Assembly: GCA_021827985.1 (NCBI GenBank)
Contig: JAKATL010000007.1
Location: 13,764 to 77,763 of the forward strand
Length of the DNA stretch: 64,000 bases
Direction of reading: 5' to 3'
Source: a bacterium
Lineage (GTDB): Bacteria; Chloroflexota; Dormibacteria; Aeolococcales; Bog-877
Shown: positions 1 to 64,000 of the stretch, in pieces
Position numbering within the stretch: position 1 is the stretch's first letter
Layout of the letters: the number at the start of each line of letters is the position of its first letter
The notes under the pieces: generated by a model
What the model saw: the letters and a program-made list of their open reading frames with translations, nothing else
The model's database searches: none
Told to the model about the DNA's origin: nothing
Position numbers and translations under genes: made by a program

Positions 1-147
1 GGTGAAGCCGCCGCCCACGATGGCGAAGTCGGCGGAGACGTTCCCCTCCAGGGGCGGCCGCGCCGATCCGGCCGGCCGCGAAAGCCAATAGCTGGGCTTT
101 GTCAGCCGTCCCCAGGCCCGATCCGGATCCTCGACTTCCATCTCCAT
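1..147 (-). CDS. FAD-dependent oxidoreductase, N-terminal fragment; gene continues beyond the window start
   Basis: Reverse-strand translation of nt 1-147 gives MEMEVEDPDRAWGRLTKPSYWLSRPAGSARPPLEGNVSADFAIVGGGFT. The ADFAIVGGGFTG segment is a dinucleotide-binding Rossmann GxGxxG motif. The frame is open to the window edge, so it is not in the ORF track. Confidence 0.4.
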   Translation of the reverse strand, partial: MEMEVEDPDRAWGRLTKPSYWLSRPAGSARPPLEGNVSADFAIVGGGFT

Positions 148-288
148 CTCCCACCCACCTCCGGGGACCCCATCACTTACCGCCGGCTGGGCCCGCCCTC
201 ACCGCCCATCTTGAGATCCGGATGGCGGCGCCGCAAGGCCCTGGAGCCCCTCCGCGAGCCCACGGGTGTCTATACTCTCCCGAGCGCC

Positions 289-1419
289 ATGCGCAGCGGG
301 CTCCACCGTCTTCTCCACATCCTCGCCTTGGCCCTGGGCCTCGGAGCCTGGTCAATTTTCGCCCTCACGCCCGCGGCCGCCGCCGCGTCGGCGCCCAAGG
401 CCCCGCCCGCCCCCTACGTGGTGGCCATAGCTCCGGGGCACGGCGGCTACGATCCCGGGGCGGTGTCGCCCTACAACGGGCTCGAGGAGAAGAACGTCAC
501 CCTCTCGGTTGGCTTGGACCTCCGGGCACTCCTGGAAGCAGAGGGGGTCAAGGTGGTGATGAGCCGGAGCACGGACACCTACGTGAGCATCGCCGGCATG
601 GAGGCGGTGGCCGAGAAGAACCACGCGAACGTCTTCGTAAGCCTCTGGGTGAACGACTGGAGCACCGCGAGCCTGGAAGGGGTGACCGTCTTCACCCCGC
701 ACCCCTCCGACACCCCCTTCGCCCAGGCGATCGACCAGGCCATGGGCAAGACCATCGCCCCATACGGGATGGGCAACCGGGGAATCCAACCGCTGCCCCA
801 GCTGTGGGTCCACGCCACCATGCCCACGGTCACCATCGAATCCGGGTTCATGAGCAACCAGAAGGACTCTGAGCTGCTGGCAGAGCCCGGCTTTCGGCAG
901 GCACTGGCCCAGGGGATCTATGACGGCGTCCTGGCCTTCGCCCCCCAGATCCAAACCATCCACGCCCAGCAGCTCGCCTACCAGGCGGCCCAGGCCCGGC
1001 AGGCGGCGGCCCGCCTGAAGGCTGCCAGGCAGGGGACCCTCATCTCGACGGTGAGGGGCTGGGCCGTGGTCGCGGGGATGACCGCGATCCTGCTCTTCCT
1101 GGCCCTCTACCGGGACACTCTGGGACGCGCCGAGCGCTGGGCCTACCGCAGGGTGCGCCGGGAGGTCGCCTCCCGGCTCTCAGACGCGCTCGCTGCCAGC
1201 CCTCGCACCGAACGCCGGGTGCCTGCCACCAGAGCCCGCCCCACTGCGGCCCGCCGCCAGGAGCGCCGCCCGGCACGCCGGCAGGGCAGGGGGGCGGAGC
1301 GGTGGAGGGTACCGGGGGCGGCGACCCACCCCAGCCGTGTGGTGGAGATGGTGCATCCGGACGAGCCGCTCCGCCGGAGGCGGGAGCGGGGCTCGATCTA
1401 TGACGACCTGCCCTTCTGA
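289..1419 (+). CDS. N-acetylmuramoyl-L-alanine amidase (Amidase_3 family) with signal peptide and C-terminal TM/Arg-rich tail
   Basis: A signal-like N-terminus (MRSGLHRLLHILALALGLGAWSIFALTPAAAAAS) is followed by the family pattern VVAIAPGHGGYDPGAV...EKNVTLSVGLDL...VVMSRSTDTYVS...ESGFMSNQKDSELL. The start was chosen at the second ATG, which precedes the signal peptide. Confidence 0.8.
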   Translation: MRSGLHRLLHILALALGLGAWSIFALTPAAAAASAPKAPPAPYVVAIAPGHGGYDPGAVSPYNGLEEKNVTLSVGLDLRALLEAEGVKVVMSRSTDTYVSIAGMEAVAEKNHANVFVSLWVNDWSTASLEGVTVFTPHPSDTPFAQAIDQAMGKTIAPYGMGNRGIQPLPQLWVHATMPTVTIESGFMSNQKDSELLAEPGFRQALAQGIYDGVLAFAPQIQTIHAQQLAYQAAQARQAAARLKAARQGTLISTVRGWAVVAGMTAILLFLALYRDTLGRAERWAYRRVRREVASRLSDALAASPRTERRVPATRARPTAARRQERRPARRQGRGAERWRVPGAATHPSRVVEMVHPDEPLRRRRERGSIYDDLPF

Positions 1420-1479
1420 CGGCTGGTCTGGCTCCCGCTCAAATAGGCCGCGATCCCGGCTGAGGCGTACCATCCGGCT

Positions 1480-1680
1480 ATGACCCACCTGCTGCGACAT
1501 CCCCTCTCTCTGGTTCTGGTGGTCCTGGTGGCCCTCTTCGTGGTCTTCTTCGTGGTGCTGCCGGCGCTCTCGCTGATCATCCATGTGGTGATAGCTCTGG
1601 CCATCATCTGGACCGTGCTCTCCCTCTTCCGCTTCCACCGCCATCACAAGCGGCGGGAGCAGGCACTGCGCAAGACGTAG
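1480..1680 (+). CDS. small hydrophobic membrane protein (hypothetical)
   Basis: 66-aa ORF with two predicted TM helices (LVLVVLVALFVVFFVVLPALSLIIHVVIALAIIWTVLSLF) and a basic C-terminus. Confidence 0.35.
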   Translation: MTHLLRHPLSLVLVVLVALFVVFFVVLPALSLIIHVVIALAIIWTVLSLFRFHRHHKRREQALRKT

Positions 1681-1712
1681 GGCCCGCCACTCCGACCGTG
1701 GCTGAGCTAGCC

Positions 1713-2066
1713 CTACAGCCGCGGCACGACCCGGTGTCCGGCGCCCGTGAGTGCCGCAACGGCCTCCTCGAGTCGGCCGGAGGGGACTAGGACGTGATCG
1801 GTGTCGAAGGTCGAGATCACGAAGACCGGAATGCCCGCCCGCGCCAGGGGCTCCAGCAGGGTCAGCAGCACCCCGATCAGGTCGTCGGCGAGCGGGCCTT
1901 CCACGCTCAGCAGCCGCCACGGTCCGCTGCGCCTTCCCCCGTCTGCCGAGAACTCCCAGGAGTGGACGATGGAGAGCTCGTCCGCGGTGCGGCTGACGCT
2001 GGCCCAGCCTCCGGACCAGGCCCACGTGGGGATCTCTGCCTCCGCCTCCAGTCGGGAGATGGCCAT
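1713..2066 (-). CDS. ACT domain-containing protein
   Basis: The C-terminal region LADDLIGVLLTLLEPLARAGIPVFVISTFDTDHVLVPSGRLEEAVAALTGAGHRV has the ACT-fold pattern. The start was trimmed to the internal ATG (MAISRLEA) because the longer ORF would overlap the CBS gene. Confidence 0.55.
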   Translation of the reverse strand: MAISRLEAEAEIPTWAWSGGWASVSRTADELSIVHSWEFSADGGRRSGPWRLLSVEGPLADDLIGVLLTLLEPLARAGIPVFVISTFDTDHVLVPSGRLEEAVAALTGAGHRVVPRL

Positions 2067-2145
2067 CTCCGTCGGTGAGAGGTGCAGGGTCCTCACTCGG
2101 GAGACAGTACCGGCAGGGGCGGGAGGCGCGCCAGGGGATTCCTCC

Positions 2146-2643
2146 TCAGAGGCCGGGCCAGGAGTCCTCGAGGTGGAACTCGCTCGCCGGTCCACCGCAA
2201 TCGGGGCAGTTGGGTGGGGGGGTGAGCCCCCGCTGGGAGGCTCCGCACCGGCCGCAGACCCAGACGTGGTGGCAGAGGTACGAGACGAGGGCGGTGCGGG
2301 ACAGCCTCCCGACCAACTTGCCGTGGCTGACCACCGGCAGGCTGCTGAGGCGGCGGTTGAGGAGCAGGTCAGCGGCCTCGGTGAGCGGGCGTTCCTCGTC
2401 CAGGGTCTGGGCGGGAGCGGCCATGAAGTCCTCGACGGTGTGGCCGCGCCGGCGGGTGAGCTCCCGCGGACCGAGGGTCCCCACCACCTCCATGTGCTCG
2501 TTGACCACTGGGGCCGTGACCAGGCGGCGCCTCCTCAGGGTGCTCACCGCCACAGACCCGGGCGTATGGCTGGGGATGGAAACCACGTCCCGGCTCATGA
2601 CCTCCCAGACCCTCGGCAGTGCGGTCTCGGTACCCATGCGCAT
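2146..2643 (-). CDS. CBS-pair domain protein with C-terminal Cys4 zinc ribbon
   Basis: CBS motifs: VMSRDVVSIPSHTPGSVAVSTLRRRRLVTAPVVNEHMEVVGTLGPREL and LSSLPVVSHGKLVGRLSRTALVSY. A C-terminal CGRCG...CPDCG zinc ribbon follows. Confidence 0.7.
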   Translation of the reverse strand: MRMGTETALPRVWEVMSRDVVSIPSHTPGSVAVSTLRRRRLVTAPVVNEHMEVVGTLGPRELTRRRGHTVEDFMAAPAQTLDEERPLTEAADLLLNRRLSSLPVVSHGKLVGRLSRTALVSYLCHHVWVCGRCGASQRGLTPPPNCPDCGGPASEFHLEDSWPGL

Positions 2644-2716
2644 CCCTCCGACTCTCCAGCGGGGCCAAACCCCAGCCCGAGCCTAGACTAGACCTCCAAC
2701 GATCCCCAGCGGGAAA

Positions 2717-3532
2717 TCACCCGGGTGTGGCCGACTCGGCGAGGGGGGCGGCGGCGAGCTGCAGCTGCAATTCGGCCGGCCGGAAGCCGAGCTCCTGGTA
2801 TAGGCATACGGCCGGCCCACTCGGATCCGCCACGATCACCAGGCGTCGCGCCGCAAGGTGGGTGGCGGCGTGGCGGGACGCTGCCACCAGGACGGCGCTG
2901 GCGAGTCCCTGGCGGCGGTGATTCGGATGGGTCTGCACGTGCTGGAAGCGGGCGGTGCCGCCCGTTCCGCCTACGATCCCGCATCCGGAGACCAGCTCTC
3001 CCTTCCGGAAGGCACCGAAGAAGGCGGCGCGACCGGTGGCTTCCAACCGCCGAAAGTCCGCCTGCCGGGCGGCCTGGAACTCGGGACCGCCCTCGCCAGA
3101 CCAGCAGGCCGCCGTGAGGCGCCGCTGTCTGTCCCAGTCGTCCTCGCCGGCCAGCCGCCGCACGACGGTGGCGGCCGGAGGGCGCCGGGGGGAGGAGAGC
3201 CTCTCGGCCAGCAGGGCCCGGTCCACGGTCAGCTCCAACCCGGCTCGGATCATGGGCTGAAGGCGGCCCGCCCCGCGGTCCGAGCCACGGTCCCATCCAA
3301 TCGCCACATGCAAGGCTCCCGGGAAGGCCTCGCGGAAGGTCTGGAGCCACCGGGAAGCGTCCTCCACCGGCGCCGTGCCGGAAAGGAGGATGAAGTTGCC
3401 CCAGTAGAAATATGGGTTGTGGGGCGCGCGCACCACCAGGTGGTCCTCGCCGTCCTCCACCTTGGCTCCGGCCAGGCGCAGGACCATGAGGTCGGTGCGG
3501 AACGCCAGTGTCCGGGCTTGCACCGGCGCCAC
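2717..3532 (-). CDS. GNAT family N-acetyltransferase
   Basis: The acetyl-CoA-binding motif RRQGLASAVLVAASRHAATHLAARRLVIVADPSGPAVCLYQELGF (Q/RxxGxG/A) lies in the C-terminal half. Confidence 0.7.
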   Translation of the reverse strand: MAPVQARTLAFRTDLMVLRLAGAKVEDGEDHLVVRAPHNPYFYWGNFILLSGTAPVEDASRWLQTFREAFPGALHVAIGWDRGSDRGAGRLQPMIRAGLELTVDRALLAERLSSPRRPPAATVVRRLAGEDDWDRQRRLTAACWSGEGGPEFQAARQADFRRLEATGRAAFFGAFRKGELVSGCGIVGGTGGTARFQHVQTHPNHRRQGLASAVLVAASRHAATHLAARRLVIVADPSGPAVCLYQELGFRPAELQLQLAAAPLAESATPG

Positions 3533-3735
3533 GGTACCACCCGCGGGCGAGGCGCCCGCCCAGCCAATCCTCAGGATGACCCGCTAGCCTGGCAGCAGCC
3601 ATTCCCAGCGGGGCGGACGGATGTCGGCGGAGCACCTCGGCCGGCGCCGGTCCACCTGCCTCAAGCCGCACAACCTTCGCCCGGGGATACCCGCCTCCCC
3701 GGCCTGATGAGAGCCCGCCCCGGCCCGGAGTCCAG

Positions 3736-5739
3736 ATGAGTCGCCTTCCGCCAGTACTGCGCCGCTCCTCGCGACCTCAGTGGTTCCTGGCCGCCCTCGG
3801 CGCCCTGGGGGCTCTGGTGCTCAGCGCCACGGGGTGCGCCACCCACCCGGTAAAGGTTGCCAAACCTTCCTCGCCGCTTCCTTCCCCCTCCGTGGCACCC
3901 CTGCAGCTGCCCGCCGCTGAGTCCGGGGTCCTGCCCTGGTCACTTCCCAACCCCATCAGCCGCGAGGTGCTACTACCGGGACCGGGAGCCGGCCAGCTGA
4001 CCGTCCTGGGGGGCCTCGAGGCCGGGGGGGGATCAGCGTCGGGCGTCTTCACGTTGAGCACCTCCAACGGGGCGCTCGCCGGTTCGGGCTCCCTTTTGGC
4101 ACCGCTCCATGACGCTGCTGGAGTGGTCCTGGGCGGGCAGCCGGTGGTGTTCGGTGGAGGCGTGGTGGCCAGCTCGGCCGCGGTGCAGCGGCTTCCCGCC
4201 GCACTCGGGTCTGCTATCCCGGCCGGCAACCTTCCCCAGGCCCGCTCCGATTCGGCGGCCCTGACCATCGGTGGGACGGCCTACGTGATCGGTGGCTATG
4301 ACGGCAGCTCCTTCGATGCCGCGGTCCTCGCCACCACCGACGGCGCGAGCTTCAAGTCGGTGGCCCAGCTCCCGGTACCCGTGCGCTACCCCGCGGTCGC
4401 CGCGCTGGGGGGCCTGATCTACGTCTTCGGCGGTCAGACGGCGGACGGAGAGCCCACCGCCGCTGTCCAGCAGATCGACCCGGCCACCGGGGCCGCCCGC
4501 ATGGTGGGATCCCTGCCCGAGCCGCTCACCGGCGCCAGCGCTGCCGCTCTCGCCGGTACGGTGTACGTGGCCGGAGGTGAGACCTCCGCGGTGGGGGGGA
4601 CCGCCCCCAACGGCACCATCTGGGCCTTTGACCCGCAGTCCTACCAGCTCCTCGCCGCCGGGCAGCTCCGGGTCCCGGTGTCCCACGCCGCCATCGCGGT
4701 GCTGGGGGAGCGCGCGTGGTTGGTGGGCGGGGAGGGTGCCCAGGGCCCGGTGTCCGCGGTGCAGATGCTCATCCCCAACCCGGGGTTCGGGATGGCCGGG
4801 GAGGCCGGTGCCGGCTCCCCCTATTTCGGCGGCAACCTGCTGATCGCCGACGCCGGCGCCAACCGGGTTCTGCTGCTCAACCCGGAGGGGCAGGTCATCT
4901 GGACCTACCCCAACCCCTCCGCCCCACCGCCCCCGGGTGGCTTCTTCTACCCCGACGATGCGTTCTTTGCCAACCAGGGCACCAGCATCATCATGAATAT
5001 GGAGAGCTACCAGGAGATCGTCAAGATCGCCTACCCCTCCGGCAAGGTCCTCTGGACCTATGGTCACCCGGGGGTGGCCGGAAGTGCTCCGGGATACCTA
5101 AACACCCCAGACGACGCCTACCAGCTGAAGTCCGGGCAGGTCTCAGTGGCCGACATCGCCAACTGCCGGGTACTGATCATCAACCCCAACGGGTCTGTCG
5201 CCGGCCAGATCGGGGCCACCAGGTCCTGTGTGCACGCCCCTCCCACCCACCTGGGGTCACCCAACGGCGACACCCCGCTGCCCAACGGCAATCTCCTGAT
5301 TTCCGAGATCAGCGGGGGGTGGGTGAGCGAGTACACCCCGCAGGGCCATCTGGTGTGGACGGCCCGCCTCAACCTGACCTACCCCTCGGATCCGCAGCAG
5401 ATCGGGGCCAACACCTACCTCATCGCTGGATACACCAACCCCGGCGTGATCCTGGAGTTCAACAGCCAGGGGCAGACGCTCTACCGCTACCAGGTGAGCT
5501 CCGGACCGGGAGCGCTGAACCACCCCTCGCTGGTCGAGCTGCTTCCCAGCGGCGTGTTCATGCTCAACGACGACCATAACGACCGCATGATCGCCATCGA
5601 CCCGGCCACCGGGGCGTCGGTCTGGCAGTACGGCGTCAAGGGGGTGCCCGGCACGGCGCCGGGCTACCTGGTTGAGCCGGATGGATTCGACCTGCTGATG
5701 GCTGGAGGGGCGACCCCGACCCACCCGGGCACTGGCTGA
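3736..5739 (+). CDS. lipoprotein with Kelch repeats and a C-terminal beta-propeller (arylsulfotransferase/NHL-like) domain
   Basis: Lipobox LSATGC follows a signal peptide. Repeated Kelch-like units (GGYDGSSFDAAVLATTDG, GGLIYVFGGQTADGEP, GTVYVAGGETSAVGG, ERAWLVGGEG) are followed by a second repeat domain (NLLIADAGANRVLLLNPEG, VADIANCRVLIINPNG). Confidence 0.75.
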   Translation: MSRLPPVLRRSSRPQWFLAALGALGALVLSATGCATHPVKVAKPSSPLPSPSVAPLQLPAAESGVLPWSLPNPISREVLLPGPGAGQLTVLGGLEAGGGSASGVFTLSTSNGALAGSGSLLAPLHDAAGVVLGGQPVVFGGGVVASSAAVQRLPAALGSAIPAGNLPQARSDSAALTIGGTAYVIGGYDGSSFDAAVLATTDGASFKSVAQLPVPVRYPAVAALGGLIYVFGGQTADGEPTAAVQQIDPATGAARMVGSLPEPLTGASAAALAGTVYVAGGETSAVGGTAPNGTIWAFDPQSYQLLAAGQLRVPVSHAAIAVLGERAWLVGGEGAQGPVSAVQMLIPNPGFGMAGEAGAGSPYFGGNLLIADAGANRVLLLNPEGQVIWTYPNPSAPPPPGGFFYPDDAFFANQGTSIIMNMESYQEIVKIAYPSGKVLWTYGHPGVAGSAPGYLNTPDDAYQLKSGQVSVADIANCRVLIINPNGSVAGQIGATRSCVHAPPTHLGSPNGDTPLPNGNLLISEISGGWVSEYTPQGHLVWTARLNLTYPSDPQQIGANTYLIAGYTNPGVILEFNSQGQTLYRYQVSSGPGALNHPSLVELLPSGVFMLNDDHNDRMIAIDPATGASVWQYGVKGVPGTAPGYLVEPDGFDLLMAGGATPTHPGTG

Positions 5740-6040
5740 GGGCCAGGTCCGAGCCGGCCTGCCAGTCGCCCTCCACGGCGCACTCCGGGGGGTGGGCGGC
5801 GACGTTCCTGCGGTCAATGGGTTTGCGGCCCGGGGCGGATGCCAGCTGCTCATGGAGTGCCGGCCCCGCCATCCCACCCGGCCAGCGCCGGGTCCCCGAC
5901 CGCTAGAGCCGAGGCCGCTCCAGGGGACCCTGCTGGAGGACGAATCGGTGCGCCGTCCGGCACACCAGCGGCGGGGCGATTCTGGCCACCTGGGCGGCTT
6001 AGGTGGTGGGTGGGAGGCCGGAGCCTCCCACCCAGCCAGG

Positions 6041-6622
6041 TCAGCCGTCTGAGGGCTGGGGCGACTGGCTCGAGTCACCGCCCGAGCTGTTCTGGTCGGG
6101 GCTGCTCCCAGAGCCTGCCGGTGTCGCCGTGGCCTCGGGAGTCTGGTGCGACTCCGGCGTCTGCTGAGCCTCCGGGGTCTGCCGGGCGTCGGGAGTATCC
6201 GTGGGCTCCGGTGTCCGGCTCGGGTCGGGGGTCTCCGCCGAGGTCGGGGAGGGGCCGGTCAGGGTGCCCAGCTGCGGGGGGCTGGACTCGCTCAAGTGGG
6301 CGGCCAGTACCGAGTCATTGCTGGCGCGCACCGACAGGGAGTAGGTGGCGCCATTGGGTGCCTGGACCACGACGTCGTAGACCGCAACGCCGTGTTCCGT
6401 GTCCGCCTCGGTCCGCAACACCTTGGCCGTCCCGGCACCGGGGTAGTGCTGGCTGACATAGGTCAGGGCTGCCTGGTCGGCGGCCGCAACCGGGCTGTTC
6501 GCCGCCACCAGGTTGACCCGGGTGGGGACGGGAGTGGCGCCGCCGCCCCGGGTGGTGGCCCAGACCCCTCCCACCACCGCCACCGCTCCGATCGCGATGC
6601 CTGCCGCTGCGGTTCTCATCAT
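6041..6622 (-). CDS. PepSY domain protein with Pro/Thr/Ser-rich C-terminal tail (secreted/membrane-anchored)
   Basis: A GGAGGAG RBS sits 5 nt upstream of the ATGATG start. A signal/TM segment (MMRTAAAGIAIGAVAVVGGVWA) precedes a PepSY-like core (ALTYVSQHYPGAGTAKVLRTEADTEHGVAVYDVVVQAPNGATYSLSV). The tail is low-complexity TPEPTDTPDARQTPEAQQTPE. Confidence 0.65.
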   Translation of the reverse strand: MMRTAAAGIAIGAVAVVGGVWATTRGGGATPVPTRVNLVAANSPVAAADQAALTYVSQHYPGAGTAKVLRTEADTEHGVAVYDVVVQAPNGATYSLSVRASNDSVLAAHLSESSPPQLGTLTGPSPTSAETPDPSRTPEPTDTPDARQTPEAQQTPESHQTPEATATPAGSGSSPDQNSSGGDSSQSPQPSDG

Positions 6623-6708
6623 CAGTCTCCTCCAAAAGGCGCTCCGTGCGCTTCTTCGAGGATTCACCCTGGGGATGAGCCGATCGTGGGAGGGGGATTA
6701 GATTCTCT

Positions 6709-7398
6709 TCAGTTCCCCTGACCGGGAACCGGGAGCAGCCGGTACCCGGCGCCCCGGACGGTGTGAATCAGCGGGGCCAGGCCCTCTCGATTCAGCTTCC
6801 GGCGCAGGTAGCTCACGTAGACATCGACCACATTGCTGCCCGGATCGAAGTCGTACTCCCACACCCGGTTCAGAATCTGGGTGCGCGACAGCACCTGGTG
6901 GGGGTGGCGCATGAAGAGCTCCAGGAGCGCCCACTCCCGGTGGGCCAGTTCGATGCGGCGGTCCGCCCGGAAGGCCATCTTGGAGAGCAGGTCCAGTCTC
7001 AGGTCGCCCACCTCCAGCTCGGTGGACACCGTCTGCTCCTTGGTCCGCAGCGCCGCCCGCACCCGCGCCAGCAGCTCGTCGAAGGAGAATGGCTTGGTCA
7101 CGTAGTCGGTGGCCCCAGCGTCCAGCCCTGCCACCTTGCTGGCGACGTCGTCGCGGGCGGTGAGGATGATCACTGGGAGCCCGGGCCTCTTGGCTCTCCA
7201 GAGGCGGAGAACCTCGAGCCCGTCTCTGTCGGGGAGACCGAGGTCGAGGAGCGCAAGATCCAGATCCTCGCCGCTGGCGTCCACCACGCCCAGGGCGGTG
7301 CGCGCATCCGGCGCTCGGGTTACCGCGTACCCCTCCGCCTGCAGGCCCTTGGCGAGAAAGGCCGCGATTCGAGCGTCGTCCTCCACCAACAGGATCAT
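6709..7398 (-). CDS. OmpR-family response regulator (REC + winged-helix)
   Basis: The REC domain shows MILLVEDDARIAAFL...LALLDLGLPDRDGLEVL...PVIILTARDD...GATDYVTKPFSFDELLARV. The C-terminal winged-helix (LSRTQILNRVWEYDFDPGSNVVDVYVSYLRRKL) is characteristic of OmpR. The start was trimmed to MILLVEDD and overlaps the kinase stop by 4 nt. Confidence 0.9.
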   Translation of the reverse strand: MILLVEDDARIAAFLAKGLQAEGYAVTRAPDARTALGVVDASGEDLDLALLDLGLPDRDGLEVLRLWRAKRPGLPVIILTARDDVASKVAGLDAGATDYVTKPFSFDELLARVRAALRTKEQTVSTELEVGDLRLDLLSKMAFRADRRIELAHREWALLELFMRHPHQVLSRTQILNRVWEYDFDPGSNVVDVYVSYLRRKLNREGLAPLIHTVRGAGYRLLPVPGQGN

Positions 7399-8816
7399 TC
7401 CACCTCCTCCTCGTCCGCGGCCCCCGCCCAGAGACACGCTGGCGGCAGCACCAGGACGACCGAGGTCCCCCGTCCCGGAGCGCTGCTCAACTCCACGTGA
7501 CCGCCGTGGCCCTCGACCACGGCCTTGACGATTGCCAGTCCCAGCCCGGCTCCCCGCGGGCCGCCATGGGCCCCCCGGCGGAAGCGGTCGAAGACCGCCT
7601 CCTGGAGCTCGGGGTCGATGCCGGAGCCGGTGTCGGTGACGGAGAGGCGGACCCCTGGCCCGCAGCTCGCGCCCAGGGTGATGGAGTCACCCTCCACGGT
7701 GGCCTTGACCGCGTTGTCCAGCAGGTTGAGCAGGGCGCCGCGGAGCTTGGCTGGATCGACCACCACCACCGCGTCCGGCACCGGATCCAGCACCCAGTGC
7801 CGCGGGGCCAGAACCTGGGCCGCGGCCGAGAGGTCGGCCATGAACGATCTGAGGTCCACCAGCTCACGCTGGATGAAATCAGGCTCCAGGGAGTGTCCCA
7901 GCAGGAGCAGCTGGTCAACCATGGCACTCATCTGGTCCAGCTCTTCCACCACCACGGCAGTCGTCTCCCCCACCTCGACGGGGTCGACGGCGCCGCCCCT
8001 CCGCAGCACCTCGAGGTGTCCCTTGGCGATGGTGAGTGGTGTCCTCAGCTGGTGGGAGACGTCTGAGAGCAGGGCGCGCTGGGCGGCCACGGTCGCCGAG
8101 ATCCGGCCCAGGAGCTCGTCGAACGCCGCTGCCATCCGCCCCACCTCGTCGTCCGCGCCCCGGTATCCCACGCGGCGGGTCAGGTCGCCCGAACTGGCCT
8201 CCACCGCCGTCTGGGTCAGCGCCCCAACGGTGCGCAGCACCCGCCGGAGGATGAGGTAGGCGCTGAGAAGCGCGACCACCAGAGCGACGGCTGCCTCCGC
8301 CGCGGCGAGGAGCGCCACCTGGCCGGTCTCACTCTGGAGGCGGCTCAGGCTGCCGGCGGCGATGATCACTCCGTGGACCTTCCCACCTTCCACGATCGGG
8401 CTGGCCAGCGCGAGATAGGGGGTGGTGCCCAGGGAGAGGTTCAGGGTTCTGGTGCTCCGGGGAGGGTTCAGCAGGGCCTGGCGCACGAGAGGCGCCCTGG
8501 TCATCTCTCCCGCCGCTCCGCTTCCCAGGACCGGTTGGTGGCTGACCGCGATCAGCATCACCTCCCCCGGCGGCAGCGGATGGGTGAGGAGGTAACCCCG
8601 GCTGAAGGCCTCGAGGCTCTGGCCCGGAGGGCGGGTCCCGAAGGAGGCGGCATACCCGCTCAGCTCATCTCCCAGATCCGCTAGGACGGTGTTCTGGTAG
8701 TGGGCTGAGAAGTCTCGGACCACCTGCAGGAGAACGACTCCCAGCACCAGGGCGAGCACAAAGGCATGCAGCAGGAGGAGCCTTGCCGCCGTGCCTAGCC
8801 TCGGAACCCTCAGCAT
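7395..8816 (-). CDS. sensor histidine kinase (2 TM, HAMP, HisKA, HATPase_c)
   Basis: The H-box is LLSDVSHQLRTPLTIAKGHLEVL. N, G1 and G2 boxes follow (LLDNAVKAT, VTDTGSGIDPE, GAGLGLAIVKAVVEGHGG). The N-terminus has TM segments, and the gene is co-oriented and overlapping with the downstream regulator. Confidence 0.9.
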   Translation of the reverse strand: MLRVPRLGTAARLLLLHAFVLALVLGVVLLQVVRDFSAHYQNTVLADLGDELSGYAASFGTRPPGQSLEAFSRGYLLTHPLPPGEVMLIAVSHQPVLGSGAAGEMTRAPLVRQALLNPPRSTRTLNLSLGTTPYLALASPIVEGGKVHGVIIAAGSLSRLQSETGQVALLAAAEAAVALVVALLSAYLILRRVLRTVGALTQTAVEASSGDLTRRVGYRGADDEVGRMAAAFDELLGRISATVAAQRALLSDVSHQLRTPLTIAKGHLEVLRRGGAVDPVEVGETTAVVVEELDQMSAMVDQLLLLGHSLEPDFIQRELVDLRSFMADLSAAAQVLAPRHWVLDPVPDAVVVVDPAKLRGALLNLLDNAVKATVEGDSITLGASCGPGVRLSVTDTGSGIDPELQEAVFDRFRRGAHGGPRGAGLGLAIVKAVVEGHGGHVELSSAPGRGTSVVLVLPPACLWAGAADEEEVE

Positions 8817-8877
8817 CCCACTCGGGCCCGTGCCCACGGCCACCGGCACCCCCGGCGTACCCGGGTATGGGGCGGCC

Positions 8878-9195
8878 TCAGCTGTCGCTGCCAGAGCAGG
8901 AGTCTCCGCCTGGGCAGGTGCCCTTGCCGTCCGTGGACTCCGGGGTGGGCACGGTGATCACCCGGGCGGGAGGAGTCACCGTCTCCACCGGCTCACCCGC
9001 GACCGAGATGCCCGTGTACGGTGACGCCGCCGCCGAAGGATTGCCGGAGCCGAGCCGGACTGCAGACGGAACGCTGCCTGAGCGCAGTGACAGGTTAGGC
9101 CCCAACAGCAGGGCCAGAGCCAGGGCGCATCCCACCGCCAGTGACAGCCAGGCGGTCCTCGGGATGTGGGGTGGCGCCGGGATCCGGTTCAACAA
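8878..9195 (-). CDS. small secreted/membrane-anchored hypothetical protein upstream of the two-component operon
   Basis: 105-aa ORF with a signal anchor (AWLSLAVGCALALALLLG) and a Cys-rich C-terminus (GTCPGGDSCSGSDS). No recognisable domain. Confidence 0.4.
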   Translation of the reverse strand: MLNRIPAPPHIPRTAWLSLAVGCALALALLLGPNLSLRSGSVPSAVRLGSGNPSAAASPYTGISVAGEPVETVTPPARVITVPTPESTDGKGTCPGGDSCSGSDS

Positions 9196-9636
9196 GCGGG
9201 TACCTCCGGGTTGGAGGGTGAGACCAGTCTATGAGTCGATGATTGGCTGAACATTAGATGCATCTCATGTGACCTCGGCCTAGGGGGCGATCCTCCAGCC
9301 TGAGGCGGCCCGGGCCTGGAAGTGGAGTGGAGGCCCCCCGTGACTGCCGACCCGCGGATATCATGGTGCCGAGGGTCACTGCTCCCTCGACCTCCAAGCA
9401 GCCCTCCCGGCTGGATAGTGGTTGCCGTGGGCGACGCGGCAGCCCAGGGAGGTGTCTTGAGTTCTGGGTGGAGTTTTCCTTCGACGAGGATTGGAGCCGG
9501 GCTCCCGCAGATGCTCGTTTCCGGGTACCGTCGGCGCCCTCTGCTGAGGGGAGGGCCGACCCGGGGGTCCCTCGCCCCCCTCGGTCACCACCCAACGCCG
9601 CCATCCCCGGCGCCTACGTGGTCATCCATTTGTGCC

Positions 9637-10362
9637 ACCAACACCCCCGAGGAGATCCGCTTTATCGCGCGGCTGGCGGGACGCTCGGTCGAGGACGTGC
9701 TCCGGCAGCTGCAGGAGGCTGGCCTGGGGACCATGCCAGGCATGGCGGCGGAGATCCTGGTGGAGGAGGTGCGCCGGATCCTGTGTCCGGAGAAGCTGAC
9801 CACAGGCGAGTGGGTGGAGGTGACGCGAGCCGCTCACCGGGTGGGGCTACGCACCACCGCCACAATCATGTACGGTCATGTGGAGACCCCCTGGCACCGG
9901 CTTCAGCATCTGGAGGTGGTCCGCAACCTGCAGCGGGAGACCGGCGGCTTCACGGAGTTCGTGCTGCTGCCCTTTCAGGTGGAGCACAACACTCTGGGCA
10001 AGTACTTTGGGATCCGCCGGCCGCTCACCCCGGAGGACTCGCTGCGCTTCACCGCCTACTGCCGCCTCTATTTCGGGGCCGACAGCCCCAACATCCAGAC
10101 CAGCTGGGTCAAGCTGGGCCCTGCTGGTGTGGCGGAGTCTCGGCGCTGGGGTGCCAACGACTTTGGGGGCACCCTTATGGAGAAGTTGCTTACTCGCATG
10201 AATGGGGCCAACCACGGCCAGAACCCAGAGCCGCAGGAGATCGAGGCGGTGATCCGCTCCGTTGGGCGCACGCCCAAAGAGCGAGACACCGTCTATCGGC
10301 CAGTCGTGAGCAGACCCCGAGACCACGAGCTCGGGCTCGTGAAGTCCGGCGCTCGGTCTTGA
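9637..10362 (+). pseudogene. 3' remnant (~240 aa) of a CofH/FbiC/MqnC-family radical-SAM enzyme; the N-terminal radical-SAM core is missing
   Basis: In-frame segment TPEEIRFIARLAGRSVEDVLRQLQEAGLGTMPGMAAEILVEEVRRILCP...TATIMYGHVETPWHRLQHLEVVRNLQRETGGFTEFVLLPFQ...GANDFGGTLMEKLLTRMNGANHGQNPEPQEIEAVIRSVGRTPKERDTVYR matches only the C-terminal half of CofH/FbiC/MqnC-type enzymes. There is no CxxxCxxC motif and no start codon. The upstream part of the ORF is Arg/Pro-rich non-protein-like sequence. Confidence 0.6.
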
Positions 10363-10803
10363 GCGGACCTGCATTCGGTCTCGTGACACTCCCCTGGTGA
10401 GACGTGTGGCCGCGGTGGCAGGAGGCGCGAGGGCTGCTTCGGCCTGACCCTGGATCCACCGGCGGGGCAGGGGTAGCCAGCCCGGGATAGACCAAGAGAA
10501 GGCGCCCGATGCTGGGGCTGCTTGGCTTGTTTGCAGCACCAATTGCCCCCAGCATCAGGCGCCTTGTCGCTGCGGCCATGATCCCACCCCTTGGCCCGTC
10601 CGGGGGTGGAGTTTGACCACCCCCACCTGCTGGCCGATGTCAGCCCCAAGGCCATGTGTCTCCTCTCGCTAGTCCACCCCTCGATGCTCGCTGGGGGTCA
10701 GAGCAGTCGTCGTGACGGGCGCGCGACCGGATTGCCACCACGGCGGGGGCACCACCACTTCCGGTGGCCGTGCATGCTCGGATGTGCCATTGGAGGTTGA
10801 TCG

Positions 10804-13473
10804 GTGCCAGGACGATTTCACCTGCCCCCACTTGGTGGAGGCCCTCGAACTCCCGACGGTTGGCTGGCTCTCAGCATGCGCGCAGTGGAGGGCAGGATCT
10901 GGCCCTGGAGGCTGCTAGCCGGGGCAGGAGCCGGGCTGACCCTTCTCCTACCGCACTCCACGGTCGACCCCCAGCCACTGCTGGTCGTGGCGGGGCTGTA
11001 CGTGACCGCGTACGCGATCCTCTGGCTGAGCGGGCTGCGCTGTCCCTACTTCTGCCTGCTACTCATCACCCTCGACCTGACCGCCATCACCGCGGTGGTC
11101 GAGTTCACCGGTGGGCCTCAGAGCGCGCTGGCGCTCCTCTACCTCGTCCCGGTGATGGAGGTGGCGATGGTTTGGGGCCTGCGGCAGGCGGCAGGCGTGG
11201 CCACGATGGCGCTGCTCCTGAATCTGGCGACCCTGGGACCAGGCCCTCTCTGGACGCGGGCCCCCCGTGACACCGCCGTGCTGGGTCTGATCCTGTACCT
11301 GACGGCGCTGGTCGCCAGCCAGGTCAAGGTCCAGGGCGAGCGGGTCAGAGATGTGCTGGCCCGGCGCCTCACCGCACTGCACGAACGGCTGGTCGGCCTG
11401 TACCGGGAGGGGGATGTCTCGGAGCTGCTGCAGGGGAGCGTCGATGCGGGCCGGGAGCTGACCGGCGCGCGCCACGCCGCCGTGGCGGTATGGGACGAGA
11501 AGGGCAAGGTCGCCCACTTCCTCACCTCCGGCCTGGATCCCGACCATATGGGATCGATGGCGCACCCGCCCATCGGCAGAGGCCTGTTGGGAGTGGTGCG
11601 GGATGCCCCCAGACCCATCCGCCTCGCTGACGCCGGGCGGCACCCGGCGGCCTCTCCGCTGCCGCCCGGTCATCCCGAGATGGGGCACTTCCTGGGGGTG
11701 CCCATTCCCGCCCTGGGTGATTGGAAGGGTGCCTACTACATGCTGGGCAGGGAGGCGGGCGGGAGCTTCACGTCCGACGACGAGCACATCGGCGAGATGC
11801 TCGCGGCCCAGGTGGGCGGGGCCGTCATGATGCGTCGCTTGGTCGCCAGCCAGAAGGAGATGCACGACAGCCTGCTGGAGATGCTGGTCGAGATCAGCGA
11901 TGCCAGGGAGCACGCAATCAAGGGACACTCGATGCGGGTGAGCAAGTGGGCGCGCGCCCTGGCCGAGCGGCTGGATCTGCCCGCTGACGAGGTGAACCGG
12001 ATCGCGGTGGCGGGACTGCTCCACGACATCGGCAAGATCGGGGTCCCGGACAGCATCCTGGGCAAGCCTGGACCCCTGACCGAGGAGGAACGGATCCTGA
12101 TGATGGCCCACGCCGCCCTCGGAGCCGGGATAGTCGAGCACGCGGGTCCGCTGGCTGCGATCGCGCCCATCGTGCGTCACCACCACGAGTGGTGGGACGG
12201 GCGCGGCTACCCCGAGGGGCTGCGGGCTGAAGCGATCCCCCTCGGGGCCCGGATCGTCAGCCTGGCCGACACCCTGGACTCCATGACCACCAACCGGCCG
12301 TACCGGGCGGCCAAGAGCATGGACGAGGCGCTGCTGGAGATCGAGCGGTGCTCCGGCGCGCAGTTCGACCCCAGGGTGGCCGCGCTGGCAGCTGGCGTCA
12401 CCGGACTCGCTGCTCCCCCCACCGGGGTCTCCGTGCCCTCTGTGGGCGATCCCGCGACCCTCGCGGAGCTGTACACCTCGGGGCAGGCGGCGGGTTGGAA
12501 GCTGCTGACGCGGGTGTCCCAGGGGCTGCGCGAGGGCCTCGACCTGCCCAAGCTGGCCGAGCGGGTTCTGGCTCCGGTCAGGGAGGAACTCCAGGTTGAA
12601 ATGGCCTCGCTGAGCGTGCTGGACGATGACGGCCAAGCGCTGCGGATGGTGGCCTGGCAGGGGAGCCCGTGCCTGCTGCCGGCCGGGACTGTCCGGCACC
12701 GGGGAGAGGGCTTGCTGTGGGCCGCTCTGGAGGAAGGCTCGCCGCTGGTCCTGGCCGATCTGGAGTCGGACCGGCGCTACCTGGGCCGGCGCGGGGAGGG
12801 GCGCCGCTCCGGCGTGTTCCTCCCCCTGCTGGCGAGCTCCGGGGCGCAGGGGGTGCTGTCCGTGTTCAGGAGATGGCCCCAGACCTTTGGGGAGCAGACG
12901 GTGGGTCACCTGGGGGCGGTTGCCTGCGTGGTGGCTGAGGCGCTGGCGGTCTCACGGCTGCGCGGTCAGCTCGAGCAGGCGGCGTCGACCGATCCTCTCA
13001 CCGGAGTGGGCAACCGGCGACACGGGCTGGAGAGGCTGGACGAGGCCTGTGCCGGGGCTGGACTTGGCGGCACGCCCTTCGCGCTCCTGAGGCTCGACCT
13101 CGACAACTTCGAGGAAGTGAATGCCCGGTTCGGTCATCAGGTGGGAGATGAAGTTCTGAAACAGGCGGCTGAGGCGGTGCGCGGATGGCTCCGGCCAGGC
13201 GATGTGGTGGCCCGCTACGGGGGTGACGAACTCATTGTGATCCTGCCCGGCAGGGACCGCGAGGAGGCTGCGCGGCTGGCCCAGCGGCTGGGTCCGAGGG
13301 CTGCTGAGCGGACCATGGTCGTGGATGGCCGCAAGGTGGGGATCCCCTCATGGTCGGCTGGGGTCGCGGTGTGGGCCGATGATGGCACCGAGGCCGATCA
13401 GCTCCTCCGGGCCAGCGGGGAGCGGCTTCATGCGCGCAAGGTGGCCATGGCCAGGGGTTCCAGGAGTGGGTGA
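10804..13473 (+). CDS. membrane-anchored c-di-GMP signalling protein: TM region, GAF, HD-GYP phosphodiesterase, GAF, GGDEF diguanylate cyclase
   Basis: The N-terminus has about five TM helices. The HD-GYP domain carries the full signature HSMRVSKWA...LLHDIGKIGVPD...IVRHHHEWWDGRGYPEGL. Two GAF-like regions flank it. The C-terminal GGDEF domain shows DPLTGVGNRRHG...LLRLDLDNFEEVNARFGHQVGDEVL...VVARYGGDELIVILPG. Confidence 0.85.
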   Translation: MPGRFHLPPLGGGPRTPDGWLALSMRAVEGRIWPWRLLAGAGAGLTLLLPHSTVDPQPLLVVAGLYVTAYAILWLSGLRCPYFCLLLITLDLTAITAVVEFTGGPQSALALLYLVPVMEVAMVWGLRQAAGVATMALLLNLATLGPGPLWTRAPRDTAVLGLILYLTALVASQVKVQGERVRDVLARRLTALHERLVGLYREGDVSELLQGSVDAGRELTGARHAAVAVWDEKGKVAHFLTSGLDPDHMGSMAHPPIGRGLLGVVRDAPRPIRLADAGRHPAASPLPPGHPEMGHFLGVPIPALGDWKGAYYMLGREAGGSFTSDDEHIGEMLAAQVGGAVMMRRLVASQKEMHDSLLEMLVEISDAREHAIKGHSMRVSKWARALAERLDLPADEVNRIAVAGLLHDIGKIGVPDSILGKPGPLTEEERILMMAHAALGAGIVEHAGPLAAIAPIVRHHHEWWDGRGYPEGLRAEAIPLGARIVSLADTLDSMTTNRPYRAAKSMDEALLEIERCSGAQFDPRVAALAAGVTGLAAPPTGVSVPSVGDPATLAELYTSGQAAGWKLLTRVSQGLREGLDLPKLAERVLAPVREELQVEMASLSVLDDDGQALRMVAWQGSPCLLPAGTVRHRGEGLLWAALEEGSPLVLADLESDRRYLGRRGEGRRSGVFLPLLASSGAQGVLSVFRRWPQTFGEQTVGHLGAVACVVAEALAVSRLRGQLEQAASTDPLTGVGNRRHGLERLDEACAGAGLGGTPFALLRLDLDNFEEVNARFGHQVGDEVLKQAAEAVRGWLRPGDVVARYGGDELIVILPGRDREEAARLAQRLGPRAAERTMVVDGRKVGIPSWSAGVAVWADDGTEADQLLRASGERLHARKVAMARGSRSG

Positions 13474-13677
13474 GGCTGGCTGTGACCGGCCATAACCGCA
13501 GAGCCAGCCGCGCCCGTGGCCGATTCTGGGGGACGGCCACCCCCCGGCGCTCGCGCGCACAGGGTCTCCTCAAGGGTCGCCCCGCCTGTCTGGTGGCATC
13601 CAGCCCGAGGGGCAGGTGGCGCCGACCGCCCGTGGCGGGAGTGGGTCCGTGCCGCTACGGGGCGACGGTCTAGCGCG

Positions 13678-15375
13678 ATGCAAGACTCACCCGGGTTGGC
13701 GGCGAGCCCGCTCCGCCCGGCTTCCTTGATCCGGCTGGTCACGAGGACTGCAACGGTGCCGTGGGGGGACCGGGGCTTCTGGGTGACACAGGTTCTGGTC
13801 GTGATCGCGGTCGGCATCCACTTTGTGGACGATCTCTACGGCAGCGACCTCGTCCGCATGCCCGCAGTGGCCACGCTGGTGCTGGCCGTCGTCCCCGTCG
13901 GCTATGCGGCGACCCGGTTCGGCCTCTGGGGCTCGCTGCCGACAGCCGTGTGGACGGCGGCGCTGATGCTCCCCGATTTCCTCGTGCTCGACACCGGCTT
14001 GGAGCGTTGGACGGATGGCACCGTCCTGACTCTCGTCATCATGGTGGGGGTGGCGGCTGGACGGATGGTTGACATGCAGCGCTCCTCCACCGCGTCCCTG
14101 GCCGCGGCCGAACGCGCTCGGGGAATGGCCCGGGTCGCCGATCAGCTGCCTGAGGGAGTGTGCCTGACAGATCTGGACGGGGTGATCACGTATGCCAACC
14201 CCGCCTGGGCCTCCCTCCAGGGGGTGGGCTCACCACAGGCGGCGGTCGGCCGGACCCTGGCGAGCTTGCACGTTGATGAGCACCTCGAACCGGGCAGCGC
14301 TCCCTTTGAGCAGCCGCTGGGCACCGGCGGACAGGTGCGCGCGCTGGTCGAGCACCACCGCGCCGGTGGGGACCAGTATTGGGTGGATGTCACGGCGACC
14401 GCTATGCTCGACGAGCAGGGGCGCCCGATCGGTCGGCTCAGCACGCTACGGGACGTGACCGCGGAGCTGGTGGCCGCCGCGGAGCTCAAGGAAGCCGAGG
14501 AGAGGTTTCGCGTGACCTTTGAGCAGGCTCCGCTGGGGATGGCCATGGTGACCCTTGAGGGACGGTTTCTCCAAGTCAACGATGCTCTCTGCCAAATGCT
14601 GGGGCGGAGTGCTGCCGAAGTACTCGCGTTGGGGGTCTTCGGCCTTACCCAGCCCGAGGACCGCGAGACCACGCGACAAATATTGAAGCAGAGGGACGCA
14701 CGGGTGCGGTTCGCGAAGCGTTACCTGCATGGGGACGGCCACGTGATCTCGGTCCAGATCACCGCCAGCATGGTTCGTGACCAGGATGGAAGGCCGCTCT
14801 ACTACGTCTCCCAGTTCCAAGACGTCACGGAGGAGCAGCGGTCCGAACAGCAGCTCATGCAGCAGGCGCTCCATGACTCGCTCACCGGCCTGCCCAACCG
14901 GGTCCTCTTCGAGGACCGGGCCAGCCAGGCGCTGGCCCGGGCCCACCGCCAACACGGCCTGCTGGCGGTCATGTTCTGCGACCTGGACGGCTTCAAGCCC
15001 GTCAACGACCGCTACGGACACCGCGCCGGCGACGAGGTGCTGCGCTCGGTGGCGGCCCAGCTCCAGGAGTGCGTTCGGGAGGTGGACACCGTGGCCCGCT
15101 TTGGCGGCGATGAGTTCGTGGTTCTTCTTGATGGCCTGCGCGACCTATCGGAGGCGGAGGTGGTTGCCACCAGGATCCACGAGACCCTGGGTCAGATCCA
15201 CTCACCAGGAGATGGGGAGGTGATCATCGATGCCAGCATTGGGATCGCGATCAGCTCCCGGGAGACCGCCAGTCTGGAGGCGCTGATAGATGAGGCCGAC
15301 GCCGCCATGTACCAAGCCAAGGCCGCCGGCGGCCATTGCTCGCGGGTGTCCTCGGGGGGCTCTTCGCTGCATTGA
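13678..15375 (+). CDS. membrane PAS/PAC-GGDEF diguanylate cyclase
   Basis: The start was taken at the internal ATG (MQDSPGLAA), 55 codons into the ORF whose 5' end overlaps the upstream gene. TM helices are followed by two PAS/PAC modules (CLTDLDGVITYANPAWASLQG..., FRVTFEQAPLGMAMVTLEGRFLQVNDALCQMLG...) and a GGDEF domain (LHDSLTGLPNRVLFEDRA...VMFCDLDGFKPVNDRYGHRAGDEVL...VARFGGDEFVVLL). Confidence 0.85.
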   Translation: MQDSPGLAASPLRPASLIRLVTRTATVPWGDRGFWVTQVLVVIAVGIHFVDDLYGSDLVRMPAVATLVLAVVPVGYAATRFGLWGSLPTAVWTAALMLPDFLVLDTGLERWTDGTVLTLVIMVGVAAGRMVDMQRSSTASLAAAERARGMARVADQLPEGVCLTDLDGVITYANPAWASLQGVGSPQAAVGRTLASLHVDEHLEPGSAPFEQPLGTGGQVRALVEHHRAGGDQYWVDVTATAMLDEQGRPIGRLSTLRDVTAELVAAAELKEAEERFRVTFEQAPLGMAMVTLEGRFLQVNDALCQMLGRSAAEVLALGVFGLTQPEDRETTRQILKQRDARVRFAKRYLHGDGHVISVQITASMVRDQDGRPLYYVSQFQDVTEEQRSEQQLMQQALHDSLTGLPNRVLFEDRASQALARAHRQHGLLAVMFCDLDGFKPVNDRYGHRAGDEVLRSVAAQLQECVREVDTVARFGGDEFVVLLDGLRDLSEAEVVATRIHETLGQIHSPGDGEVIIDASIGIAISSRETASLEALIDEADAAMYQAKAAGGHCSRVSSGGSSLH

Positions 15376-15409
15376 GTGGGTAGCGGGCAGGGGGAGGCGG
15401 CCGGCGGTG

Positions 15410-15802
15410 CTGGCCCTGGTGAAGACCATCTACCCACAGCCCACCAGGGAGGCCGCTCGAGCCGCCGTGGCCCAGGTTCTGGAGAGGCTGGAGCCCAAGG
15501 TGGCCAGGATGCTGCGCGAGGCCGAGGAGGACATCCTCGCCTACCTGAGGTTCCCCCGGGAGCACCACAGCTCCAATAGCGCCATCGAGCGGGTGAACGC
15601 TGACGTGGATCGCCGCGCCAAGGTGGTGGGGATCTTCCCCAACCCCGCTGCGCTACTGCGACTGGCCACGGCCGTTCTCCAGGAGCAGCGCGACGAGTGG
15701 CACGACGGCAAGCGCCACTTCTGCCAGGCTTCCCTGGCTCAGCTCTCAGCCGACGGCCGGGACCTCCTCACCAACCCCCTCACCGCCGGGCTGGTGGCCT
15801 GA
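15410..15802 (+). mobile_element. IS256-family (mutator-type) transposase, C-terminal ~130-aa remnant
   Basis: LALVKTIYPQPTREAARAAVAQVLERLEPKVARMLREAEEDILAYLRFPREHHSSNSAIERVNADVDRRAKVVGIFPNPAALLRLATAVLQEQRDEWHDGKRHF matches the conserved C-terminus of IS256 transposases (KTIYxAPT...AIERxNxxxxRRxKVVGxFPNxxAxLRLxxAxL). The DDE core and N-terminus are absent. It abuts the GGDEF gene stop. Confidence 0.7.
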
Positions 15803-16133
15803 TGAACTGCCCCCAGTCCCTCTCCCTAATTTCCACCACTCGAAGGGACTCTGGTCTCTCAGCGCCAAGCGGAGACGTACGGTGCCAGGTTCCTGGACGA
15901 TCAGGATGCGGCAATTGTGGTGATCGCCACCAGGTTGCCGACTCCAGCGCCAGCGTCGCTTTCCAGAGAGAATTCCTGCGCCTTCACCTCTCCCCGGTCA
16001 TGAACCCGCGTGAGTGATCCGCGGCTGACTCGAGGCCGCCCCTGACCCTTGTCGCGGCGGGTGTGCTGCCCTACCATGCAGGCTGAGGAGCGGGGTCCCG
16101 GAGTCGAGCCCCACCGCACCGGAGGCAGCGCAA

Positions 16134-18143
16134 ATGACGGACGTCTCACCAACGCCCGGGTCCCCGCCCGGCGGCGACGCGGAGGCAACTCCACCCTCCG
16201 GAGTGGCGCGAATGATCGCGGATGCCCGCCTGGTTCCACCTGCGCCTGGCCAACGGCGACCGGCTCAGTTCGCCTCGGCCGCGGACTACCTGACCTACAT
16301 GGACGCGGCACGCCGGGACCCCGACGGCTACTGGGCCGGCGTGGCCCTGGAACTCGACTGGTTCAGCCCCTGGCAGACGCTCCGCGAGGGCACCCTCCCG
16401 GACTTCCGCTACTACGTTGGCGGCTGCGCCAACGTCAGCCACAACTGCCTGGACCGGCATGTGGCGGGGGGCCGAAGCAACAAGGCGGCGATCATCTGGG
16501 AGGGCGAGGATGGGGCGGAGCGGGTCCTCACCTACCAGATGCTCCTCGACGAGGTGAGCCGGTTCGCCAATGTCCTCGCAGATCTGGGTGTCCGGCGAGG
16601 CGATGTCGTGGCCATCTACATGTCGAACATCCCCGAGGTGTTCGCGGCGGTGCACGCCTGCTACCGGCTGGGCGCCGTCTACACCGTCATCTTCGCCGGC
16701 TTCAGCGCCGAAGCGGTGGGCCAGCGGCTTCGCGACTGCCGGCCCAAGGTCGTGGTGGTGGCCGACGGCAGCCAGCGGCGCGGGCGGGTGCTGCCCCTGA
16801 AGGCCACACTCGACGACGCTCTGGGCAAGGCGGCGGACTTCGTCGAGCATGTTGTCGTCGTGCGGCACACCGGCGCGGAGGTGGCGATGCACCCCGACCG
16901 CGACCGGTGGTACCACGAGCTGATGTCCGAGGCTGCGCCCACCCGGGTCCCGGAGGCCATGGAGGCCAACGAGCCTGGCTTCATCATCTACACGAGCGGC
17001 ACCGAGGCCCGCCCCAAGGGCGTGGTCCACTCCGGGTTGGGGTTCCTGGTCGGTACCTACGCCAACGTCAAGTGGTCGCTGGACCTGCGCGACGACGACG
17101 TCTACTGGTGCACGGCCGACGTGGGCTGGCTCACCTTCCCGATCTTCGCCCTGGTCGGCGGCCTGGCCCACGGGGCCACCCTGGTGGTGTACGAGGGGTC
17201 GCTGGACTTCCCCGGTCCGGATCGCTTCTACGACATTGTCGCCCGCCACCGGGTCAATAAGGTCTTCACCGCCCCCACCGCTCTGCGCATGCTGCGCCGC
17301 TTCGGCACCGAGGCCCTGCGGGGCCACGACCTCAGCCGCCTGGAACTGATCTCCCTGGTTGGCGAGCCCCTGGACCCCGAGACCTGGTACTGGGTCCGAG
17401 ACAACGTCGGCGGCGGGTCGGTCTGCATCAACAACACCTACGGTCAGACCGAGACCGCCACCGCTTGGACGTCTTCGGTGGTCGGGGTCACGGCAGGCAA
17501 GCCTGGGTCGTGCGGCCAGCCACTGCCCGGGTACGCCAGCCGTGTGCTGGACGCCGAGGGCCACGAGGTGCCACCCGGTCAGCCGGGATATCTCGTCATC
17601 ACCGAGCCGTTCCCCTCGTTGATGCGCACCGTCTGGGGCGACCACAATCGCTACCTCAGCACCTATTTCAGCCGCTTCCCCGGCACCTACTTCACCGCTG
17701 ACACCTGCGTGGTCGACCGCGATGGGCACTACTGGGTCATCGGCCGGGTGGATGACGTCATCAACGTGGCCGGTCACCGTCTCTCCACGATGGAGATGGA
17801 AGCGGCCTTGCTCAACCACCCCCTGGTTTCCGAGGCGGCTGTCATCGGCGTCGACGACCCGCTGAAGGGACTCCTGCCCGTGGCGTTCGTCGTCCTTCGC
17901 GGCGGAGCGGAGAACCGTTCTGACATGGAGTCAGAACTCAGCGAGCAGATTGTGGTTGCCATAGGCGGCATGGCCCGACCGGGCCGGGTCTACGTGGTCC
18001 CAGCCCTGCCCAAGACCCGCAGCGGCAAGATCATGCGGCGTCTGCTGCGCGAGATTCTCTCCACCGGCGAGGCCCGCGGGGACACCTCGGCGCTGGAGAA
18101 CGCGGACTCGATCAAGGTGCTTCTGGAACTGGTGCGGACGTGA
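16134..18143 (+). CDS. acs: acetyl-CoA synthetase (AMP-forming acetate-CoA ligase)
   Basis: Full-length ANL-superfamily enzyme with an Acs-specific N-terminus (YLTYMDAARRDPDGYWAGVALELDWFSPW). The AMP-binding motif is YTSGTEARPKGVVHS. Other conserved blocks are YWCTADVGWLTF, TYGQTETA and the C-terminal PKTRSGKIMRRLLR. Confidence 0.9.
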   Translation: MTDVSPTPGSPPGGDAEATPPSGVARMIADARLVPPAPGQRRPAQFASAADYLTYMDAARRDPDGYWAGVALELDWFSPWQTLREGTLPDFRYYVGGCANVSHNCLDRHVAGGRSNKAAIIWEGEDGAERVLTYQMLLDEVSRFANVLADLGVRRGDVVAIYMSNIPEVFAAVHACYRLGAVYTVIFAGFSAEAVGQRLRDCRPKVVVVADGSQRRGRVLPLKATLDDALGKAADFVEHVVVVRHTGAEVAMHPDRDRWYHELMSEAAPTRVPEAMEANEPGFIIYTSGTEARPKGVVHSGLGFLVGTYANVKWSLDLRDDDVYWCTADVGWLTFPIFALVGGLAHGATLVVYEGSLDFPGPDRFYDIVARHRVNKVFTAPTALRMLRRFGTEALRGHDLSRLELISLVGEPLDPETWYWVRDNVGGGSVCINNTYGQTETATAWTSSVVGVTAGKPGSCGQPLPGYASRVLDAEGHEVPPGQPGYLVITEPFPSLMRTVWGDHNRYLSTYFSRFPGTYFTADTCVVDRDGHYWVIGRVDDVINVAGHRLSTMEMEAALLNHPLVSEAAVIGVDDPLKGLLPVAFVVLRGGAENRSDMESELSEQIVVAIGGMARPGRVYVVPALPKTRSGKIMRRLLREILSTGEARGDTSALENADSIKVLLELVRT

Positions 18144-18339
18144 CCGCCGTTCTCCCCCCATACCGGCGCCGGAAGTGCTTCCGGTGGACCCGGCCCGCTT
18201 GGGGAGCCCGGCCAGCCCGGGGTCCGTCGCGGTGCTCTAGTCCTGTGACGCCCAAGTTCGACGTCTTGCGCCTCACGACCCGGCAAGCGGTGCGCGCCGG
18301 ACAAGGCCTCGACCCAGCAGACGAGGCCGCAGGACCAAC

Positions 18340-18855
18340 ATGGGCAGGCGCGTTGATCCTCTAGACGATCTTCCCAGACCTCCTAACCGCCTCGCTCGGG
18401 CCATCAACCGCCTGAGCGCCCCTAACAGCGCCCCGCCACTGGTGCTACGTGCGCACCGGTGGCTCTATGAACGCACCCGTGGTCGCGTCGGGCACGGCAT
18501 GATCGGCGCCCCTGCCCTGCTCCTGTACACGTGCGGGCGGCGTAGTGGTTTCCGGCGCTGCTCGGCGCTGGTCTATGGGCGGGACGGCGGGCGGATCGTG
18601 CTGGCTGCCTCCAACAATGGACTCGACCGCGCGCCTTCCTGGTTGCACAACATCCGGAACCACCCCGAGGTGGAGTTACGAGTCGGCCGACACCAGCTGT
18701 GGGGCAGGGCGACGGTGGTCGAGCCCTCCCATCCGGAATACGCCCACCTGTGGGAGGTCATGAACCGCAGCAATCACCGCCGCTACGATGCCTACCAGGC
18801 CAAGACCTCCAGGCCCATTCCCCTGGTGGTCGTCACCGCCAGCCAGTCTCGATAG
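18340..18855 (+). CDS. deazaflavin (F420)-dependent nitroreductase-family protein (Ddn/DUF385-like)
   Basis: RAHRWLYERTRGRVGHGMIGAPALLLYTCGRRSGFRR...ASNNGLDRAPSWLHNIRNHPEVELRVGRHQLWGRATVVEPSHPEYAHLWEVMNR fits the Ddn/PNPOx-like split-barrel family pattern. Confidence 0.8.
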   Translation: MGRRVDPLDDLPRPPNRLARAINRLSAPNSAPPLVLRAHRWLYERTRGRVGHGMIGAPALLLYTCGRRSGFRRCSALVYGRDGGRIVLAASNNGLDRAPSWLHNIRNHPEVELRVGRHQLWGRATVVEPSHPEYAHLWEVMNRSNHRRYDAYQAKTSRPIPLVVVTASQSR

Positions 18856-19269
18856 GCCCGGCGTTTGCGGCAGCGGGGGCGCTCCTGCCCGGAGGCGGTC
18901 CCGCGGTGGATTCGGCGGCGCCGCCGGGGCGCCGGCGGATGTCCGGTTCCGCCCATGATCCTGGACCCGGTCCCTGCCGCCGGGGACCGTGTCCTTGGTG
19001 ACCGGACAGGATCGCTGAACTCCTGAGGCAGGTCCGATCGCCGGGCTCCAAGAGGAGCCAGTGCCGCCCCTTGACACCCACGACCCTCAGCCCGTACCTT
19101 GACCAAATGAAGCCGACGCCCGCGCCAATGCCCGGCCCCATGGCCCCGCTAGGTGCCAGCATTCCTGGAGGGGCGGTCAGCTAGAGTTCACGCGTACCGT
19201 GGCGAAGTAGCACCGGCCCCTTCCGGGTCCGGTGCTTTTTTGTTGCCGCTGTGGGCCCACGACCCAGAG

Positions 19270-22200
19270 ATGTTGAAGTCGCAGCCGTCCCCCCGGAGCC
19301 CGGGGCCGCCCGCCGCCACGCCTCCCGACTGGGGCGCTGATCCGGGCCGTGCCAGCTGCGGCGTGGGGTTCGTGGCCACCTCGGACGGATCGCCGTCGCG
19401 CCGGATCGTGGACCTGGGGCTGCTGGCGCTGGCGCGCCTCGGCCACCGGGGGGCGGTTGGGGCCGACGGGGCGACCGGGGACGGAGCCGGCGTGATGCTC
19501 GACACCCCTTGGCGCCTCCTCCGTCGCGAGGCGGGGGAGGCGGGGGTGCGCCTCCCTCCGCCTGATGCCGGGGCGGTGGCGGTGGTGTTCCTGCCCCGGC
19601 GGGGCGGAGACCGGGCGGCGGTGCGCGCGGCGCTGGAGCGTGCCAGCCGGAACGAGGGCATGGAGCCGGTCTGGTGGCGCCAGGTGCCCTGCCGCCCGGC
19701 CGTGGCGGGTCCGATCGCCAGGGCGGGCCGCCCCGACGTCTGGCAGCTCGTGGTCGACACCGGCGGCGGCGAGAGCGGGCTCGAGGCCGGCCTCTTCCGG
19801 CTGCGCAAGCGGGCCGAGGCCCGGGTCCGAGGGATCCATTTGGAGCATGCCCAGAGCCGTGCCCAGTTCTCGATCGCCAGCCTCTCGGGGCGGACCCTCG
19901 TGTACAAGGGTCAGCTCACCGCAGCTCAGCTGCCGCGCTTCTACCCGGACCTGCGCGACCCGGAACTGGAGAGCCGGATGGTGATCTTCCACCAGCGCTT
20001 CAGCACCAACACCGAGCCCGACTGGAAGCTGGCCCAGCCCTTCCGCTTCCTGGCGCACAACGGCGAGATCAACACCGTCCGGGGCAACCGCAACTGGATG
20101 CGGGCCCGGGCGGGCAGCTGGCGACAGGGGGTCTGCGGGCTGCGGCCCGCCGAGCTGCTGCCCATCCTGGAGCCAGGAGCCAGTGACTCTGCGGACCTCG
20201 ACTGTGCGGTCGAGCTGCTCCTGCGCAGCGGACGGCCGCTGCCTCAGGCCCTGCTCATGCTCATCCCCGAGGCCTGGGAGAACTCCCCCGAAACTCCGGC
20301 GGCGCTGCGCGACTTCTACGCCTACCACGCCAACCTCCTGGAGCCCTGGGACGGCCCGGCCGCCCTGGCGTTCAGCGACGGCCGGGTGGTGGGGTCCGCC
20401 CTCGACCGCAATGGCCTGAGGCCCCTGCGCTTCGCCGTCAGCCGGGGCGGTCTGATCGTGCTCGCCTCCGAGGCCGGGGTGGTGGACATTCCCCCGGCCG
20501 ACACCGCGGAGCTGGGCCGGCTGCAGCCCGGCGAGATGCTGGTCCTGGACCTCGAACGGGGCGCACTGCTCCGGGACGCCGAGCTCAAGCGCGAGGTGGC
20601 ATCGCGCGCCCCCTGGGGGCGTTGGGAGCGGGAGCGGGTGGTGATCGCTCCCGACGAGCGCGGGAAGGACGGCACCGCTGAGCTGCCGGTCCCCACCCTG
20701 GGCGATCTCCTCCCCCAGCACGTCCACTTCGGGTACACCCAGGAGCAGCTGCAGGAGGTCCTGGCGCCGGCGGCGGCGTCCGGGCACGAATCCGTGGCCT
20801 CCATGGGCAACGACGCCGCCCCGGCGGCGCTGTCCAAGCGACCCCGTCTCCTCTTCGACTTCTTCCTGCAGGGTTTCGCCCAGGTGACTAACCCCCCCTT
20901 GGACCACATTCGGGAGCGGCGGGTCATGTCCCTGCGCGCCACCTTGGGGCCGGGCGGCGACCTGCTGGCCCAAGATCCGGGGGTGGCCCGTAGAGTCGAG
21001 CTGCGCAGCCCGGTGCTCGGGGATGCGGAGCTCCGCTGGTTGTGTGGGCGGCGGTCCCCGCTCAGCTCCCGCACGCTGAGCCTGGGATTCGCCACCGACC
21101 CCGGGGACCTGGAGGCCGCGCTCCATGATTTGGGCCGGGCCGCCGACGCCGCCGTGAGGGACGGAGTCCAGTTGCTGGTACTCAGTGACCGCCAGCTGGG
21201 CCCGGAGGAGGCGGCGGTCCCCAGCCTGCTGGCCCTCGGCTACGTCCACCACCACCTGGTGCGGCGCGGACGGCGCACCAGGCTCAGCCTGGTGGTGGAG
21301 TCGGGGGAGCCGGCGAGCACCCACGACCTGGCGTGCCTGGTCGGGCATGGCGCTGAGGCCGTCAACCCCTACCTGGCGCTGGCCACCGTCTCCGCCCTGG
21401 CCAGCTCGGGAGAGCTCGGCCCCCGAGCCTCGCGCCGGGAGGCGCGGGCGCGGTACCGGGCCGCGCTGGAGGAGGGGCTGCTCAAGGTGATGTCGAAGAT
21501 GGGCATCTCCACCCTGGCCAGCTACTGTGGCGCCCAGGTCTTCGAGATCGTCGGTCTGGGGCCGGAGGTGGCCGCTCTCTGCTTTCCGGGGACCCCCTCC
21601 CGAGTGGGTGGCATGGGCTTCCAACAGATCGGCTCAACCGCCTTAGAGCGCCGCCGGCAGGCTCTGGAGGCGAAGGAGCTCGACCTCGGCGGAGACCACC
21701 GCTGGCGGGAGGGGGCGGAGGTTCACGGCTGGAGTCCGGGCGCGGTGGCCAACCTCCAGCAGGCGGTCCGGGACGGTCTGGAAGGACGCTTCGAAAACTT
21801 CCGCCGCTGGGCGGACGGGGAGGCGAGCGCACCCTTCGTCCTGCGTCACCTGATGGAGCCGGTGCTCGGGCCTGCGGTGCCTCTGGAGGAGGTGGAGCCG
21901 GCCACCGAGATCGTGCGCCGGTTTGCCACCGGGGCGATGTCCCTGGGATCGCTGGGTCCTGAGGCCCACCTGACCCTGGCTCTGGCGATGAACCGGCTGG
22001 GGGCCAAGAGCAACACCGGCGAGGGCGGCGAGGACCCCGCACGCGCCCTCCTCCGCGCCGACGGCTGGTCGGGCCGCAGCGCCATCAAACAGGTCGCCTC
22101 GGCCCGCTTCGGGGTCACCATCGGCTATCTGGTGAGCGCGGATGACCTTCAGATCAAGATCGCCCAGGGCGCCAAGCCCGGAGAGGGCGGACAGCTGCCG

Positions 22201-23808
22201 GGCCACAAGGTGGACCCGGCCATCGCCCGGCTCCGCCACTCCGCCGCGGGGTTGGAACTCATCTCCCCGCCTCCGCACCATGACATCTACTCCATCGAGG
22301 ACCTGGCCCAGCTGATCTGGGACCTGAAGCAGACGAACCCCTCGGCCCGGGTTTCGGTGAAGCTGGTGGCGGCGCCAGGCGTGGGCACGGTGGCCGCCGG
22401 CGTCGTCAAGGCGCGGGCCGACCACCTCACCATCTCCGGCCAGGAGGGAGGGACCGGGGCCGCCCCCCGGGCCTCGATCAAACATGCCGGGTTGCCCTGG
22501 GAGCTGGGGCTGGCGGACACCCAGCAGGCGCTGGTGCGGCAGGGGCTGCGCTCTCGGGTGGCGGTTCAGGTGGACGGAGGGCTGCGTACCGGCCGCGACG
22601 TGGTGGTGGCGGCCATGCTGGGGGCGGAGGAGTTCGGCTTCGGGACCGCAGCCCTGGTGGCATCCGGCTGCGTCCTGATGCGGGCCTGCCACCTCAACAC
22701 CTGCCCGGTGGGGATCGCCACCCAGGACCCGGAGCTGCGGCGCCGCTTCGCGGGCACGCCGGAGCATGTCATCCGCTACTTCATGCTGGTGGCGGAGGAT
22801 GCCCGGGGGTGGCTCGCCCGTCTGGGGTGGAGGTCTTTGGCCGAGGCCGTGGGCCAGGTGGAGCGGCTGCGAGGCGCCCCCGGGGCGTCCCTGGATCTCT
22901 CCGCCCTCCTCGCCCCTCCCGTGGCGCGGGCCGCTCGCCACCTCCGCTCCGAGGCACGCCGCCAGGCCCTGGCCCGGCGGCGACTGCAGGACCAGGATCA
23001 TCGCCTGGGATCAGCCCTGGACGGCACCATCCTGAAGCGGTTGGGTCCCCGGCTGGCGCGAGGCGAGCCGGCAGAGCTGTGCTTGCCGGTGAGCAACCGT
23101 CACCGCACGGTCGGCGCCATGCTCAGCGGAGAGGTGGCGCGGGTGCATGGCGAAGGTGGGCTGGAGCCGGGAACCTTTACCATCCGCCTTCGCGGCGTGG
23201 CCGGGCAGAGCCTGGGCGCCTTCCTCTGCCGGGGGGTGGCGGTCAGCTGCGTGGGGGCGGCCAACGACTATCCGGGCAAGGGGCTGAGCGGCGGGCGGTT
23301 GGCCGTGCGCCCGCCCGCCCGGCTCCGGTCCCGGGCCTCCCAGCTGGTCATCGCCGGCAACGTGGCCCTCTACGGGGCCACCTCCGGCGAGGCCTACTTC
23401 GCCGGCCTGGCGGGGGAGCGCTTTGCGGTCCGCAACAGCGGCGCCGACGCGGTCGTGGAAGGGGTGGGGGACCACGGCTGCGAATACATGACCGGCGGGA
23501 CGGTGCTGATCCTGGGTCCGGTGGGGCGGAACTTCGGGGCGGGGATGACCGGGGGTCTGGCCCTCGTGCTCCACGGCGAGCCAGTCGCCCCCCACCTCGA
23601 TTCGCGCTCGGTGTGGGCCAGCTCCGCCTCCCCGGATGAGGAGGAGCTGGTGCGCTCGCTCCTGGAGCGGCATTTCCGATACACCGGAAGTGCGCGAGCC
23701 GCCCGCCTCCTCCGGGACTGGCCCCGCAGCGTCCGCTGGCTGGAGGTGGTGCGTCCCCGGGATCCCGCGGCGCGTCCCACGGTGGCGGCGCTGGCAGCGG
23801 GCGGCTGA
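19270..23808 (+). CDS. gltB: glutamate synthase large subunit
   Basis: ~1510 aa. The N-terminal Ntn amidotransferase domain begins at CGVGFVATSDG. Central glutamate synthase/FMN (TIM barrel) regions show GEGGE, LISPPPHHDIYSIEDL and ADTQQALV. A C-terminal GXGXG domain follows. The start was placed at the ATG immediately upstream of the Cys-1 segment. Confidence 0.95.
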   Translation: MLKSQPSPRSPGPPAATPPDWGADPGRASCGVGFVATSDGSPSRRIVDLGLLALARLGHRGAVGADGATGDGAGVMLDTPWRLLRREAGEAGVRLPPPDAGAVAVVFLPRRGGDRAAVRAALERASRNEGMEPVWWRQVPCRPAVAGPIARAGRPDVWQLVVDTGGGESGLEAGLFRLRKRAEARVRGIHLEHAQSRAQFSIASLSGRTLVYKGQLTAAQLPRFYPDLRDPELESRMVIFHQRFSTNTEPDWKLAQPFRFLAHNGEINTVRGNRNWMRARAGSWRQGVCGLRPAELLPILEPGASDSADLDCAVELLLRSGRPLPQALLMLIPEAWENSPETPAALRDFYAYHANLLEPWDGPAALAFSDGRVVGSALDRNGLRPLRFAVSRGGLIVLASEAGVVDIPPADTAELGRLQPGEMLVLDLERGALLRDAELKREVASRAPWGRWERERVVIAPDERGKDGTAELPVPTLGDLLPQHVHFGYTQEQLQEVLAPAAASGHESVASMGNDAAPAALSKRPRLLFDFFLQGFAQVTNPPLDHIRERRVMSLRATLGPGGDLLAQDPGVARRVELRSPVLGDAELRWLCGRRSPLSSRTLSLGFATDPGDLEAALHDLGRAADAAVRDGVQLLVLSDRQLGPEEAAVPSLLALGYVHHHLVRRGRRTRLSLVVESGEPASTHDLACLVGHGAEAVNPYLALATVSALASSGELGPRASRREARARYRAALEEGLLKVMSKMGISTLASYCGAQVFEIVGLGPEVAALCFPGTPSRVGGMGFQQIGSTALERRRQALEAKELDLGGDHRWREGAEVHGWSPGAVANLQQAVRDGLEGRFENFRRWADGEASAPFVLRHLMEPVLGPAVPLEEVEPATEIVRRFATGAMSLGSLGPEAHLTLALAMNRLGAKSNTGEGGEDPARALLRADGWSGRSAIKQVASARFGVTIGYLVSADDLQIKIAQGAKPGEGGQLPGHKVDPAIARLRHSAAGLELISPPPHHDIYSIEDLAQLIWDLKQTNPSARVSVKLVAAPGVGTVAAGVVKARADHLTISGQEGGTGAAPRASIKHAGLPWELGLADTQQALVRQGLRSRVAVQVDGGLRTGRDVVVAAMLGAEEFGFGTAALVASGCVLMRACHLNTCPVGIATQDPELRRRFAGTPEHVIRYFMLVAEDARGWLARLGWRSLAEAVGQVERLRGAPGASLDLSALLAPPVARAARHLRSEARRQALARRRLQDQDHRLGSALDGTILKRLGPRLARGEPAELCLPVSNRHRTVGAMLSGEVARVHGEGGLEPGTFTIRLRGVAGQSLGAFLCRGVAVSCVGAANDYPGKGLSGGRLAVRPPARLRSRASQLVIAGNVALYGATSGEAYFAGLAGERFAVRNSGADAVVEGVGDHGCEYMTGGTVLILGPVGRNFGAGMTGGLALVLHGEPVAPHLDSRSVWASSASPDEEELVRSLLERHFRYTGSARAARLLRDWPRSVRWLEVVRPRDPAARPTVAALAAGG

Positions 23809-23811
23809 GCC

Positions 23812-25224
23812 ATGCCCGACCCCCTCGGCTTCATCCGGCTGGCGCGTGCCACCGCTCCGGAGCGTCCGGTGGCCGAGCGGGTCCGCGACCACGCTGAGGT
23901 GCACCTGCCCATGCCGCCGTCTGAGGTGGCGGTCCAAGCGCGCCGCTGCATGGGCTGTGCCGTGCCCTTCTGCCACCACGGCTGTCCGCTGCACAACTAC
24001 ATTCCCGACTGGAACCGTCTGGTGGAAGGGGCGGATTGGCGGCGGGCGCTGGAGATGCTCGAGCGCACCAACAACTTCCCGGAATTCACCGGCCGCCTGT
24101 GTCCGGCGCCCTGCGAGCCGGCCTGCGTGCTGGCGATCAATGCCGAGCCGGTGGCCATCAAGGAGGTGGAGCTGGCCATCGTCGAGCGGGGCTTCGCGGA
24201 AGGTTGGATTCGCCCTCGCCGGCCCGCCCGACTCTCGGGACAAAGCGTCGCCGTGGTCGGCTCCGGCCCGGCCGGGCTGGCCGCCGCCCAGCAGCTGGCG
24301 CGACTGGGGCACCGGGTGACCGTGTTCGAGCGCCAGGACCTTCCGGGAGGGCTCCTGCGCTACGGGATTCCCGACTACAAGCTGCCCAAGTCCATCCTCG
24401 ACCGGAGGCTCGCCCAGATGGTGGAGGAGGGGGTGACGTTCCTCTGCGGCCGTCCCGCGGCGGCCCTGTACGGACCCTGGGGGCTGCTGGCCCAGTTCGA
24501 CGCCGTCTGCCTCGCCGTCGGGTGCCGCCAGCTCCGCGACCTTGCCCTGCCCGGCCGCGACCTGTCCGGGATCTACCCCGCCATGGACTACCTGGAGGGC
24601 CGCAATCGGTGGGTGGATGGCCGGCCCCAGGCCGGGGCGCCCTCGGCCGCCGGGCGCAACGTGGTGATCCTCGGCGGTGGGGACACCGGGGCCGACTGCC
24701 TGGGGAGCGTTCTGCGCGAGGGGTGCGCCTCGGTGCGCCAGCTGGAATTGCTCCCCGAGCCCCCGCCGAGTCGGGCGGCGGACAACCCCTGGCCGGAGTG
24801 GCCCCGGGTGATGCGCTGGTCTCCCGCCCACGAGGAAGGGGGTGAGCGCGCCTTCGGAGTGGAGACCCTCGCCTTCGTGGGGGAGCACCGGCGGGTCACG
24901 GGACTGCGGGTGCGCCGCCTCCGGGCCGGCCCCGGCGGAAGCCTCGAGGCCGTCCCGGGCTCTGGAAGCGTGATGCCCGCCGACCTGGTGTTGCTGGCCA
25001 TGGGGTTCACCGGGCCCCGGGCCGGCGACCTCCCGCCGGAGCTGCAGGGTGCGCTGGGCGAGCGCGGCACCCTCCCGGTGGGCAGTGGGGGCACCACCTC
25101 GGTCCCCGCAGTCTTCGCCTGCGGCGACGTGGTCGAGGGCGCCTCCTTGGTGGTGCGTGCCATCGCCTCTGGACGGCGCTGTGCCGAGACGATCCACGAG
25201 AAGCTGGCGGGGCAGCTCGATTAG
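23812..25224 (+). CDS. gltD: glutamate synthase small subunit (NAD(P)H-dependent)
   Basis: The Fe-S cluster region is CMGCAVPFCHHGCPLHNYIPDW...CPAPCEPACV. FAD/NAD(P) Rossmann motifs VAVVGSGPAGLAAA and VVILGGGDTGADC are present. It starts 4 nt after the gltB stop. Confidence 0.95.
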   Translation: MPDPLGFIRLARATAPERPVAERVRDHAEVHLPMPPSEVAVQARRCMGCAVPFCHHGCPLHNYIPDWNRLVEGADWRRALEMLERTNNFPEFTGRLCPAPCEPACVLAINAEPVAIKEVELAIVERGFAEGWIRPRRPARLSGQSVAVVGSGPAGLAAAQQLARLGHRVTVFERQDLPGGLLRYGIPDYKLPKSILDRRLAQMVEEGVTFLCGRPAAALYGPWGLLAQFDAVCLAVGCRQLRDLALPGRDLSGIYPAMDYLEGRNRWVDGRPQAGAPSAAGRNVVILGGGDTGADCLGSVLREGCASVRQLELLPEPPPSRAADNPWPEWPRVMRWSPAHEEGGERAFGVETLAFVGEHRRVTGLRVRRLRAGPGGSLEAVPGSGSVMPADLVLLAMGFTGPRAGDLPPELQGALGERGTLPVGSGGTTSVPAVFACGDVVEGASLVVRAIASGRRCAETIHEKLAGQLD

Positions 25225-25374
25225 GCCCGCGCAGCGACCAGCCTCGGGGTATTGCTACCAATACTAAGCCTAGGATTTGTGGGTATCGGCTGGACCACCG
25301 CCCGGCGCCCGGACCTAACATCGGGGCCAGCAACAAAAGTCCCGCGGCGCCCGCACCGCGGTGGAGGCCGGCCC

Positions 25375-26760
25375 ATGTACATCCCGTCTCCTTCGTTCGT
25401 CAACCCGGGAGACAACGCCTGGCAGCTGACCGCGGCCACCTTCGTCGGCCTGCAGTCGATCCCCGGCCTGGCGATCCTGTATGGGGGGCTGGTCAAGCGC
25501 AAGTGGGCGGTGAGCTCGGCGCTCTTCGCCATCTACGCCTTCGCGGCGGTGCTCGTGGTCTGGGTCCTGGCCGGCTTCAGCATGGGGTTCGGCCGCCCCA
25601 TGATCGGGAGCCTGGTGGGGATCCCCCAGCCGGTGCTGAGCGCCTTGACCGAGGAGGGACAGGCAACCATCCCCCTCCTCAAGGGCCTCATGCCCCAGTT
25701 CGCGTTTCCGCAGTCATCGTTGATCTACTTCCAGTTCGTCTTCGCGGCGATCGCCCCGGTGATCCTGGCCGGCGCCATCTTCGGACGGATGAGCCTCAAG
25801 GCCTGGATGGTATTCGTGCCGGTGTGGTCGCTCCTCGTCTACAGCGTCAACGCCTTCATGATTTGGGGGGGTGGCTGGCTGGCCCAGCTGGGGGTGGTGG
25901 ACTACAGCGGCGGCTACGTCATTCACGTGGCGGCCGGGATCTCCGGCTTCGTGGCGGCGCTGATGGTCGGCCCCCGCACCCTCAAGGACCAGAGGGACTT
26001 CAAGCCCAACAACATGCTCCTGGCGGTGGCCGGCGCCGGCATCCTCTGGCTGGGTTGGAACGGTTTCAACGGCGGTGATCCGTACTTCGCCAACGGCGAC
26101 GCCGCGGCGGCCGTCCTGAACACCAACCTGGCCACCGCCGTGGCCCTGCTGGCCTGGTTCTTTCTCGACATCCTGCTCAACCGCAAGCTGTCCGTGGCCG
26201 GCGCCATCAATGGCATGATCTGCGGGCTGGTGGCGATCACCCCGGCGGCTGGGTACGTCGACGGGCTCGGGGCCATCGCGGTCGGGCTGCTGGGGGCAGT
26301 TGTGCCCTGGTACGCCATGAACCGCCTCGCCGGGCGCTGGCCCTTCAAGCACGCCGACGACACCCTCGGCGTGGTGCACACCCACTTTCTGGCGGGCGCG
26401 GTCGGCGGCCTCCTGGTTGGTCTCCTGGCGGACCCGGCGATGGTGGTGTACACGGGCATCCGCGGGACCTCCTCAGCCGCTGTGGCCGGGGCCTTCTACG
26501 GCAACCCCCACCAGCTGCTGCTGCAGTTCGTGGGCCTGGCGGTGGTCTCGGTCTACTCCGGGGCCATGACCGCTGGCATTCTCAAAGCCATCTCCCTGGT
26601 GGTGCCGCTGCGCATGACGGAGCGCGAGCTGGAAGGGGGTGACCGGCTGATCTTCAACGAGGAGGTCTTCGAGCTCCACCACCCCATCCCGCCCCCCGAG
26701 CCCATCGAGGCGCCAGGTCTGGTGAGCATCGACCGGGATCCAGCCCCGGCGTCGGGGTAG
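25375..26760 (+). CDS. amt: ammonium transporter (Amt family)
   Basis: Eleven predicted TM helices carry Amt signatures (DNAWQLTAATFVGLQSIPGLAILYGG, DYSGGYVIHVAAGISGFVAAL, GWNGFNGGDPY, the twin-His region HTHFLAGAVGGL). The gene sits directly downstream of gltBD. Confidence 0.9.
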   Translation: MYIPSPSFVNPGDNAWQLTAATFVGLQSIPGLAILYGGLVKRKWAVSSALFAIYAFAAVLVVWVLAGFSMGFGRPMIGSLVGIPQPVLSALTEEGQATIPLLKGLMPQFAFPQSSLIYFQFVFAAIAPVILAGAIFGRMSLKAWMVFVPVWSLLVYSVNAFMIWGGGWLAQLGVVDYSGGYVIHVAAGISGFVAALMVGPRTLKDQRDFKPNNMLLAVAGAGILWLGWNGFNGGDPYFANGDAAAAVLNTNLATAVALLAWFFLDILLNRKLSVAGAINGMICGLVAITPAAGYVDGLGAIAVGLLGAVVPWYAMNRLAGRWPFKHADDTLGVVHTHFLAGAVGGLLVGLLADPAMVVYTGIRGTSSAAVAGAFYGNPHQLLLQFVGLAVVSVYSGAMTAGILKAISLVVPLRMTERELEGGDRLIFNEEVFELHHPIPPPEPIEAPGLVSIDRDPAPASG

Positions 26761-26766
26761 CTGTCT

Positions 26767-26809
26767 TCCCCCGCGGCGGCGGCCCCGCCGGGGCCGCCGC
26801 CGCGGGGAC
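26767..26809 (+). terminator. GC-rich perfect hairpin (18-bp stem, 4-nt loop) immediately after the amt stop; candidate intrinsic terminator
   Basis: CCCCGCGGCGGCGGCCCC-GCCG-GGGGCCGCCGCCGCGGGG forms a perfect stem. There is no U-tract, as is common in high-GC genomes. Confidence 0.45.
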
Positions 26810-27391
26810 CTCCCCAAACCCCGGGGCGCACCGCTCTCCGGCTGGCCCATCACGCCGCCGAGAGCCCCGCCCGGCGATCGGAAACGCCCCTCCGGGCCCG
26901 GCCGTGCTTGCGGGCCTGCACCCGCACCGGACCGGGCCGTGAGCAGAAGGTGGAAGCCCCCGGATGCTCACGGCCGCCAGGCGGTCGACAGCACCGTCCC
27001 TTTGTTCTCGGCGATGAGCCGGACCGGACAGCGCAGCAGGTGACACGGCTCCCGCCTTCGGGTCGTCCACCGTCGGTTTCCAGCTCCAGGACCCGCTCGC
27101 CTTGTGGCCCGGATGGGCCGGAGCCGCCGCTCCCGGAGCGGGCTCCCTCCTGCTCGAGCTGCGGGCCGGTCCTGGAGCGAGGCCTCAACGCCGCGACCAC
27201 CCTCGCCGGGCGGGCCCACTGGGCCGTCGCCGCCAGGGCGGTGGAGTCGTCCACCGCCGGTGGAGCCGACTGTGGGGCCGGACTCCGACCGGGGGGTGGT
27301 GGGGAGGGGGGAACCGGGACCCACCCGGAGCCCACCGCCCTCAGTGGTGGTTCTCAGACCGGTGCCGCTCCTGTCGTGGCTCGAGGAACGG

Positions 27392-28021
27392 TCAGCGCCG
27401 TCCCGCCCCTGGCGATCGCCCGGCGCGGTGGCGGCGCTGCAGCTCCTCCATGACGTCGGCCAGTTGCAGATCGCGCGCGGTCAGGAGCACGGCCGTGTGA
27501 AACCAGAGGTCGGCCACCTCCGCCACCAACTGCCCCTGGCTGTCCTGGTGGGCGGCCAGGATCACCTCGACCGCCTCCTCGCCGACCTTGCGGGAGATGG
27601 ACGGGATCCCCGCCTCGAGGAGGGCCGCCGTGTAGGAGCCCGGGGGCGGCGCCTGGCGGCGCTGGCGCAGCGTGTCCTGCAGCTGCTCGAGCGTGATACC
27701 GGGCTGGGGGAAGCAGGACCGCCGGCCGAGGTGGCAGGCCGGCCCCTGCGCCCGGACCGAGACCAGGAGCGCGTCGCCGTCGCAGTCGGCCTGGATCGCC
27801 GCCACCAGCATCACCGCTCCGGAGGACTCCCCCTTGCGCCAGAGGCGCTGGCGGCTGCGGCTGTAGAAGTGAGCCTCTCCGGTCTCCGCGGTCAGCTGCA
27901 GCGCCTGGCGATCCATGTAGGCGACCATGAGGACGGCGCCACTGAGCGCGTCTTGGACCACGGCCGGGACCAGACCCGCCCCGTCGAAGCGCACGCCCGC
28001 GGGCACCTTAAGGGTCATAGC
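27392..28021 (-). CDS. hisI: bifunctional phosphoribosyl-AMP cyclohydrolase / phosphoribosyl-ATP pyrophosphatase
   Basis: The HisI part shows [58 protein letters not shown]...DCDGDALLV...[12 protein letters not shown]. The HisE part shows [27 protein letters not shown]...[16 protein letters not shown]. The start was trimmed to MTLKV. Confidence 0.85.
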
Positions 28022-28770
28022 CGTACCTTGACCCCTTCGGAGTGCAGGCGCGCCTTGACCGCTGCCACCGTCCACCGGCCCGAGTGAAAGATGGAGGCAG
28101 CCAGTGCTGCATCGGCGTGGCCGGCGGTGAGCACCGCGACCAGGTCCTCCGGTCCCCCGGCCCCGCCCGAGGCGATCACCGGGATACGCACGCTGTCGGC
28201 GACCGCTCGGGTGAGTTCCAGGTCGTAGCCGCCGGCGCCACCGTCTGCGTCGATGCTGGTCACCAGGAGTTCGCCGGCTCCCAGCCTTTCCAGTTCAGCG
28301 GCCCACCCCAGGGCGTCGAGACCACTGGGGCGGCGGGCCCCATGGGTGTAAACCTCCCAACCCTGCTGGCGGCGCCGCGCGTCGATCGAGACCACCACGC
28401 ACTGAGAGCCGAAGGTCGCGGCCGCGCGGGCGACCAGATCAGGCCTGGCCACGGCGGCGGTCTGCACCCCCACCTTGTCGGCGCCGGCGCGCAGCAGGTC
28501 GCGGAAATCGGACAGGGACCGGACCCCGCCGCCCACCGTGAAGGGGATGGAGAGCTCGCGAGCGACCCGGGTCACCATGTCGAGGGTCGCCGGGCGGCTC
28601 TCGATGGTGGCGTTGACGTCCAGGAGGACCAGTTCATCGGCTCCCTCCTCGGCATAGGCCCGGGCGCGCTCGACCGGGTCTCCCTGGTCTCGCAGACGGC
28701 GGAACTGGATCCCCTTGACCACCCGGCCGTCCGCCACATCCAGGCAGGGTATGACGCGCTTAGCCAGCAT
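28015..28770 (-). CDS. hisF: imidazole glycerol phosphate synthase, cyclase subunit
   Basis: [23 protein letters not shown]...[12 protein letters not shown]...[10 protein letters not shown]...[12 protein letters not shown]...EVYTHGAR...[15 protein letters not shown] is the conserved HisF pattern. Confidence 0.95.
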
Positions 28771-29377
28771 CGAACCCGGGGGCGCTCAGCCCAGCGAAGT
28801 TCCTCAGCAAGCGCAGCCCGGCCGTTCCGCTGCGTTCCGGGTGGAACTGCACCCCGGCCAGCGGGCCGGCGGTCACCGCGCTCACGAAGGACACTCCGTG
28901 GGTGGTGCGGGCGCAGGCCACCTCGCCCGACAGCGGCTCCGCCACGTAGGAGTGGGTGAAGTAGAAGGCCTCACCGTCCACCCCCTCCAGGAGGGCGCTC
29001 CAGCGGGTGCTCTCGACCGTGTTCCAGCCCGTGTGAGGAACCTTCTCCCAGGTGGCGAGGCGCACCACCCGCCCGGGGATGACTCCCAGGCAGGGCTGGC
29101 CGTCCTCCGCACTCCGGTCGAAGAGGAGCTGGAGCCCCAGGCAGATGCCGAGGTACGGTCGGCCCGACCGCAGGAAGGCCTGCAGGGCCGGCAGGAGGCC
29201 GGATGTTCGCAGCCCGGCCATGGCCGCCCCTGCCGCCCCGACCCCGGGGAAGATCAGGGCGTCGACGGCGTCCAGCTGGCTCGGGGTGCGCACCAAGGTC
29301 CAGGCCGTCTCCAGCCGGTCCAGCGCATAACCCACGCTGGCGAGGTTGCCGCCGCCCAGGTCCAGCACTCCGATCAC
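28760..29377 (-). CDS. hisH: imidazole glycerol phosphate synthase, glutamine amidotransferase subunit
   Basis: The class-I glutamine amidotransferase triad context is present ([15 protein letters not shown]...[14 protein letters not shown]...[13 protein letters not shown]...[10 protein letters not shown]). Confidence 0.9.
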
Positions 29378-29964
29378 AGGATCCCCTTGGTGCTGGGGGC
29401 GCGGCCCAGGACCGTGGGATCCCGGCGCACGGCCTCCCGGAGGGCGCGCGCGGTCGCCTTGAAGGCCGCTTCGGCGACGTGGTGGTCGTCGGCGCCGGCT
29501 GCGGTCAGGTGCAGAGTGATCTGGGCGGTGCGCGCCAGCACCTCGAAGAAGTGAGCCAGGAGGGAGGCCGGTATGCCCCCTGCCCCGGGCCCGCTGAGGG
29601 CGATCTTGACCACCCCCAGTCCCCGCCCCGAGCAGTCGACGGCCGCAGCCGCCTGGCTCTCGTCCATCGGCACGACGGCGTGGCCGAAGCGCTCGATTCC
29701 CAGCCGCTCCCCCAGGGCGGCGGCGAACGCCGCTCCCAGCACGGCGGCCACATCCTCCACGGTGTGGTGGCTGTCCACCTGCAGATCGCCTGAGGCGCGC
29801 ACCAGGAGGTCGAAGTGGGCGTGGCGGGCCAGGCTCTCCAGCATGTGGTCGAAGAACCCGATCCCGGTGGCCACCGAGGCGTCCCCGCTGCCATCCAGGG
29901 ACAGGGTCACCGACACCTCGGTCTCCCGGGTCCGCCGCTCCTCGTGAGCTCGCCGCTCATCCAT
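29374..29964 (-). CDS. hisB: imidazoleglycerol-phosphate dehydratase
   Basis: RRTRETEVSVTLSLDGSG...TGIGFFDHMLESLARHAHFDL...DSHHTVEDVAAVLG...HAVVPMDESQAAAAVDCSGR...HHVAEAAFKATARAL carries the HisB metal-binding His/Glu motifs. Confidence 0.9.
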   Translation of the reverse strand: MDERRAHEERRTRETEVSVTLSLDGSGDASVATGIGFFDHMLESLARHAHFDLLVRASGDLQVDSHHTVEDVAAVLGAAFAAALGERLGIERFGHAVVPMDESQAAAAVDCSGRGLGVVKIALSGPGAGGIPASLLAHFFEVLARTAQITLHLTAAGADDHHVAEAAFKATARALREAVRRDPTVLGRAPSTKGIL

Positions 29965-32257
29965 CGCGGCTAGCCCTCCAGCTGGCCAGCCCCTCGAGCA
30001 GCCGCGCGTTCTCCGGCTCGGACCGGATTGTGACCCTCATCCAGCCGCCGAGCGCGTGGGCGGGACCGAAGGCTCGCACCACCAGCCCCCGGGCGGCCAG
30101 GAAGTCGGGGAGCCCGGCGGGGCAGGTGACCAGGAGGAAATTGGCCGCGGACATGCGCACCTGGAACCCCAGCTCCTGAATCTGTCGTTCCAGTGCCCTT
30201 CCCCACCGGCGGAGCTGCAGCACCCTGGCCCGCATCTCCCCCGCCGCCTCCAGGGAGTGCGTGGCGAGCGCGGCCGAGCAGGAGCTCACCCCGGCCGGGG
30301 GCCGGACCCGGGCGAGGGTGGCGGCCAGTTCGGGCCCGGACAGGGCGTAGCCAACCCGCGCCCCGGCCAGCCCGAAGGCCTTGCTCAGAGTGCGGACCAC
30401 GACCAGGTTCGGCAGCTGAAGCACCAGGCCGGCGCTGGTCGCGCCGCTGAACTCGTAGTAGGCCTCGTCGGCCACCACCACGCCGGGGCTGGCCAGGGCG
30501 AGCTCTTCGACGAGGCCAGGGGGGAGCAGGCCGCCAGTCGGGTTGTTGGGGTTGCAGACCCAGGTGAGGCGGGCATGGCGCCCCGCCTCCAGCAGGCGAT
30601 CCGGGCTGTCGGCGGGGACGGTGATGACCTGGCCCCCAGCTGCCTCGGTCAGGACGCGGAACATCGCGTAGCTGGGGTCGGGGATGACGACCGGGTCGAG
30701 GGGCGCGACGTAGGCCGTCGCCACCAGGGAGAGCAACTCGTCGGCCCCGGCGCCGACCGTGATCGCGGAGGAGGGAAGGCCGGTGTAGTCGGCTACGGCC
30801 GAGACCAGGGCGGGGTAGGCGGAATCCGGGTACTCGTGCAGCACCTGAGGCGGCAGGTCCCCCAGGGTGGCGCCCGCCCAAGGGCAGGTGTTGGTGTCGA
30901 AACGCACCACCTCCTCCTCCCTCAGCCCGGCACGGGCCGCTATCTCGGCGCTGGAGGCCTCCCACTCGTAGGGGTGCATGGCGCCGACGCTGCGCCGGGG
31001 GGACGGGGCCGCCCGCTCCGGAGCCGGGGCCGACCCCATCCGCAGCAGGGCCGAGCGCAGGTGGTGGGAGAAGCCCTCGGCGCGGGCCAGCGGCTCGATC
31101 ACCGCCTTCAGGGACGCCAGGCCAGCGGGGGTGATCTCCTGGACCTGCAGGGTGCGCCCGAAGTCGTCCAGGCCCAGAGGGCTGAAGCTGCGCACCGCTC
31201 CCCCCGTCGGGATCACGTGGTTGGCCCCGGTGGCGTAGTCCCCGGCTGCCGCCGGGGAGTGGGAGCCGAGGAACACCGATCCGGCACTCTGGACTCGGGG
31301 CAACCAGCGGCGGGGGTCGCGGCAGGCGAGGATGAGGTGCTCTGGGCCGAAACGGTTGGAGAAGCCCAGCGCCTGCTCGAGCGACTCGGCTCGGTACACC
31401 CTGACCTGAGCCGCCAGCCTCGGGTCCAACAGGCCCCTGACGGCGGCGGCGTGCTCGGGGTCGGTGGAGATGAGAACTCCCAGCGCGTCCGGCGCGTGCT
31501 CCGCCTGGGCTTCCAGGTCGGCGGCCAGCCAGGCCGCGGGAGTGGAGCCGTCACTCACCACCACCACCTCCGAGGGGCCGGCGGGCATGTCCACCGCGAC
31601 CCGGCCGAACACCAGGCGTTTGGCGGCGGTGACGTGGGCATTCCCGGGGCCGAACACCTTGTCCACCGCCGCCAGCGTCTCCGTGCCGAAGGCCATCGCC
31701 GCGATCGCCTGGGCCCCGCCGATGGCGTGGACCTCGGTGGCGCCGGCCAGGCCCGCGGCCGCCAGGATGTGGGGGTGGATCCGCCCGTCCCGGCCCGGCG
31801 GCGCACACAGGACGACCTCCTCGCACCCCGCCAGTCGCGCGGGCGCGCACAGCATGACGACTGAGGAGGGGTAGGGGGCGCGCCCCCCGGGCACGTAGAT
31901 CCCCACCCGACGCAGGGGGCGCCACTCCCGCCACAGCTTCACCCCCGGCCGGACGGACACCTCCTCCTCGGCGAACCGCTGGGCGCATGCCACCCTACTC
32001 AGGTTGGTGGCCGCCGCCTGCAGCGCCTTCACCAGCTCCGCTGGTGCCGCCTGCAGCGCGGCGCTGATCTCCGCCGGCTCGACCCGGCTCTGAGCCACCC
32101 GCACCCCGTCAAACCGCAGGGTGAGTTCTTGGATGGCCCGGTCGCCGCCCCTGCGGACCTGTTCCAGGACGGCGGCGGCCTCCCGTTCCACCTCGGCGGG
32201 GCAACGACTCAGGGGGAGGCGGGAGGGCACGCCGGCCCCCGGGATCTCCTGAATCAA
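29957..32257 (-). CDS. hisD-hisC: in-frame fusion: histidinol dehydrogenase (N-terminal ~440 aa) + histidinol-phosphate aminotransferase (C-terminal ~330 aa)
   Basis: The HisD part carries the NAD- and Zn-binding motifs IYVPGGRAPYPSSVVM, AIGGAQAIAAMAFGTE, FGPGNAHVTAAK, SEVVVVSDG and AEHLIL...GDYATGANHVIPTGG. A ~25-aa linker (MGSAPAPERAAPSPRRSVGAM) follows with no stop codon. The HisC part shows VRFDTNTCPW, the CNPNNPTGG aminotransferase class I/II motif and the PLP lysine context RTLSKAFGLAGARVGYAL. Confidence 0.85.
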   Translation of the reverse strand: MIQEIPGAGVPSRLPLSRCPAEVEREAAAVLEQVRRGGDRAIQELTLRFDGVRVAQSRVEPAEISAALQAAPAELVKALQAAATNLSRVACAQRFAEEEVSVRPGVKLWREWRPLRRVGIYVPGGRAPYPSSVVMLCAPARLAGCEEVVLCAPPGRDGRIHPHILAAAGLAGATEVHAIGGAQAIAAMAFGTETLAAVDKVFGPGNAHVTAAKRLVFGRVAVDMPAGPSEVVVVSDGSTPAAWLAADLEAQAEHAPDALGVLISTDPEHAAAVRGLLDPRLAAQVRVYRAESLEQALGFSNRFGPEHLILACRDPRRWLPRVQSAGSVFLGSHSPAAAGDYATGANHVIPTGGAVRSFSPLGLDDFGRTLQVQEITPAGLASLKAVIEPLARAEGFSHHLRSALLRMGSAPAPERAAPSPRRSVGAMHPYEWEASSAEIAARAGLREEEVVRFDTNTCPWAGATLGDLPPQVLHEYPDSAYPALVSAVADYTGLPSSAITVGAGADELLSLVATAYVAPLDPVVIPDPSYAMFRVLTEAAGGQVITVPADSPDRLLEAGRHARLTWVCNPNNPTGGLLPPGLVEELALASPGVVVADEAYYEFSGATSAGLVLQLPNLVVVRTLSKAFGLAGARVGYALSGPELAATLARVRPPAGVSSCSAALATHSLEAAGEMRARVLQLRRWGRALERQIQELGFQVRMSAANFLLVTCPAGLPDFLAARGLVVRAFGPAHALGGWMRVTIRSEPENARLLEGLASWRASRDG

Positions 32258-33141
32258 GGGATCAGCTTCTCGATCGGGAGCACCAGGATCGACGACGCCC
32301 CGGCCGCCTGCAGCGGACCCAGCTGCTGCCAGACGGTGTCGGCGTCCACCACCGTGTGGATCGCCACCATGCCGGGGTCGGTCAGGTGGATCACCGAGGG
32401 AGATCTCATCCCCGGCACCACCTTTTTGATCCTGTCCACCGCCTCGGCGGGGGCATTCATCATGAGGTACTTGCGGTGCCGCGCCCTGATGACGCTGGTG
32501 AGCATGAGCGCCACCTGCCCGGCGAGGTGATGGCGCGCCGGTCTCAGTTCGCGGGTGCGGACCAGTTCGGCCTGGGAGTCCAGGATGGCGTCCAGGGCCA
32601 CGAGCCCGTTGGTGGCCAGGGTGCTGCCGCTCGCCACCAGGTCGACGACGGCGTCGGCGACGCCCAGCAACGGGGTGACCTCCACCGCCCCTGTGATCTC
32701 AATCAGCCGCACCTCGACCCCCCTTTCCAGGAAGAACCGGGAGCTCACCTTGGGGTGGGAGGTGGCCACCACCCGGCCTCTGAGGTCCTCCGCCCCGGTG
32801 ATCCCACTGTCGCGCGGGGCTGCCAGTTGCAGCCGGCAGCGACCGAAGCCGAGGGGCTCGATCCGGGTCACGTCGACGCCGGCCTCTAGGAGCAGGTTGG
32901 AGCCGGTTATGCCCAGGTCGACCACCCCGTCCTGGACGTACTCGCCGATGTCGTCGGCCCGCAAGAACAGCAGGTCGAGGGGAAAGTTCTCGCAGGGAAC
33001 GAAGAGGCGGCGTTCGTCCTCCTCGAAGGTGAAGCCGGCCTCCCGGAGCAGGGAAACCGCGGGCTGGCAGAGCCGACCTTTGTTGGGCACCGCCAGCCGC
33101 AGCCGGTCGTCGGGGGCGGCGGCTGAAGTCAACGCCGCCAC
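32254..33141 (-). CDS. hisG: ATP phosphoribosyltransferase, long form with C-terminal regulatory domain
   Basis: LRLAVPNKGRL...DLLFLRADDIGEYVQDGVVDLGITGSNLLLE...LVASGSTLATNGL followed by the HisG C-terminal ACT-like domain. Confidence 0.9.
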   Translation of the reverse strand: MAALTSAAAPDDRLRLAVPNKGRLCQPAVSLLREAGFTFEEDERRLFVPCENFPLDLLFLRADDIGEYVQDGVVDLGITGSNLLLEAGVDVTRIEPLGFGRCRLQLAAPRDSGITGAEDLRGRVVATSHPKVSSRFFLERGVEVRLIEITGAVEVTPLLGVADAVVDLVASGSTLATNGLVALDAILDSQAELVRTRELRPARHHLAGQVALMLTSVIRARHRKYLMMNAPAEAVDRIKKVVPGMRSPSVIHLTDPGMVAIHTVVDADTVWQQLGPLQAAGASSILVLPIEKLIP

Positions 33142-33443
33142 CGGTCGAGCATCTTGCGGTAGCCACCCCGGCCGAAGCGCAGCCAGGTGTTGACCCGGCT
33201 GATGGTGGCAGGGCTGGCGCCCGTCTGGGCCGCGATCGCCTGATAGTGGAGGCCCTGGTCGAGCATGCGCGCCACCTGCCAGCGGGTGCTCAGGGCCTGC
33301 AGCTCCTGGGCCGTGCAGAGATCGCGCAGGAAGTCGGCCGTCTCCTCGGCCGAGGCGAGCTGCGCGATCGCCTCGAAGAGCTCGCGGGTGGCGGGGTTGG
33401 TGAGTTCGGGAGGAGGGGGGGCGAAGCTGGCTTGCTTCATCAT
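33129..33443 (-). CDS. TrpR-like YerC/YecD-family DNA-binding protein, first gene of the minus-strand his operon
   Basis: ELFEAIAQLASAEETADFLRDLCTAQELQALSTRWQVARMLDQGLHYQAIAAQTGASPATISRVNTWLRFGRGGYRKMLD matches the YerC/YecD family nearly residue-for-residue in the conserved core (ELQALxxRWQVAxMLxxGLxYxxIAxxTGASxATISRVN...GxGGY). It overlaps the hisG start by 13 nt. Confidence 0.8.
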   Translation of the reverse strand: MMKQASFAPPPPELTNPATRELFEAIAQLASAEETADFLRDLCTAQELQALSTRWQVARMLDQGLHYQAIAAQTGASPATISRVNTWLRFGRGGYRKMLDRWRR

Positions 33444-33460
33444 GCTAGCATGATATCATG
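33439..33460. promoter_or_regulatory. perfect 16-bp palindrome ATCATGCTAGCATGAT plus a third ATCATG half-site, overlapping the yerC-like start codon in the divergent his promoter region
   Basis: Seen directly as ATCATGCTAGCATGATATCATG within the only strongly AT-rich stretch for kilobases (followed by TTATTTGAGAGG). It lies between the divergent yerC-like/hisG... operon and hisA. Confidence 0.5.
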
Positions 33461-33471
33461 TTATTTGAGAG

Positions 33472-34191
33472 GTGCGCGGATTGCTGGTGATCCCGGCCGT
33501 CGACGTCCTCGACGGTGCGGCGGTGCGCCTGGTGCAGGGCAGGTATGACCGGGTGCTTCGAGCTGAGCTCGGCCCTCTGCAGATGGCGCGGCGGTTCGCC
33601 GACCAGGGCGCCCGCTGGCTCCACGTGATCGACCTGGATGGGGCGCGCGCCGGCCGGTGGCACAACCTGGAGCTGATCGGGCGCATCGCTGCCGAGGTGG
33701 GCGCTCGGGTGCAGGCCGGTGGCGGAGCCAGGAGCCGGGAGGGCATCCGCGCCGCCCTGGAGGCCGGAGTCAGCCGTGTCATCATCTCGACCGCGGCCCT
33801 GGGCGATCCCCACGAGTTCAGTGCCCTGGCAGCGGAGTTCGGCCAGAGCCTGGTGGTAGGGCTCGATGCCCGCGGCGGACACCTCCTGGCGCGGGGGTGG
33901 GAGGTCGACACCCACCTGGAGCTGGGATCGGCCGCCAGATCGCTGGTCGACCTCGGGGCGCGTCGGCTGCTCTACACCGACACCCAGCGTGACGGGATGC
34001 TCTCCGGGGTTGACGCGGAGGTGGTGCCGGAACTGGTGCGACTGGGAGTCCCGGTGATGGTGGCGGGCGGCGTCCGGGACCCCGCGGACCTGGTCCGCTT
34101 GCGGGAGGCGGGGGCGGAGGCCGCCATCGTGGGACGCGCCCTGCTGGAAGGCACCCTGGACCTGGCTGAGGCGCTGGCCCTATATGCGTGA
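33472..34191 (+). CDS. hisA: 1-(5-phosphoribosyl)-5-[(5-phosphoribosylamino)methylideneamino]imidazole-4-carboxamide isomerase (HisA; possibly PriA-type)
   Basis: LLVIPAVDVLDGAAVRLVQGRYD...LHVIDLDGARAG...RVQAGGGARS...VIISTAAL...LVVGLDARGG...GW...RRLLYTDTQRDGMLSGVD...PVMVAGGVRD. GTG/TTG start region. Divergent from the yerC-hisG operon. Confidence 0.9.
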   Translation: MRGLLVIPAVDVLDGAAVRLVQGRYDRVLRAELGPLQMARRFADQGARWLHVIDLDGARAGRWHNLELIGRIAAEVGARVQAGGGARSREGIRAALEAGVSRVIISTAALGDPHEFSALAAEFGQSLVVGLDARGGHLLARGWEVDTHLELGSAARSLVDLGARRLLYTDTQRDGMLSGVDAEVVPELVRLGVPVMVAGGVRDPADLVRLREAGAEAAIVGRALLEGTLDLAEALALYA

Positions 34192-34263
34192 GTCGTTGCG
34201 GAGCGGGGCTGGGAGCCCGTCTGCCATGGAGCTGGCCGCCCCCCTTGCCTGGAACTGCCGCCG

Positions 34264-35103
34264 GTGAGCCCTGGTGCGGGCGGCGTCGATCTTCACGTCC
34301 ACAGTGAGTGGTCGTGGGATGCCCCCGGGGGGTCGATGCGGGAGACCTGCGTTCGTGCCCAGAGTCTGGGCCTGCAGGTGGTCGCCTTCACCGACCACGC
34401 CGACCACACCGCCATCGCCGGTGGCCGCCACCTCGACCTCGCTGGCTACCGCGAAAGCCTCGCTCGGTGCCGCCGGGCGTTTCCCCGGCTGGCCATCTGG
34501 AGCGGCGCGGAGCTGGGGGAGCCGCACCGCTTCCCGGTGGAGACGGCGGAGCTGCTGGCTCAGGGGGACTTCGACCTGGTTCTGGGATCCGTGCACGCCA
34601 TCGAGGTCGGGGGCCGGCTCGAGGATTGCAGCATGGGGCCGGGCGGACAGGGGAGCGACCCGGTGGCCTGGATGAGGCTCTACTGGGGCGAGACCCTGCG
34701 CCTGCTGGAGTCCGCCGGTTCATTCCAGGTTCTGGCCCATCTGGAGTACCCCAAGCGATACTGGCCATCTGGCGGGCAGCCGTACCGGGCCGCCGACTAC
34801 CGAGAGGAGATCCAGACGGTGCTGGAGCAGGCAGCGCGCTGCGAGCTGATCCTGGAGATCAACAGCAGCGCAGGTTTGGAGCCGGAGCGGGGGCTGTGCC
34901 CTGGACCGGAGGTCGTTCGCTGGTGGCGTGCCGCCGGTGGCCGCGCCGTGTCGGTGGGGAGCGACGCGCACCGGCCCGGTGCCGTCGGAAGGGGCCTGGA
35001 TCGGGCGCTGGAGGCGGCGGCCTGGGCTGGGTTCACCTCCGGCCAGATTCTGGGCGGCACCCTCGCCGCCCGCCCCTTAAGTCTCGACGGCCCTCCGTGG
35101 TGA
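34264..35103 (+). CDS. hisJ: PHP-family histidinol-phosphatase
   Basis: The PHP domain metal-binding motifs are present (VDLHVHSEWSWD, VVAFTDHADH, LVLGSVHAIE, VLAHLEYP, VSVGSDAHRPGAVG). GTG start. It lies between hisA and the class-III aminotransferase. Confidence 0.8.
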   Translation: MSPGAGGVDLHVHSEWSWDAPGGSMRETCVRAQSLGLQVVAFTDHADHTAIAGGRHLDLAGYRESLARCRRAFPRLAIWSGAELGEPHRFPVETAELLAQGDFDLVLGSVHAIEVGGRLEDCSMGPGGQGSDPVAWMRLYWGETLRLLESAGSFQVLAHLEYPKRYWPSGGQPYRAADYREEIQTVLEQAARCELILEINSSAGLEPERGLCPGPEVVRWWRAAGGRAVSVGSDAHRPGAVGRGLDRALEAAAWAGFTSGQILGGTLAARPLSLDGPPW

Positions 35104-36290
35104 GCGAGCTTGAGGCTCGGGCACGCGCCGTCCTGTGCGACAGCTATGCGCGTCTTCCCGTGACGCTGGAGCGGGGAGACGGGGTCTGGGTGTTCACCGA
35201 CTCCGGAGAGCGACTCCTGGACGCGGTCGGGGGCATCGCGGTCAACGTGCTGGGGCACGGAAATACACGGCTGGTGGAGGCGGTGGCGGCGCAAGCCCGG
35301 GCGATGATCCACGCCAGCAACCTGTACTACACCCGGCCCCAGGTGGAGCTGGCAGAGCGGTTGGTGGCCACCGCCTTTCCCTCCCGGGTCTTCTTCAGCA
35401 ACAGCGGAGCGGAGGCAAACGAGGCGGCCATCAAGATAGCCCGCAAGTGGGGGCACCTCCGGAAGGACGGGGCCACCGAGATCGTCACTCTCAGCGGGGC
35501 ATTCCACGGCCGCACCCTCGGTGCCCTGGCGGCGACCGGGTCGGCGCGCTACAGCCAGTTCTTCCAGCCTCTGCCCGGGGGGTTCCAGCAGGTGCCACGA
35601 GGAGATCTCGCCGCCCTGGAGGCGGCGCTCGGGGACACCACGGCGGCGGTGATGCTGGAGCCGGTGCAGGGGGAGAGCGGAGTCTTTGCCCTCCCGCTCG
35701 ATCACCTTCGGGCCATCCGCGACCTCTGCGACCGGCACCACTGCCTCCTGGTGGTGGACGAGATCCAGTCAGGTATGGGTCGGACCGGAAGGATGTGGGC
35801 CCACCAGTGGGCGGGGGTGACACCCGACATCATGACGGTGGCCAAGGGGCTGGCCGGGGGGCTGCCGATCGGGGCCACTCTGGTGGGCGCCCGGGCGGAT
35901 GTTCTCGAGCCCGGTGATCACGGCAGCACCTTCGGTGGCAACCCGCTGGCATGCGCGGCAGGGATTGCCGTCCTCGACACGATCTCGGAGCAGAACCTGG
36001 TGGCCAACGCAGCCACGGTGGGGGACCGGCTGCGGGCCGGGATCGCCGCCCTGGAGGACGCTGGGCGTCCCATCCTCGAGGTCCGGGGTCTGGGCCTCAT
36101 GCTCGGGGTGGGGCTGCGCCGGCCCATCGCCCGGGCGGTGGCGACCGCGGCTCTCCAGGGTGGCCTCCTTCTCAACCCGATCGGGCAGCGGACCCTCCGG
36201 CTCCTGCCGGCGCTCACCCTCGGCGCAGCCGAGGCCGACCTTGTGGTCGAGCGGTTGGACCGGGCGCTTCTGGCGGTGGCGGCTCGATGA
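35100..36290 (+). CDS. class-III (acetylornithine/LysW-gamma-aminoadipate semialdehyde) aminotransferase, ArgD/LysJ-like
   Basis: PLP-dependent class-III signatures are present (NSGAEANEAAIKIARKW, LLVVDEIQSGMGRTGRMWAHQW, the lysine in DIMTVAKGLAGGLPIGA, GSTFGGNPLACAA). The GTG start overlaps the hisJ stop (GTGA). The real start is 264 codons inside the listed ORF 34308..36290. Confidence 0.85.
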   Translation: MSELEARARAVLCDSYARLPVTLERGDGVWVFTDSGERLLDAVGGIAVNVLGHGNTRLVEAVAAQARAMIHASNLYYTRPQVELAERLVATAFPSRVFFSNSGAEANEAAIKIARKWGHLRKDGATEIVTLSGAFHGRTLGALAATGSARYSQFFQPLPGGFQQVPRGDLAALEAALGDTTAAVMLEPVQGESGVFALPLDHLRAIRDLCDRHHCLLVVDEIQSGMGRTGRMWAHQWAGVTPDIMTVAKGLAGGLPIGATLVGARADVLEPGDHGSTFGGNPLACAAGIAVLDTISEQNLVANAATVGDRLRAGIAALEDAGRPILEVRGLGLMLGVGLRRPIARAVATAALQGGLLLNPIGQRTLRLLPALTLGAAEADLVVERLDRALLAVAAR

Positions 36291-36379
36291 GAGGCGGGCC
36301 GCACTGCCGCGGCCGCCAGGTGGCCGCCCCGCCTCCAGGGCCGGTGGCAGGCGTCCGAAGAAGCCCTTGCCTGGCGCTC

Positions 36380-36700
36380 ACCAGCCTGATAGACTCTCGT
36401 CCCACAACTGAATACCAAAGGCATTGACGAGGACGAGTAGGAAGGTCCAGCCCCCTCAAGAGAGCGGCCGGTAGCTGGAAAAGCCGCAGCGGGGCCCCTG
36501 CCGAAAAAGACCTCCGAGCCGCGGGAAGAAACCGGCACCCAGCCGGGAGTAGAACCCGCCGGCGGCCCCGCCGTTACCGGGGCAGGGTGTGATGGCACCC
36601 GGTGAGGCTGGTGCTGCGAGGCACTGGCGAAGAGAGGTGGTACCGCGTGGTCGGAGCCCCAGGGCTTGGCCCCGCCCTCTCGGACGGCCGCTAGAAGGCT
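36380..36700 (+). ncRNA. T-box riboswitch-like leader upstream of the homocitrate synthase/lysine cluster
   Basis: The sequence GAAGAGAGGTGGTACCGCGTGG (36629-36650) contains the invariant T-box core GGTGGTACCGCG with the UGGU bulge. An F-box CCGTTA sits at 36571-36576. Upstream is a stem (CTCGTCC...GGACGAG) with an A-rich loop containing AAAG, and a GC-rich hairpin follows the T-box. The ORF-free region is 447 nt. Confidence 0.5.
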
Positions 36701-36737
36701 GTCCGGAGCGGCGTGGCCTGAGGGCCTGGAGGCGGAG

Positions 36738-37898
<1,161 letters not shown>

Positions 37899-37900
37899 CC

Positions 37901-39136
37901 GTGGGCACTCTGATGGAGGAGATCATCGCCGCCCATCTGGGCCGATCCGTGGTGGCGGGGGATACGGTGGTGGTGCCGGTGGACCTTGTGATGAGCCACG
38001 ACACCACCACTCCCCTCGTGGCCGACCAGCTCGCGCGGCTGGGTCGGGGGGTCAAGCACCCCGAGCGCGCGGTGGTGGTCCTGGACCATGTGACCCCAGC
38101 GGCGACGGTGGCGGCCGCCCAGCAGCACCAGCGTTGTAGAGAGTTCGTGGCCGGGCAGCGGATCGGGAGCCTGCTCAGTGACGGCATCTGCCACCAGGTC
38201 CTGCCCGAGCACGGATTGGTGGCTCCCGGTGACATCGTGGTCGGTGCCGACAGCCACACCGTGACGCTCGGTGCCCTGGGAGCGCTGGCAACCGGCATGG
38301 GGTCCACGGATATCGCGGTCGCCTATGCCACCGGCGAGACCTGGCTGCGGGTCCCGGCCACGATCCAGGTCCGGCTGGAGGGCTCGCTGCAGCCGCCTGT
38401 GTCCGCCAAGGACCTGGTCCTCGAGCTGGTGCGCCGCCTCGGCAGCGACGGCGCCCGCTACCAAGCCATCGAGTACACGGGCCCGGGGGCGGCTTCGCTG
38501 CCGATGGGGGACCGCATGACCCTCAGCAACATGGCGGTGGAGATGGGCGCCAAGGCGGGCATCTTCGCCGCCGATGAGGTCACCCTGCGCTGGCTTGACG
38601 GTCGCTCCGACCGGCCGTGCAGGGTTGTGACCGCACGGGACCCCGGGTACTCGCGTTCGGAGGGGATCTCCCTCACCGCCCTGGAGCCGATGGTGGCGCC
38701 ACCCCCTGCGGTGGACAGCGCGCGGCCCGTGCGCGAGCTGGCCGGGCTCGCCGTGGACCAGGTCTTCATCGGGACCTGCACGAATGGCCGCCTGGCCGAC
38801 CTTGCGGTGGCTGCCACCCTGCTGCGGGGTCGCCAGGTGGCGGTGCGGACGGTGGTGGTGCCTGCGTCCCGAGAGGTCTACCTGGAGGCCCTCAGAGCTG
38901 GCTACTTGGAGAGCCTGGTCGCGGCGGGGGTGGCGGTGGAGAGCCCGGGCTGTGGGCCCTGCCTGGGGCGGCACAAGGGGGTGCTCGGCCCCGGGGAACG
39001 GGCGGTCACCACCATGAGCCGGAACTTTCGCGGCCGGATGGGAGACCCCTCCAGTGAGATCTACCTGGTCAGCCCCGCCACAGCCGCCGCCACGGCGTTG
39101 CGGGGGTGCCTGACCGACCCGCGGGAGGTTGTCTGA
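37901..39136 (+). CDS. homoaconitase / 3-isopropylmalate dehydratase large subunit family (aconitase domain)
   Basis: DLVMSHDTT, VVLDHVTPA, GICHQVLPE, VGADSHTVTLGALGALATG, FIGTCTNGRLADL, ESPGCGPCLG and TTMSRNFRGRMG are the Fe-S aconitase-family motifs of the LeuC/HACN type. Confidence 0.85.
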   Translation: MGTLMEEIIAAHLGRSVVAGDTVVVPVDLVMSHDTTTPLVADQLARLGRGVKHPERAVVVLDHVTPAATVAAAQQHQRCREFVAGQRIGSLLSDGICHQVLPEHGLVAPGDIVVGADSHTVTLGALGALATGMGSTDIAVAYATGETWLRVPATIQVRLEGSLQPPVSAKDLVLELVRRLGSDGARYQAIEYTGPGAASLPMGDRMTLSNMAVEMGAKAGIFAADEVTLRWLDGRSDRPCRVVTARDPGYSRSEGISLTALEPMVAPPPAVDSARPVRELAGLAVDQVFIGTCTNGRLADLAVAATLLRGRQVAVRTVVVPASREVYLEALRAGYLESLVAAGVAVESPGCGPCLGRHKGVLGPGERAVTTMSRNFRGRMGDPSSEIYLVSPATAAATALRGCLTDPREVV

Positions 39137-39687
39137 TGGCGCGAGTGTGGCGCTTCGGCGATTCAGTGAACACGGACCAGATCATTCCCGGCCGCTACAA
39201 CCTGACCACCGACTGGGCGGCCCTGGGCCGGGCCTGCTTTGTGGAGCTTCGTCCCGACTTCACCTCCGGGGTCCGCCCCGGCGACGTGATCGTGGCCGGA
39301 GAGGACTTTGGATGCGGCAGCTCGCGAGAGCACGCCGTCATCGCCCTGCAGGCGGCTGGTGTGGGGGCCGTGGTCGCCCCCAGCTACGCCCGCATCTTCT
39401 ACCGCAACGCCATCAATCGCGGGCTGACCCTGCTCGAGTGCTCCGACCTCGGTTCCCTGGCAGACGGCGCCGAGGTTGAGCTGGACCGCATCAGCGGCGT
39501 TCTGCGGGAGGCCAGCACCGGTCGGGAGTGGCGGGCCCGGCCACTGCCCGAGTTCGCCCAGCGGATCGCCAGGCACGGGGGCGTCCTGGAGCTGGTCCAA
39601 GCCCACGGCGGTCTGCGGGGCGAGTGCGGGCCCGACTGTGGCTCCGGCCTCGCCCCGGTCCCAGGAGGTGAGTCCGATGTCCGATGA
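39136..39687 (+). CDS. homoaconitase / 3-isopropylmalate dehydratase small subunit family
   Basis: MARVWRFGDSVNTDQIIPGRY...VIVAGEDFGCGSSREHAVIAL...AVVAPSYARIFYRNAINRGL. ATGA overlap with the large subunit. Confidence 0.85.
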   Translation: MARVWRFGDSVNTDQIIPGRYNLTTDWAALGRACFVELRPDFTSGVRPGDVIVAGEDFGCGSSREHAVIALQAAGVGAVVAPSYARIFYRNAINRGLTLLECSDLGSLADGAEVELDRISGVLREASTGREWRARPLPEFAQRIARHGGVLELVQAHGGLRGECGPDCGSGLAPVPGGESDVR

Positions 39688-39865
39688 CCTCAACCCGCAG
39701 GCTGGCGAGTGCCCCGAATGCGCCGCCGTCTTCGTGCTGCCCACAGGTACTGTCGTGGGCGAGATCCTCCCCTGCCCGGACTGCGCGGCCGAGCTGGAGG
39801 TGGTCGCACTCGACCCTCCTAGGCTGGCTCTGGCCCCGGAGATAGAGGAGGACTGGGGGGAGTGA
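39677..39865 (+). CDS. lysW: amino-group carrier protein LysW (62 aa)
   Basis: MSDDLNPQAGECPECAAVFVLPTGTVVGEILPCPDCAAELEVVALDPPRLALAPEIEEDWGE has a CPEC...CPDC zinc ribbon and the invariant C-terminal EDWGE. A strong AGGAGGTG RBS precedes it. Confidence 0.9.
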   Translation: MSDDLNPQAGECPECAAVFVLPTGTVVGEILPCPDCAAELEVVALDPPRLALAPEIEEDWGE

Positions 39866-40743
39866 GTGCGCTGCGTTTCGGACTGGTGTGCTCGCGGGTG
39901 AGGGTCGAGGAGAAGCTTCTTCTGGAGGCGCTGGCCCGGCATGTGGGGCTGGAGGTGGTCCAGTTCGACGATGAGCTGTTCGAGGCGCCCTTGGTGGGGG
40001 GGAGGCCGCTCTCTGGCCCGCTGGCGGCTCTGAGCGGATGCGACGTCGTCCTGCTCCGCTCTCTCAGCCATGCCCGCCAGGTGACCATGGCGCGGGTACT
40101 CGAGGCCTGGGGCGTCCCGACCGTCAACCGGGCCGACGTCCTGGAGACCTGCGGGGACAAGGTCCGCACCACGCTGGCTCTGGTGGCCGCCGGGGTCCCC
40201 ACCCCCCCGACCAGGGTGGCGTTCACCGTGGAGGCGGCACTGGCGGCGGTTGAGGCGCTGGGCTACCCCTGCGTTGTCAAGCCAGTGACCGGATCCTGGG
40301 GGAGACTGGTGGGTCGCCTCAACGACCGCGACGCGGCCGAGTCGGTCCTGGAGCACAAGTCGCTGCTCGGAGGGGCATTACATCGAGTGGCGTACCTCCA
40401 GGCGCACATCGACAAACCGGGTCGGGACCTGCGTGCCTTTGTGATCGGAGGGCGCACCGCGGCGGTGATCGGACGGCGGTCATCGCACTGGGTCACCAAC
40501 ACCGCCCGGGGGGCGGTCGCGGAGGCCGTCCCCGTGTCCGACGAGCTCGACCACATGTGCCGCCGTGCGGCCGCAGCGGTGGGTGGTGGGGCCTTGGCGG
40601 TGGACCTTCTGGAGAGTCGCGATGGGCTCCTGGTCAATGAGGTGAACGGCACCATGGAATTCCGCAACAGCGTGGCTCCAACCGGAGTCGACATTCCTGG
40701 CCTGCTGGTGGCGCACGCGCTGGACGTGGCGGGGGGCGGGTGA
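39862..40743 (+). CDS. lysX: LysX, RimK-type ATP-grasp ligase (alpha-aminoadipate-LysW ligase)
   Basis: ATP-grasp pattern GYPCVVKPVTGSWGRLV...VAYLQAHIDKPGRDLRAFVIGGR...GGGALAVDLLESRDGLLVNEVNGTMEF. GTG start in a GTGA overlap with the lysW stop. Confidence 0.9.
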   Translation: MSALRFGLVCSRVRVEEKLLLEALARHVGLEVVQFDDELFEAPLVGGRPLSGPLAALSGCDVVLLRSLSHARQVTMARVLEAWGVPTVNRADVLETCGDKVRTTLALVAAGVPTPPTRVAFTVEAALAAVEALGYPCVVKPVTGSWGRLVGRLNDRDAAESVLEHKSLLGGALHRVAYLQAHIDKPGRDLRAFVIGGRTAAVIGRRSSHWVTNTARGAVAEAVPVSDELDHMCRRAAAAVGGGALAVDLLESRDGLLVNEVNGTMEFRNSVAPTGVDIPGLLVAHALDVAGGG

Positions 40744-41780
40744 TGCGCGTGAGCGTGGTGGGTGGCGCGGGATATGTCGGGGGGGAGCTGGTCCGCTATC
40801 TCCTTGGGCACCCGGGACTGGAGCTGGCCCAGGTGACATCGTCGTCCCTGCCGGGCCGGCCCGTCACCATGGTCCATCCCAATCTGCGGGGCTTCACCTC
40901 CATGCGGTTCGTCGCACCCGATCAGTTACGGCCGTGCGACGCCGTGGTCGTGGCTGGAGGCGAGGGCCCGGCGCAGGTGCCGTCCCTGAGTGAGCTGCGA
41001 GCGGTTGCCCCGCTGGTCGTGGACTGTGGGCCCCGCCTTCGCCTGCGCGACCCGGATGCCTTTCGGGCGTGGTACCGGAGCGAGCCGGAGCCCCCCGAGG
41101 TCCTCCGGGAAGCCGTCTATGGGCTTCCCGAGCTGGGGCGCGCAGAGATCCTCGGCTCGAGCCTCGTCAGCGGGGTGGGCTGCTCGGCGGCGGCCGCGAT
41201 CCTGGCGCTGCTCCCCGTGGCCCGCGCGGGTTGGAAGTTGACCGCGCCCGCCTGCGTCGAGGCCAGGTTCGGGTCGTCAGCCGCCGGGTCTCGGCCGGAT
41301 CTGTCCACCCATCATCCGGAGCGTTCCGGAGCGCTCCGGGTGTTTGCCCCGGATCACCACCGGCACGCCGCCGAGGTCGCCCAGGCACTTGGTTGGGAGG
41401 CAAGCCGCCTCAGCTACGCCGGGATGGGGGTGGAGATGGTCCGCGGAATCTCGGTTTCCATCCGCTGCTTTCTCGCCGACCCGGTTCCCGAGAAGGACCT
41501 CTGGGACGCCTTCCGGTCCACCTATCGAGACGAGCCCTTCGTCCGGGTGGTAGCCCAGAGGGCGGGCCTGCACCGCCACCCGGACCCCCGGTGGCTGGCG
41601 GGCACCAACCTGTGCGACGTCGGCTTCTGGCTGGACCGTTCCGGCCTCCGCCTGAGCCTCTTCGCCGCCCTGGACAACCTGGGCAAGGGATCGGCGGGCA
41701 ACGCGGTCCAGGCCCTCAACTGCGCGTTGGGGATGGACGAACGGTTGGGACTGACGTTCATGGGGCTGCACCCTCTGTGA
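40743..41780 (+). CDS. lysY: LysY/ArgC-family [LysW]-aminoadipyl-phosphate reductase (N-acetyl-gamma-glutamyl-phosphate reductase homolog)
   Basis: MRVSVVGGAGYVGGELVRYLLGHPGLEL shows the NAD(P) Rossmann pattern, VSGVGCSAAAAILAL the catalytic Cys, and ALDNLGKGSAGNAVQALN the ArgC C-terminus. Confidence 0.9.
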   Translation: MRVSVVGGAGYVGGELVRYLLGHPGLELAQVTSSSLPGRPVTMVHPNLRGFTSMRFVAPDQLRPCDAVVVAGGEGPAQVPSLSELRAVAPLVVDCGPRLRLRDPDAFRAWYRSEPEPPEVLREAVYGLPELGRAEILGSSLVSGVGCSAAAAILALLPVARAGWKLTAPACVEARFGSSAAGSRPDLSTHHPERSGALRVFAPDHHRHAAEVAQALGWEASRLSYAGMGVEMVRGISVSIRCFLADPVPEKDLWDAFRSTYRDEPFVRVVAQRAGLHRHPDPRWLAGTNLCDVGFWLDRSGLRLSLFAALDNLGKGSAGNAVQALNCALGMDERLGLTFMGLHPL

Positions 41781-41820
41781 GCTTCGGGTGCCGGAATCCA
41801 GCTGGCCGAGGGACGATCCG

Positions 41821-42651
41821 ATGCTGGTGGTGAAGGTGGGCGGAGGTCAATCCATAGCTTGGGACGAGGTGTGCGCCGACCTGGCCAGGCGATGGCGCCA
41901 GGAGCCGGTGGTGCTGCTGCACGGGGCCTCCAAGGAGCTGGATCAGATCTCGGCACGCCTCGGGCAGCCCCCCAGGCACGTGCGTTCCGCGTCGGGAATC
42001 GAGAGCCGCTTCACCGATGACGCGACCATGGAGATCTTCACGATGGTCTACGCCGGCAGCGCCAATGTGCGGGTGGTGGCGCGCCTGCTGGCCCACGGAG
42101 TCGTGGCTCTGGGGCTGAGCGGGGTCGACGGGGCTGTGCTCCGGGGGCCCGAAAAGGGAGTCCTGAGGACGCGCGACGAGGATGGCCGGCAGCGCGTGGT
42201 CCGCGGTGACCGCACCGGCGTGGTCAGTGAGGTGAACTCTTCCCTGCTCCGGCTGCTGCTGGACGGCGGCTACATGCCCGTCCTCTGCCCCCCGGCCCTC
42301 TCCGACCAGGGCCGGCCCATGAACGTCGACGGGGACAGGGCCGCGGCCAGGGTGGCGTGCGCTCTCGGGGCGGACACCCTGGTGTTGCTCAGCGACGTGC
42401 CGGGGCTGCTGCGAGACCCCGACGACGAAGGCTCGTTGGTGGCGGAGTTCCGCCGCCACGAGATCGGGCGGGCCATGGAGATGGCCCGAGGGAGGATGCG
42501 GTTGAAGGTGCTGGCGGCCCGGGAGGCATTGCAGGGCGGGGTCCGCCGCGTCGTCCTCGCCGACGGGCGGAAGGCCCGACCCGTGTCGAGGGCCTGTCGC
42601 GGCGAGGGGACGGTGTTCCGCCGCTCCGGGGCGCCCCGGTCGCGGGAGTGA
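41821..42651 (+). CDS. lysZ: LysZ/ArgB-family [LysW]-aminoadipate kinase (acetylglutamate kinase homolog)
   Basis: MLVVKVGGG, VVLLHGAS, GGYMPVLCPPALSDQGRPMNVDGDRAAARVACALGADTLVLLSDVPGLL match the amino-acid kinase family. The start is at the ATG after a GAGGGA RBS. Confidence 0.85.
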   Translation: MLVVKVGGGQSIAWDEVCADLARRWRQEPVVLLHGASKELDQISARLGQPPRHVRSASGIESRFTDDATMEIFTMVYAGSANVRVVARLLAHGVVALGLSGVDGAVLRGPEKGVLRTRDEDGRQRVVRGDRTGVVSEVNSSLLRLLLDGGYMPVLCPPALSDQGRPMNVDGDRAAARVACALGADTLVLLSDVPGLLRDPDDEGSLVAEFRRHEIGRAMEMARGRMRLKVLAAREALQGGVRRVVLADGRKARPVSRACRGEGTVFRRSGAPRSRE

Positions 42652-43766
42652 ACTTGTCCCCGGCACGGGCCGGTCTTGCCGGGCCGTTGGTCCCAGCTGG
42701 GGGACCCAGTGGCGCGGAGGTTGCCCTGCTCCGGGGCCTGGTCGCGGTGCCCAGCCCGTCCGGGGAGGAGCGCCCCGCGGCCGACTGGCTGCTGGCCCGG
42801 CTGGGGGAGATGGGCGTCGCGGCGCACCTGGACCAGGTGGGAAATGTCATTGCCGCGGTGGATCCGACTGCCGGGTCGGGTGCGAGCCAGGGCCCGATCT
42901 ACCTTCTTGGCCACATCGACACAGTGGCCGGGTTCTGGGAGCCGAGGGAGTCAGGGGGCACGCTCTGGGGTCGTGGGAGCTCGGACGCGAAGGGGCCCCT
43001 GTGCGCCTTCGTGGCGGCCGCGGTGCGGGCCAGGGAAAGCCGCCGGCTGCGCCGGCGGGTCCTGATTCTCGGCGCCGTGGAGGAGGAGACCACCTCGCGC
43101 GGGGCCCGTCACCTGGCAGCGTCCCTGCCGCCGCCGGCCTTCCTGGTGGTGGGGGAACCCTCAGGGTCCGGTCGCGTCGTGGTGGGCTACATGGGCAGCC
43201 TCAGGTGCCGGCTGGAGGTCAGTCGCGGCGTCGCCCACACCTCTGGCCCCCATCCGACCGCTGCCGAACTTGCCATCGAGACCTGGTCGTCGGTGCGCCG
43301 GCTGGTCGACCGTCTGAACTCGGGGCGCAGGGGATTCGGGGCGGTCCAGCTCCACCTCCTGGGCTTCGACACCGTCTCTGATGGGCTGATGGAGACCGCC
43401 GCCTTGAACCTGAGCTTCAGGCTACCCGTCGGCCTTCCCTGCCAGCAGATGCTTCTCCACCTCCGCCGGCTCCATCCGCGCGCCAGCTGGCGCGCGGATG
43501 GCGGGGAAGACGCGGTCGTGGTGCCGCGCCGCGGGCCGCTGCCGGCCGCCTTTGCACAGGCGATCAGAGCCGCGGGGGGTGACCCCGGGTGGCAGCACCG
43601 CCTGGCGACCTCGGACCTCAACGTGGTCATGCCGACCTGGCGCTGCCCTGCGGTGGTCTACGGCCCCGGCGACTCCCGCTCCGATCACACGCCGGCAGAG
43701 GCGATCACCCTCTCCGACTACGGGCGAGCCATCGGGGTCCTCACCTCGGTCCTGGGCTCGCTGTGA
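42648..43766 (+). CDS. lysK: LysK/ArgE-family M20 metallohydrolase ([LysW]-lysine hydrolase)
   Basis: LLGHIDTVAG, GRGSSDAKGPLCAFVAA, GAVEEETTS and VVGEPSG are the M20 His/Asp/Glu metal ligands. The GTG start overlaps the lysZ stop. The listed ORF 42357.. is a spurious 5' extension. Confidence 0.8.
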   Translation: MNLSPARAGLAGPLVPAGGPSGAEVALLRGLVAVPSPSGEERPAADWLLARLGEMGVAAHLDQVGNVIAAVDPTAGSGASQGPIYLLGHIDTVAGFWEPRESGGTLWGRGSSDAKGPLCAFVAAAVRARESRRLRRRVLILGAVEEETTSRGARHLAASLPPPAFLVVGEPSGSGRVVVGYMGSLRCRLEVSRGVAHTSGPHPTAAELAIETWSSVRRLVDRLNSGRRGFGAVQLHLLGFDTVSDGLMETAALNLSFRLPVGLPCQQMLLHLRRLHPRASWRADGGEDAVVVPRRGPLPAAFAQAIRAAGGDPGWQHRLATSDLNVVMPTWRCPAVVYGPGDSRSDHTPAEAITLSDYGRAIGVLTSVLGSL

Positions 43767-43801
43767 GGAGGTCCGCCCACGACGGCCGGGCACGGCAGCT
43801 G

Positions 43802-44839
43802 ATGGTGCTGGCGGGAGACGGGATCGGACCAGAGGTGGTGGGCGCCGCCCTCGAAGTTCTTGACGTTCTCCGGGAGCGGCTGCCCTGGCCGGTGGAGGTC
43901 CACCAGGCCCCTCTCGGGCGGGCCGCCCTCAGAGCCTACGGGGAGACGGCGCCCGCGCATGTGCTCAGGGAGGCGCGCCGAGCGGACGCGGTGCTGGTCG
44001 GCGCGGTGGACACCGTGGGAGCGGTGGCGGACGGCGCCAGTGGACCTTCGGCCATCCTGGTGTTGCGCCGGGCCCTTGGTTGTCACGCGGCCTTGCGGCC
44101 CGTGCGAGGCTGGCCGGGGGTGGCCCACGCCTCGCCGATCCGCACCAGGGCAAGCACCCAGCTCGACCTTCTCTTCGTGCGCGACCTGAGGGGCGGAGCC
44201 TTCGCCGGGCCCCACCGGCGGACCTCCCTTGCGGTCGGGGGAAGGGCCGCCACGGACCGGATGGCCTACACCGAGTCGCAGGTCCGCCGGGTGGCCCAGG
44301 CGGCATTCGCGTGCGCGGGGCAGCGCCGTGGCCAGCTCACCTCCGTTGAGTATGGCCCCGGCTTGGCCACCGGGGCTCTCTGGACAGCGGTGCTGGGTGA
44401 GGTGGCCGTCCAGCATCCGCAGGTCGGATTCCAGCGCATGCGGATCGGGGACTTCTGGCGCCTGCTCCTGCGCCGGCCCCAGGACTTCGACGTGGTGGTG
44501 ACCGAGAATCTGCTTGGTGACATTCTGAGCGATGCGGCTGCGGCCCTGGCCGGGTCGCTGGGGCTGATGCCCTCTGCGAGCCTGGGGCCGCCAGACCGCC
44601 CGGCTCTGTACGAGCCCGTGCATGGCGCCGCGCCACAGCTTGCGGGACAGGGGTCAGCCAATCCATTGGGGGCGATTCTGAGCTTGGCCATGCTCCTCGC
44701 TGACTGGGGCCGGGACGAGGCCGCTGCCGCCATAGAGGTAGCGGTTGCCGCCGCCTTGCGAGCCGGGGTCGCCACCCCCGACATCGGCGGAAGCGCCACC
44801 ACCGCCTCCATGACGGCCAGTGTGCTGGAGCGCCTCTGA
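43802..44839 (+). CDS. homoisocitrate/isocitrate/isopropylmalate dehydrogenase-family enzyme (HICDH in this context)
   Basis: MVLAGDGIGPEVV is the N-terminal motif. VVVTENLLGDILSDAAAALAGSLGLMPSASLG and LYEPVHGAAPQLAGQGSANPLGAILSLAMLL are the beta-decarboxylating dehydrogenase signature. Confidence 0.8.
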   Translation: MVLAGDGIGPEVVGAALEVLDVLRERLPWPVEVHQAPLGRAALRAYGETAPAHVLREARRADAVLVGAVDTVGAVADGASGPSAILVLRRALGCHAALRPVRGWPGVAHASPIRTRASTQLDLLFVRDLRGGAFAGPHRRTSLAVGGRAATDRMAYTESQVRRVAQAAFACAGQRRGQLTSVEYGPGLATGALWTAVLGEVAVQHPQVGFQRMRIGDFWRLLLRRPQDFDVVVTENLLGDILSDAAAALAGSLGLMPSASLGPPDRPALYEPVHGAAPQLAGQGSANPLGAILSLAMLLADWGRDEAAAAIEVAVAAALRAGVATPDIGGSATTASMTASVLERL

Positions 44840-45305
44840 CGGCCGCCCTCTCGGGCGCCGGGGCGGTGGCGGCCCGTCTCGCGACCAGCAGGGCCAGCTT
44901 CCCCCTGAGACCCGGCGATGGCCGCCGGAGGGGCGCGCGGATCCCCGCAGCCGGACCCCGCCGGCCTGCGGGGCCTTCTTACCGGCTGCAGATCTGACGG
45001 GCCCTTCGGCAACATCGGCCCTTCCCGGTCGTGACCCCGCGTGAACCATCGCCCCTTGGGGGTGGGGCCCGCGTGGAGGGAGACTCAGCTCCCGTGGTTG
45101 GGATGGTGGGTGGACGCAAAGTCAGCTTGGTGAGGACCGGGAAGACGGGCGCCTGCACCCGCTCTGATCTGCCCACCCGGAGGGGCTGAGCCAGCCCAGC
45201 AGCGCCCCGGGACCGGCCGGCTCGCTCGAACGGATGTATCATCGGCGGAGACCGGCCGACATGCCTGCCGGAGGTACGGAGTGAGCGCGCCCGCGCGGCC
45301 GGGGC

Positions 45306-46607
45306 TTGACGGCTGACCGGCAGGCTGAGGAGGCCATCTTGGAAGAGCCGGACCGACTCCTTGGAGGTGTCACCGGGTACCTGCTCGGCCTCCGACCACG
45401 GCTCCCGGCCGCAGTCTGGACCGTGGTGGCCGGGGGAGCGGTTTCTGCTCTGGGCAACGGTTTCGTCCTTCCGTACGGCTCCATCTACCTGCATGTGGTG
45501 CGCGGCATCCCGATACCCGTGGTAGGCGCCCTTCTCTCCTTCTCGGCGCTGGCCTCGCTCCTGGTGGCGGTGGCCGGAGGCACCCTGGTGGACCGGCTCA
45601 GCCCCAAGGCGGTGATCCTCCTCGGGCTGGGATTCCAGACGGTGGGGTTTGCGTCCCTGGGGTTTGCCACCGGGATTCCCCAGGCCGCGCTCTCGCTGGG
45701 GCTGGTGGGGCTGGGTGCCGGGTGCTTCTTCCCCGCCCTGGGGGCATTGCTGGCGGCCATAACTACCCGGGCGGAGCGGACCGCCGCCGCCTCACTACAA
45801 TATGCCGCCAACAACCTAGGCATCGGCGTGGGCGCCATCGTGGGCGGGCTGCTGGTGTCCACCTCCCGCCCCAGCAGCTTCACCCTGGTCTACCTGCTGG
45901 ACGCCGCCACCTTCGTGGTCTTCGCCGCGGTGGCGATCCTGCTGGTGCCTTCCGGACGGCACCGTGAGGAGCGGGCCAAGAGTTCCGGGTATCTCGCCGT
46001 CCTACGGGACTGGCGCTTCATGGCGGTGGTGCTCTTCAACGTCATGGTGGTGGTCTCCACCTACTCCCAGCTGGACAGCTCTGTGCCCCTGTACGCCCGG
46101 GTCTTCCTCAGGGTGCCCACGGCCGCCATCGGGCTGATCCTCGCCGCCAACACGGCGTTCATCGTCCTCGCCCAGCTGCCCCTGGCCAGAGCCGTCCGCG
46201 CGGTGCCCCGCACCACGACCCTAACCCTGTGCGGAGCAGTCTGGGCCGCCTGCTGGATGGTCGGCTGGCTGGCCAGCCTGGAGCGGGGCCTGGCGGCGGC
46301 TGCCTGGCTCGGAGTCTTCGCCGTGATCTTCGGCGCCGGCGAGTGCTTGCTCAGCGCCACTCTGGGACCCCTGGTCGCCGATCTGGCGCGCCCGGCTCTT
46401 CGCGGCCGCTACATGGCCGCCTTCAATCTCTCATGGTCGATTGGACTGCTGGTCGGACCGAGCTTGGGGGGAGTTCTGGTGGGGTCCTTCCTGCGGCCCT
46501 GGATGTGGCTGACCTGGGCCGCCGTCGCCGTTGGGCTCGCGGTCTGGGCCTCACTGTTGGCCCGCTGGTTGCCCGACGCGGTCAACCGGGCGCCTCTGCC
46601 TGCCTGA
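45306..46607 (+). CDS. MFS transporter (12 TM)
   Basis: Twelve hydrophobic segments with MFS loop motifs (GTLVDRLSPKAV, LGPLVADLARPALRGRYMA). Confidence 0.8.
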   Translation: MTADRQAEEAILEEPDRLLGGVTGYLLGLRPRLPAAVWTVVAGGAVSALGNGFVLPYGSIYLHVVRGIPIPVVGALLSFSALASLLVAVAGGTLVDRLSPKAVILLGLGFQTVGFASLGFATGIPQAALSLGLVGLGAGCFFPALGALLAAITTRAERTAAASLQYAANNLGIGVGAIVGGLLVSTSRPSSFTLVYLLDAATFVVFAAVAILLVPSGRHREERAKSSGYLAVLRDWRFMAVVLFNVMVVVSTYSQLDSSVPLYARVFLRVPTAAIGLILAANTAFIVLAQLPLARAVRAVPRTTTLTLCGAVWAACWMVGWLASLERGLAAAAWLGVFAVIFGAGECLLSATLGPLVADLARPALRGRYMAAFNLSWSIGLLVGPSLGGVLVGSFLRPWMWLTWAAVAVGLAVWASLLARWLPDAVNRAPLPA

Positions 46608-46667
46608 CGTGCCGCACGGCTCCCCGGGTGGACGGTGGGCGGGCTGGCGACGAGACCGGCGCCCGGT

Positions 46668-47084
46668 CTAGGCGGATACGGCGATGCTGACCTCGGGGGG
46701 CTGGCGCAGGGAGTTGTGGACGGTGCAGCGGGCGGCCACCGAGAGCAGCGACTCCTGCACCTCCGGTGGCAGCTGGGAGACCCCGCTCACCCCGAGGGAG
46801 ATCCGGCTCACCCGGTAGGGCCGGGTGGCGTACTCGACCTCTGATGTGACGGCCAGGCTGTCCACTGGGTGGCCATGGCGGGTGAGGAAGCGGCGGACGT
46901 AGAACCCGACGCAGGCGGCCAGGCTGGCGATGAAGAGCTCGGTGGGGGTGGGGGCGGTGTCCTCGCCGCCATCCGTCTCCGGCTGGTCAACGTGCAGGAT
47001 GTGCTGGCGCATGGAGAGCCGGAACCGGTCGCCCGACTCGTGCTCGACCCGCACGGCCACCTCGGCGGCGGTCCCCGCCTCCAC
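46668..47084 (-). CDS. OsmC/Ohr-family peroxiredoxin-like protein
   Basis: GDRFRLSMRQHILHVDQPETDGGEDTAPTPTELFIASLAACVGFYVRRFL...TSEVEY fits the OsmC fold with its conserved Cys pair context. The start is a GTG 2 nt after the trxA stop. The longer listed ORF upstream is Arg/Gly-rich non-protein-like sequence. Confidence 0.7.
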   Translation of the reverse strand: MEAGTAAEVAVRVEHESGDRFRLSMRQHILHVDQPETDGGEDTAPTPTELFIASLAACVGFYVRRFLTRHGHPVDSLAVTSEVEYATRPYRVSRISLGVSGVSQLPPEVQESLLSVAARCTVHNSLRQPPEVSIAVSA

Positions 47085-47086
47085 TG

Positions 47087-47464
47087 TCAGACGGCCTCGG
47101 GCGCGGCCTGGGCCGCCTCCACCTGGGCGCGGACCTCGTCCATGTCCAGCTCCTCGACAGCCGCGATGAGCTTCTCCAGCGAGCTGGCCGGCAGCGCCCC
47201 CGGCTGGGCGAACACCAGGATGCCGTCGCGGAAGACCATCAGCGTGGGAATGGAGCGGATCCCCAGCCCCTGCGCCAGCCCCGGCTCGGCCTCGGTGTCG
47301 ACCTTGGCGAACACCATCGAAGGATGCTTCTCCGAGGCCGCCTGGAACACCGGAGCGAAGGCCCGGCAGGGGCCGCACCAGGCCGCCCAGAAGTCGACCA
47401 GGACCATCCCCGGCCCGTTTACCGTCTTCTCGAAATCTGCCTCGCCGAGTGCGGTGGTGGCCAT
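47087..47464 (-). CDS. trxA: thioredoxin
   Basis: The WCGPC active site sits in VLVDFWAAWCGPCRAFAPVF. The fold pattern AKVDTEAEPGLAQGLGIRSIPTLMVF is typical. The start was trimmed to MATTALGE. Confidence 0.85.
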   Translation of the reverse strand: MATTALGEADFEKTVNGPGMVLVDFWAAWCGPCRAFAPVFQAASEKHPSMVFAKVDTEAEPGLAQGLGIRSIPTLMVFRDGILVFAQPGALPASSLEKLIAAVEELDMDEVRAQVEAAQAAPEAV

Positions 47465-47577
47465 GGCTGCCTCGCTATGAATGTACCCCAGTGGGTATGG
47501 CTTGCTGACGCAAGTGTACACCAGACTCGCGTGCCAGTACGAATGGGAGCGGGCTGCGGCGCCCGTCTTGCACCGGG

Positions 47578-48423
47578 TCAGATCCCGATGAGCACGACCG
47601 AGATGGCGGCTGCCAGCAGGCCCGCCCGTTGCACCCGGTTCCAGCGCTCTCCCAGCCCGAACCGTGCCAGGAGCACGGTCACCGCCGGGTAGAGGGAGCT
47701 GATTACCGCCACCAGCGCCAGCTGTGCCAGGCCGGTCGCCTGCAGGAAGAGGATGTTGCCGGCACCCCCCAGGATCCCCGCCCCGGCGGCCAGAGGTGCC
47801 ACCCGGCGCCAGCCGCCGCCACCCGATCGGACTGCGGCGCTCCCGACGATGAGGAGCGACACCAGCTGCCCGGAGATCAGTGGCCAGGTTCCGGATGCCG
47901 TGCCGGCTCGATCCAGGGCGATGAAGAGAAGGGCGAAGCCCACGCCGGCCAGGAGCGCCTCAGAAACGCCGAGGCCCCTGGCACGGTGCTCCCGGGCCTG
48001 CCAGGAGACCATGGCCACCGCCGGGATGGCGATCACCATCCCGGCCAGCTGCACCGCGGCCGGTCGGTTCCCCAGCGCCAGCCCCACGGCCGCGGGTATC
48101 AGCGCTGCCAGCACTCCGGAGAGCGTCGCCACCACCGTCATCTCGCCGATCGCCAGGCCGCGGTAGAGCGCCAGGATCCCGAACCCGCTGCCCAAGCCGC
48201 TGGCGGCTCCCCAGGCGAGGGCGGCCGGAGCCGGCCCCGACCAGGGGAAGAGCAGCAGCCCCAGAACTGCCGCGGTCAGGGCCAGAGGCTGCCCGGTGAC
48301 TGCCACCAGGGCCGTTGACCCACGGCGCCCGGCCACGCCGGCGAGGAAGTCGGAAGCGCCGTAGCCCACCGCGGCGCACAGGCTCAGGGCGATCCCCACC
48401 CGGCCAGCGTACTGGGGCGACAA
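47578..48423 (-). CDS. EamA/DMT-superfamily transporter (10 TM)
   Basis: Two EamA-like repeats of hydrophobic helices (GIALSLCAAVGYGASDFLAGV..., ...AGILGGAGNILFLQATGLAQLALVAVISSLYPAVTVLLA). TTG/GTG start. The upstream part of the listed ORF is Arg/Pro-rich non-protein-like sequence. Confidence 0.7.
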   Translation of the reverse strand: MSPQYAGRVGIALSLCAAVGYGASDFLAGVAGRRGSTALVAVTGQPLALTAAVLGLLLFPWSGPAPAALAWGAASGLGSGFGILALYRGLAIGEMTVVATLSGVLAALIPAAVGLALGNRPAAVQLAGMVIAIPAVAMVSWQAREHRARGLGVSEALLAGVGFALLFIALDRAGTASGTWPLISGQLVSLLIVGSAAVRSGGGGWRRVAPLAAGAGILGGAGNILFLQATGLAQLALVAVISSLYPAVTVLLARFGLGERWNRVQRAGLLAAAISVVLIGI

Positions 48424-48473
48424 GCGCCATCGCCATCCGCCGCCCCCGGGGTCGGGCCAGCTCCGCCCCTGGT

Positions 48474-50300
48474 ATGGTCGCCCCCGTGGCCCCGGACATC
48501 CGTGACTTCCTGGCCGCCCCGGTGTGGCGGGCTCTGGACGTGGACGACGAGGGGCGGGTGCTGGCGGGCTGTGACGCCCCCGGGACCATCCAGCTGGTCG
48601 AGCTGGCCTTCGATGGCACCCCGACCTGGCTAACCGACCTCCCGGGCGGCTGCTCCGGGCGGTACCTGCCCGGTGAGCGCCTCGTGGTGGTCGAGCACGA
48701 CCAGGACGGGGACGAGCGCTGGCAGCTGTCGCTGCTGGACCTGGAGGAGCCCCCGACTGAGCCGGTGGGGCCGGCGGGGCTTCAGCCACTGGTTCGCGAT
48801 CCCCGCTTCCTGCACCAGCTCGTCCAGGTGCTTCCCGGCCAGGTGGTCTACCGCACCAACCGGCGCAACGGCGTCGACTTCGATGTGGTGATCCGCGACC
48901 TCAGGTCGGGTGCCGAGCGGGAGGTGTACGCCGCGGGCGGCATGGTCGAGGGGGTGGCCCTTGCACCATCCGGGGAGGCGGCGGTTCTGACGCGGGCCGC
49001 CACGTGCCCCATGTCCGAGCAGCTTCTCCTAGTGAACCCGATCGGAGCCCCACCCCGCCAGCTCACCGGCTCAGACCTTCCCGCCCAGCACCTGTTCCCG
49101 GGCTTCGCCGGCCCCTCCAGCCTGGTCCTCACCACCGACCGCGAGCGTGAGCACACCGCAGTCGTCGAACTGGACCTCAAGAGCGGGAGCTGGAAAGAGC
49201 TCATCTCCCGTCCGGGATTGGACGTGAGCGGCCACCTCGCGCCCTCTTCCACCCGCCTCCTTCTGCGGGTCAACCGGGGGGGGCGGGCGGAGCTGGAGCT
49301 TCACGAACTGGATGTCGCGCGGGCGCCGATCCCGGTCGCCCTGCCCGGAGCCGGATGGATCGGGGAGCCCACGCTGCCATCTCCCGCCTGGGCGCCATCC
49401 GGGAGGTGGGCCGCCGTCTCCTTCAGCAGCCCCACAGTCCCCGGGGACGCACTGAGGGTCGACGCCCTGACCGGGGAGGTGGCCACCGTCGCCAGCAGCC
49501 AGGGGGACCTAGGCGCCCACAGCTTCAGCTTGCCCACCCTGCATGAGGTTCCCTCCCCAGCCGGGCGGCCGATCCCCTGCTGGGTCTACGCGCCCACCGC
49601 ACCCGGTGGCCCGCTCGCCGGCTCGGCCGTCGTCGTGGTCCATGGTGGTCCCGAGTCCCAGTCGGTGGCCAGCTTCAACCCGGTGATCCAGGGCCTGGCG
49701 GCGGCAGGGCACACGGTCATCGTCCCCAACGTCCGGGGATCCACCGGGTACGGACGGGGCTGGTACTCGGCGGATGACGGCCGCCGGCGCCTCAACCCCG
49801 TCGCCGATCTGGAGAGCATCCACGCCTGGCTGCCGCAGGTGGGGGCCGACCCCTCCCGGGCAGCCCTCTGGGGCGGCTCCTACGGCGGCTACATGGTCCT
49901 CGCCGGCCTGGCCTTCCAGCCCCAGCTCTGGGCTGCGGGGGTGGACATCGTGGGGATCTCCTCCCTGGTCAGCTTCCTGCGCAACACCTCAGGCTACCGC
50001 CGAGCGGCTCGGGAGCGCGAGTACGGCTCGCTGGAGGCCGACCTGGACTTCCTTGAGCTTGCCTCGCCGCTTTCGCGGGTCGACAACATCCGCGCCCCCC
50101 TCTTCATGATCCACGGGGCCAACGACCCTCGGGTACCCCTCAGCGAGGCCGAGCAGCTGGCCAGGCGTCTTCGGCAACGGCAGGTGGAGTGCCACCTTCT
50201 GGTCTACGGGGACGAGGGCCACGGCCTCGCCCGCCGGCGCAATCGGCTGGACGCCTATCCTCGGGCGCTCCAGTTTCTCGCGAGGCATCTGTCCGGCTGA
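48474..50300 (+). CDS. S9-family serine peptidase (prolyl oligopeptidase/dipeptidyl peptidase-like) with N-terminal beta-propeller
   Basis: The catalytic nucleophile motif is LWGGSYGGYMVLAGL (GxSxGG). The downstream Asp/His region is IHGANDPRVPLSEAEQL...GDEGHGL. TolB-like propeller repeats lie upstream. The start is at MVAPVAPD. Confidence 0.85.
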   Translation: MVAPVAPDIRDFLAAPVWRALDVDDEGRVLAGCDAPGTIQLVELAFDGTPTWLTDLPGGCSGRYLPGERLVVVEHDQDGDERWQLSLLDLEEPPTEPVGPAGLQPLVRDPRFLHQLVQVLPGQVVYRTNRRNGVDFDVVIRDLRSGAEREVYAAGGMVEGVALAPSGEAAVLTRAATCPMSEQLLLVNPIGAPPRQLTGSDLPAQHLFPGFAGPSSLVLTTDREREHTAVVELDLKSGSWKELISRPGLDVSGHLAPSSTRLLLRVNRGGRAELELHELDVARAPIPVALPGAGWIGEPTLPSPAWAPSGRWAAVSFSSPTVPGDALRVDALTGEVATVASSQGDLGAHSFSLPTLHEVPSPAGRPIPCWVYAPTAPGGPLAGSAVVVVHGGPESQSVASFNPVIQGLAAAGHTVIVPNVRGSTGYGRGWYSADDGRRRLNPVADLESIHAWLPQVGADPSRAALWGGSYGGYMVLAGLAFQPQLWAAGVDIVGISSLVSFLRNTSGYRRAAREREYGSLEADLDFLELASPLSRVDNIRAPLFMIHGANDPRVPLSEAEQLARRLRQRQVECHLLVYGDEGHGLARRRNRLDAYPRALQFLARHLSG

Positions 50301-50357
50301 GAGCTGGGGCGCCGCTCCCACCTATATTCGAGTATTCGAGCAGTTTGGGCGCGCCGG

Positions 50358-50738
50358 GTGCGGGGCGCGCCGCCCCTCAATCCAGGTGCCCACTTGTCCC
50401 AGGTCCAAGGCCATCCGCGTCGCTGGCTGATCCTCGCCGTGGTCACCGTGGTGGCCTTCATCGGCAACGTCCACGGCACCATCGTGGTGGTCGGGCTGCC
50501 CCGGATCGTCCAGGGGCTGCACACCACCATCACCACCGGCCTCTGGACCCTGACCGGCTACATCATCACCAGTACCGTCTTCCTGCTGCCGGCGGGGCGG
50601 TGATCGGACGTCGTGGGCCGGAAGCGGATCTTCCTGGTCGGTGTGGGGCTGTTCGGCCTGGGCACGGTCCTCTGCGGGTTCGCTCCGTCCGGGGGAGCCC
50701 TGGTGGGTTGGCGCCTGCTGCAGGGGGTAGGGAACTAG
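50358..50738 (+). pseudogene. 5' fragment (~125 aa) of a DHA2-type MFS efflux transporter, frameshifted near 50603 and truncated at the junction with the serine-recombinase element
   Basis: Frame 1 reads RRWLILAVVTVVAFIGNVHGTIVVVGLPRIVQGLHTTITTGLWTLTGYIITSTVFLLPAGR then stops. The family-typical continuation SDVVGRKRIFLVGVGLFGLGTVLCGFAPSGGALVGWRLLQGVG is in the +1 frame (50603-50735). Homology ends abruptly at 50738, where the sequence turns AT-rich. Confidence 0.6.
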
Positions 50739-52582
50739 TCCCCGAGAACATCCCGCAAGAGCCCGTACGTATGTGTTAGTCTGCAGTTGTGAACCTGACT
50801 GAGTGGGCCCGCCGCCAAGGGATCCACCCCCACACCGCGTACCGATGGTTTGAGAGCGGCACCCTGCCGGTGCCGGCGGAGCGGGTGGGGCCGCGCACCA
50901 TCCTGGTGAACGTCGGCGCGGCCAGCGCGCTCCCGGCAGCCGGCCTGGGCCTCTATGCGCGAGTCTCGACCCGTGGGACGCAATCGAGCGGACCCCTGGC
51001 TAGATCCTCGGCCGTGCCCGCCGTCTTCAATTGCTGATTGGGGCAGAGCCAGGACCACCTGGACCTTGCCCCCACCTGCGTCGATGATAACGCGGCGGAC
51101 AAGCAGGCGTACAACTTGGCGCCGTCCGTCGAAGTCAAGTTGGCCGATCCCCTCAGAGACCCGCGCCGTGAAGGCCTCCAGGGATTGCAGCACGGCCGTC
51201 CAGTAGTCGCGGCCGCTGCGCCGGTCCGCCTGTGCCGCAAGGTCAGCTTCCAGACGCCCTAGGTGGTCCTTGAGCTCGGCGAGGCGCTGGCGCAGGTCTG
51301 TCTGGTCGAGCTCACCGTACTGGTAGAGGTCGACCAGCCGCTTCTGCTGGCTCCGCAGCCTGGCCCGGCGCCGCTCCGCCTCCCGTCGTTGCGCAGAATC
51401 CGTGCTGTCGGCCCCCAAGGTATCGATGCGGCGCTGGTACTCCCGCATGAGCGTCCCGGGGTCCTCACGAGCCTCCCGGACTGCGTCCCAGACCGCCTCC
51501 TCAAGACCCTCGGCTCTGACCGCTGGCGTCGGGTAGCGGCAGGCGCGACGATCACCGACGTTGAGCGGGTCAGCGGCACTGCACCGGTAAAGACGTCGCC
51601 CGTGGCTGACTGCCCCGGACATGGCAGCACCGCAGCTGGGGCAACGAACCAGACCGCCCGACAACAGGTAGCTGTGCCGCTTGTTGTTCCTCGGCGAGAA
51701 GCGGAAGTTCTCGGCAAGCTGCTGCCGGGCCCGTTTGAAGGTGGCCTCGTCGATGATCACAGGAACCCTGATAGCGACCCAGTTCTCCGTCGGCTGCACC
51801 TGGCGGACGGTCTTCGGCCGGTTCGATGGAGATGACCCGCCGGCTGATTCTGCCTTCACATAGGCGTTCCGCGCGTACAAGAACCGGCCTGCGTACCCTT
51901 CCTGCCGGAGCATGCGCCCGACCGTCGAGGCTCGCCAGTGGTCACCTCCCGCCGGTGCTGGCAGACCTCGCTCAGTGAGTACTCGGGCGATCTGCCGACA
52001 GGACTGGCGGTCCTCGACCAGCAAGCGGAACATCTCCCGCACCACATCGGCCCGGTCATCATCGATGGTCAGAGTCGCCCGCCTTGATCCGGACCGCGCG
52101 ACGTACCTGAAGCCGTAGGGAACGAAGCCCCCCATCAGGGCTCCCTCCCGCGCCCGAAAGAGCTTGCCTCGGCGCATACGATCTCGGATCACCTTGCCCT
52201 CGAAGTCGGCGAAGTCTCCCAGGATGTTCTCGATGAGCTCCCCTTGCGGGCTCGCGTCCGAAGGGTGCTGCACGAACTCCAAACGTGCTCGGCGCCTGAG
52301 CTCCTTAAGGAGGAGGGCCTGATTGCAGCGGTCCCGCGACAGCCGACCTATCTCGTGGATAACGATCACGTCGACGTCGCCCCGGGCGACTGCGTCGCGT
52401 AGGCGGTCGAGCGCGGGGCGGGCGAGATCGTACCCTGATCGGGCCTCGTCGACGAACTCGGTTGGAGTGTCGTAGCCTTTGCGCTGAGCATAGGTGCGCA
52501 GGGCGTCCAGCTGGCTCTCGACGGTCTCCTCGCGCTCCTGCCTCTCAGAGCTAACTCGGGCGTATAGGGCGACTCGTGTCAT
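50735..52582 (-). mobile_element. large serine recombinase (site-specific integrase/resolvase family) of an integrated element
   Basis: The N-terminal resolvase catalytic domain is MTRVALYARVSSERQ...SQLDALRTYA...DVIVIHEIGRLSRD. A recombinase domain, a zinc ribbon (CPSCGAAMSGAVSHGRRLYRC) and a coiled-coil (LRSQQKRLVDLYQYGELDQTDLRQRLAELKDHLGRLEADL) follow. An AGGGGGGA RBS precedes the ATG. The last ~130 codons are low-complexity and may be read-through. The gene's 3' end abuts the truncated MFS gene. Confidence 0.85.
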
Positions 52583-52915
52583 CGGTGATCCCCCCTGATG
52601 TGGCGGCGGAGTGTAGCGGCTTCTGTTGTGTAGTGGGGGGATACTTCGCGACTTCACCGGCCTGTCGCGGTGGGCGGGCGTGCAAAGCGCCCGGCGGGGC
52701 CTTCTCAGCCTGCAGCGCCAGCTCAACCGCCTGCCGCAGCCGATCATGCGTGTCGGGCACCGGCTCCCAGACGACGACCGTCTGGAGGGGACCGCAGGCA
52801 GTTCGGGGATGCCGTTCTGAACTCACCTCTCAACGATCGGGTGTGGGCACCGCCTCCGCGTGGCGGGGTCGGGCTGCCGGGTCCGCAACGCGCTCCTTGG
52901 AGGCATGACCAGCGG

Positions 52916-53830
52916 ATGCCCAGAAAGCTGAGCGGCGAGGACCTGCATGGCCTTCTGGCGGCTGTCTACGGGCCGCCGCCCTGGGACCTCACGGCTGAGG
53001 GAGTGGCCGCGAAGCTCAGCGCCCTCCGCCAACCCCTGGTCAGCGGCGAGGGTCTGTCGGCGGACATCAAAGAACGGGAGAGGAAGCGGCGGGCGCTGGC
53101 CAAGCCCCCGGCCGTCCGCCGGCCAGCTGAGGACGAGCTAGCCCACGAATGGCTGTCTATACATCGAGAGGCGGCAGCGCAGAAAGCCTTTCGGACGCGC
53201 CTCATCTACCTCGCGCGGTCAGCCGTTCCGGTAGCCGAGGCAAGTGCCGCAGTCGACTTGGCCAGTGCGCCTGGACCCGGGTGGCTGCGGACAGCGCCAG
53301 CCCCGGACGCACCCAGGGGCGGAAGCGCCCCTATCGACCGAGCGGTCGCCCGGCTGATCGAGCGGCACAGACTCCCGCCGACCCGGGCGGCCGCTCGGCG
53401 GCTCAGCCGGCACCTGCTGACCGGCAACCCCGACTGGCTCATAGGCTGGGACCTGAGCATGGCGCTGGTTCGAACCCCCGGCGAGTCTGTGGAGCCCGGG
53501 TACGACTCCCTGACGGTGACGGTGGTCGGGCTCGACGCCTTCGTCACGCGTGAAGACTGGGCGGAGATCTGGGAGCGGGTCGTCGAGCCTCGCCAGACCC
53601 TGTGGCTGGCGGTGCGAGGCCAACCTTCCCCGCGGGGTCCACGAGGAGTGCAGATTGCAGCGCTCGAGGCGACTATGCCACTGTACCGTGCGATTGTCCT
53701 GGATGGCTTGTCGCTACCCCAGGCACGGCAAGCGCTGCAGGAGAAGAGGGGGCGATCCACAGGGATCTCCCCCTCAACCGACTACCGAGGGGTCCGCGCG
53801 CTCCGGCGGCTACTCGAACCCGGCCCGTAG
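52916..53830 (+). CDS. hypothetical protein (304 aa), divergent from the serine recombinase
   Basis: Protein-like composition with no motif I can assign. The start is the internal ATG MPRKLSG; the upstream part of the ORF is Ala/Pro-rich non-protein-like sequence. Possibly an element-encoded regulator or recombination directionality factor. Confidence 0.45.
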   Translation: MPRKLSGEDLHGLLAAVYGPPPWDLTAEGVAAKLSALRQPLVSGEGLSADIKERERKRRALAKPPAVRRPAEDELAHEWLSIHREAAAQKAFRTRLIYLARSAVPVAEASAAVDLASAPGPGWLRTAPAPDAPRGGSAPIDRAVARLIERHRLPPTRAAARRLSRHLLTGNPDWLIGWDLSMALVRTPGESVEPGYDSLTVTVVGLDAFVTREDWAEIWERVVEPRQTLWLAVRGQPSPRGPRGVQIAALEATMPLYRAIVLDGLSLPQARQALQEKRGRSTGISPSTDYRGVRALRRLLEPGP

Positions 53831-53876
53831 TCCCAGCCCTTCGCCCCGGTGATCATGCACCTATCCTGACAGGACC

Positions 53877-54953
53877 ATGGAAGACGATACCGGGGGACGC
53901 CGTCGCAGTTGGTGGGCCATCGTTGGCCCTCTGCCGTCCTCTGAACCTACGGGCTGGCTCACGACACCCCACGACCGTACCCGCGTGCTCGATCGGGAGT
54001 ACGAGGTCGGCCCACTGCGTCTTCGTCCCGGTGGGAAGCGCTTGGTCGAGTACTTGCGCCTGGACCCGCTGGCACTGGAGGGCATAAGGAGGTCCGAGTC
54101 GTGGCCCCTTCTCGTGGAGAGCTCCTGGGAAGATGGTCTGCCCAGGATCTTTGCGAGCGGCCCGGAGGAAGTTCGAGCGGCCAAGCCAACCTGGCCAGCC
54201 ATCGAGCGGCAAGGCAGTGAGGACTTGCACCGGCTCTGCGCGCTCCTTTCCTTGGCGTGGGGTGAGCCCTGGCAGGTCCGAACCTCACCCAAGCCTTCGG
54301 AGCACCTCGACGCCGAGGTGCCGGACTCATGGCCAGCTCCACCCAGATGGCACCAGGACGACGACTTCCCACCCTCGCACCAGGAGGGGCTGCCGGACTG
54401 GATCAGCACGGCCTGGGATCAGGTGGGGACGGACGACCACGTTGCTGCCGCTCTTACCGCCTGGCACCAGGGCCTGCTCCTGACTCCGCAGCACCCCTCG
54501 TTCGCGCACGTGGCCCTCGTAGGCGCGATCGAGGAGTTGAGTCACGCCTCACCATTCGCAGCTATCGTTGACAATGGTCTGCCGGTTCCGTGCCATACCT
54601 GCGACGCGCGACACGATGCCTCCCAGCGCTTCTGGCGGATGGTGAGGCAGGTAGCGGCCGGCGCGGAGGTTGCCGAGCTAAAGGAACTCAACCCTCTGGG
54701 GAAGCGTGGCGCGGCCGCGCATGGAGCGCGGCTCCCTGGCATCGAAACGACGTACGGCTCCGTGGTGCTCCTGGACTGGATACCCCCGAGCCCGGAGGGA
54801 GACCCTCCGAGATTCGAGTTCAATCCGGACGACCCAGCCCAGATCTTCGTCCTCAAAGTGGTGCCCGCCGTGCGTGGGATTGCCCGCCGCCTCCTTCTCA
54901 AGGCCCTCGGCGCACCTGCCAACTCGTTTACCCCGGGCCTCGGAGCGGCCTGA
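53877..54953 (+). CDS. hypothetical protein (358 aa)
   Basis: Protein-like ORF with an AGGACC RBS. It is preceded by the palindrome TCCTGACAGGA, the same motif found upstream of the RHH gene at 58043. No assignable domain. Confidence 0.5.
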   Translation: MEDDTGGRRRSWWAIVGPLPSSEPTGWLTTPHDRTRVLDREYEVGPLRLRPGGKRLVEYLRLDPLALEGIRRSESWPLLVESSWEDGLPRIFASGPEEVRAAKPTWPAIERQGSEDLHRLCALLSLAWGEPWQVRTSPKPSEHLDAEVPDSWPAPPRWHQDDDFPPSHQEGLPDWISTAWDQVGTDDHVAAALTAWHQGLLLTPQHPSFAHVALVGAIEELSHASPFAAIVDNGLPVPCHTCDARHDASQRFWRMVRQVAAGAEVAELKELNPLGKRGAAAHGARLPGIETTYGSVVLLDWIPPSPEGDPPRFEFNPDDPAQIFVLKVVPAVRGIARRLLLKALGAPANSFTPGLGAA

Positions 54954-54994
54954 AGAGGTCATCGTGGGACCGACCGGGTAGTCCACCCAGTCCA

Positions 54995-55130
54995 GCATTC
55001 GTCCACGAGTCCTCCCATTCGTCCAGCCACGAGTCCACGCCGTCCCTGTGCCGTTGCGGGACGACGTTAGGGACGACATCTGAGATCATCCGCAGGACGA
55101 CATACGTGACGACGCCTCCGACGACATGAC
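54995..55130. repeat. intergenic cluster of short direct repeats: 2x CATTCGTCCA..CGAGTCC and at least 5x GACGAC(AT)
   Basis: Seen directly: CATTCGTCCACGAGTCC / CATTCGTCCAGCCACGAGTCCACG, then GGGACGACgttagGGACGACATctgagatcatccgcagGACGACATacgtGACGACgcctccGACGACATgacg. It lies immediately upstream of the 55155 gene. Confidence 0.55.
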
Positions 55131-55154
55131 GTACTGTGGCGGTGCAAGATCATC

Positions 55155-56285
55155 ATGTCGCTTACCGAAACTATCGAAGCCGAACTGCTGCACACCCTGG
55201 AGGGGGGTGGGGAGCCCGGGGAGGTGATCGCTCGGTATTCGGGCTCCAAGGGTCCCCTGTACTCCGCGCTGGCTCGGGCGACCGCAAGGGGTTCGGTGGA
55301 GCTTGCCCGCATCCGGCAGCAGCTTGCCGAGGTCCGAGGCCATCTTGCCCAGGCACAGCGGGACGCCGCCACAGCGGAGTCGAGGGGCCACAAGGCTCAG
55401 GTCGTTGCGGCTGCCGCAGAGGCCCGAACCTCGGAGCTGGCCGAGGCAGTCGCCCACGCCGAACGGGTTCTGCGGCAGGCCGAGGCTCTCCGAGCGCAGG
55501 GTTGCGGTGACGAGACCCTGGCGGCCATCGGAAGGCTTATAGCCGCAGTTGCCGATGGGGACGGGATTCCGCCTGCAGAGGCCGTTACCCGCCTGCTGGA
55601 GGCCGGTGAACACCACGGCCGTCTGGTCGACTTCGAGGCTCAAGCCCTGGCTGTGGAGCGCCGCCTCCAGCGCGCTCAGTCCGAGCTAGCGCGGTTGACG
55701 CCTACGGTCGCAGCCTTGAGGGACGAGCGAGAGGTCATCAAAGCGGGGTTGGCCGCAATCGCCGCCGACGGGACCAGCCAGCTGGCCAGGGCGCAGCAAG
55801 TGGCGGTCACCGCGCTGCAGGAGGCCCAGCGAGCGGCGCAGGGCGCTCTGCAGCAGGCTGGGATGCGGGCTCAGTCCCAAGCCCAGGCGGCCGAGCAGGC
55901 AGCAGAGCGGAGCCTGGCTGGCTACCGACGCCTCACCCGGGAGGCCGCCCTCCTTGAACAGGACGTCACCTTCGCCCGGCTCCTCCGGGATCCGGACGCC
56001 CGCTACTGGCAGGTGGTCGCCCCGTCAAGTTGGCAAGTCGTTATTGCTCGACTGGCCGCCTGGGCCGGTGCCGTGGTCCCCGACCTCCCGGTGCCGATTC
56101 CCGAGCCCGTCAAGGGGGTCGTGGCCGGGAGCGTCAGCTACCCGGCGGTCTACGGACCGCTCCGGGTCCCGCTTCTTGGGCTCATCGCCTGGCTGAGCGA
56201 GGGGATCAAATTGGTGCCCAGTGCGGCCCTCCGGGCGCACCTCGACCGGGTGGCCGACAGCAACTCGCGGGTGGAGTCCGAATAA
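55155..56285 (+). CDS. hypothetical coiled-coil protein (376 aa) with hydrophobic C-terminal region
   Basis: Long Ala/Gln/Arg/Glu-rich heptad-like stretches (about residues 40-290) are followed by a hydrophobic C-terminus (AVVPDLPVPIPEPVKGVVAGSVSYPAVYGPLRVPLLGLIAWL). No catalytic motif. Confidence 0.5.
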   Translation: MSLTETIEAELLHTLEGGGEPGEVIARYSGSKGPLYSALARATARGSVELARIRQQLAEVRGHLAQAQRDAATAESRGHKAQVVAAAAEARTSELAEAVAHAERVLRQAEALRAQGCGDETLAAIGRLIAAVADGDGIPPAEAVTRLLEAGEHHGRLVDFEAQALAVERRLQRAQSELARLTPTVAALRDEREVIKAGLAAIAADGTSQLARAQQVAVTALQEAQRAAQGALQQAGMRAQSQAQAAEQAAERSLAGYRRLTREAALLEQDVTFARLLRDPDARYWQVVAPSSWQVVIARLAAWAGAVVPDLPVPIPEPVKGVVAGSVSYPAVYGPLRVPLLGLIAWLSEGIKLVPSAALRAHLDRVADSNSRVESE

Positions 56286-56360
56286 CTGGCTGAGCGCGAG
56301 CTACCTCGGGAGGTGGAGATGGCTGATGGCGGCCCAGCGCGGGCCGCCATCAGCCCACCA

Positions 56361-57851
56361 TCAACTCACAGGGACAGTGTGCGGTCCCCGCGCGGCCAGG
56401 GCCGGAACCAGGTTCGCGGCGATAGGAGTTCCCAGGCCGGTCACCGGATCCCACCCGGGGCTGGCGCTGTACCCCGGAATCGCGGGATCGGTCTGATTGT
56501 TGCCGATCGTGACGTCGTTGAAGTAGGTGCTGTAGCTGCCGCCAGCGGCGAGTGCATAGAGCGAGTCGTTGATGAGCCCCAAGTTGGTGCCGGCCTTCTG
56601 GTCTGCAAGCGAGACCATCGCCGCGAACTGGGGCGATGCTGCCGAGGTGCCGCAGATCCCGTAATACCCCGGTGTGAAGCCTTGGGCCGAGATGTACACC
56701 CATACGAAGGTTCCGCATGAGGCCTGCCAGGCTACATCTGGAACGCCGCGCATGGTGCCGCTGAAGTTGGATCCAGTGGGCAGGTTGTCCTGATATGGCG
56801 GGCGGGCGAAGATCTGGCTGAAGCCGCCCCCGGATCCCCGCCAGGCCACGTCGTGCTGAGCCGGAGAGACGTTGCAAGCGGAAGGGCCACCGGTAGGCTC
56901 AAGGCTCGACCCCGTGACGGGGTTGGTGCAGAGGTTGGTCCCGCCGACCGCCGTGACCAGCGGATCCGACGCCGGCCATTGGACAGTTGGATAGGGGATG
57001 GTGCTGCCGCCCTGGCCAACCGGAGTCTTGGTGGAGTTGGCGGTACCGCTGTCACCAGCGGCTGCCATGAAGGTGATACCCGCTTCGGTCCCCGTGATGA
57101 AGGCGTGGCGAAGGCTGAGGAGCGACTGTGCGCTCCCGAAGGAGCCCTCAGCGGCAGCGAAGCTCTGGGTCACAACGTTGGCCATGTGGTGGTCCACCAC
57201 GTACTGCTCCGCGTTCATCATGTTGGGGAAGCCCTGCACGCCAAGGGTCTCAGCGGTGGGGACGACCACGAGGAGGATGTTGGCCTCCGGGGCGATCGAG
57301 TGGGCCCACTGGGTGTCCAGCGCCACCTCGCCGACCCACCCGCTGCTCTGCTCCTGGCCGGGGCCGTAGGGATTGCTCTGGGAGCTGCTGGTGGGTGGCT
57401 TGACTTGGCGGTTGCCGAACATCAGCACATGGAAGGTGGGCATGCCCGGCTTGCAGGTGACACCTGGCATTCCACACATGAGAGGGAGCCCGTAGGCTTG
57501 AGAGAAGGTCTCCAGGTCAGAAGCGACTGCCGGGTAACCGAACGAGTCAACGATGGCTATGGTCTCCCCCTGGCCCATCAGTCCAGAGTTGTAGAGAGGG
57601 GTCAGGTCGTACGAGACCTGCATCGAACTGGGGTCGAAAGCCCGCGCTCCGAAGTAGAAGCCTCCCGGAGGAGCCTGGGTGCCTGCCTCAAAGGCTCCTT
57701 GGAACTGGGCGCTAAGTGGCGTCGCCGCCGGATAGGAGATCGGCCTCGCCGCTGCTCCGACCGCGACTCCCGAGGAAGCAGCCACCGCGCCGAACGCCAG
57801 CGCTGCTATCCACGCGCGCCAGCTCCGCAACCGCACGCCAGAGGATTTCAT
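56361..57851 (-). CDS. secreted S53-family (sedolisin/kumamolisin-like) serine peptidase
   Basis: A GGGAGGA RBS is followed by a signal peptide (MKSSGVRLRSWRAWIAALAFGAVAASSGVAVGAAA), a pro-domain-like region, the catalytic domain (VDHHMANVVTQSF, AAGDSGT) and the nucleophile motif GYYGICGTSAASPQFAAMVSL (SGTSAAxP type). Confidence 0.75.
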   Translation of the reverse strand: MKSSGVRLRSWRAWIAALAFGAVAASSGVAVGAAARPISYPAATPLSAQFQGAFEAGTQAPPGGFYFGARAFDPSSMQVSYDLTPLYNSGLMGQGETIAIVDSFGYPAVASDLETFSQAYGLPLMCGMPGVTCKPGMPTFHVLMFGNRQVKPPTSSSQSNPYGPGQEQSSGWVGEVALDTQWAHSIAPEANILLVVVPTAETLGVQGFPNMMNAEQYVVDHHMANVVTQSFAAAEGSFGSAQSLLSLRHAFITGTEAGITFMAAAGDSGTANSTKTPVGQGGSTIPYPTVQWPASDPLVTAVGGTNLCTNPVTGSSLEPTGGPSACNVSPAQHDVAWRGSGGGFSQIFARPPYQDNLPTGSNFSGTMRGVPDVAWQASCGTFVWVYISAQGFTPGYYGICGTSAASPQFAAMVSLADQKAGTNLGLINDSLYALAAGGSYSTYFNDVTIGNNQTDPAIPGYSASPGWDPVTGLGTPIAANLVPALAARGPHTVPVS

Positions 57852-58086
57852 GCCACGTCCTCCCTTGCTACTCACCTAGCCAGCGAACGCATCGCCGCCT
57901 CCGACGACATCCTACTCCTCAGTTCCCGCGCCGTCGGCCGGGCACAAGTCCAACTCTGCCGGATCTCCCCTGTAGTTAGGCTCGCCTGTGATCAGGTCCA
58001 GGGTGGCAGAACCTACACCTCTTGACGATGGCGTCCAATCGTCCTATCCTACAGGACGCTAGTCCTACACTACAGAGGAGGTCGTC

Positions 58087-58476
58087 ATGGGCGTGATCAA
58101 GAAGACCGTGGTCCTCGATGACCGCATCGAGAGGTTCGTACGCCGGACTCAGGCGCTGATGCTGGAGGCCGAGCCCCCCATCGAAGCGACGTACTCCTCT
58201 GCCCTGAACTTCATGCTCCTGGCGGCCATCCATGAGGCCTCCCGTCCGGGCGGCCTGTCAGCCGAGACCCGGGAAGTCATCTGGGACTTCGCGCGCGACA
58301 ACGACACCCTGGAGGAGCTGAACCTGCACGAGCGGATGGGAGCGGTCCGTGCCGCCCTACTGCTCGGCGAAGGCGTTGAACACCCCCACGCCAGGCAGCC
58401 TCCAGCCAATCCATCTCCTGAGGCGCCGGATGGCGAGTCCGACACGTCGGCTCCCCACCCGACGGCGGCCGAATGA
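58087..58476 (+). CDS. ribbon-helix-helix (CopG/Arc/MetJ-like) domain protein with acidic/Pro-rich tail
   Basis: The N-terminal beta-strand-helix-helix pattern is KKTVVLDDRIERFVRRTQALMLEAEPPIEATYSSALNFMLLAAI. A GAGGAGG RBS precedes it, and upstream lies the palindrome GTCCTATCCTACAGGAC. Confidence 0.55.
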   Translation: MGVIKKTVVLDDRIERFVRRTQALMLEAEPPIEATYSSALNFMLLAAIHEASRPGGLSAETREVIWDFARDNDTLEELNLHERMGAVRAALLLGEGVEHPHARQPPANPSPEAPDGESDTSAPHPTAAE

Positions 58477-58636
58477 ACCCGGCTGGCATCCTGCAGGGGG
58501 TCGCTCCTCTCTGCAGCCACCTCGGCTGGGGGGCAGGGGCACCGGGGCGGCCCTGTGCCCGGGCCGACGAGGCGCTGCCGGGAGCGGCTTCCGTGTGCAT
58601 GCAGGCCGGGCTCGATGGGCTGCAGATGGCGCGGCC

Positions 58637-59272
58637 ATGCTAGCCGCTGTTCGGCGAGCCTGCGGGTGCATGGTCCTCTTCTTGGCCGTGGGCGCGGCGT
58701 TGGGCGTGGCTATCGCCGCCTACCCGTACGTCGCCCCCCAGGTCCCCCGGGCCGCCTCAGCCGTTTCTCATGGGGTGAGCGAACTTCGCTCCCTGGTGTA
58801 TGGGCTCCAGCGGGTAGGGCCGCCAGCCCACCTTCCGGCGACCCCCGCACCGCTACCATCAACGGCGGCGACACCGGCCAAACCGACGTGGACCCGGCCC
58901 AGCTCGGATAGCTGCCAGTGGGGGATCTCCCTTCTGGCCCAGGACCACGCCCTCGACGTGAGGGCAGCCCGAGAGTACCCCGCCTGGCAGACCTGGTACG
59001 ACACTACTGCCGGTTGGTGGGCAGGGGCCGAAGTGGATCTGGAGGGTCTGTGCGGTCAGGCGGCTGCGCCCAGCCGTGCCAGCTGCCAGGCCGACCTGTC
59101 CCACTTCAGCGAGGCGGAGCAGAACCACGAGGCCGCGGCGGCTGGCACGGAACCGAGTTCGATGCCCGGTACGACGACCCAGGATCGGACATGGAACTTG
59201 GAGTGGGCCGCAGACTACCGGCGGCTCTTCGGCATCTTCGCCATCACCGGCTGCGGTGGCGTGGGCGGATGA
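58637..59272 (+). CDS. hypothetical membrane-anchored/secreted protein
   Basis: An N-terminal TM/signal anchor (CMVLFLAVGAALGVAIAAYPYVA) is followed by a Cys-containing extracellular region. No assignable domain. Confidence 0.4.
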   Translation: MLAAVRRACGCMVLFLAVGAALGVAIAAYPYVAPQVPRAASAVSHGVSELRSLVYGLQRVGPPAHLPATPAPLPSTAATPAKPTWTRPSSDSCQWGISLLAQDHALDVRAAREYPAWQTWYDTTAGWWAGAEVDLEGLCGQAAAPSRASCQADLSHFSEAEQNHEAAAAGTEPSSMPGTTTQDRTWNLEWAADYRRLFGIFAITGCGGVGG

Positions 59273-59624
59273 CGACGCGAGGGGCCTCCAAGCGGGGCAG
59301 GCCTTGGCACGGGGCCGCCCCAATGGGGAGGGAGGCCCCGTAGGCAACGTGCTGCCGCCCTGCCGAGCCACGGATCGAGGTTTGGATCGCCGGCTGCTGG
59401 CGCCTGTTGTCCGTGCTGCCGGCGACCCACTGCGGCATCCCGTGAGTCGCCGCCACCTGGGAGAGCCGCAAAGAGAGACGGCCAGGCGCCGGACGCGATC
59501 AGCTGCCGGGAGGACCCGGCTCCCCGGTGGCTCCCCAGCGCCCCCCCTGCTCTGCGACCAGCTCGACAGTCGCCCAAGGGTTGGGCCTTCCGATCAGAGG
59601 GGAGATGGGCGGGTGCAGGAGAGA

Positions 59625-59682
59625 GGTGTCCTGATCCGGTGTCCTGATGAACCGCTGACGCTCCCCTGACCGGTGTCCTGAC
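59625..59682. repeat. three direct copies of GGTGTCCTGA(T/C) (iteron-like) upstream of the 59715 gene
   Basis: GGTGTCCTGAT occurs at 59625 and 59638, and GGTGTCCTGAC at 59672. Additional CTGAC repeats lie between, and a CTACTGTAG palindrome sits at 59696. Confidence 0.5.
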
Positions 59683-59714
59683 GCCGACCTTAGAAGCTAC
59701 TGTAGGAAGGAGCG

Positions 59715-60086
59715 ATGGCCCGATCTGTCCGCTTGCTGAAGGACGGCCAAGCCCCGCACCGGGAGCCTCAGTCGCGGGCGCGCCATCGTGCAGAGCACGT
59801 GACGGTCGGGGTGATGGTGACCATCGAGGAGCGGGACGCTCTCGCGGCCCGAGCCGCCGCTGCCGGCATCTCGATGGGCGCCCTGCTTCGAGGGGATCCG
59901 GCTGCCCGGGACGCCGAGCTGCAGATCCTCCGGGAGCGAAGTCGTCGCGCAGGGCTGGCCGAGGGGCGGCGGGAGCGTGAGGCCGACGTGGCGGCGCTGC
60001 GAGAGAAGCTTGCCTCGATTGCATCCACGGGCGACGCTCGGGCCAACTCCGTGGCTGCAGCGTGGAGAGCCTTGCAGTGGAGATAG
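59715..60086 (+). CDS. MobC/RHH-like small DNA-binding protein (hypothetical)
   Basis: VTVGVMVTIEERDALAARAAAAGISMGALLRG resembles the MobC/ribbon-helix-helix pattern (strand, then helix ending in a basic residue). An Arg/Glu-rich helical tail follows. No relaxase lies downstream. Confidence 0.4.
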   Translation: MARSVRLLKDGQAPHREPQSRARHRAEHVTVGVMVTIEERDALAARAAAAGISMGALLRGDPAARDAELQILRERSRRAGLAEGRREREADVAALREKLASIASTGDARANSVAAAWRALQWR

Positions 60087-60344
60087 AAGCGCTCAGCGAA
60101 CTCAGAGCTGTGGTCGAGGCACGGGTACCTCTCGCGGTCTACCGAACCGATCCGGCCCAGCTACCCGGAGAACTTCGACGCGCGCCTCCAAGACCGGCTC
60201 AACCGGATCCCGCCACCGCTAGGTGGTTGGCCACCCGCCTGAGGGCGCAAGCCCTGGCCAGCTTGGCGACCTGCCGCCCCATCACAAGGGGTCCCCTGTG
60301 ATCACTCCACCACTTCGAGCGGCGATGCGTTGATCGCACGAGCT

Positions 60345-60974
60345 TCAAGTCCGGTGCAAGGCTTCCCAGCCCAATAGGCCACCAAAGCCCACCAGCCCTA
60401 TACCGGAAGCTACGTCGACCGCCCTGGCTGTCCGGGGTCCGATGCGCCGCCGAGTGAGGCTTCCCACGGCTGAGAGCAGGGAGAACCAGCCTAGGCTGCC
60501 GAGTCCGACACCCACCACCAACCCCGCCGCGTCGAGGGGCGTCCGGGCAGGGGCAGCAGCGGAGGCCGCCGTGAACAGCGCGGCCCAAGACAGAATCGTG
60601 AGCGGGTTCGATGCGGTTGCGATCAGGGCAGTGCGAACCGCCCGACCCAGATGCCTCACCTCCTCCTCTGTCTCCAAGCCCTGTCTCACTCGCGCGGCGG
60701 ACCACACCGTGCGAACGCCCAGGGCAATCAAGAAGGCGGCCCCAGCTACACCGAGGGAGACCTGAAGCCCGGGCAGGGCGCGGAGTGCGGAGGCCGCGCC
60801 GACGGCGCCGAGAGCCGCATACGTCATGTCGATCGTGGCCGCCCCAACCCCGATCGCCAGTCCGGCCACGAACCCGCTCCGAAGTGCGCTTCGGGCGCAC
60901 AGGAGCCAGATCGGACCCACCTGAGCGGCAACCAGGGCTCCGAACCCAAGGCCGCCCAGGAAGGCTGCCGCCAT
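60345..60974 (-). CDS. LysE/RhtB-family amino-acid exporter
   Basis: MAAAFLGGLGFGALVAAQVGPIWLL is the typical LysE N-terminus. The topology is six TM segments. Confidence 0.8.
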   Translation of the reverse strand: MAAAFLGGLGFGALVAAQVGPIWLLCARSALRSGFVAGLAIGVGAATIDMTYAALGAVGAASALRALPGLQVSLGVAGAAFLIALGVRTVWSAARVRQGLETEEEVRHLGRAVRTALIATASNPLTILSWAALFTAASAAAPARTPLDAAGLVVGVGLGSLGWFSLLSAVGSLTRRRIGPRTARAVDVASGIGLVGFGGLLGWEALHRT

Positions 60975-60976
60975 CG

Positions 60977-61162
60977 CTACCCCAGTGCCTCGATCGTCAG
61001 CGCGAGCCGCTTCGGAGAACCGAGCCTAGCATGGGCCGCCTTCTGCAGGTAGAGGGTCCCGACGACGGGGCTACCGGGGTGGTCCGGTGGCTGGCCCGTC
61101 TCGTCCTCGGCGAACCGGATGGTGTTCTTGGTCTCCCGCTCCAGGGTGAGGTGGATTTCCAT
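60977..61162 (-). CDS. small hypothetical protein (61 aa) in operon with LysE-family exporter
   Basis: MEIHLTLERETKNTIRFAEDETGQPPDHPGSPVVGTLYLQKAAHARLGSPKRLALTIEALG has protein-like composition. Its stop overlaps the LysE start. The longer listed ORF upstream is non-protein-like. Confidence 0.4.
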   Translation of the reverse strand: MEIHLTLERETKNTIRFAEDETGQPPDHPGSPVVGTLYLQKAAHARLGSPKRLALTIEALG

Positions 61163-61554
61163 GATGCCTCCCGAACTCGGCCAGGCAGGGTGGGGGCCCG
61201 TTTGCCCTCTCCGAAATGGGGGTCTGGCCGGACCCCGGTTCCGCTGTGTACAGTAGCCGCCATGACCATCTCCGGAAGGGCTCCCTTTCCAGTGCCCCCG
61301 GGCCATCATTGGGGCGACGGAGCCCAGACCAATAGCGCCAGCCTCCGGCAGCGCGGCAGAGCGCTGATGACCGGGTTCCCTGGGGCCGGCGTGGTGCGGG
61401 TGTGCTGGGTGGCTGTTGGCCGCAGATAGCCGGCCGATGGCAATCCGGCAGCGGCCCAGGGCACCGGCTGCGGAGGCCTTGAGGAGCACGGGAGCGGAGC
61501 CTTTGGCTCCCACTGGATCATCGCGACTTGAGAGCCGCATTTGCCGCCCGCCCG

Positions 61555-64000
61555 ATGCGTGAGGACGGATCCGGCCCGACGAGTCTTGCCGATGGCAGCT
61601 TCGATGAACTTGTCCAGCTGGCAGCAGGACATTCGCCATATCCGTACCAGCGGCGGCTCGCCAAGGGAGGGCTGCCCGAACTCTTGCAGATCCCCACTGG
61701 TGCAGGCAAGACCCTCGCCGCCACGCTTCCCTGGTTGTACCGTCGACGATTCCATCCCGACCCTGAGGTCCGGGCCGGGACACCCCACTGGCTGATCTTC
61801 GTGCTCCCCATGCGGGTGCTGGTGGAGCAAACGCGGGACATGATCGGCCGGTGGCTGCAGAACGCGGGGCTTGCGGACGAAGTCGGCCTTCACGTGGTGA
61901 TGGGCGGAGAGGGACGACTGGAGAGTGCGTGGCGCCGGGCCCCGGAGCAGGACGCGATCTTCGTGGGGACCCTGGACATGCTGCTTTCCCGGGCGTTGAA
62001 TCGGGGCTACGCCGCGAGCCGGTTCGCCTGGCCGATTGACTTCGGGCTGTTCAACTCCGGGTGCCAATGGGTATTCGACGAGGTCCAGCTCATGGGCCCT
62101 GCACTGCCGACATCGCGCCAACTTGAGGGGCTTCGGCGCGCGCTTGGCACCGCCGTCGCCTGCCGCTCCATGTGGATGTCGGCCACCGTCAACAAACGCC
62201 GGTTATCCACCGTCGATCTTCCAGAGGTCGGAACTGGTCTCGAACTCGGATCGGCAGACTGGGCTGGTCCTTTGGCTAGGCGCCTCAACGCCCCGAAGGC
62301 TGTACGGCAGCTCGCTCTCGACAGCGGTGCGGCGGGCTACGGCCGCAGTCTGGCGACAGCGCTGCGTGAGCACCACCGACCCGGGACGCTGACCATCGCC
62401 ATCGTCAACACCGTGGAGCGAGCGCAAGCCGTCTGGCGCGAGCTTACCAAGGGGCCAGGCGTGGACGATGTCGAGGTTGTCCTCCTCCACTCACGCTTCC
62501 GAGCGCCAGATCGAGCGACCCAAGCTGCGGCTGCTCTGCGGCCAATCGATCCGTCGGGCCCTGGACGTCTGGTGATCTCCACGCAGGTACTCGAAGCCGG
62601 GGTCGACATCTCGGCCACCACTTTGTTCACCGAAGCCGCGTCCTGGCCATCGATTGTGCAGCGCGCCGGGCGGTGCAACCGCGACGGAGACAGCCCCGGG
62701 GCCGTCCTTCTGTGGGCTCAACCTCCGTCTTTCCAGCCCTATGAGGCGGACGATGTCGACCACGCCGCAGCCGAACTCATCTCACTGGAAGGGACCGCCG
62801 TTACCGCCGGCGACCTCGTCCAACGGACAGTGGAGGTTGTCGAGCCGGTCCATCCGGTTCTCCGGCTCCCAGACCTGGTTGGGCTGTTCGACACGACGCC
62901 CGACCTGACAGGTAACGATCTCGATGTGGGTCGCTACATCCGTGAGGGGGGCGACCTGGACGTGCAGATAGCGTGGCGGGCCGGGCTCCAGGTCAACGCC
63001 CCGCCCGCTGAAGCCCGTCCCACACGCGATGAGCTGTGCCCGGTCCCCATAGGCCAGGTCCGGTCGTGGCTTAAGGTGCCACGGGGGGCGGCGTCTCCGG
63101 TGTTGGCCTGGAGGTTCGACCAACTCGGCGCGGAGTGGGTGCGTTGCAAGGCTGAGGAGGTCCGCCCCGGCCATGTGCTGTTGGTGCCCGCGGAGGTCGG
63201 CGGCTATGATCCCTTCTCGGGCTGGGACCCCAAGTCGACCGCTCCGACCACCGTTCTGCCTGAAGTGGAAGCGTCGCCCATCGCCCAGGCGGAGGAGGCG
63301 ACCGCCGACGATCCGTGCACTTTCGCCCCCGGTGTGTGGGTCAGCCTGAGGGATCATCTGGAGCAAGCGGAACGCGCGCTCCGCGTAATAGCGGCGGCGT
63401 ACCCACTACCGCCCCACCTGGTCGAGGCTGCGGCCAACGCAGCCCGGTTCCATGACCTCGGCAAGGCACATCCCAGCTTTCAGGGGTTCCTCTTGAGTTC
63501 CATCCGCTCACCGGCGGAATCACCGCCAGCCGGCGGTCCCTGGGCGAAGTCGGCAGGTCGGGGCCGAGGCAACCATCAGCGCCGATTCTTCCGACATGAG
63601 TTGGCATCGGCCCTCGCGCTGCTGGCCAACCCGGAATCCCTTGAGGCGGTGCCCGATCCCGACTTGGTGGTGTACCTGGTTGCCGCCCACCACGGGCGAG
63701 TTCGCATTGCCATCCGCTCCCAACCTGGCGAGATGCCACCTGCTGGTGACCCTGATCGGCGCGTGGCCATGGGGATCTGGGACGGCGAGCCACTGCCCGC
63801 CGCCGAAGTTCCTGGGACGACATTCCCGTCCGTGTCGCTCAGCCTCGGCTCTATGGAACTTGGGGACGGTCCGGATGGAGCACCGTCTTGGACATCTCGG
63901 ATGATGGCACTCCGGGATCGGTCGGATATCGGCCCCTTCCGGCTGGGATTCCTGGAGGCTCTGGTGCGCCTTGCCGACTGGAGAGTCAGCGCCGATGACC
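61555..64000 (+). CDS. cas3: Cas3-like superfamily-2 helicase with C-terminal HD nuclease domain (helicase then HD order, type I-G/I-U-like); partial, continues past the window end
   Basis: Helicase motifs: I LQIPTGAGKTLAA, II FDEVQLMG, III SATV, V/VI ISTQVLEAGVDISATTLF...SIVQRAGRCNRDG. The C-terminal HD domain shows DHLEQAER, FHDLGKAHPSFQ, FFRHELASALALL, VAAHHGRV and LVRLADWRVS (the H, HDxGK..FQ, RHE, HHG, AD series typical of Cas3 HD). The frame is open from ATG 61555 to nt 64000, which is why it is not in the supplied ORF track. Confidence 0.75.
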   Translation, partial: MREDGSGPTSLADGSFDELVQLAAGHSPYPYQRRLAKGGLPELLQIPTGAGKTLAATLPWLYRRRFHPDPEVRAGTPHWLIFVLPMRVLVEQTRDMIGRWLQNAGLADEVGLHVVMGGEGRLESAWRRAPEQDAIFVGTLDMLLSRALNRGYAASRFAWPIDFGLFNSGCQWVFDEVQLMGPALPTSRQLEGLRRALGTAVACRSMWMSATVNKRRLSTVDLPEVGTGLELGSADWAGPLARRLNAPKAVRQLALDSGAAGYGRSLATALREHHRPGTLTIAIVNTVERAQAVWRELTKGPGVDDVEVVLLHSRFRAPDRATQAAAALRPIDPSGPGRLVISTQVLEAGVDISATTLFTEAASWPSIVQRAGRCNRDGDSPGAVLLWAQPPSFQPYEADDVDHAAAELISLEGTAVTAGDLVQRTVEVVEPVHPVLRLPDLVGLFDTTPDLTGNDLDVGRYIREGGDLDVQIAWRAGLQVNAPPAEARPTRDELCPVPIGQVRSWLKVPRGAASPVLAWRFDQLGAEWVRCKAEEVRPGHVLLVPAEVGGYDPFSGWDPKSTAPTTVLPEVEASPIAQAEEATADDPCTFAPGVWVSLRDHLEQAERALRVIAAAYPLPPHLVEAAANAARFHDLGKAHPSFQGFLLSSIRSPAESPPAGGPWAKSAGRGRGNHQRRFFRHELASALALLANPESLEAVPDPDLVVYLVAAHHGRVRIAIRSQPGEMPPAGDPDRRVAMGIWDGEPLPAAEVPGTTFPSVSLSLGSMELGDGPDGAPSWTSRMMALRDRSDIGPFRLGFLEALVRLADWRVSADD

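Follow-up and report, generated by a model that had tools for sequence, protein, structure and literature searches.

The window analysed here, a stretch of 64,000 nucleotides of bacterial DNA, carries a histidine biosynthesis (his) operon on its minus strand. Inside this operon, histidinol dehydrogenase (HisD) and a histidinol-phosphate aminotransferase (HisC) type domain are coded for by a single open reading frame, hisD::hisC. The features are listed below by their positions in the window.

27392..29377, minus strand: hisH, hisF and hisIE, the rest of the operon, overlapping or abutting (TIGR01855, TIGR00735 and NF002747, all above cut-offs)
29374..29964, minus strand: hisB, IGP dehydratase only, without phosphatase domain (NF002111, 242.8 bits), with a good Shine-Dalgarno (SD) sequence (GGAGGG)
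29957..32257, minus strand: hisD::hisC fused ORF, 766 codons plus stop, TTG start
29960..31006, minus strand: HisC-type domain (TIGR01141), residues 418-766, with native N-terminal arm P418-x-P-R...M427-H-P-Y430-E-W-E
30977..30979, minus strand: ATG codon of Met427, the internal start proposed earlier, without SD-like sequence upstream
31007..31039, minus strand: linker, residues 407-417 (MGSAPAPERAA), free in sequence and constrained in length
31037..32194, minus strand: HisD domain, residues 22-407 (Pfam PF00815, TIGR00069)
32254..33141, minus strand: hisG, long form with C-terminal regulatory domain (TIGR00070, 187 bits; TIGR03455, 88 bits)
33129..33443, minus strand: yerC/yecD (HisR-like, TrpR family), first gene of the operon (TIGR02531, 87.7 bits; cut-off 42.2)
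33472..35103, plus strand: divergent hisA (TIGR00007) and PHP-family candidate histidinol-phosphatase, step 8 (HisJ-family TIGR01856)

The HisC domain lies between hisD and hisB, and all other his steps are encoded within 27392-35103. The stop codon of hisG overlaps the start of hisD::hisC (TTGA), whose own stop is overlapped by the hisB start over 8 nt (ATGGATGA). Beside the fused gene, two genes score below their cut-offs: hisA reaches 226.5 bits with TIGR00007 (cut-off 228.95), and the PHP-family protein matches TIGR01856 over its full length with 72.9 bits (cut-off 90.2). The order yerC-hisG-hisD::C-hisB-hisH-hisF-hisIE is conserved in loci L001-L003, and the divergent arrangement of hisA and the PHP gene is kept in L002. 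The first gene, yerC/yecD, whose product YerC is the same as HisR (PMC9413887), occupies this position also in L002, L003, L081, L091 and L033.

No promoter-like or terminator-like sites were found in the operon, and an Rfam scan of the whole window gave no match, with neither T-box, his leader nor rRNA. A palindrome, found by eye and with a regular expression, is present in the window.

Integrity and domains of the fused protein

The first-pass annotation of this DNA described an in-frame fusion joining steps 9/10 of the pathway (HisD) with step 7 (HisC), and this description is borne out by full-length domains, intact active-site residues, continuous frame and conserved relatives. Neither a stop codon nor a frame change occurs inside the ORF across 29957-32257. 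GC3 in the reading frame stays at 0.85-0.97 in every 60-codon window, including windows 381-441. The same fusion was sought in related genomes and was found there, in about 90 independent full-length clusters and in labelled Dormiibacterota MAGs, where the operons are syntenic.

An error of sequencing or assembly could in principle produce such a gene, if an indel near overlapping stop and start codons merged separate hisD and hisC. In 68 of 80 labelled loci the two genes lie next to each other but in different frames, an arrangement that a single indel could turn into an apparent fusion, and spurious cases do exist. Scoring loci as fused by one open frame over the tblastn match gave 10 loci, corrected to 8 fused and 1 ambiguous; the apparent fusion of L080 (Lysobacter sp. 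Root916) turned out to be spurious, its high-GC DNA being open in an alternative frame. In L029 the frame shifts within HisC, and this locus illustrates that indels could account for some singleton fusions from metagenomes. Against an artefact in the window, the exact 766-aa protein is found on three other contigs (Logan and ENA assemblies), the frame and the junction length are kept by about 90 full-length clusters down to 53% identity, and GC3 is continuous through the junction, where the C-terminal tail of HisD and the N-terminal arm of HisC are both in frame with invariant residues on each side. The chance of an artefact is practically negligible; the 766-residue protein is a genuine HisD-HisC gene fusion.

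The N-terminal part matches Pfam family Histidinol_dh (PF00815) at residues 22-407 (profile positions 10-411 of 411, 442 bits) and passes the curated NCBIfam cut-off for hisD (TIGR00069, 427.5 bits versus 243.8), while homology to E. coli HisD (1K75) reaches residue 408. Residues Q251, H254, E306, H307, D340, H347, E394 and H399 align with Q259, H262, E326, H327, D360, H367, E414 and H419 of the E. coli enzyme and are invariant or nearly so among 70 fused proteins. We take Q259, H262, D360 and H419' to be the zinc ligands and E326/H327 the catalytic residues of E. coli HisD, as in the 1KAE structure. Their counterparts are all present and are invariant in the 70 fused proteins. The HisD half is predicted to be zinc- and NAD-dependent, and both halves would work as they do in the separate enzymes.

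The C-terminal part contains Pfam domain Aminotran_1_2 (residues 471-756), and its top NCBIfam aminotransferase match is hisC (TIGR01141; residues 422-758, model positions 2-347 of 349, 236.9 bits). Because this score lies under the curated equivalog cut-off of 276.55 bits, we infer the substrate specificity of the HisC half from residues and context. Residues Y476, D506, N572, D597, Y600, K626, R634, R728 and R741 align with Y55, D85, N157, D184, Y187, K214, R222, R322 and R335 of E. coli HisC (1FG3). The PLP lysine and the PLP-binding residues (K626, D597, Y600, N572, R634, Y476 and D506) are invariant or nearly so in the 70 fused proteins. Conserved as well are Y430, R728 and R741, counterparts of E. 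coli Y20, R322 and R335, which bind the substrate phosphate in E. coli HisC (1FG3/1GEW structures).

A subthreshold score would also fit a diverged paralog that has taken on another role, such as an aromatic or CobD-like enzyme, the true HisC then being encoded elsewhere; CobD (TIGR01140) is the second-best NCBIfam match at 194.7 bits, and stand-alone copies of the same HisC subtype exist outside his operons (L049). Against this, TIGR01141 is the best match over the full length, the best PDB matches of the aminotransferase half are all HisC, the phosphate-binding residues are conserved, and the domain sits where hisC is canonically found, between hisD and hisB, in an operon that codes for all the other steps. 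A stand-alone copy would rather be expected in relatives without the operon HisC domain (L081, L091), and a profile search found no second hisC or hisD within the 64-kb window. We therefore consider a paralog with another role very unlikely and treat the C-terminal half as HisC.

The junction in the Dormiibacterota family

We define here the Dormiibacterota-type HisD::HisC family as HisD followed by HisC in a single ORF, with a His399-Tyr430 junction of 31-32 residues, the P-x-P-R...PYxWE arm and yerC-hisG-hisD::C-hisB synteny. The protein of the window has all of these features. About 99 clusters (90% identity) carry both Pfam domains and are 53-84% identical to the window protein; the fusion is kept in about 90 independent full-length clusters covering the same range of identity. 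Named fused clusters all bear names beginning with Candidatus Dormibacter, except one labelled Nanopelagicaceae.

Among 90 family members, each of positions 407-417 is occupied by 9-14 different residues, and this variable stretch is flanked by invariant R406 and P418. Y430, W432 and E433 are likewise invariant and R421 nearly so. The spacing from His399 to Tyr430 is 31-32 residues in 88 of the 90 proteins. The AF2 model has both domains folded (mean pLDDT 90.4, pTM 0.80) and the linker 407-417 as coil (pLDDT about 77). The linker was at first put at ~25 residues; with HisD homology extending to residue 408 and the HisC profile starting from 422, it is shortened to about 11 (407-417). An about 11-residue coil, free in sequence and fixed in length, would thus run directly into the N-terminal arm belonging to HisC itself.

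The first-pass annotation also placed Met427 in the linker and suggested that hisC may be initiated there internally (MHPYEWE). Met427 in fact belongs to the N-terminal arm of HisC, where conserved Tyr430 (E. coli Tyr20) follows three residues later. Of 90 family members, 77 have methionine at this position and the other 13 have L, A, T or G; in other fused lineages L, V, I or S stand in its place. Stand-alone HisC genes of the same subtype begin upstream of the P-x-P-R arm and carry the counterpart Met 13-24 residues inside the protein, which argues that Met427 is a structural residue of the arm. No Shine-Dalgarno-like match was found 5' of Met427; the anti-SD duplex is estimated at -1.7 kcal/mol, compared with an ORF background of -4.5 and -9.8 for hisB. 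With the Met not conserved, no SD and an arm residue in stand-alone HisC, the suggestion is not sustained, and internal initiation at Met427 is unlikely. An in-frame GTG at residue 450 was rejected as a start despite the strong SD-like GGGAGGAGG upstream, since a protein begun there would lack the conserved Tyr430 arm; the SD-like letters are explained by their coding for EEE.

A broader version of the same idea is that one ORF yields two products, full-length HisD-HisC and a separate HisC, the latter made by initiation at Met427 or by proteolytic cleavage of the linker. The retention of Met427 in most family members and a linker modelled as exposed coil are compatible with it. The missing SD is not decisive in this organism, as hisG, hisF and hisA are also without a recognisable one. 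However, the Met is replaced in 13 members and in other fused lineages, a start at Met427 would drop the conserved P418-x-P-R arm, the anti-SD duplex there is even weaker than the ORF background, and a promoter-like site is absent from the operon. Two products from this gene seem quite improbable, and one bifunctional chain is the reading that we follow below.

Origin, recurrence and meaning of the fusion

Two separate genes in relatives, the arrangement that the first-pass annotation had held against a true fusion, do occur in a few derived relatives, but all of them are nested inside the fused clade. On the HisD tree, the non-fused relatives are placed among fused sequences with bootstrap 98/100; they comprise a separate-hisD variant, a HisD::HisB variant, stand-alone genes and paralogs. 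Stand-alone "HisD" relatives of ~410 aa, considered as separate genes in close relatives, proved to be paralogs in an unrelated gene cluster. The HisD::IGPD (HisD-HisB) fusion of L081/L082 has the same operon skeleton, its HisD shares 65-70% identity with the 775-aa fused family, and the HisD C-terminus is likewise fused to the next gene. It differs in that the partner is HisB, without HisC domain, and this rare form (3 clusters) branches from within the HisD::HisC clade. Conservation of the HisD::HisC fusion extends over the uncultured soil phylum Dormiibacterota; it is old and most likely arose once, early in this lineage.

HisD-HisC proteins are not confined to this phylum. Of the 150 best representatives at 50% identity, at least 78 have HisD followed by HisC, and none has the reverse order. 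Fused proteins come from MAGs labelled Gemmatimonadota, Acidobacteriota, Chloroflexota, Actinomycetota, Planctomycetes and Deltaproteobacteria, and same-ORF fusions in canonical his operons from Ktedonobacteria, Blastocatellaceae, Gemmatimonadetes, Proteobacteria and Actinomyces MAGs. For a Planctomycetes fused protein, 120 of 120 top matches are also fused, some of them on contigs of 2-3 Mb. These proteins (Longimicrobiales/Gemmatimonadota, Blastocatellia, Actinomycetota, Planctomycetes, Ktedonobacteria and Deltaproteobacteria MAGs) agree with the window protein in domain order and his-operon position, but they are only 33-46% identical to it, their linker lengths differ, and their HisC N-terminal type is PYSSARDEY...LDANENP instead of PYEWE...RFDTNT. 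Because the fused state is scattered over the HisD tree, they probably arose independently; the 47 state changes on that tree are an upper-leaning estimate of independent origins from crude NJ trees. Repeated fusion can be attributed to hisD and hisC being usually neighbours.

Fusions of his genes are known from other organisms. In fungal HIS4 (HisI-HisE-HisD), a variable linker connects HisD to enzymes that catalyse non-consecutive steps of the same pathway (PMC1963479), but that protein is eukaryotic, with HisD C-terminal and HisI and HisE as partners; here the fusion is bacterial and operon-embedded, with HisD N-terminal and HisC as partner. Bacterial hisNB (histidinol-phosphatase / IGP dehydratase) is likewise a lineage-restricted fusion of neighbouring his-operon genes for non-consecutive steps, 8 and 6, which flank step 7 of HisC (PMC8305728). 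Its domains are different; in the window, hisB is monofunctional, with IGPD alone, and the PHP-family protein is taken to catalyse step 8. Also close are the separate E. coli homodimers of HisD (1K75/1KAE) and HisC (1FG3/1GEW), with which both halves align end to end, active-site residues being conserved; here, however, a single chain tethers the swapped C-terminal element of HisD to the crossing N-terminal arm of HisC by about 11 residues. No solved structure with both HisD and HisC domains was found, and a full-text literature search retrieved no description of a hisD-hisC fusion. The combination is not among the fusions listed in his-gene reviews (hisIE, hisNB, hisHF/HIS7, HIS4), and hisC does not appear as a separate gene name in PMC1963479. 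HisD-HisC is thus a previously unremarked variant of an ordinary gene-fusion type.

Taken together, it is highly probable that hisD::hisC is a genuine bifunctional gene, composed of a complete HisD N-terminal and a complete HisC-type C-terminal part, with a single origin in Dormiibacterota and few losses of HisC. The stop/start boundary between adjacent hisD and hisC of a hisG-D-C-B operon would have been lost, and the fusion kept in the lineage since, the HisC module being secondarily lost a few times. The HisD half would form a domain-swapped homodimer, dependent on zinc and NAD, and the HisC half a PLP-dependent homodimer with crossing N-terminal arm. We only infer this quaternary arrangement and any selective advantage of the fused protein. 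Since step 8, which lies between the two activities, is left to a PHP-family phosphatase with a gene of its own, the fusion may serve not for direct substrate channelling but to ensure that the two dimeric enzymes are made 1:1 and assemble together.

A more ambitious, adaptive interpretation is that a length-locked tether builds a closed HisD2-HisC2 particle, which serves as a scaffold for docking of the PHP histidinol-phosphatase, so that in Dormiibacterota a single metabolon would carry out steps 7-10, the last four of the pathway. The HisD-HisC(-HAD / -IGPD) fusions that recur in many phyla would then be independent solutions to the same need, which could be, for example, sequestering histidinol or histidinal. 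A linker length fixed across a phylum and a PHP phosphatase gene conserved beside the operon fit this picture, as do P0219 (1501 aa), in which HisD-HisC is joined to a HAD phosphatase-like domain, and P0150, with HisD-HisC-IGPD architecture. Repeated origin is, however, equally explained by gene adjacency and tolerance, and close relatives lost the HisC module yet kept the operon. Both the scaffold and the shared need behind the recurrent fusions are unlikely in our judgement, and simple co-assembly of the two enzymes is preferred.

Histidine biosynthesis is a textbook model of how gene fusion shapes pathways, and hisC has so far not been counted among the fusing his genes. In other respects the finding is ordinary: both enzymes are well known, their genes are neighbours, and a stop codon has been lost. 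Sources always name HisD-HisC proteins after one half only, and consequently these genomes may seem to lack hisC (or hisD) when pathways are reconstructed automatically. In an uncultured soil phylum the HisD-HisC fusion has become fixed; at least five other phyla have it as well, and it can be lost again or exchanged for a HisD-HisB fusion. It is also a natural case in which to ask whether two homodimeric enzymes of non-consecutive steps gain any kinetic or assembly benefit from being fused.

The fused reading frame and its two enzyme domains

The first-pass annotation had proposed that hisD and hisC are joined in frame, and this is confirmed: one open reading frame carries both profile matches, and its in-frame GC3 stays between 0.85 and 0.97 in all 60-codon windows, junction-spanning ones included, and the frame does not change. 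GC content of the window is about 70%. The start of the fused gene shares TTGA with the hisG stop, and its own stop overlaps the hisB ATG (ATGGATGA).

Fused gene, its domains and neighbouring features
29957..32257, minus strand: hisD::hisC, single ORF of 766 aa, TTG start
residues 22-407 of the product: Pfam Histidinol_dh, profile 10-411 of 411
residues 471-756 of the product: Pfam Aminotran_1_2
33129-33443, minus strand: yerC-like gene, first in the operon; YerC/YecD TrpR-family, TIGR02531, 87.7 bits
33439-33454: perfect 16-bp palindrome ATCATGCTAGCATGAT at the 28-bp gap to hisA, overlapping the yerC-like ATG
34264-35103, plus strand: PHP-family protein, sole candidate for step 8; matches a HisJ-family phosphatase model end to end, 72.9 bits vs a cut-off of 90.2

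Among NCBIfam families, the first half matches TIGR00069 (hisD) with 427.5 bits vs a cut-off of 243.8. For the second half hisC, TIGR01141, ranks best; its 236.9 bits fall short of the 276.55 cut-off, and the match spans residues 422-758 and model positions 2-347 of 349. No bifunctional model is present among the 25 best of the 55 NCBIfam families matched, a part of the ranking that would include any full-length model. That the aminotransferase half is an enzyme other than HisC is very improbable: E. coli HisC residues Y55, D85, Y110, N157, D184, Y187, K214, R222, R322 and R335 are all matched by identical residues in the alignment, and Y20 corresponds to Y430 in a PY motif. The same holds for E. 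coli HisD Q259, H262, E326, H327, D360, H367, E414 and H419. We take the roles of these residues from structures 1KAE (HisD) and 1FG3/1GEW (HisC). The aligned positions are invariant or nearly so in 70 fused proteins from several lineages.

The remaining steps of the pathway are encoded nearby by hisG, hisB (IGPD only), hisH, hisF, hisIE, hisA and the PHP-family candidate phosphatase, whose gene also adjoins hisA in a related genome (L002). A second hisC or hisD is absent from the 64-kb window. From the conserved residues, the surrounding pathway genes and the lack of second copies in the window, we infer that both activities reside in the single polypeptide. For the hisIE ORF (27392-28075, minus strand), the listed GTG start gives an overlap of about 60 nt with hisF. 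As the profile match of hisIE starts only at residues 23-28, the real start codon probably lies farther downstream.

The junction and possible internal starts

The alignment with E. coli HisD reaches residue 408 of the fused protein, and E. coli HisD terminates six residues further on. Stand-alone HisC proteins of the window's subtype (locus L049 and public protein P0205) start 13-24 residues upstream of MxPYxWE and include the P-x-P-R arm. In 90 full-length family members, free variation is confined to positions 407-417, bounded by invariant R406 and P418, and 88 of them have a spacing of 31-32 residues between the zinc ligand His399 and Tyr430. Given these homology ends, HisC starts and spacing, the fusion is essentially a length-constrained join of the HisD C-terminal tail to the HisC N-terminal arm through an 11-residue coil. 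The linker of about 25 residues described earlier is thus too long and takes in native HisC sequence. An AF2 model built from a 70-sequence alignment (mean pLDDT 90.4, pTM 0.80) has both domains well folded and the junction 408-421 as coil with pLDDT of about 77. A linker of such constant length may point to a defined quaternary structure. The PDB has no chain with both domains.

The first-pass annotation also allowed for internal initiation of hisC at the linker methionine, Met427. This is unlikely, and two products from the single ORF are very improbable. Among the 90 family members, residue 427 is M in 77 and L, A, T or G in the others; L, V, I or S occupy this position in other fused lineages. 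The corresponding position in the E. coli "NLTPY" arm is hydrophobic, and the stand-alone HisC genes (L049, P0205) carry the same methionine within the protein. The 20 nt upstream pair weakly with the anti-SD (-1.7 kcal/mol; mean ORF background -4.5, hisB -9.8, hisH -7.6), which is supporting evidence only, since an SD is likewise missing before several genes here. Promoter-like or terminator-like sites were not found within the operon. An in-frame GTG at residue 450 (30908-30934, minus strand) is preceded by a strong SD-like GGGAGGAGG (-11.5 kcal/mol). It was rejected as a start, and the motif is probably a by-product of EEE codons, since starting there would remove the conserved Tyr430 arm.

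Conservation, probable loss and recurrence of the fusion

The exact window protein is present in three other contigs, and about 99 clusters (90% identity), 90 of them full length, contain both Pfam domains at 53-84% identity to it; a sequencing or assembly artefact is therefore practically excluded. All named clusters are Candidatus Dormibacteraeota, Dormibacteria, Dormibacterales or Dormibacteraceae (phylum Candidatus Dormiibacterota, taxid 2052312), except one labelled Nanopelagicaceae. Related genomes carry the fusion in one ORF, namely L002 and L003 (Dormiibacterota-labelled MAGs, species representatives) and L001. The proposed joining of hisD and hisC is a real, ancient and conserved fusion. 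L001 (DATNNA010000170.1, labelled 'Candidatus Binatus sp.'), which has the same Dormiibacterota-type operon, and P0011 ('Candidatus Nanopelagicaceae') encode the Dormiibacterota-type protein at 58-63% identity; these labels probably reflect mis-binning or mislabelling, possibly horizontal transfer.

L001, L002 and L003 share the window's synteny, with PHP and hisA divergent from yerC-hisG-hisD::hisC-hisB-hisH-hisF-hisIE. In Gram-positives, HisR, the histidine repressor, has been identified as a member of the YerC/YecD family (PMC9413887). The palindrome ATCATGCTAGCATGAT is unique within the 64 kb of the window and AT-rich despite the 70% GC genome. L002, L003, L081/L082 and L091 each have one related TGCTAGCATGCTAA element at the equivalent location. 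The palindrome is a candidate operator for HisR in the Dormiibacterota.

Three operon variants occur in the clade: (a) hisG-hisD::hisC-hisB, in the window and most relatives; (b) hisG-hisD-hisB with separate hisD and no hisC in the operon; and (c) hisG-hisD::hisB, a HisD-IGPD fusion in three clusters.

Unfused and rearranged relatives
L091 7001-8831 (P0283): variant (b), hisD of 417 aa and hisB as separate genes with a 17-nt overlap
L081 8001-9845, L082 8001-9845 (P0118, P0113, P0281): variant (c), HisD::IGPD of 614-618 aa, HisC domain absent, same operon skeleton
L049 7905-9059 ('Ca. Dormibacter sp.' MAG): stand-alone HisC-type gene at 51% identity to the HisC half encoded in the window
L083 8001-9311, L088 7001-8230 (P0104, P0308): stand-alone HisD-like paralogs of 409-436 aa, about 58-60% identical

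On the HisD tree, variants (b) and (c), stand-alone hisD (P0100, P0101) and the HisD-like paralogs are nested among fused sequences. HisD of variant (c) is 65-70% identical to a 775-aa HisD::HisC family and nested inside it, and this family groups with (b) and (c) apart from the window's subgroup (bootstrap 98/100). Because of this nesting, the most parsimonious reading is a single ancient fusion followed by a few losses of the HisC module, with hisD later fused to hisB in one HisC-losing lineage. Such lineages would need a stand-alone HisC of the same subtype, such as L049 or P0205; the L049 gene has the PxPRxxIxxMHPYEWE arm as in the window and adjoins a cation-efflux gene rather than belonging to a his operon. 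The paralogs of L083 and L088 (Dormiibacterota-labelled MAGs) are second, additional copies in a conserved non-his cluster that also encodes an acetyltransferase, two PNPOx-like proteins, a class-III aminotransferase and an aldehyde dehydrogenase. Sulfopropanediol dehydrogenases also belong to the HisD family.

An exhaustive search across 1.84 billion 50%-identity representatives placed HisD before HisC in one protein in at least 78 of the 150 best hits, with widely variable spacers; the reverse order was absent from these 150. MAGs labelled Ktedonobacteria, Blastocatellaceae, Gemmatimonadetes, Proteobacteria and Actinomyces have one-ORF fusions within canonical hisG-D::C-B-H-A-F-IE operons. 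With a Planctomycetes fused protein as query, all 120 top hits were fused, some on 2-3 Mb contigs, under names including Longimicrobiales, Gemmatimonadota, Blastocatellia, Actinomycetota and Deltaproteobacteria. The scatter of the fused state on a crude HisD NJ tree (at least 47 changes) and the unlike HisC N-terminal types between fused groups point to many independent origins, made plausible by hisD/hisC adjacency in 68 of 80 loci sampled. Larger fusions include P0150 (1001 aa; HisD-HisC-IGPD, matching operon order) and P0219 (1501 aa; His_biosynth(HisA/F)-PRA-CH-PRA-PH-HisD-HisC-HAD hydrolase). In L029 (7725-10937, Chloroflexia MAG), HisD shares its frame with two thirds of HisC but the rest of HisC lies in another, so this locus contains an assembly error or a pseudogene. 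L080 (7901-10333, Lysobacter sp. Root916) was rejected as a fusion; its 2.4-kb open frame differs from the hisD frame, and hisD and hisC are adjacent, not fused.

Place among his gene fusions

Known his fusions are hisIE, hisNB, hisHF/HIS7 and HIS4, and hisC is absent from these combinations (PMC1963479, PMC8305728, PMC10138114); full-text literature searches turned up no account of hisD fused to hisC. As hisNB links steps 8 and 6, and HIS4 steps 2, 3, 9 and 10, joining non-consecutive steps is not unusual in this pathway. Quite likely the gene yields a single bifunctional polypeptide, which would ensure 1:1 co-synthesis and co-assembly of the two dimeric enzymes. Substrate channelling would not be expected, because step 8 is done by a separate protein; an adaptive metabolon with the phosphatase, compatible with a true fusion, has a slim chance. 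The HisD-HisC fusion is widespread in sequence databases yet unremarked, named for one half: source names read "histidinol dehydrogenase" or "histidinol-phosphate aminotransferase", in no case bifunctional. Its significance is modest and lies chiefly in the evolution of the his pathway and in annotation practice.

Follow-up and report, generated by a model that had tools for sequence, protein, structure and literature searches.

A gene for a TrpR-like protein of the YerC/YecD type stands at the head of a histidine biosynthesis operon in the 64-kb stretch of DNA analysed here (the window), and a perfect palindrome lies across its start codon. The locus raises the question of what this protein controls and through which DNA site. 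The initial annotation proposed that the protein represses histidine biosynthesis, its own gene included, by way of the palindrome with its ATCATG repeats in a shared divergent promoter, and both the comparative data and the published family agree with the core of this proposal (Ashniev et al. 2022, PMC9413887). Its remark that YerC/YecD proteins have no established function is outdated: YerC was predicted to be HisR in 2013 (Leyn et al.), was surveyed as such across 492 genomes, and shows histidine-dependent DNA binding in vitro (PMC9413887). Judged from its sequence, the product of 33129..33443 is HisR, the histidine-responsive TrpR-family member known as YerC in B. subtilis. The locus is a known kind of switch, HisR with a predicted operator, in a new soil lineage and with a lineage-specific operator variant; the kind is known because the gene belongs to the described HisR family and the palindrome is part of a conserved 20-bp predicted operator. 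Histidine-loaded HisR is likely to repress the his operon as well as the divergent hisA-hisJ unit through this box.

Family membership is evident from several comparisons. The hisR product matches the Pfam profile PF01371 Trp_repressor (1.9e-24; 86 bits, cutoff 27) and the yecD_yerC model TIGR02531 (87.7 bits, cutoff 42.2), which places it in the YerC/YecD subfamily; TrpR proper was rejected as its identity, since TIGR01321 gives 19.5 bits, below the cutoff of 67.25. Its relatives in the PDB are 3KOR, 3G1C and 3FRW (E-values of 1e-17 to 1e-19). The alignment with 3G1C, the E. eligens protein treated as HisR in the survey (PMC9413887), has an E-value of 1.2e-18 and spans residues 14-101, indicating full-length homology. 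A recognition helix TGAS-ATISRVN is common to the window protein and the three structures, the TGASpATISRVN stretch being paired with TGASTATISRVN in the 3G1C alignment. B. subtilis YerC and R. gnavus HisR also belong to the TIGR02531 family, with a nearly identical recognition helix.

E. coli TrpR, which acts at the trp, aroH and trpR operators, shares with this system the PF01371 fold family, an amino-acid co-repressor and autoregulation. Its operator TGTACTA-N6-TAGTACA also has the same 7-6-7 layout as CATGCTA-N6-TAGCATG, with CTAG cores 8 bp apart. However, TrpR controls trp and aro genes whereas the window system concerns his genes. A TrpR-proper regulon was rejected on the grounds that no trp or aro linkage is seen, that the neighbours are all his genes and that the window's single box lies in the his divergent promoter. 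The Trp-contacting residues of TrpR are mostly replaced in HisR (PMC9413887).

That the gene heads a his operon is borne out by its surroundings. On the minus strand, 3' of hisR, lie hisG, hisD::hisC, hisB, hisH, hisF and hisIE, with neighbouring ORFs overlapping by 4 to 61 nt (Table 1); hisR, as first cistron and overlapping hisG, is associated by position with histidine biosynthesis genes. A hisR gene at the head of a his operon has precedent in several phyla (PMC9413887). The overlap of hisR and hisG, initially given as 13 nt, has this length if hisG starts at GTG 33141; a start at TTG 33132 gives a 4-nt TTGA overlap with the hisR stop, and the junction reads TTGA or GTGA in all seven relatives compared. 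A hisD::hisC fusion product of 764-768 aa is also called on independent contigs. Divergent from hisR, as had been described, stand hisA and a PHP-family gene, which falls short of the TIGR01856 hisJ_fam cutoff (72.9 bits; cutoff 90.2). The hisA gene most likely starts at TTG 33481 (gene callers also use GTG 33472 and GTG 33487); in an 88% identical relative (L024), GAGGAG is equally distant from a TTG that is the sole listed in-frame hisA start. The intergenic gap between hisR and hisA is 28-43 nt in the window and 14 nt in L001. The strongly AT-rich stretch reported here is real, 33432..33471 being the lowest-GC 40-mer of the entire 64 kb (GC 0.35 against a mean of 0.70).

Table 1. Coordinates of the features discussed, given as positions in the window (strand "." = no orientation).
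Feature	Position	Strand	Basis and remarks
hisIE	27392..28075	-	NF002747 249 bits, residues 28-217; true start possibly downstream of 28075
hisF	28015..28770	-	TIGR00735 332 bits
hisH	28760..29377	-	TIGR01855 199.9 bits
hisB (IGPD)	29374..29964	-	PF00475 3e-54
hisD::hisC fusion (histidinol dehydrogenase + histidinol-phosphate aminotransferase)	29957..32257	-	766 aa, single ORF; PF00815 residues 22-407, PF00155 residues 471-756
hisG, long form with HisG_C regulatory domain	32254..33132	-	PF01634 + PF08029
hisR (YerC/YecD-type TrpR-family repressor)	33129..33443	-	104 aa, N-terminus MMKQASF; first cistron of the operon
Perfect 16-bp palindrome ATCATGCTAGCATGAT	33439..33454	.	Centred on CTAG (33446/33447); single copy in window
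Predicted HisR operator, 20-bp 7-6-7 box	33441..33460	.	Family PWM match + conservation
12-bp palindrome CATGATATCATG	33449..33460	.	TGaTATCAT (extended -10-like) on both strands; read from sequence
Shine-Dalgarno-like GAGAGG	33467..33472	+	8 nt 5' of hisA TTG 33481; read from sequence
hisA, divergent from hisR	33481..34191	+	PF00977
PHP-family histidinol-phosphatase-like gene (HisJ type)	34336..35103	+	PF02811 5.4e-14; ORF start possibly as early as 34264

The predicted operator reads CATGCTA-GCATGA-TATCATG on the plus strand and CATGATA-TCATGC-TAGCATG in the sense of hisR, its final three bases being the hisR ATG. Known HisR operators are 20-bp palindromes of 7-6-7 architecture (PMC9413887), and the window box is of this form. 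It is the sole strong PWM match in the 64 kb, at 26.8 bits, the next non-overlapping site scoring -2.8. The PWM was trained on the hisR intergenic regions, so hits near hisR are partly circular; the independent evidence consists of the zero hits elsewhere and of a test with a PWM from distant relatives only, in which the window site scored 24.0 bits, a value reached by none of 300 shuffles. In related loci the consensus of the box family is CATGTTAGCATGCTAACATG, a 20-bp palindrome with 7-bp arms, a 6-bp spacer and invariant TA cores (box positions 6-7 and 14-15). The window arms are non-identical, CATGCTA against CATGATA, and the site falls below most relatives (27 against 33-38 bits).

Conservation in relatives was the check suggested at the outset for both the yerC-his linkage and the palindrome. 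The linkage is kept, as the hisA <-> hisR-hisG layout recurs in about 90 related loci from Dormibacterota-like contigs, Thermoleophilia MAGs and soil metagenomes; the 16-bp palindrome is not conserved, but the 20-bp box is. The order extends to hisD in Dormibacterota-like contigs (59-88% identity) and in a pair of Thermoleophilia MAGs, and about 70 of the 80 soil-metagenome loci (47-63% identity) show it as well. The lineage is probably Candidatus Dormiibacterota, with a closest named relative at 75% identity; the Thermoleophilia MAGs belong to a large sister clade. A GTDB genome scan with the single protein returned mostly Firmicutes and Brevundimonas HisR, too distant for footprinting; L001 and L002 (Thermoleophilia) were used, and P0012 and P0018 were excluded from motif work for their Firmicutes-type contexts.

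The box is found at 15 bits or more in 88 of the 96 related loci, including some whose protein is as little as 47% identical. All 129 hits at this threshold fall in the 260 nt upstream of hisR, with none elsewhere in 360,597 nt of flanking sequence. Among the eight loci without the box, three are truncated and five carry a classical ACTTTA-N6-TAAAGT HisR box, near-perfect in four and with a degenerate right arm (TAGTGT) in L034. ACTTTAGTTAACTAAAG is present in sister soil loci. Two kinds of covariation are seen, both confounded by kinship among the loci: the arms covary symmetrically, the complementarity of pairs 5/16, 2/19 and 4/17 being reached by 0, 7 and 12 of 1000 shuffles, and the box type goes with the recognition helix, ATISRVN(T/S)W pairing with the half-site CATGCTA, TTVTRVAHW with CATGTTA, and ATISRVNQW (variants RVSQW in L070 and RVGQW in L096) with ACTTTA.

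The consensus motifs published for individual lineages are cacTTTAnnnnnnTAAAgtg and TGTAnTArnnnnyTnTTACA; the window box matches neither and shares with them no more than the CA...TA frame and the spacing. Published half-sites are cacTTTA in Firmicutes, Actinobacteria and Synergistetes and TGTAnTA in Proteobacteria, whereas the window clade has CATG(C/T)TA; both window arms and the clade consensus CATGTTA are unlike either. The box departs from both consensus motifs at 3/7 half-site positions, despite a recognition helix that hardly differs from the one in Firmicutes HisR. A match to the published consensus is not a strict requirement for HisR because the operator motifs are lineage-specific (PMC9413887). 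What the window clade has in common with published HisR is a predicted palindromic operator of 20 bp, with 7-6-7 architecture and TA cores, and the predicted control of hisR along with the his biosynthesis genes. It differs in that the hisR operon shares its single box, at which binding is predicted, with the divergent hisA-hisJ unit, and in that this box overlaps the start codon of hisR, whose mRNA is probably leaderless.

The 16-bp palindrome does cover the hisR start codon (CAT on the plus strand, 33441..33443), as the initial annotation had observed, and a third ATCATG follows it directly at 33455..33460. The ATCATG repeats had been proposed as the binding frame. This frame is not supported, the conserved unit being the 20-bp box, which the palindrome overlaps and whose centre (33450/33451) lies 4 bp from that of ATCATGCTAGCATGAT. 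In relatives, the regions upstream of hisR are palindromic about the 20-bp centre and not about TTAG/CTAG.

A HisR dimer on the CTAG-centred 16 bp, or tandem dimers placed every 8 bp like TrpR on CTAG repeats, with the 20-bp frame as one register among several, is an unlikely arrangement. In the window, CATGnTAn does recur three times at 8-bp intervals, the family consensus amounts to 2.5 repeats of an 8-mer with secondary PWM hits 8 bp to either side, and 3-4 TA cores at this period occur in several relatives (L030, L031, L037, L039, L040, L043, L100, L102 and L104); TrpR, moreover, binds GNACT half-sites with an 8-bp spacer (PMC9413887). However, the TTAG/CTAA-centred sequence is non-palindromic in most relatives, whereas in the 20-bp frame 16-20 of the 20 positions fit a palindrome, and published HisR and TrpR motifs centre between two TA/CTAG cores. 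The third unit of the window (CATGATGa) and the distal unit (TCAAATAa) are weak, at 10.0 and 8.9 bits. The idea of a further, distal box in the window, displaced by 8 bp, was rejected: its scores (9-10 bits) are too low and mostly reflect the 8-bp period within the main box.

The position of the 20-bp box is also informative. It would overlap both -10 elements of the divergent promoter pair as well as the hisR start, the putative -10 of hisR being 33450..33455 on the minus strand and that of hisA 33454..33459 on the plus strand. A strict scan of 33250..33650 gave no sigma-70 promoter or terminator, so these assignments are taken from the TANNNT/TGn geometry. Across loci, the in-frame start of hisR lies at box positions 18-20 or 5-10 nt past the box, and the hisA start at positions 1-3 or 5 nt before it; in the Thermoleophilia MAGs the box spans exactly from the hisA ATG to the hisR ATG. 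With start codons at such fixed spots on or near the box, TANNNT stands at -12..-7 from the hisR ATG, a geometry shared by relatives, and space for a Shine-Dalgarno sequence is absent. We infer that hisR is probably translated from a leaderless mRNA, and place the transcription starts on the same basis.

This geometry could suggest that the palindrome is a bidirectional promoter only, formed by abutting divergent extended -10s and inverted ATG/CAT starts, with HisR acting at another site or on different genes. TGnTAnnnT is read at box positions 2-10 on one strand and at 11-19 on the other, so part of the conservation could reflect promoter function alone; the invariant TA cores double as the T and A of a -10, and the fixed distances of the start codons fit leaderless mRNAs. 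We nevertheless consider this quite improbable. Positions 1/20, 3/18, 4/17 and 9/12 are conserved (symmetrised PWM) but not needed by a -10, and position 19, the would-be final T of a -10, is C in 31% of the sites. Also speaking against a promoter alone are the symmetric covariation between the arms, a box type that follows the HisR recognition helix, the absence of the box from any other promoter across 360 kb of flanking DNA, and a 7-6-7 architecture like that of the HisR box for which binding was shown by experiment. In L051, where hisA is not the neighbour of hisR (ruvA is 132 nt away), the full palindrome is nevertheless kept and abuts the ATG with no adjacent divergent his gene.

Control at the RNA level, by an mRNA hairpin masking the start codon of hisR or by a protein that senses His-tRNA (the effector raised in the initial annotation) and not histidine, is very improbable. 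Palindromes can fold as hairpins in principle, but the upstream half of this one would be untranscribed if hisR is leaderless, the short gap to hisA offers no leader space, and for this family the effector described in the literature is free L-histidine (PMC9413887). Neither the present data nor the literature gives support to a His-tRNA effector. RNA-based control was dropped because an Rfam scan of the whole window, T-boxes included, gave no family at gathering score; a T-box riboswitch or his attenuator was rejected with it. T-box and leader-peptide attenuators of his operons in Firmicutes, Actinobacteria and Proteobacteria resemble the window system in turning his biosynthesis off when histidine or His-tRNA is abundant, but they are RNA-based and need a long leader. 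It is hardly credible that the palindrome is a chance product or a cluster of restriction sites (NheI GCTAGC, EcoRV GATATC, CATG) with no regulatory role: perfect 16-bp palindromes are as frequent in the window as chance expects (3 against 2.8), for which reason the significance of the site rests on comparative evidence and not on the palindrome itself, but an AT-rich one is expected 0.01 times per window, and the homologous box at the same place in the related loci refutes this reading.

Repression by HisR at the 20-bp box would proceed as follows. When histidine is plentiful, an L-histidine-loaded HisR dimer would occupy the box, contacting the 7-bp arms CATGCTA and CATGATA, each with its TA core, across 6 bp. 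R. gnavus HisR bound its box in vitro only with L-histidine present (fluorescence polarisation; PMC9413887), and the roles of histidine as co-repressor and of the 7-6-7 architecture are carried over by analogy from that work. The dimer would mask the overlapping -10s of the back-to-back promoters together with the transcription start and ATG of the probably leaderless hisR-hisG-hisD::hisC-hisB-hisH-hisF-hisIE mRNA. Since the box covers the putative -10s of both promoters and the hisR start, bound HisR would shut off the hisR operon, its own gene included, as well as hisA-hisJ. As histidine falls, the repressor would leave the DNA and both units would be transcribed. The conserved TTGA/GTGA stop-start overlap would couple the translation of hisG to that of hisR.

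A flag of "unknown function" can thereby be replaced with a specific annotation, a HisR repressor and an exact predicted 20-bp operator, for an uncultured soil lineage, probably Dormibacterota, represented by metagenome contigs. The HisR regulon would be extended, with the half-site CATG(C/T)TA, to a large soil clade that includes Thermoleophilia MAGs; neither Thermoleophilia nor the Dormibacterota-like lineage is named in the available part of the 2022 survey (PMC9413887). The general understanding of histidine regulation is unchanged by these findings, while the PWM can be used for annotating his regulation in MAGs of these soil lineages.

More tentatively, the 20-bp palindrome could fill five roles in this soil clade, combining the HisR operator with two abutting divergent extended -10s and with the points at which transcription and translation of one or two leaderless mRNAs begin. 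Such an arrangement would be a near-smallest possible bidirectional metabolite-controlled promoter. The helix variants (RVN-T/S, RVN-Q, TTVTRVAH, ATITRIAS) set against the half-sites (GCTA, TTTA, GTTA) may, as a separate matter, constitute a natural specificity code for the HTH of the TrpR family, and their covariation provides natural variants for work on protein-DNA recognition.

The product of the gene that heads the his operon is HisR, an amino-acid repressor of a known kind. It matches the Pfam model Trp_repressor (PF01371) at 1.9e-24 and scores 87.7 bits against TIGR02531, the NCBIfam model for YerC/YecD TrpR-related proteins (cutoff 42.2); the model for TrpR proper gives 19.5, below its cutoff of 67.25. 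HisR of E. eligens (PDB 3G1C) can be aligned with it over the full length (E 1.2e-18), as can 3KOR and 3FRW, and all four have the recognition helix TGAS-ATISRVN in common. The initial annotation treated YerC/YecD proteins as lacking an established function. This is outdated: B. subtilis yerC encodes HisR (Ashniev et al., 2022; PMC9413887). According to the available text of that study, HisR goes back to a prediction by Leyn et al. (2013) and occurs in 395 genomes of Firmicutes and 97 from other phyla. Its operators are described there as lineage-specific 20-bp palindromes 5' of genes for histidine biosynthesis, genes for histidine transport and, in many cases, hisR, and purified R. gnavus HisR required L-histidine to bind its box. 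The operon-embedded, autoregulated arrangement of hisR is already known.

The hisA-hisR intergenic regions of the related loci have a common 20-bp palindrome with the consensus CATGTTAGCATGCTAACATG, in which TA at positions 6-7 and 14-15 and the pair T3/A18 are essentially invariant. This box is present in 88 of 96 loci (360,597 nt). Of the 129 matches there that reach 15 bits, every one falls inside the 260 nt upstream of hisR. A position weight matrix (PWM) built from the box sites has exactly one strong match in the window (26.8 bits; next non-overlapping match -2.8), and when only loci from beyond the window's subclade contribute to the matrix, the same site again comes first, at 24.0 bits, a score reached in 0 of 300 shuffles. 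Among the eight box-less loci are three truncated ones; the other five bear the classical HisR box ACTTTAGTTAACTAAAG or something close to it. In these five loci (L034, L055, L066, L070, L096; soil metagenome, about 50-54% identity) the classical, Firmicutes-type box upstream of hisR reads ACTTTAGTTAACTAAAG or GCTTTAGCCTGCTAAAGC, with a degenerate right arm in L034. In four of them the box lies behind a TTGACG -35-like hexamer, L066 having TTGACGCC, and in all five hisA is not divergent.

The box shares its 7-6-7 layout with the published HisR motif, cacTTTA-N6-TAAAgtg, and with the TrpR operator, TGTACTA-N6-TAGTACA. Its arms in the window's own subclade are CATGCTA, and this half-site variant, distinct from the published HisR half-sites, is new. 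When loci L034-L113 were compared, the box type followed the HisR recognition helix: ATISRVN(T/S)W occurs with CATGCTA, TTVTRVAHW with CATGTTA, ATISRVNQW (variants RVSQW and RVGQW) with ACTTTA, and ATITRIASW with longer arrays of 3-4 units at an 8-bp period. The two arms also vary in concert: at position pairs 5/16, 2/19 and 4/17, no more than 0, 7 and 12 of 1000 shuffles of the columns attain the complementarity observed. Both kinds of covariation speak for a protein-binding site in addition to promoter function. Shared ancestry of the loci weakens both arguments; from these comparisons, the sorting of helix variants with half-site variants may represent a specificity code for the HisR family.

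The box can equally be read as a pair of TGnTAnnnT elements that abut, so part of its conservation is possibly due to transcription initiation. Promoter function by itself leaves unexplained the conserved non-promoter positions, the covariation of arms and helix, the C that 31% of sites have where a -10 element would end in T, and locus L051, in which ruvA lies 132 nt from hisR, there is no divergent his gene, and a 16/20 palindromic box abuts the ATG. Relatives in which 3-4 TA cores recur periodically give a hint of another possible mode of binding, either centred on CTAG or in tandem at 8-bp steps, as for TrpR. Such units, at a strict 8-bp period, are found 5' of hisR in L030, L031, L037, L039, L040, L043, L100, L102 and L104, for example GTGTTAGC ATGCTAAT ACGCTAGG ATAGCGCC. 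They recall tandem TrpR operators, and more than one dimer may bind them. A chance palindrome is effectively excluded, as are an RNA hairpin and sensing of His-tRNA; no RNA element was found in the window.

The repressor site originally proposed was a perfect 16-bp palindrome, ATCATGCTAGCATGAT, which is indeed present as a single copy, contains the hisR start codon, is directly followed by a third ATCATG, and lies within the 40-mer whose GC content is the lowest in the 64 kb (0.35 vs mean 0.70). Perfect 16-bp palindromes number 3 in the window against 2.8 expected, and only the AT-rich one is unusual (0.01 expected). The two others, GGAGATGGCCATCTCC and CGCGCCAGCTGGCGCG, are GC-rich, and the total is the chance expectation. 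The dyad centre of the 16-mer, on CTAG at 33446/33447, is 4 bp from that of the conserved box at 33450/33451. Since most relatives have TTAG...CTAA at the CTAG centre, which is not palindromic about that point, the perfect 16-mer is a by-product, at this one site, of the CATGnTAn repeats that give the box its internal 8-bp period. What relatives retain is the 20-bp box; the 16-mer is not the conserved unit. Other short low-GC patches occur in the window (GC 0.40-0.45 vs mean 0.70), and one of them (50764..50791), which contains TGTGTTAGTCTG, gets less than 0 bits from the HisR PWM.

Coordinates and sequences of features at the his locus and of other sites in the window and related loci
Feature	Position	Strand	Remarks
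hisR	33129..33443	-	104-aa ORF; N-terminus MMKQASFAPPPPELTNPATRELFEAIAQL
Box, window	33441..33460	+ (coordinates)	hisR sense CATGATATCATGCTAGCATG
Box, L027			CATGCTACCATGCTAGCATG; window's subclade
Box, L024			CATGCTACCATGATAGCATG; window's subclade
Box, L025			CATGCTAACATGCTAGCAGG; window's subclade
Box, L001	5984..6003		CATGTTACCATGCTAATATG
Box, L002	5975..5994		CATGTTACCATGCTAATATG
CATGATATCATG	33449..33460	both	reads TGaTATCAT each way
TATCAT	33450..33455	-	-12..-7 from hisR ATG
TATCAT	33454..33459	+	then GAGAGG 33467..33472 and TTG 33481
16-bp palindrome	33439..33454		ATCATGCTAGCATGAT
Third ATCATG	33455..33460
Lowest-GC 40-mer	33432..33471
Other 16-bp palindromes	2055..2070; 43479..43494		GGAGATGGCCATCTCC; CGCGCCAGCTGGCGCG
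Low-GC patches	9228..9267; 25250..25289; 50765..50804
hisD::hisC	29957..32257	-	one 766-aa ORF; Histidinol_dh residues 22-407, Aminotran_1_2 residues 471-756
hisA-PHP gap	34192..34335		144 nt
Class-III aminotransferase	35100..36290	+	ArgD/LysJ-like

The first in-frame hisR start coincides with box positions 18-20 in 9 contexts including the window, and lies 5-10 nt past the box in the remaining relatives; for hisA, 18 contexts have the start on box positions 1-3 and 27 have it 5 nt before the box. In each start class a box arm supplies a TANNNT hexamer whose end is 6-8 nt from the start codon, and there is no space for a Shine-Dalgarno sequence, which together form a leaderless mRNA signature. 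In the Thermoleophilia MAGs L001 and L002, the box extends precisely from the CAT of the hisA start to the ATG of the hisR start; only 14 nt separate the divergent genes, and by sequence each seems leaderless. TTG 33481 is the hisA start position common to the window and its 88% relative L024. A strict sigma-70 scan found no promoter. As both -10-like TATCAT elements lie within the box, HisR sitting on it would block both putative divergent promoters; the positions of these and of the transcription starts are predictions. A single box that hisR has in common with the divergent hisA-hisJ unit, fused with putative -10 elements and a probably leaderless start, is new.

On the same strand, hisR is followed by hisG (long form with HisG_C), hisD::hisC, hisB, hisH, hisF and hisIE, with neighbouring ORFs overlapping by 4 to 61 nt. 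The 13-nt overlap of hisR and hisG in the initial annotation holds only with a GTG start at 33141; a start at TTG 33132 gives a 4-nt TTGA stop-start overlap (junction 33129..33141). The latter is likelier, since each of the seven relatives examined (including L024, L025, L027, L028, L030 and L031) has TTGA or GTGA at the junction, its TTG or GTG being in the hisG frame. Thus, hisG probably starts at TTG 33132 rather than GTG 33141, with translational coupling. Independent contigs of relatives (L018-L024, L027-L030) likewise have a gene call for this hisD::hisC product, at 764-768 aa; in L025, hisC is separate and the operon lacks hisD. The available text of PMC8305728 lists the fusions hisNB, hisHF, hisIE, HIS4 and HIS7, hisD-hisC not among them. 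Divergent from hisR, the plus strand carries hisA, a PHP-family histidinol-phosphatase-like gene and a class-III aminotransferase gene, which the PHP gene overlaps by 4 nt. LysW and LysX come next in L030, so the divergent unit may join histidine with lysine or arginine genes.

An identical HisR protein with the same gene order is found on at least 24 soil-metagenome contigs. The nearest named relative is from a Candidatus Dormiibacterota MAG (75% identity), and among GTDB species representatives two Thermoleophilia MAGs come closest (55-58%). All contigs with 59-88%-identity homologues are arranged as PHP <- hisA <- / -> hisR -> hisG -> hisD::hisC, one having hisC alone in place of the fusion. 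A metagenome scan gave 544 HisR relatives, from which 80 loci (47-63% identity) were retained; hisG is directly 3' of hisR in nearly all with enough flank, and hisA is divergent in about 70 of the 80. The yerC-his linkage is therefore strongly conserved in both sets. HisR in a Dormibacterota-like lineage and a large Thermoleophilia-containing soil clade is new; the available text of PMC9413887 names neither Dormibacterota nor Thermoleophilia for HisR, and its Actinobacteria with HisR are Coriobacteriales and Eggerthellales only. In the metagenome locus L071 (798..2573), hisR is followed by hisF-hisIE without hisG next, and the box and divergent hisA are kept. On L029, a contig of the Dormiibacterota relative, a Cas12f1-like TNB (TnpB-type) ORF (711..1115) adjoins the PHP gene of the his locus and is missing from the otherwise identical L028.

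Follow-up and report, generated by a model that had tools for sequence, protein, structure and literature searches.

Is the long leader in front of the lysine biosynthesis genes of this bacterium a sensor of tRNA-Lys, and if so, which step of gene expression does it control? The window analysed here (the whole stretch of 64,000 nucleotides) has a gap of 447 nt between a stop codon (36290) and the ATG (36738) of homocitrate synthase, in agreement with the leader length given in an earlier note made from the sequence alone. The note proposed that a T-box of the tRNA-Lys type precedes an alpha-aminoadipate lysine operon, and this proposal is supported by a covariance-model match, the presence of the leader at related loci, covariation, an invariant Lys codon and the annotation of the operon. 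Judged from its sequence, the leader is a genuine T-box riboswitch. Our full reading is that of a tRNA-Lys-specific T-box which senses the charged state of the tRNA and whose output would be sequestration of the Shine-Dalgarno (SD) sequence and the AUG, and we assign it a probability of roughly 0.7.

By annotation, the genes at 36738..44839 (+ strand) make up a complete LysW-type alpha-aminoadipate lysine operon (Table 1), and their tight spacing and overlaps suggest a single transcription unit. A 53-aa ORF at 39684-39845 was considered as LysW and rejected, as the real LysW lies in another frame. The leader is preceded by a promoter-like element that does not reach the threshold of a strict sigma-70 consensus scan. 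Its pattern (cTTGC, 17-18 nt, then TGnTAnnnn) is kept in 15/15 related leaders and the sequence of the spacer varies among them. The transcript is predicted to start at about 36402-36404, with a 5' leader length of 335 nt.

Table 1. Features of the leader and of the downstream genes, in coordinates of the window.
Feature	Coordinates	Strand	Details	Basis
Promoter-like element	36367..36395	+	-35 TTGCCT (36367-36372), 17-nt spacer, extended -10 TGaTAGACT (hexamer 36390-36395)	conservation in relatives
Stem I, tRNA decoding domain	36420..36520	+	base helix GGC/GCC (36420-22 with 36518-20) with GA (K-turn) motif; lower helix GAGG/CCUC (36429-32 with 36511-14), AGUA S-turn on 5' side; AG bulge AGAGA (36459-63); distal helix (36464-68 with 36483-87)	Rfam alignment and covariation
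Specifier loop, 3' side, GAA-A-AAG-A	36503..36510	+	GAA (36503-05), spacer A (36506), AAG, Lys (36507-36509), conserved purine A (36510)	Rfam alignment register
Stem II	36521..36559	+	lower helix (36521-25 with 36555-59), upper helix (36532-35 with 36543-46), GAA/AGUA S-turn internal loop	RNAalifold, independent prediction; compensatory changes in 8/10 pairs
Stem IIA/B pseudoknot and F-box	36560..36583	+	IIA CGG (36560-62) with CCG (36571-73); F-box CCGUUA (36571-76); IIB GCCCC (36565-69) with GGGGC (36579-83)	Rfam alignment (IIA, F-box); covariation (IIB)
Extra hairpin GGGUGU-GAUG-GCACCC	36585..36600	+		inserted relative to Rfam T-box model
Stem III, 9 bp, loop GCGA	36607..36628	+	36607-15 with 36620-28	covariation
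Antiterminator, predicted to act as anti-sequestrator	36632..36681	+	helix A1 (36632-37 with 36676-81); helix A2 (36645-47 with 36673-75), capped by inserted hairpin 36649-71; T-box bulge UGGUACC, 7 nt (36638-44), beginning UGGN; AGAGAGG-UGGUACC-GCG spans 36631-47	Rfam alignment; RNAalifold consensus fold
Sequestrator hairpin, predicted OFF state	36656..36733	+	5' arm 36656-36681 reuses A2 cap, A2 3' strand and A1 3' strand (36673-81 common to both folds); inner hairpin 36682-89 with 36697-704 common to ON and OFF states; 3' arm 36705-36733 includes SD; outer pairs reach 36738-48, over the start codon	free MFE and conservation
SD and start codon of homocitrate synthase	36728..36740	+	GGAGG (36728-32), 5-nt spacer, ATG (36738-40)	
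Homocitrate synthase, first pathway enzyme	36738-37898	+		TIGR02146 best NCBIfam match
Homoaconitase large subunit	37901-39136	+		HacA family above NCBIfam cut-off
Homoaconitase small subunit	ends 39687	+		
LysW	39677-39865	+		CxxC...CxxC motifs, C-terminal EDWGE
LysX	39862-40743	+		above NCBIfam cut-off
LysY	40740-41780	+		
LysZ	41788-42651	+	[LysW]-aminoadipate kinase	344.6 bits (cut-off 223), NCBIfam
LysK	ends 43766	+	[LysW]-lysine hydrolase	322 bits, NCBIfam
Homoisocitrate/isopropylmalate-type dehydrogenase	ends 44839	+		

Positions 36415-36682 (+ strand) were found to match the Rfam T-box model RF00230 from end to end (model positions 1-219) with 58.3 bits, the E-value being 3.6e-12 in a local scan of 36250-36800 and 4.2e-10 when the whole 64 kb window was compared with all 4227 Rfam families. 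No other RNA family matched at E <= 0.01 in the window. A scan of the window at the gathering score (93 bits, release 15), which is a curated cut-off and not a structural feature of the family, returned nothing as the T-box falls short of it, and the element surfaces only under E-value reporting. The shortfall accompanies three insertions and a GC content of ~69% (cmscan bias term 20.9 bits). Among orthologous leaders the scores range from 66.5 to 102.5 bits, with close relatives at 66.5-75.3 bits and two distant orthologs at 84.2 bits (L137) and, above the gathering score, 102.5 bits (L133). The covariance-model scan, which had been suggested in the earlier note, thus gave a significant match together with Stem I and specifier architecture. 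The T-box core GGTGGTACCGCG is present as a single exact copy in the window (3 copies versus 0.6 expected when one mismatch is allowed), although it lies at 36636-36647 and not at 36635-36646 as had been noted, and the F-box was found where it had been placed, 65 nt upstream of the core. In relatives the F-box reads CCGUGA.

In 22 related loci homocitrate synthase is preceded by the same leader, and 20 of these loci belong to the Candidatus Dormibacteria clade. All sixteen additional Dormibacteria loci obtained through homocitrate synthase homologs carry it, as do at least two Ktedonobacteria-like contigs. Among about 150 other loci with homocitrate synthase, which included Ktedonobacteria, Deinococcales, Anaerolineae, Phycisphaerae, cyanobacteria and the distant Dormibacterota loci L056, L063 and L076, a search by regular expressions, nhmmer, Rfam (on six loci) and a dedicated Stem I covariance model detected the leader in no locus outside the close clade other than L133 and L137. 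In some of these loci (e.g., L030) another gene precedes the synthase in the operon, so the negatives cover only 2.5-3 kb upstream.

On an alignment of 18 sequences the T-box fold comprises 86 pairs, of which 96.8% are paired across the sequences, and RNAalifold recovers the ON fold unguided. Compensatory changes were observed at 29 pairs, compared with 11.9+-2.5 in shuffled alignments (reached in 0/500) and at most 9 in controls where the fold was slid along the alignment. Stem IIA is invariant, whereas IIB carries 2 compensatory pairs and is 100% paired, and Stem III has compensatory changes in six of its nine pairs with 96.7% of cells paired. The extra hairpin between the pseudoknot and Stem III is invariant in 18/18 leaders and is kept in L133 and L137 with a compensatory change from G-C to A-U (GAGUGU...GCACUC). 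Five compensatory pairs were found in the antiterminator helices, which are 94-100% paired (A1, 100%; A2, 94%), and in L133 and L137 both A1 and A2 switch from G-C to A-U in step.

Folding of the antiterminator and terminator alternatives, as the earlier note had advised, gave two mutually exclusive structures. The GC-rich hairpin that had been noticed downstream is indeed present at about 36656-36733 but is not a classical terminator, as it is without a U-tract and covers the SD and the start codon. This OFF fold is the free minimum free energy (MFE) structure at -71.8 kcal/mol, compared with -54.2 kcal/mol when the antiterminator is enforced, i.e., it is more stable by 17.6 kcal/mol. The same sequestrator hairpin is the MFE structure in 12 out of 18 aligned leaders, and a different fold takes its place in L001, L166 and L168. 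Although 94.1% of its cells are paired, compared with 24-51% when it is slid along the alignment, covariation beyond the level of shuffles was not observed in the sequestrator (2 compensatory pairs, 1.1 expected) because its columns are nearly invariant, and the fold therefore rests on thermodynamics and conservation.

In 17/17 close leaders the spacing between the SD (GGAGG or GGAGA) and the ATG is constant. In the free ensemble of the window, four of the five SD bases as well as the A and U of the AUG are predicted to be paired with a probability of about 1, and the mean unpaired probability rises from 0.2 to 0.48 when the antiterminator is enforced. A similar opening, with the unpaired probability of the SD going from about 0.2 to 0.43-0.75, was predicted in 14 of 16 relatives, the exceptions being L081 and L172 where the SD is still paired under the enforced antiterminator (0.15). 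A terminator scan found no U-tract and no terminator-like site on the + strand of the window. Since a U-tract terminator is lacking and both the SD and the start codon fall inside the competing hairpin, translational control through the uncovering of the ribosome-binding site is most likely the output of this T-box, and the controlled step would probably be translation rather than transcription. The energy gap between the two states is large for a reversible, equilibrium-type translational switch and counts against this assignment.

The same Lys T-box could instead act by transcription attenuation, with 36656-36733 stopping the polymerase without a U-tract or exposing the transcript to Rho, and with the SD overlap being either fortuitous or an additional level of regulation. 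Transcription is the step at which most known T-boxes work (PMC7583486), the large energy gap suits a kinetic, co-transcriptional decision and the sequestrator is without covariation support. In addition, true terminators with a U-tract occupy the corresponding site in three of the orthologous leaders (L133, L137 and L175), and their SD is located further downstream. Against attenuation, neither the window nor any of the 17 close leaders has a T run after the stem, and the 3' arm in the clade of the window always ends in the SD at its fixed distance from the ATG, whereas the SD of the terminator-type leaders L133 and L137 is outside the hairpin. We consider attenuation to be unlikely on this balance, and translational control remains the preferred reading of the output.

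Stem I was found to carry compensatory changes in 14 of 22 pairs, compared with 5.9+-1.6 in shuffles (0/500), with every helix being affected when the distant orthologs are included. The helices flanking the specifier loop each show a compensatory change in both L133 and L137. The distal loop CGGUAGCUGGAAAA (loop GGUAGCUGGAAA) aligns, like the AG bulge, to conserved positions of the model, and both motifs are invariant in 17-18 sequences. The register of the codon is set by the Rfam alignment, where the loop has 8 unpaired nucleotides with the codon at positions 5-7. This slot is occupied by AAG in 20/20 full leaders (18/18 close leaders and both distant ones), whereas the spacer in front of it can be A, U or G and the 3' purine either A or G. 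The host prefers AAG over AAA by 23:1 among its Lys codons. Given the invariant AAG slot with its varying neighbours, this codon usage and an operon that makes lysine, the specifier appears to be AAG, which would read a lysine tRNA.

The earlier note had placed a possible AAA specifier inside the loop of a CTCGTCC/GGACGAG stem, and here it has to be corrected, as the specifier is the AAG in the canonical Stem I specifier loop. The two arms are perfect complements in the window (36396-36402 and 36431-36437) but this stem is not conserved, the 7/7 complementarity being limited to the window and dropping to 2-5/7 in 14 relatives. Its 5' arm also overlaps the predicted transcription start. An AAA register within the canonical loop was excluded by the loops of L082 (GAAUAAGA) and L133 (GAAGAAGG), where it would give UAA and GAA respectively.

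It is very improbable, in our view, that the leader is a T-box of another specificity (Asn, Arg or Glu, in a shifted register) or a degenerate remnant that does not bind tRNA. The lysK T-box of Bacillus cereus shows partial induction by uncharged tRNA-Asn, an example of promiscuity in a Lys T-box (PMC2916919), and the A-rich loop offers the triplets AAA and AGA. The covariance-model register nevertheless puts AAG in the codon slot of every ortholog, an AGA register would be followed by C and not by the conserved purine, and the target operon makes lysine. The Rfam score under the gathering cut-off might be taken as a sign of another specificity or of a remnant, but the motifs that contact the tRNA are invariant across leaders whose homocitrate synthases share 53-76% identity, which argues against decay. 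The preferred reading of a functional, lysine-specific T-box is kept on these grounds.

Hardly credible is the suggestion that there is no tRNA sensor and that the leader is either an L-box or a leader-peptide attenuator with tandem Lys codons (AAA-AAG, 36504-36509). Both are known ways to control lysine biosynthesis and the run GAAAAAGA is readable as Lys-Lys, but the covariation fits the T-box fold, no L-box (RF00168) or other riboswitch was found at E <= 0.01 in the window nor any L-box at E <= 10 in 36250-36800, no + strand ORF of at least 20 aa runs over 36504-36509, the frame opens after a TAG (36438-40) with no ATG, GTG or TTG before the Lys codons, and L082 has AAU-AAG at the tandem-codon site.

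The mechanism that we propose for the lysine-specific T-box begins with Stem I, which would present the AAG codon to the anticodon of tRNA-Lys, expected to be CUU, with the AG bulge and the distal loop stacking on the elbow of the tRNA and with Stem II and the IIA/B pseudoknot supporting the codon-anticodon helix. If the tRNA is uncharged, its free ACCA end would pair with UGGU (36638-41) and lock the antiterminator-type helix. Under lysine sufficiency charged tRNA-Lys would not stabilise this helix, and the 3' strand of the antiterminator would then join the far more stable hairpin (36656-36733 and beyond) in which the SD and the AUG are paired. Translation of homocitrate synthase would be blocked as a result, and expression of the tightly coupled downstream genes would probably fall too. 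Binding of a tRNA by the leader is deduced here from sequence features, and the partner is presumed to be a tRNA-Lys with a CUU anticodon and an A73 discriminator. The usual discriminator of bacterial tRNA-Lys is A73, which is what UGGU predicts; most tRNAs carry A73, so this fit does not discriminate between them. Genes for tRNA-Lys were found neither in the window nor in 19 related loci.

T-boxes are a known family, and what is new here is the target pathway, in a rare class (Lys) and a little-studied lineage. In the literature searched (T-box with homocitrate synthase, LysW or Dormibacter; the surveys of Vitreschak et al. 2008 and Gutierrez-Preciado et al. 2009 lie outside this coverage) no Lys T-box on the LysW/aminoadipate pathway was found. 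Lys-specific T-boxes are among the rarest classes and their targets in the same literature are lysyl-tRNA synthetases or a putative permease. One study proposed that T-box control does not suit the expression of lysyl-tRNA synthetase owing to some feature of lysine metabolism (PMC2916919). A Lys T-box on a lysine operon, conserved throughout a clade of uncultured bacteria from soil and permafrost (Candidatus Dormibacteria), would be a third RNA-based solution to lysine feedback next to the L-box and the leader peptide of Thermus. With about even odds, we see in this locus the first evidence that the LysW/alpha-aminoadipate pathway is governed by the charging of tRNA-Lys and not by free lysine or a leader peptide, together with a single T-box lineage that has kept its long Stem I and switched its expression platform between a terminator (L175, L133 and L137) and an SD sequestrator (the clade of the window). 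If true, the lineage would offer natural matched pairs for the conversion of a kinetic (transcriptional) into an equilibrium (translational) T-box, and close leaders that differ mainly in their expression platform would be material on the two mechanisms. The present gathering score of Rfam also misses a whole group of high-GC T-boxes.

Among known systems, the L-box and the Thermus attenuator do the same job, namely lysine-biosynthesis feedback through the mRNA leader. The L-box (RF00168) binds free lysine in its aptamer, and the alpha-aminoadipate cluster of Thermus thermophilus, which is homologous to the operon described here, is reportedly controlled by a leader-peptide attenuator in which the ribosome stalls at Lys codons. 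Both differ from the T-box in the signal sensed and in mechanism, and neither was found in the window.

The known Lys T-boxes share the effector class with our leader and are likened to it by function. They are found on lysK/lysS (B. cereus, B. thuringiensis, C. beijerinckii and S. thermophilum) and on B. halodurans BH0807, a putative Lys permease (PMC2494555). The B. cereus lysK element answers to uncharged tRNA-Lys in vivo and acts by antitermination (PMC2916919). Only 170 of the 23,535 T-boxes in TBDB are of the Lys class, with 148 AAA specifiers compared with 22 AAG (PMC7778990 supplement). The targets of these elements are a lysyl-tRNA synthetase or a transporter, whereas the leader described here controls an aminoadipate lysine operon, uses AAG and appears to be translational.

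In its decoding domain the leader is complete and resembles the class I T-boxes (long Stem I, transcriptional; B. subtilis tyrS and glyQS), with which it shares the K-turn, the specifier loop with its S-turn, the AG bulge, the distal loop, Stem II, the IIA/B pseudoknot with the F-box, Stem III, the T-box sequence AGAGAGGUGGUACCGCG, the 7-nt UGGN bulge and a mutually exclusive 3' hairpin. It differs from them in its GC content of ~69% and its score of 58 bits against the curated 93, in the extra invariant hairpin and the A2-capping insertion, in a competing hairpin that has no U-tract and is predicted to cover the SD and AUG, and in its host, which is a member of Candidatus Dormibacteria and not of the Firmicutes.

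The T-boxes of Actinobacteria that act on translation (ileS of Mycobacterium and Nocardia) have the sequestrator/anti-sequestrator pair at the SD, the A2 insertion and a high-GC host in common with the leader (PMC7583486, PMC11297988). An insertion on helix A2 has been described as typical of translational T-boxes (PMC7583486), and the SD and start codon of our leader are predicted to lie within the alternative helix with no intrinsic terminator, as in this group. The Actinobacterial elements mostly have a truncated Stem I without an elbow platform and respond to tRNA-Ile, and have mostly been reported in Actinobacteria. By comparison, the leader here has a full-length Stem I with AG bulge and distal loop in place of the intermediate or ultrashort form, is assigned to tRNA-Lys and comes from a Chloroflexota-related lineage. 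A few translational T-boxes keep a long Stem I, so that truncation is typical of this group but not defining (PMC7583486).

The 447-nt ORF-free gap between the stop codon of an ArgD/LysJ-like aminotransferase gene (36290) and the ATG of the homocitrate synthase gene (36738) contains a real and conserved T-box riboswitch, very probably specific for lysine, in front of the alpha-aminoadipate lysine operon of a Candidatus Dormibacteria bacterium. We place the probability that the leader is a T-box at about 95%. The Rfam T-box model (RF00230) was found to align over its full length (positions 1-219) at 58.3 bits, with an E-value of 3.6e-12 in a local scan and 4.2e-10 when the whole window was compared with all 4227 Rfam families, where it was the sole match at E <= 0.01. 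The T-box-like leader of the earlier note is thus borne out by a match that is significant by E-value, though under the gathering score (the Rfam curated cut-off, 93 bits in release 15), and no RNA family was found at curated thresholds in the 64-kb window. This cut-off passes over every high-GC Dormibacteria leader scored (58-75 bits, E-values 1e-10 to 1e-15), and such T-boxes would stay unmarked under standard annotation. The T-box core GGTGGTACCGCG, which occurs as a single exact copy across the window, had been recognised correctly in the earlier note and placed one base too far to the left; the F-box CCGTTA reported with it is also present. Two one-mismatch copies of the core, GGTGGTACCGTG (3530-3541, -) and GGTGGTACCACG (16906-16917, +), are probably chance matches inside coding sequence, and neither belongs to a T-box in the window-wide E-value scan.

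Unguided folding with RNAalifold of the structure alignment (alignment A2, eighteen sequences) gave the T-box ON-state, consisting of Stem I, Stem II, one arm of the IIA/B pseudoknot, an extra hairpin, Stem III and an antiterminator with a 7-nt bulge. When the full T-box structure was written out for pair counting, pseudoknot included, its 86 pairs were 96.8% paired, and both-side changes were observed in 29 pairs; none of 500 column shuffles reached this figure (11.9 ± 2.5), and six slid controls gave nine or fewer. Compensatory pairs make up eight of ten in Stem II and six of nine in Stem III, upper Stem I being the next most variable. The helices flanking the specifier loop show no variation within the close clade of Dormibacteria leaders; in two distant orthologs (L133 and L137) they change in step, GAGG/CCUC becoming GGGG/CCCC and the base helix going from G-C to A-U. 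With these two added, 14 of the 22 Stem I pairs are compensatory (shuffles 5.9 ± 1.6, 0 of 500); in the same two orthologs the antiterminator helices A1 and A2 also change from G-C to A-U in step. The extra hairpin (GGGUGU-GAUG-GCACCC), which separates Stem III from the IIA/B pseudoknot, is an insertion relative to the Rfam model; it is invariant in the 18 aligned leaders, and in both distant leaders it persists through a compensatory replacement of G-C by A-U.

Loci were gathered with the homocitrate synthase as query from genomes and metagenomes, together with assemblies reached via protein homologs. The closest relatives are Candidatus Dormiibacterota/Dormibacteria MAGs with 57-76% protein identity in this enzyme, and the leader lies directly 5' of the synthase in loci L001, L002, L081 and L082 and in all sixteen of L161-L176. 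A diverged version was found in the metagenome contigs L133 and L137, whose synthases share 53-54% identity with the query and 77-80% with that of a Ktedonobacterales MAG. Rfam T-box scores were 66.5 (L001), 75.3 (L081), 71.1 (L082), 84.2 (L137) and 102.5 bits (L133), the last passing the gathering score. The gene 5' of the leader varies among relatives (aminotransferase, PHP-domain protein and others), therefore the leader travels with the lysine operon. Searches by regular expression, nhmmer and a Stem I covariance model did not find the element in the 2.5-3 kb upstream of some 150 further homocitrate synthase genes, from Ktedonobacteria, Deinococcales, Anaerolineae and other groups, the synthase not being the first operon gene in some of these loci. 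In locus L030 (1650-2200), from the Ktedonobacterales MAG that among named relatives is nearest to L133 and L137, the synthase directly follows a LysK-like gene; the alpha-aminoadipate genes are therefore ordered differently, and a leader, if there is one, would be located further upstream. A hit to the group II intron catalytic domain (RF00029, 50.1 bits, gathering score 40) was found at 119-212 (+) of metagenome contig L082, about 2 kb 5' of its Lys T-box.

Genes were identified by NCBIfam scans and direct reading, and those downstream form the complete LysW-mediated alpha-aminoadipate lysine pathway. The frame of LysW is that of the mechanical ORF 39476..39865, and LysW overlaps the end of the homoaconitase small subunit; a 53-aa ORF was rejected as LysW, being in the wrong frame. 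The upstream aminotransferase (454 bits with the acetylornithine transaminase model, 263 bits with LysJ) precedes both promoter and T-box and therefore escapes T-box control. The gene occurs in the window, L161-L163 and L165-L167, with other genes at this place in L170-L176, and no second LysJ candidate was found within the operon. A promoter-like motif of the form cTTGC - 17-18 nt - TGnTAnnnn is kept in all fifteen leaders compared, with a spacer of varying sequence, and was too weak to register in a strict consensus scan. Judged from this motif, the transcript probably starts near 36402-36404, giving a leader of ~335 nt.

Features of the leader and lysine operon in window coordinates
Feature	Position	Remarks
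ArgD/LysJ-like aminotransferase	~35100-36290	
Promoter-like motif, TTGCCT	36367-36372	17 nt before TAGACT
Promoter-like motif, TAGACT	36390-36395	-10 hexamer; TG two bases 5'
RF00230 match	36415-36682	+ strand
Specifier codon AAG	36507-36509	
CCUCC	36511-36515	Stem I 3' strand
F-box CCGTTA	36571-36576	
Extra hairpin	36585-36600	
T-box core	36636-36647	
Free hairpin, 5' arm	36656-36681	
SD GGAGG	36728-36732	
Homocitrate synthase	36738-37898	
Homoaconitase large and small subunits		downstream of homocitrate synthase
LysW	39677-39865	two CxxC motifs, C-terminal EDWGE
LysX, LysY, LysZ, LysK		same gene cluster
Homoisocitrate/isopropylmalate-type dehydrogenase		same gene cluster

The specificity is very probably for lysine, with tRNA binding, anticodon and discriminator predicted from the leader sequence. 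The covariance model has eight unpaired bases in the 3' strand of the specifier loop, with the codon at positions 5-7 and a purine at position 8; the window bases G-A-A-A-A-A-G-A give the codon AAG, which is invariant in all eighteen close leaders and both distant ones. It is preceded by A, U (L082) or G (L133) and followed by A or G (L133). AAG is the organism's lysine codon (23 AAG and one AAA in ten genes). These lysine-pathway enzymes are very lysine-poor, with 24 Lys codons in ~3070 codons (35103-36290 and 36738-44839). The AAA register was rejected as it would be UAA in L082. The possible specifier of the earlier note, AAAG in the loop of a CTCGTCC/GGACGAG stem, is not supported: the stem is perfect only in the window, with two to five of seven positions complementary in 14 relatives, and its 5' arm falls at the predicted transcription start. 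A leader peptide containing AAA-AAG was dismissed, since no + strand ORF of 20 aa or more lies over it and, by direct reading, its frame contains no start codon downstream of the TAG at 36438. No tRNA genes were found in the window or in any related locus searched.

Uncharged tRNA-Lys would pair through its anticodon with AAG and through its ACCA end with UGGU of the bulge, stabilising the antiterminator-type helix, freeing the SD and allowing homocitrate synthase to be translated; charged tRNA-Lys would give no such stabilisation, and the sequestrator would form and block translation. The controlled step is probably translation and not termination, and SD sequestration is the most likely mode of action. 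The downstream GC-rich hairpin of the earlier note is present, directly before the start codon; a U-tract follows it neither in the window nor in any of 17 close leaders, and a terminator scan found no terminator-like site on the + strand. Free folding of 36626-36750 gave a single long hairpin (-71.8 kcal/mol), which is also the MFE structure of 12 of the 18 aligned leaders. The 5' arm takes in the A2 cap together with the 3' strand of each of A2 and A1; the SD sits in the 3' arm, four of its five bases being paired at p ~1, and the A and U of AUG are covered by the outer pairs of the hairpin. With the antiterminator enforced, the fold is 17.6 kcal/mol less stable and the SD is more open, its mean unpaired probability going from 0.2 to 0.48 in the window and from ~0.2 to 0.43-0.75 in 14 of 16 relatives (exceptions L081 and L172). 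The sequestrator pairs are 94% paired compared with 24-51% when slid; they show no covariation above shuffles in the 18-leader alignment because their columns hardly vary, and the modelled fold is plausible, not proven. The CCUCC of Stem I is anti-SD-like, and RNAalifold prefers it paired with the SD (16-18 of 18 sequences per pair), which could be a GC-rich coincidence or a second way of masking the SD.

Terminators were observed in L133, where a 13-bp stem is followed by TTTTGTGTTG, in L137, where a similar one occurs, and in the Dormibacteria locus L175, where the homologous hairpin is followed by TTTTTTGTG. In L133 and L137 the SD is found well beyond the terminator, and in L175 after the U-tract. 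Set against the window's clade, the orthologous leader therefore occurs with two kinds of platform.

Tsubouchi et al. reportedly described in 2005 a leader peptide that governs the homologous cluster of Thermus thermophilus, a form of control absent from the window leader. A full-text literature search for a T-box with homocitrate synthase, LysW or Dormibacter gave nothing relevant, the Vitreschak 2008 and Gutierrez-Preciado 2009 surveys, which may mention one, being outside its scope. T-boxes have been reported in Firmicutes, Actinobacteria, Chloroflexi, Deinococcus-Thermus and some delta-proteobacteria (PMC2916919, PMC3766115). Those for lysine are among the rarest, with 170 of 23,535 in TBDB and the specifiers AAA in 148 and AAG in 22 (PMC7778990 supplement), and those described regulate either lysK or lysS, in four species (PMC2916919), or a putative Lys permease (PMC2494555). 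Those that act on translation are 'mostly identified in Actinobacteria', most with a shortened Stem I, and an insertion in helix A2 is regarded as typical of them (PMC7583486). The window leader has such an insertion, and a long Stem I with a predicted translational platform. The leader joins a well-known family and is not a new kind of system; its novelty lies in the pathway it controls, the lineage of its host, the pairing of a long Stem I with a putative translational platform, and the differing platforms of its orthologs.
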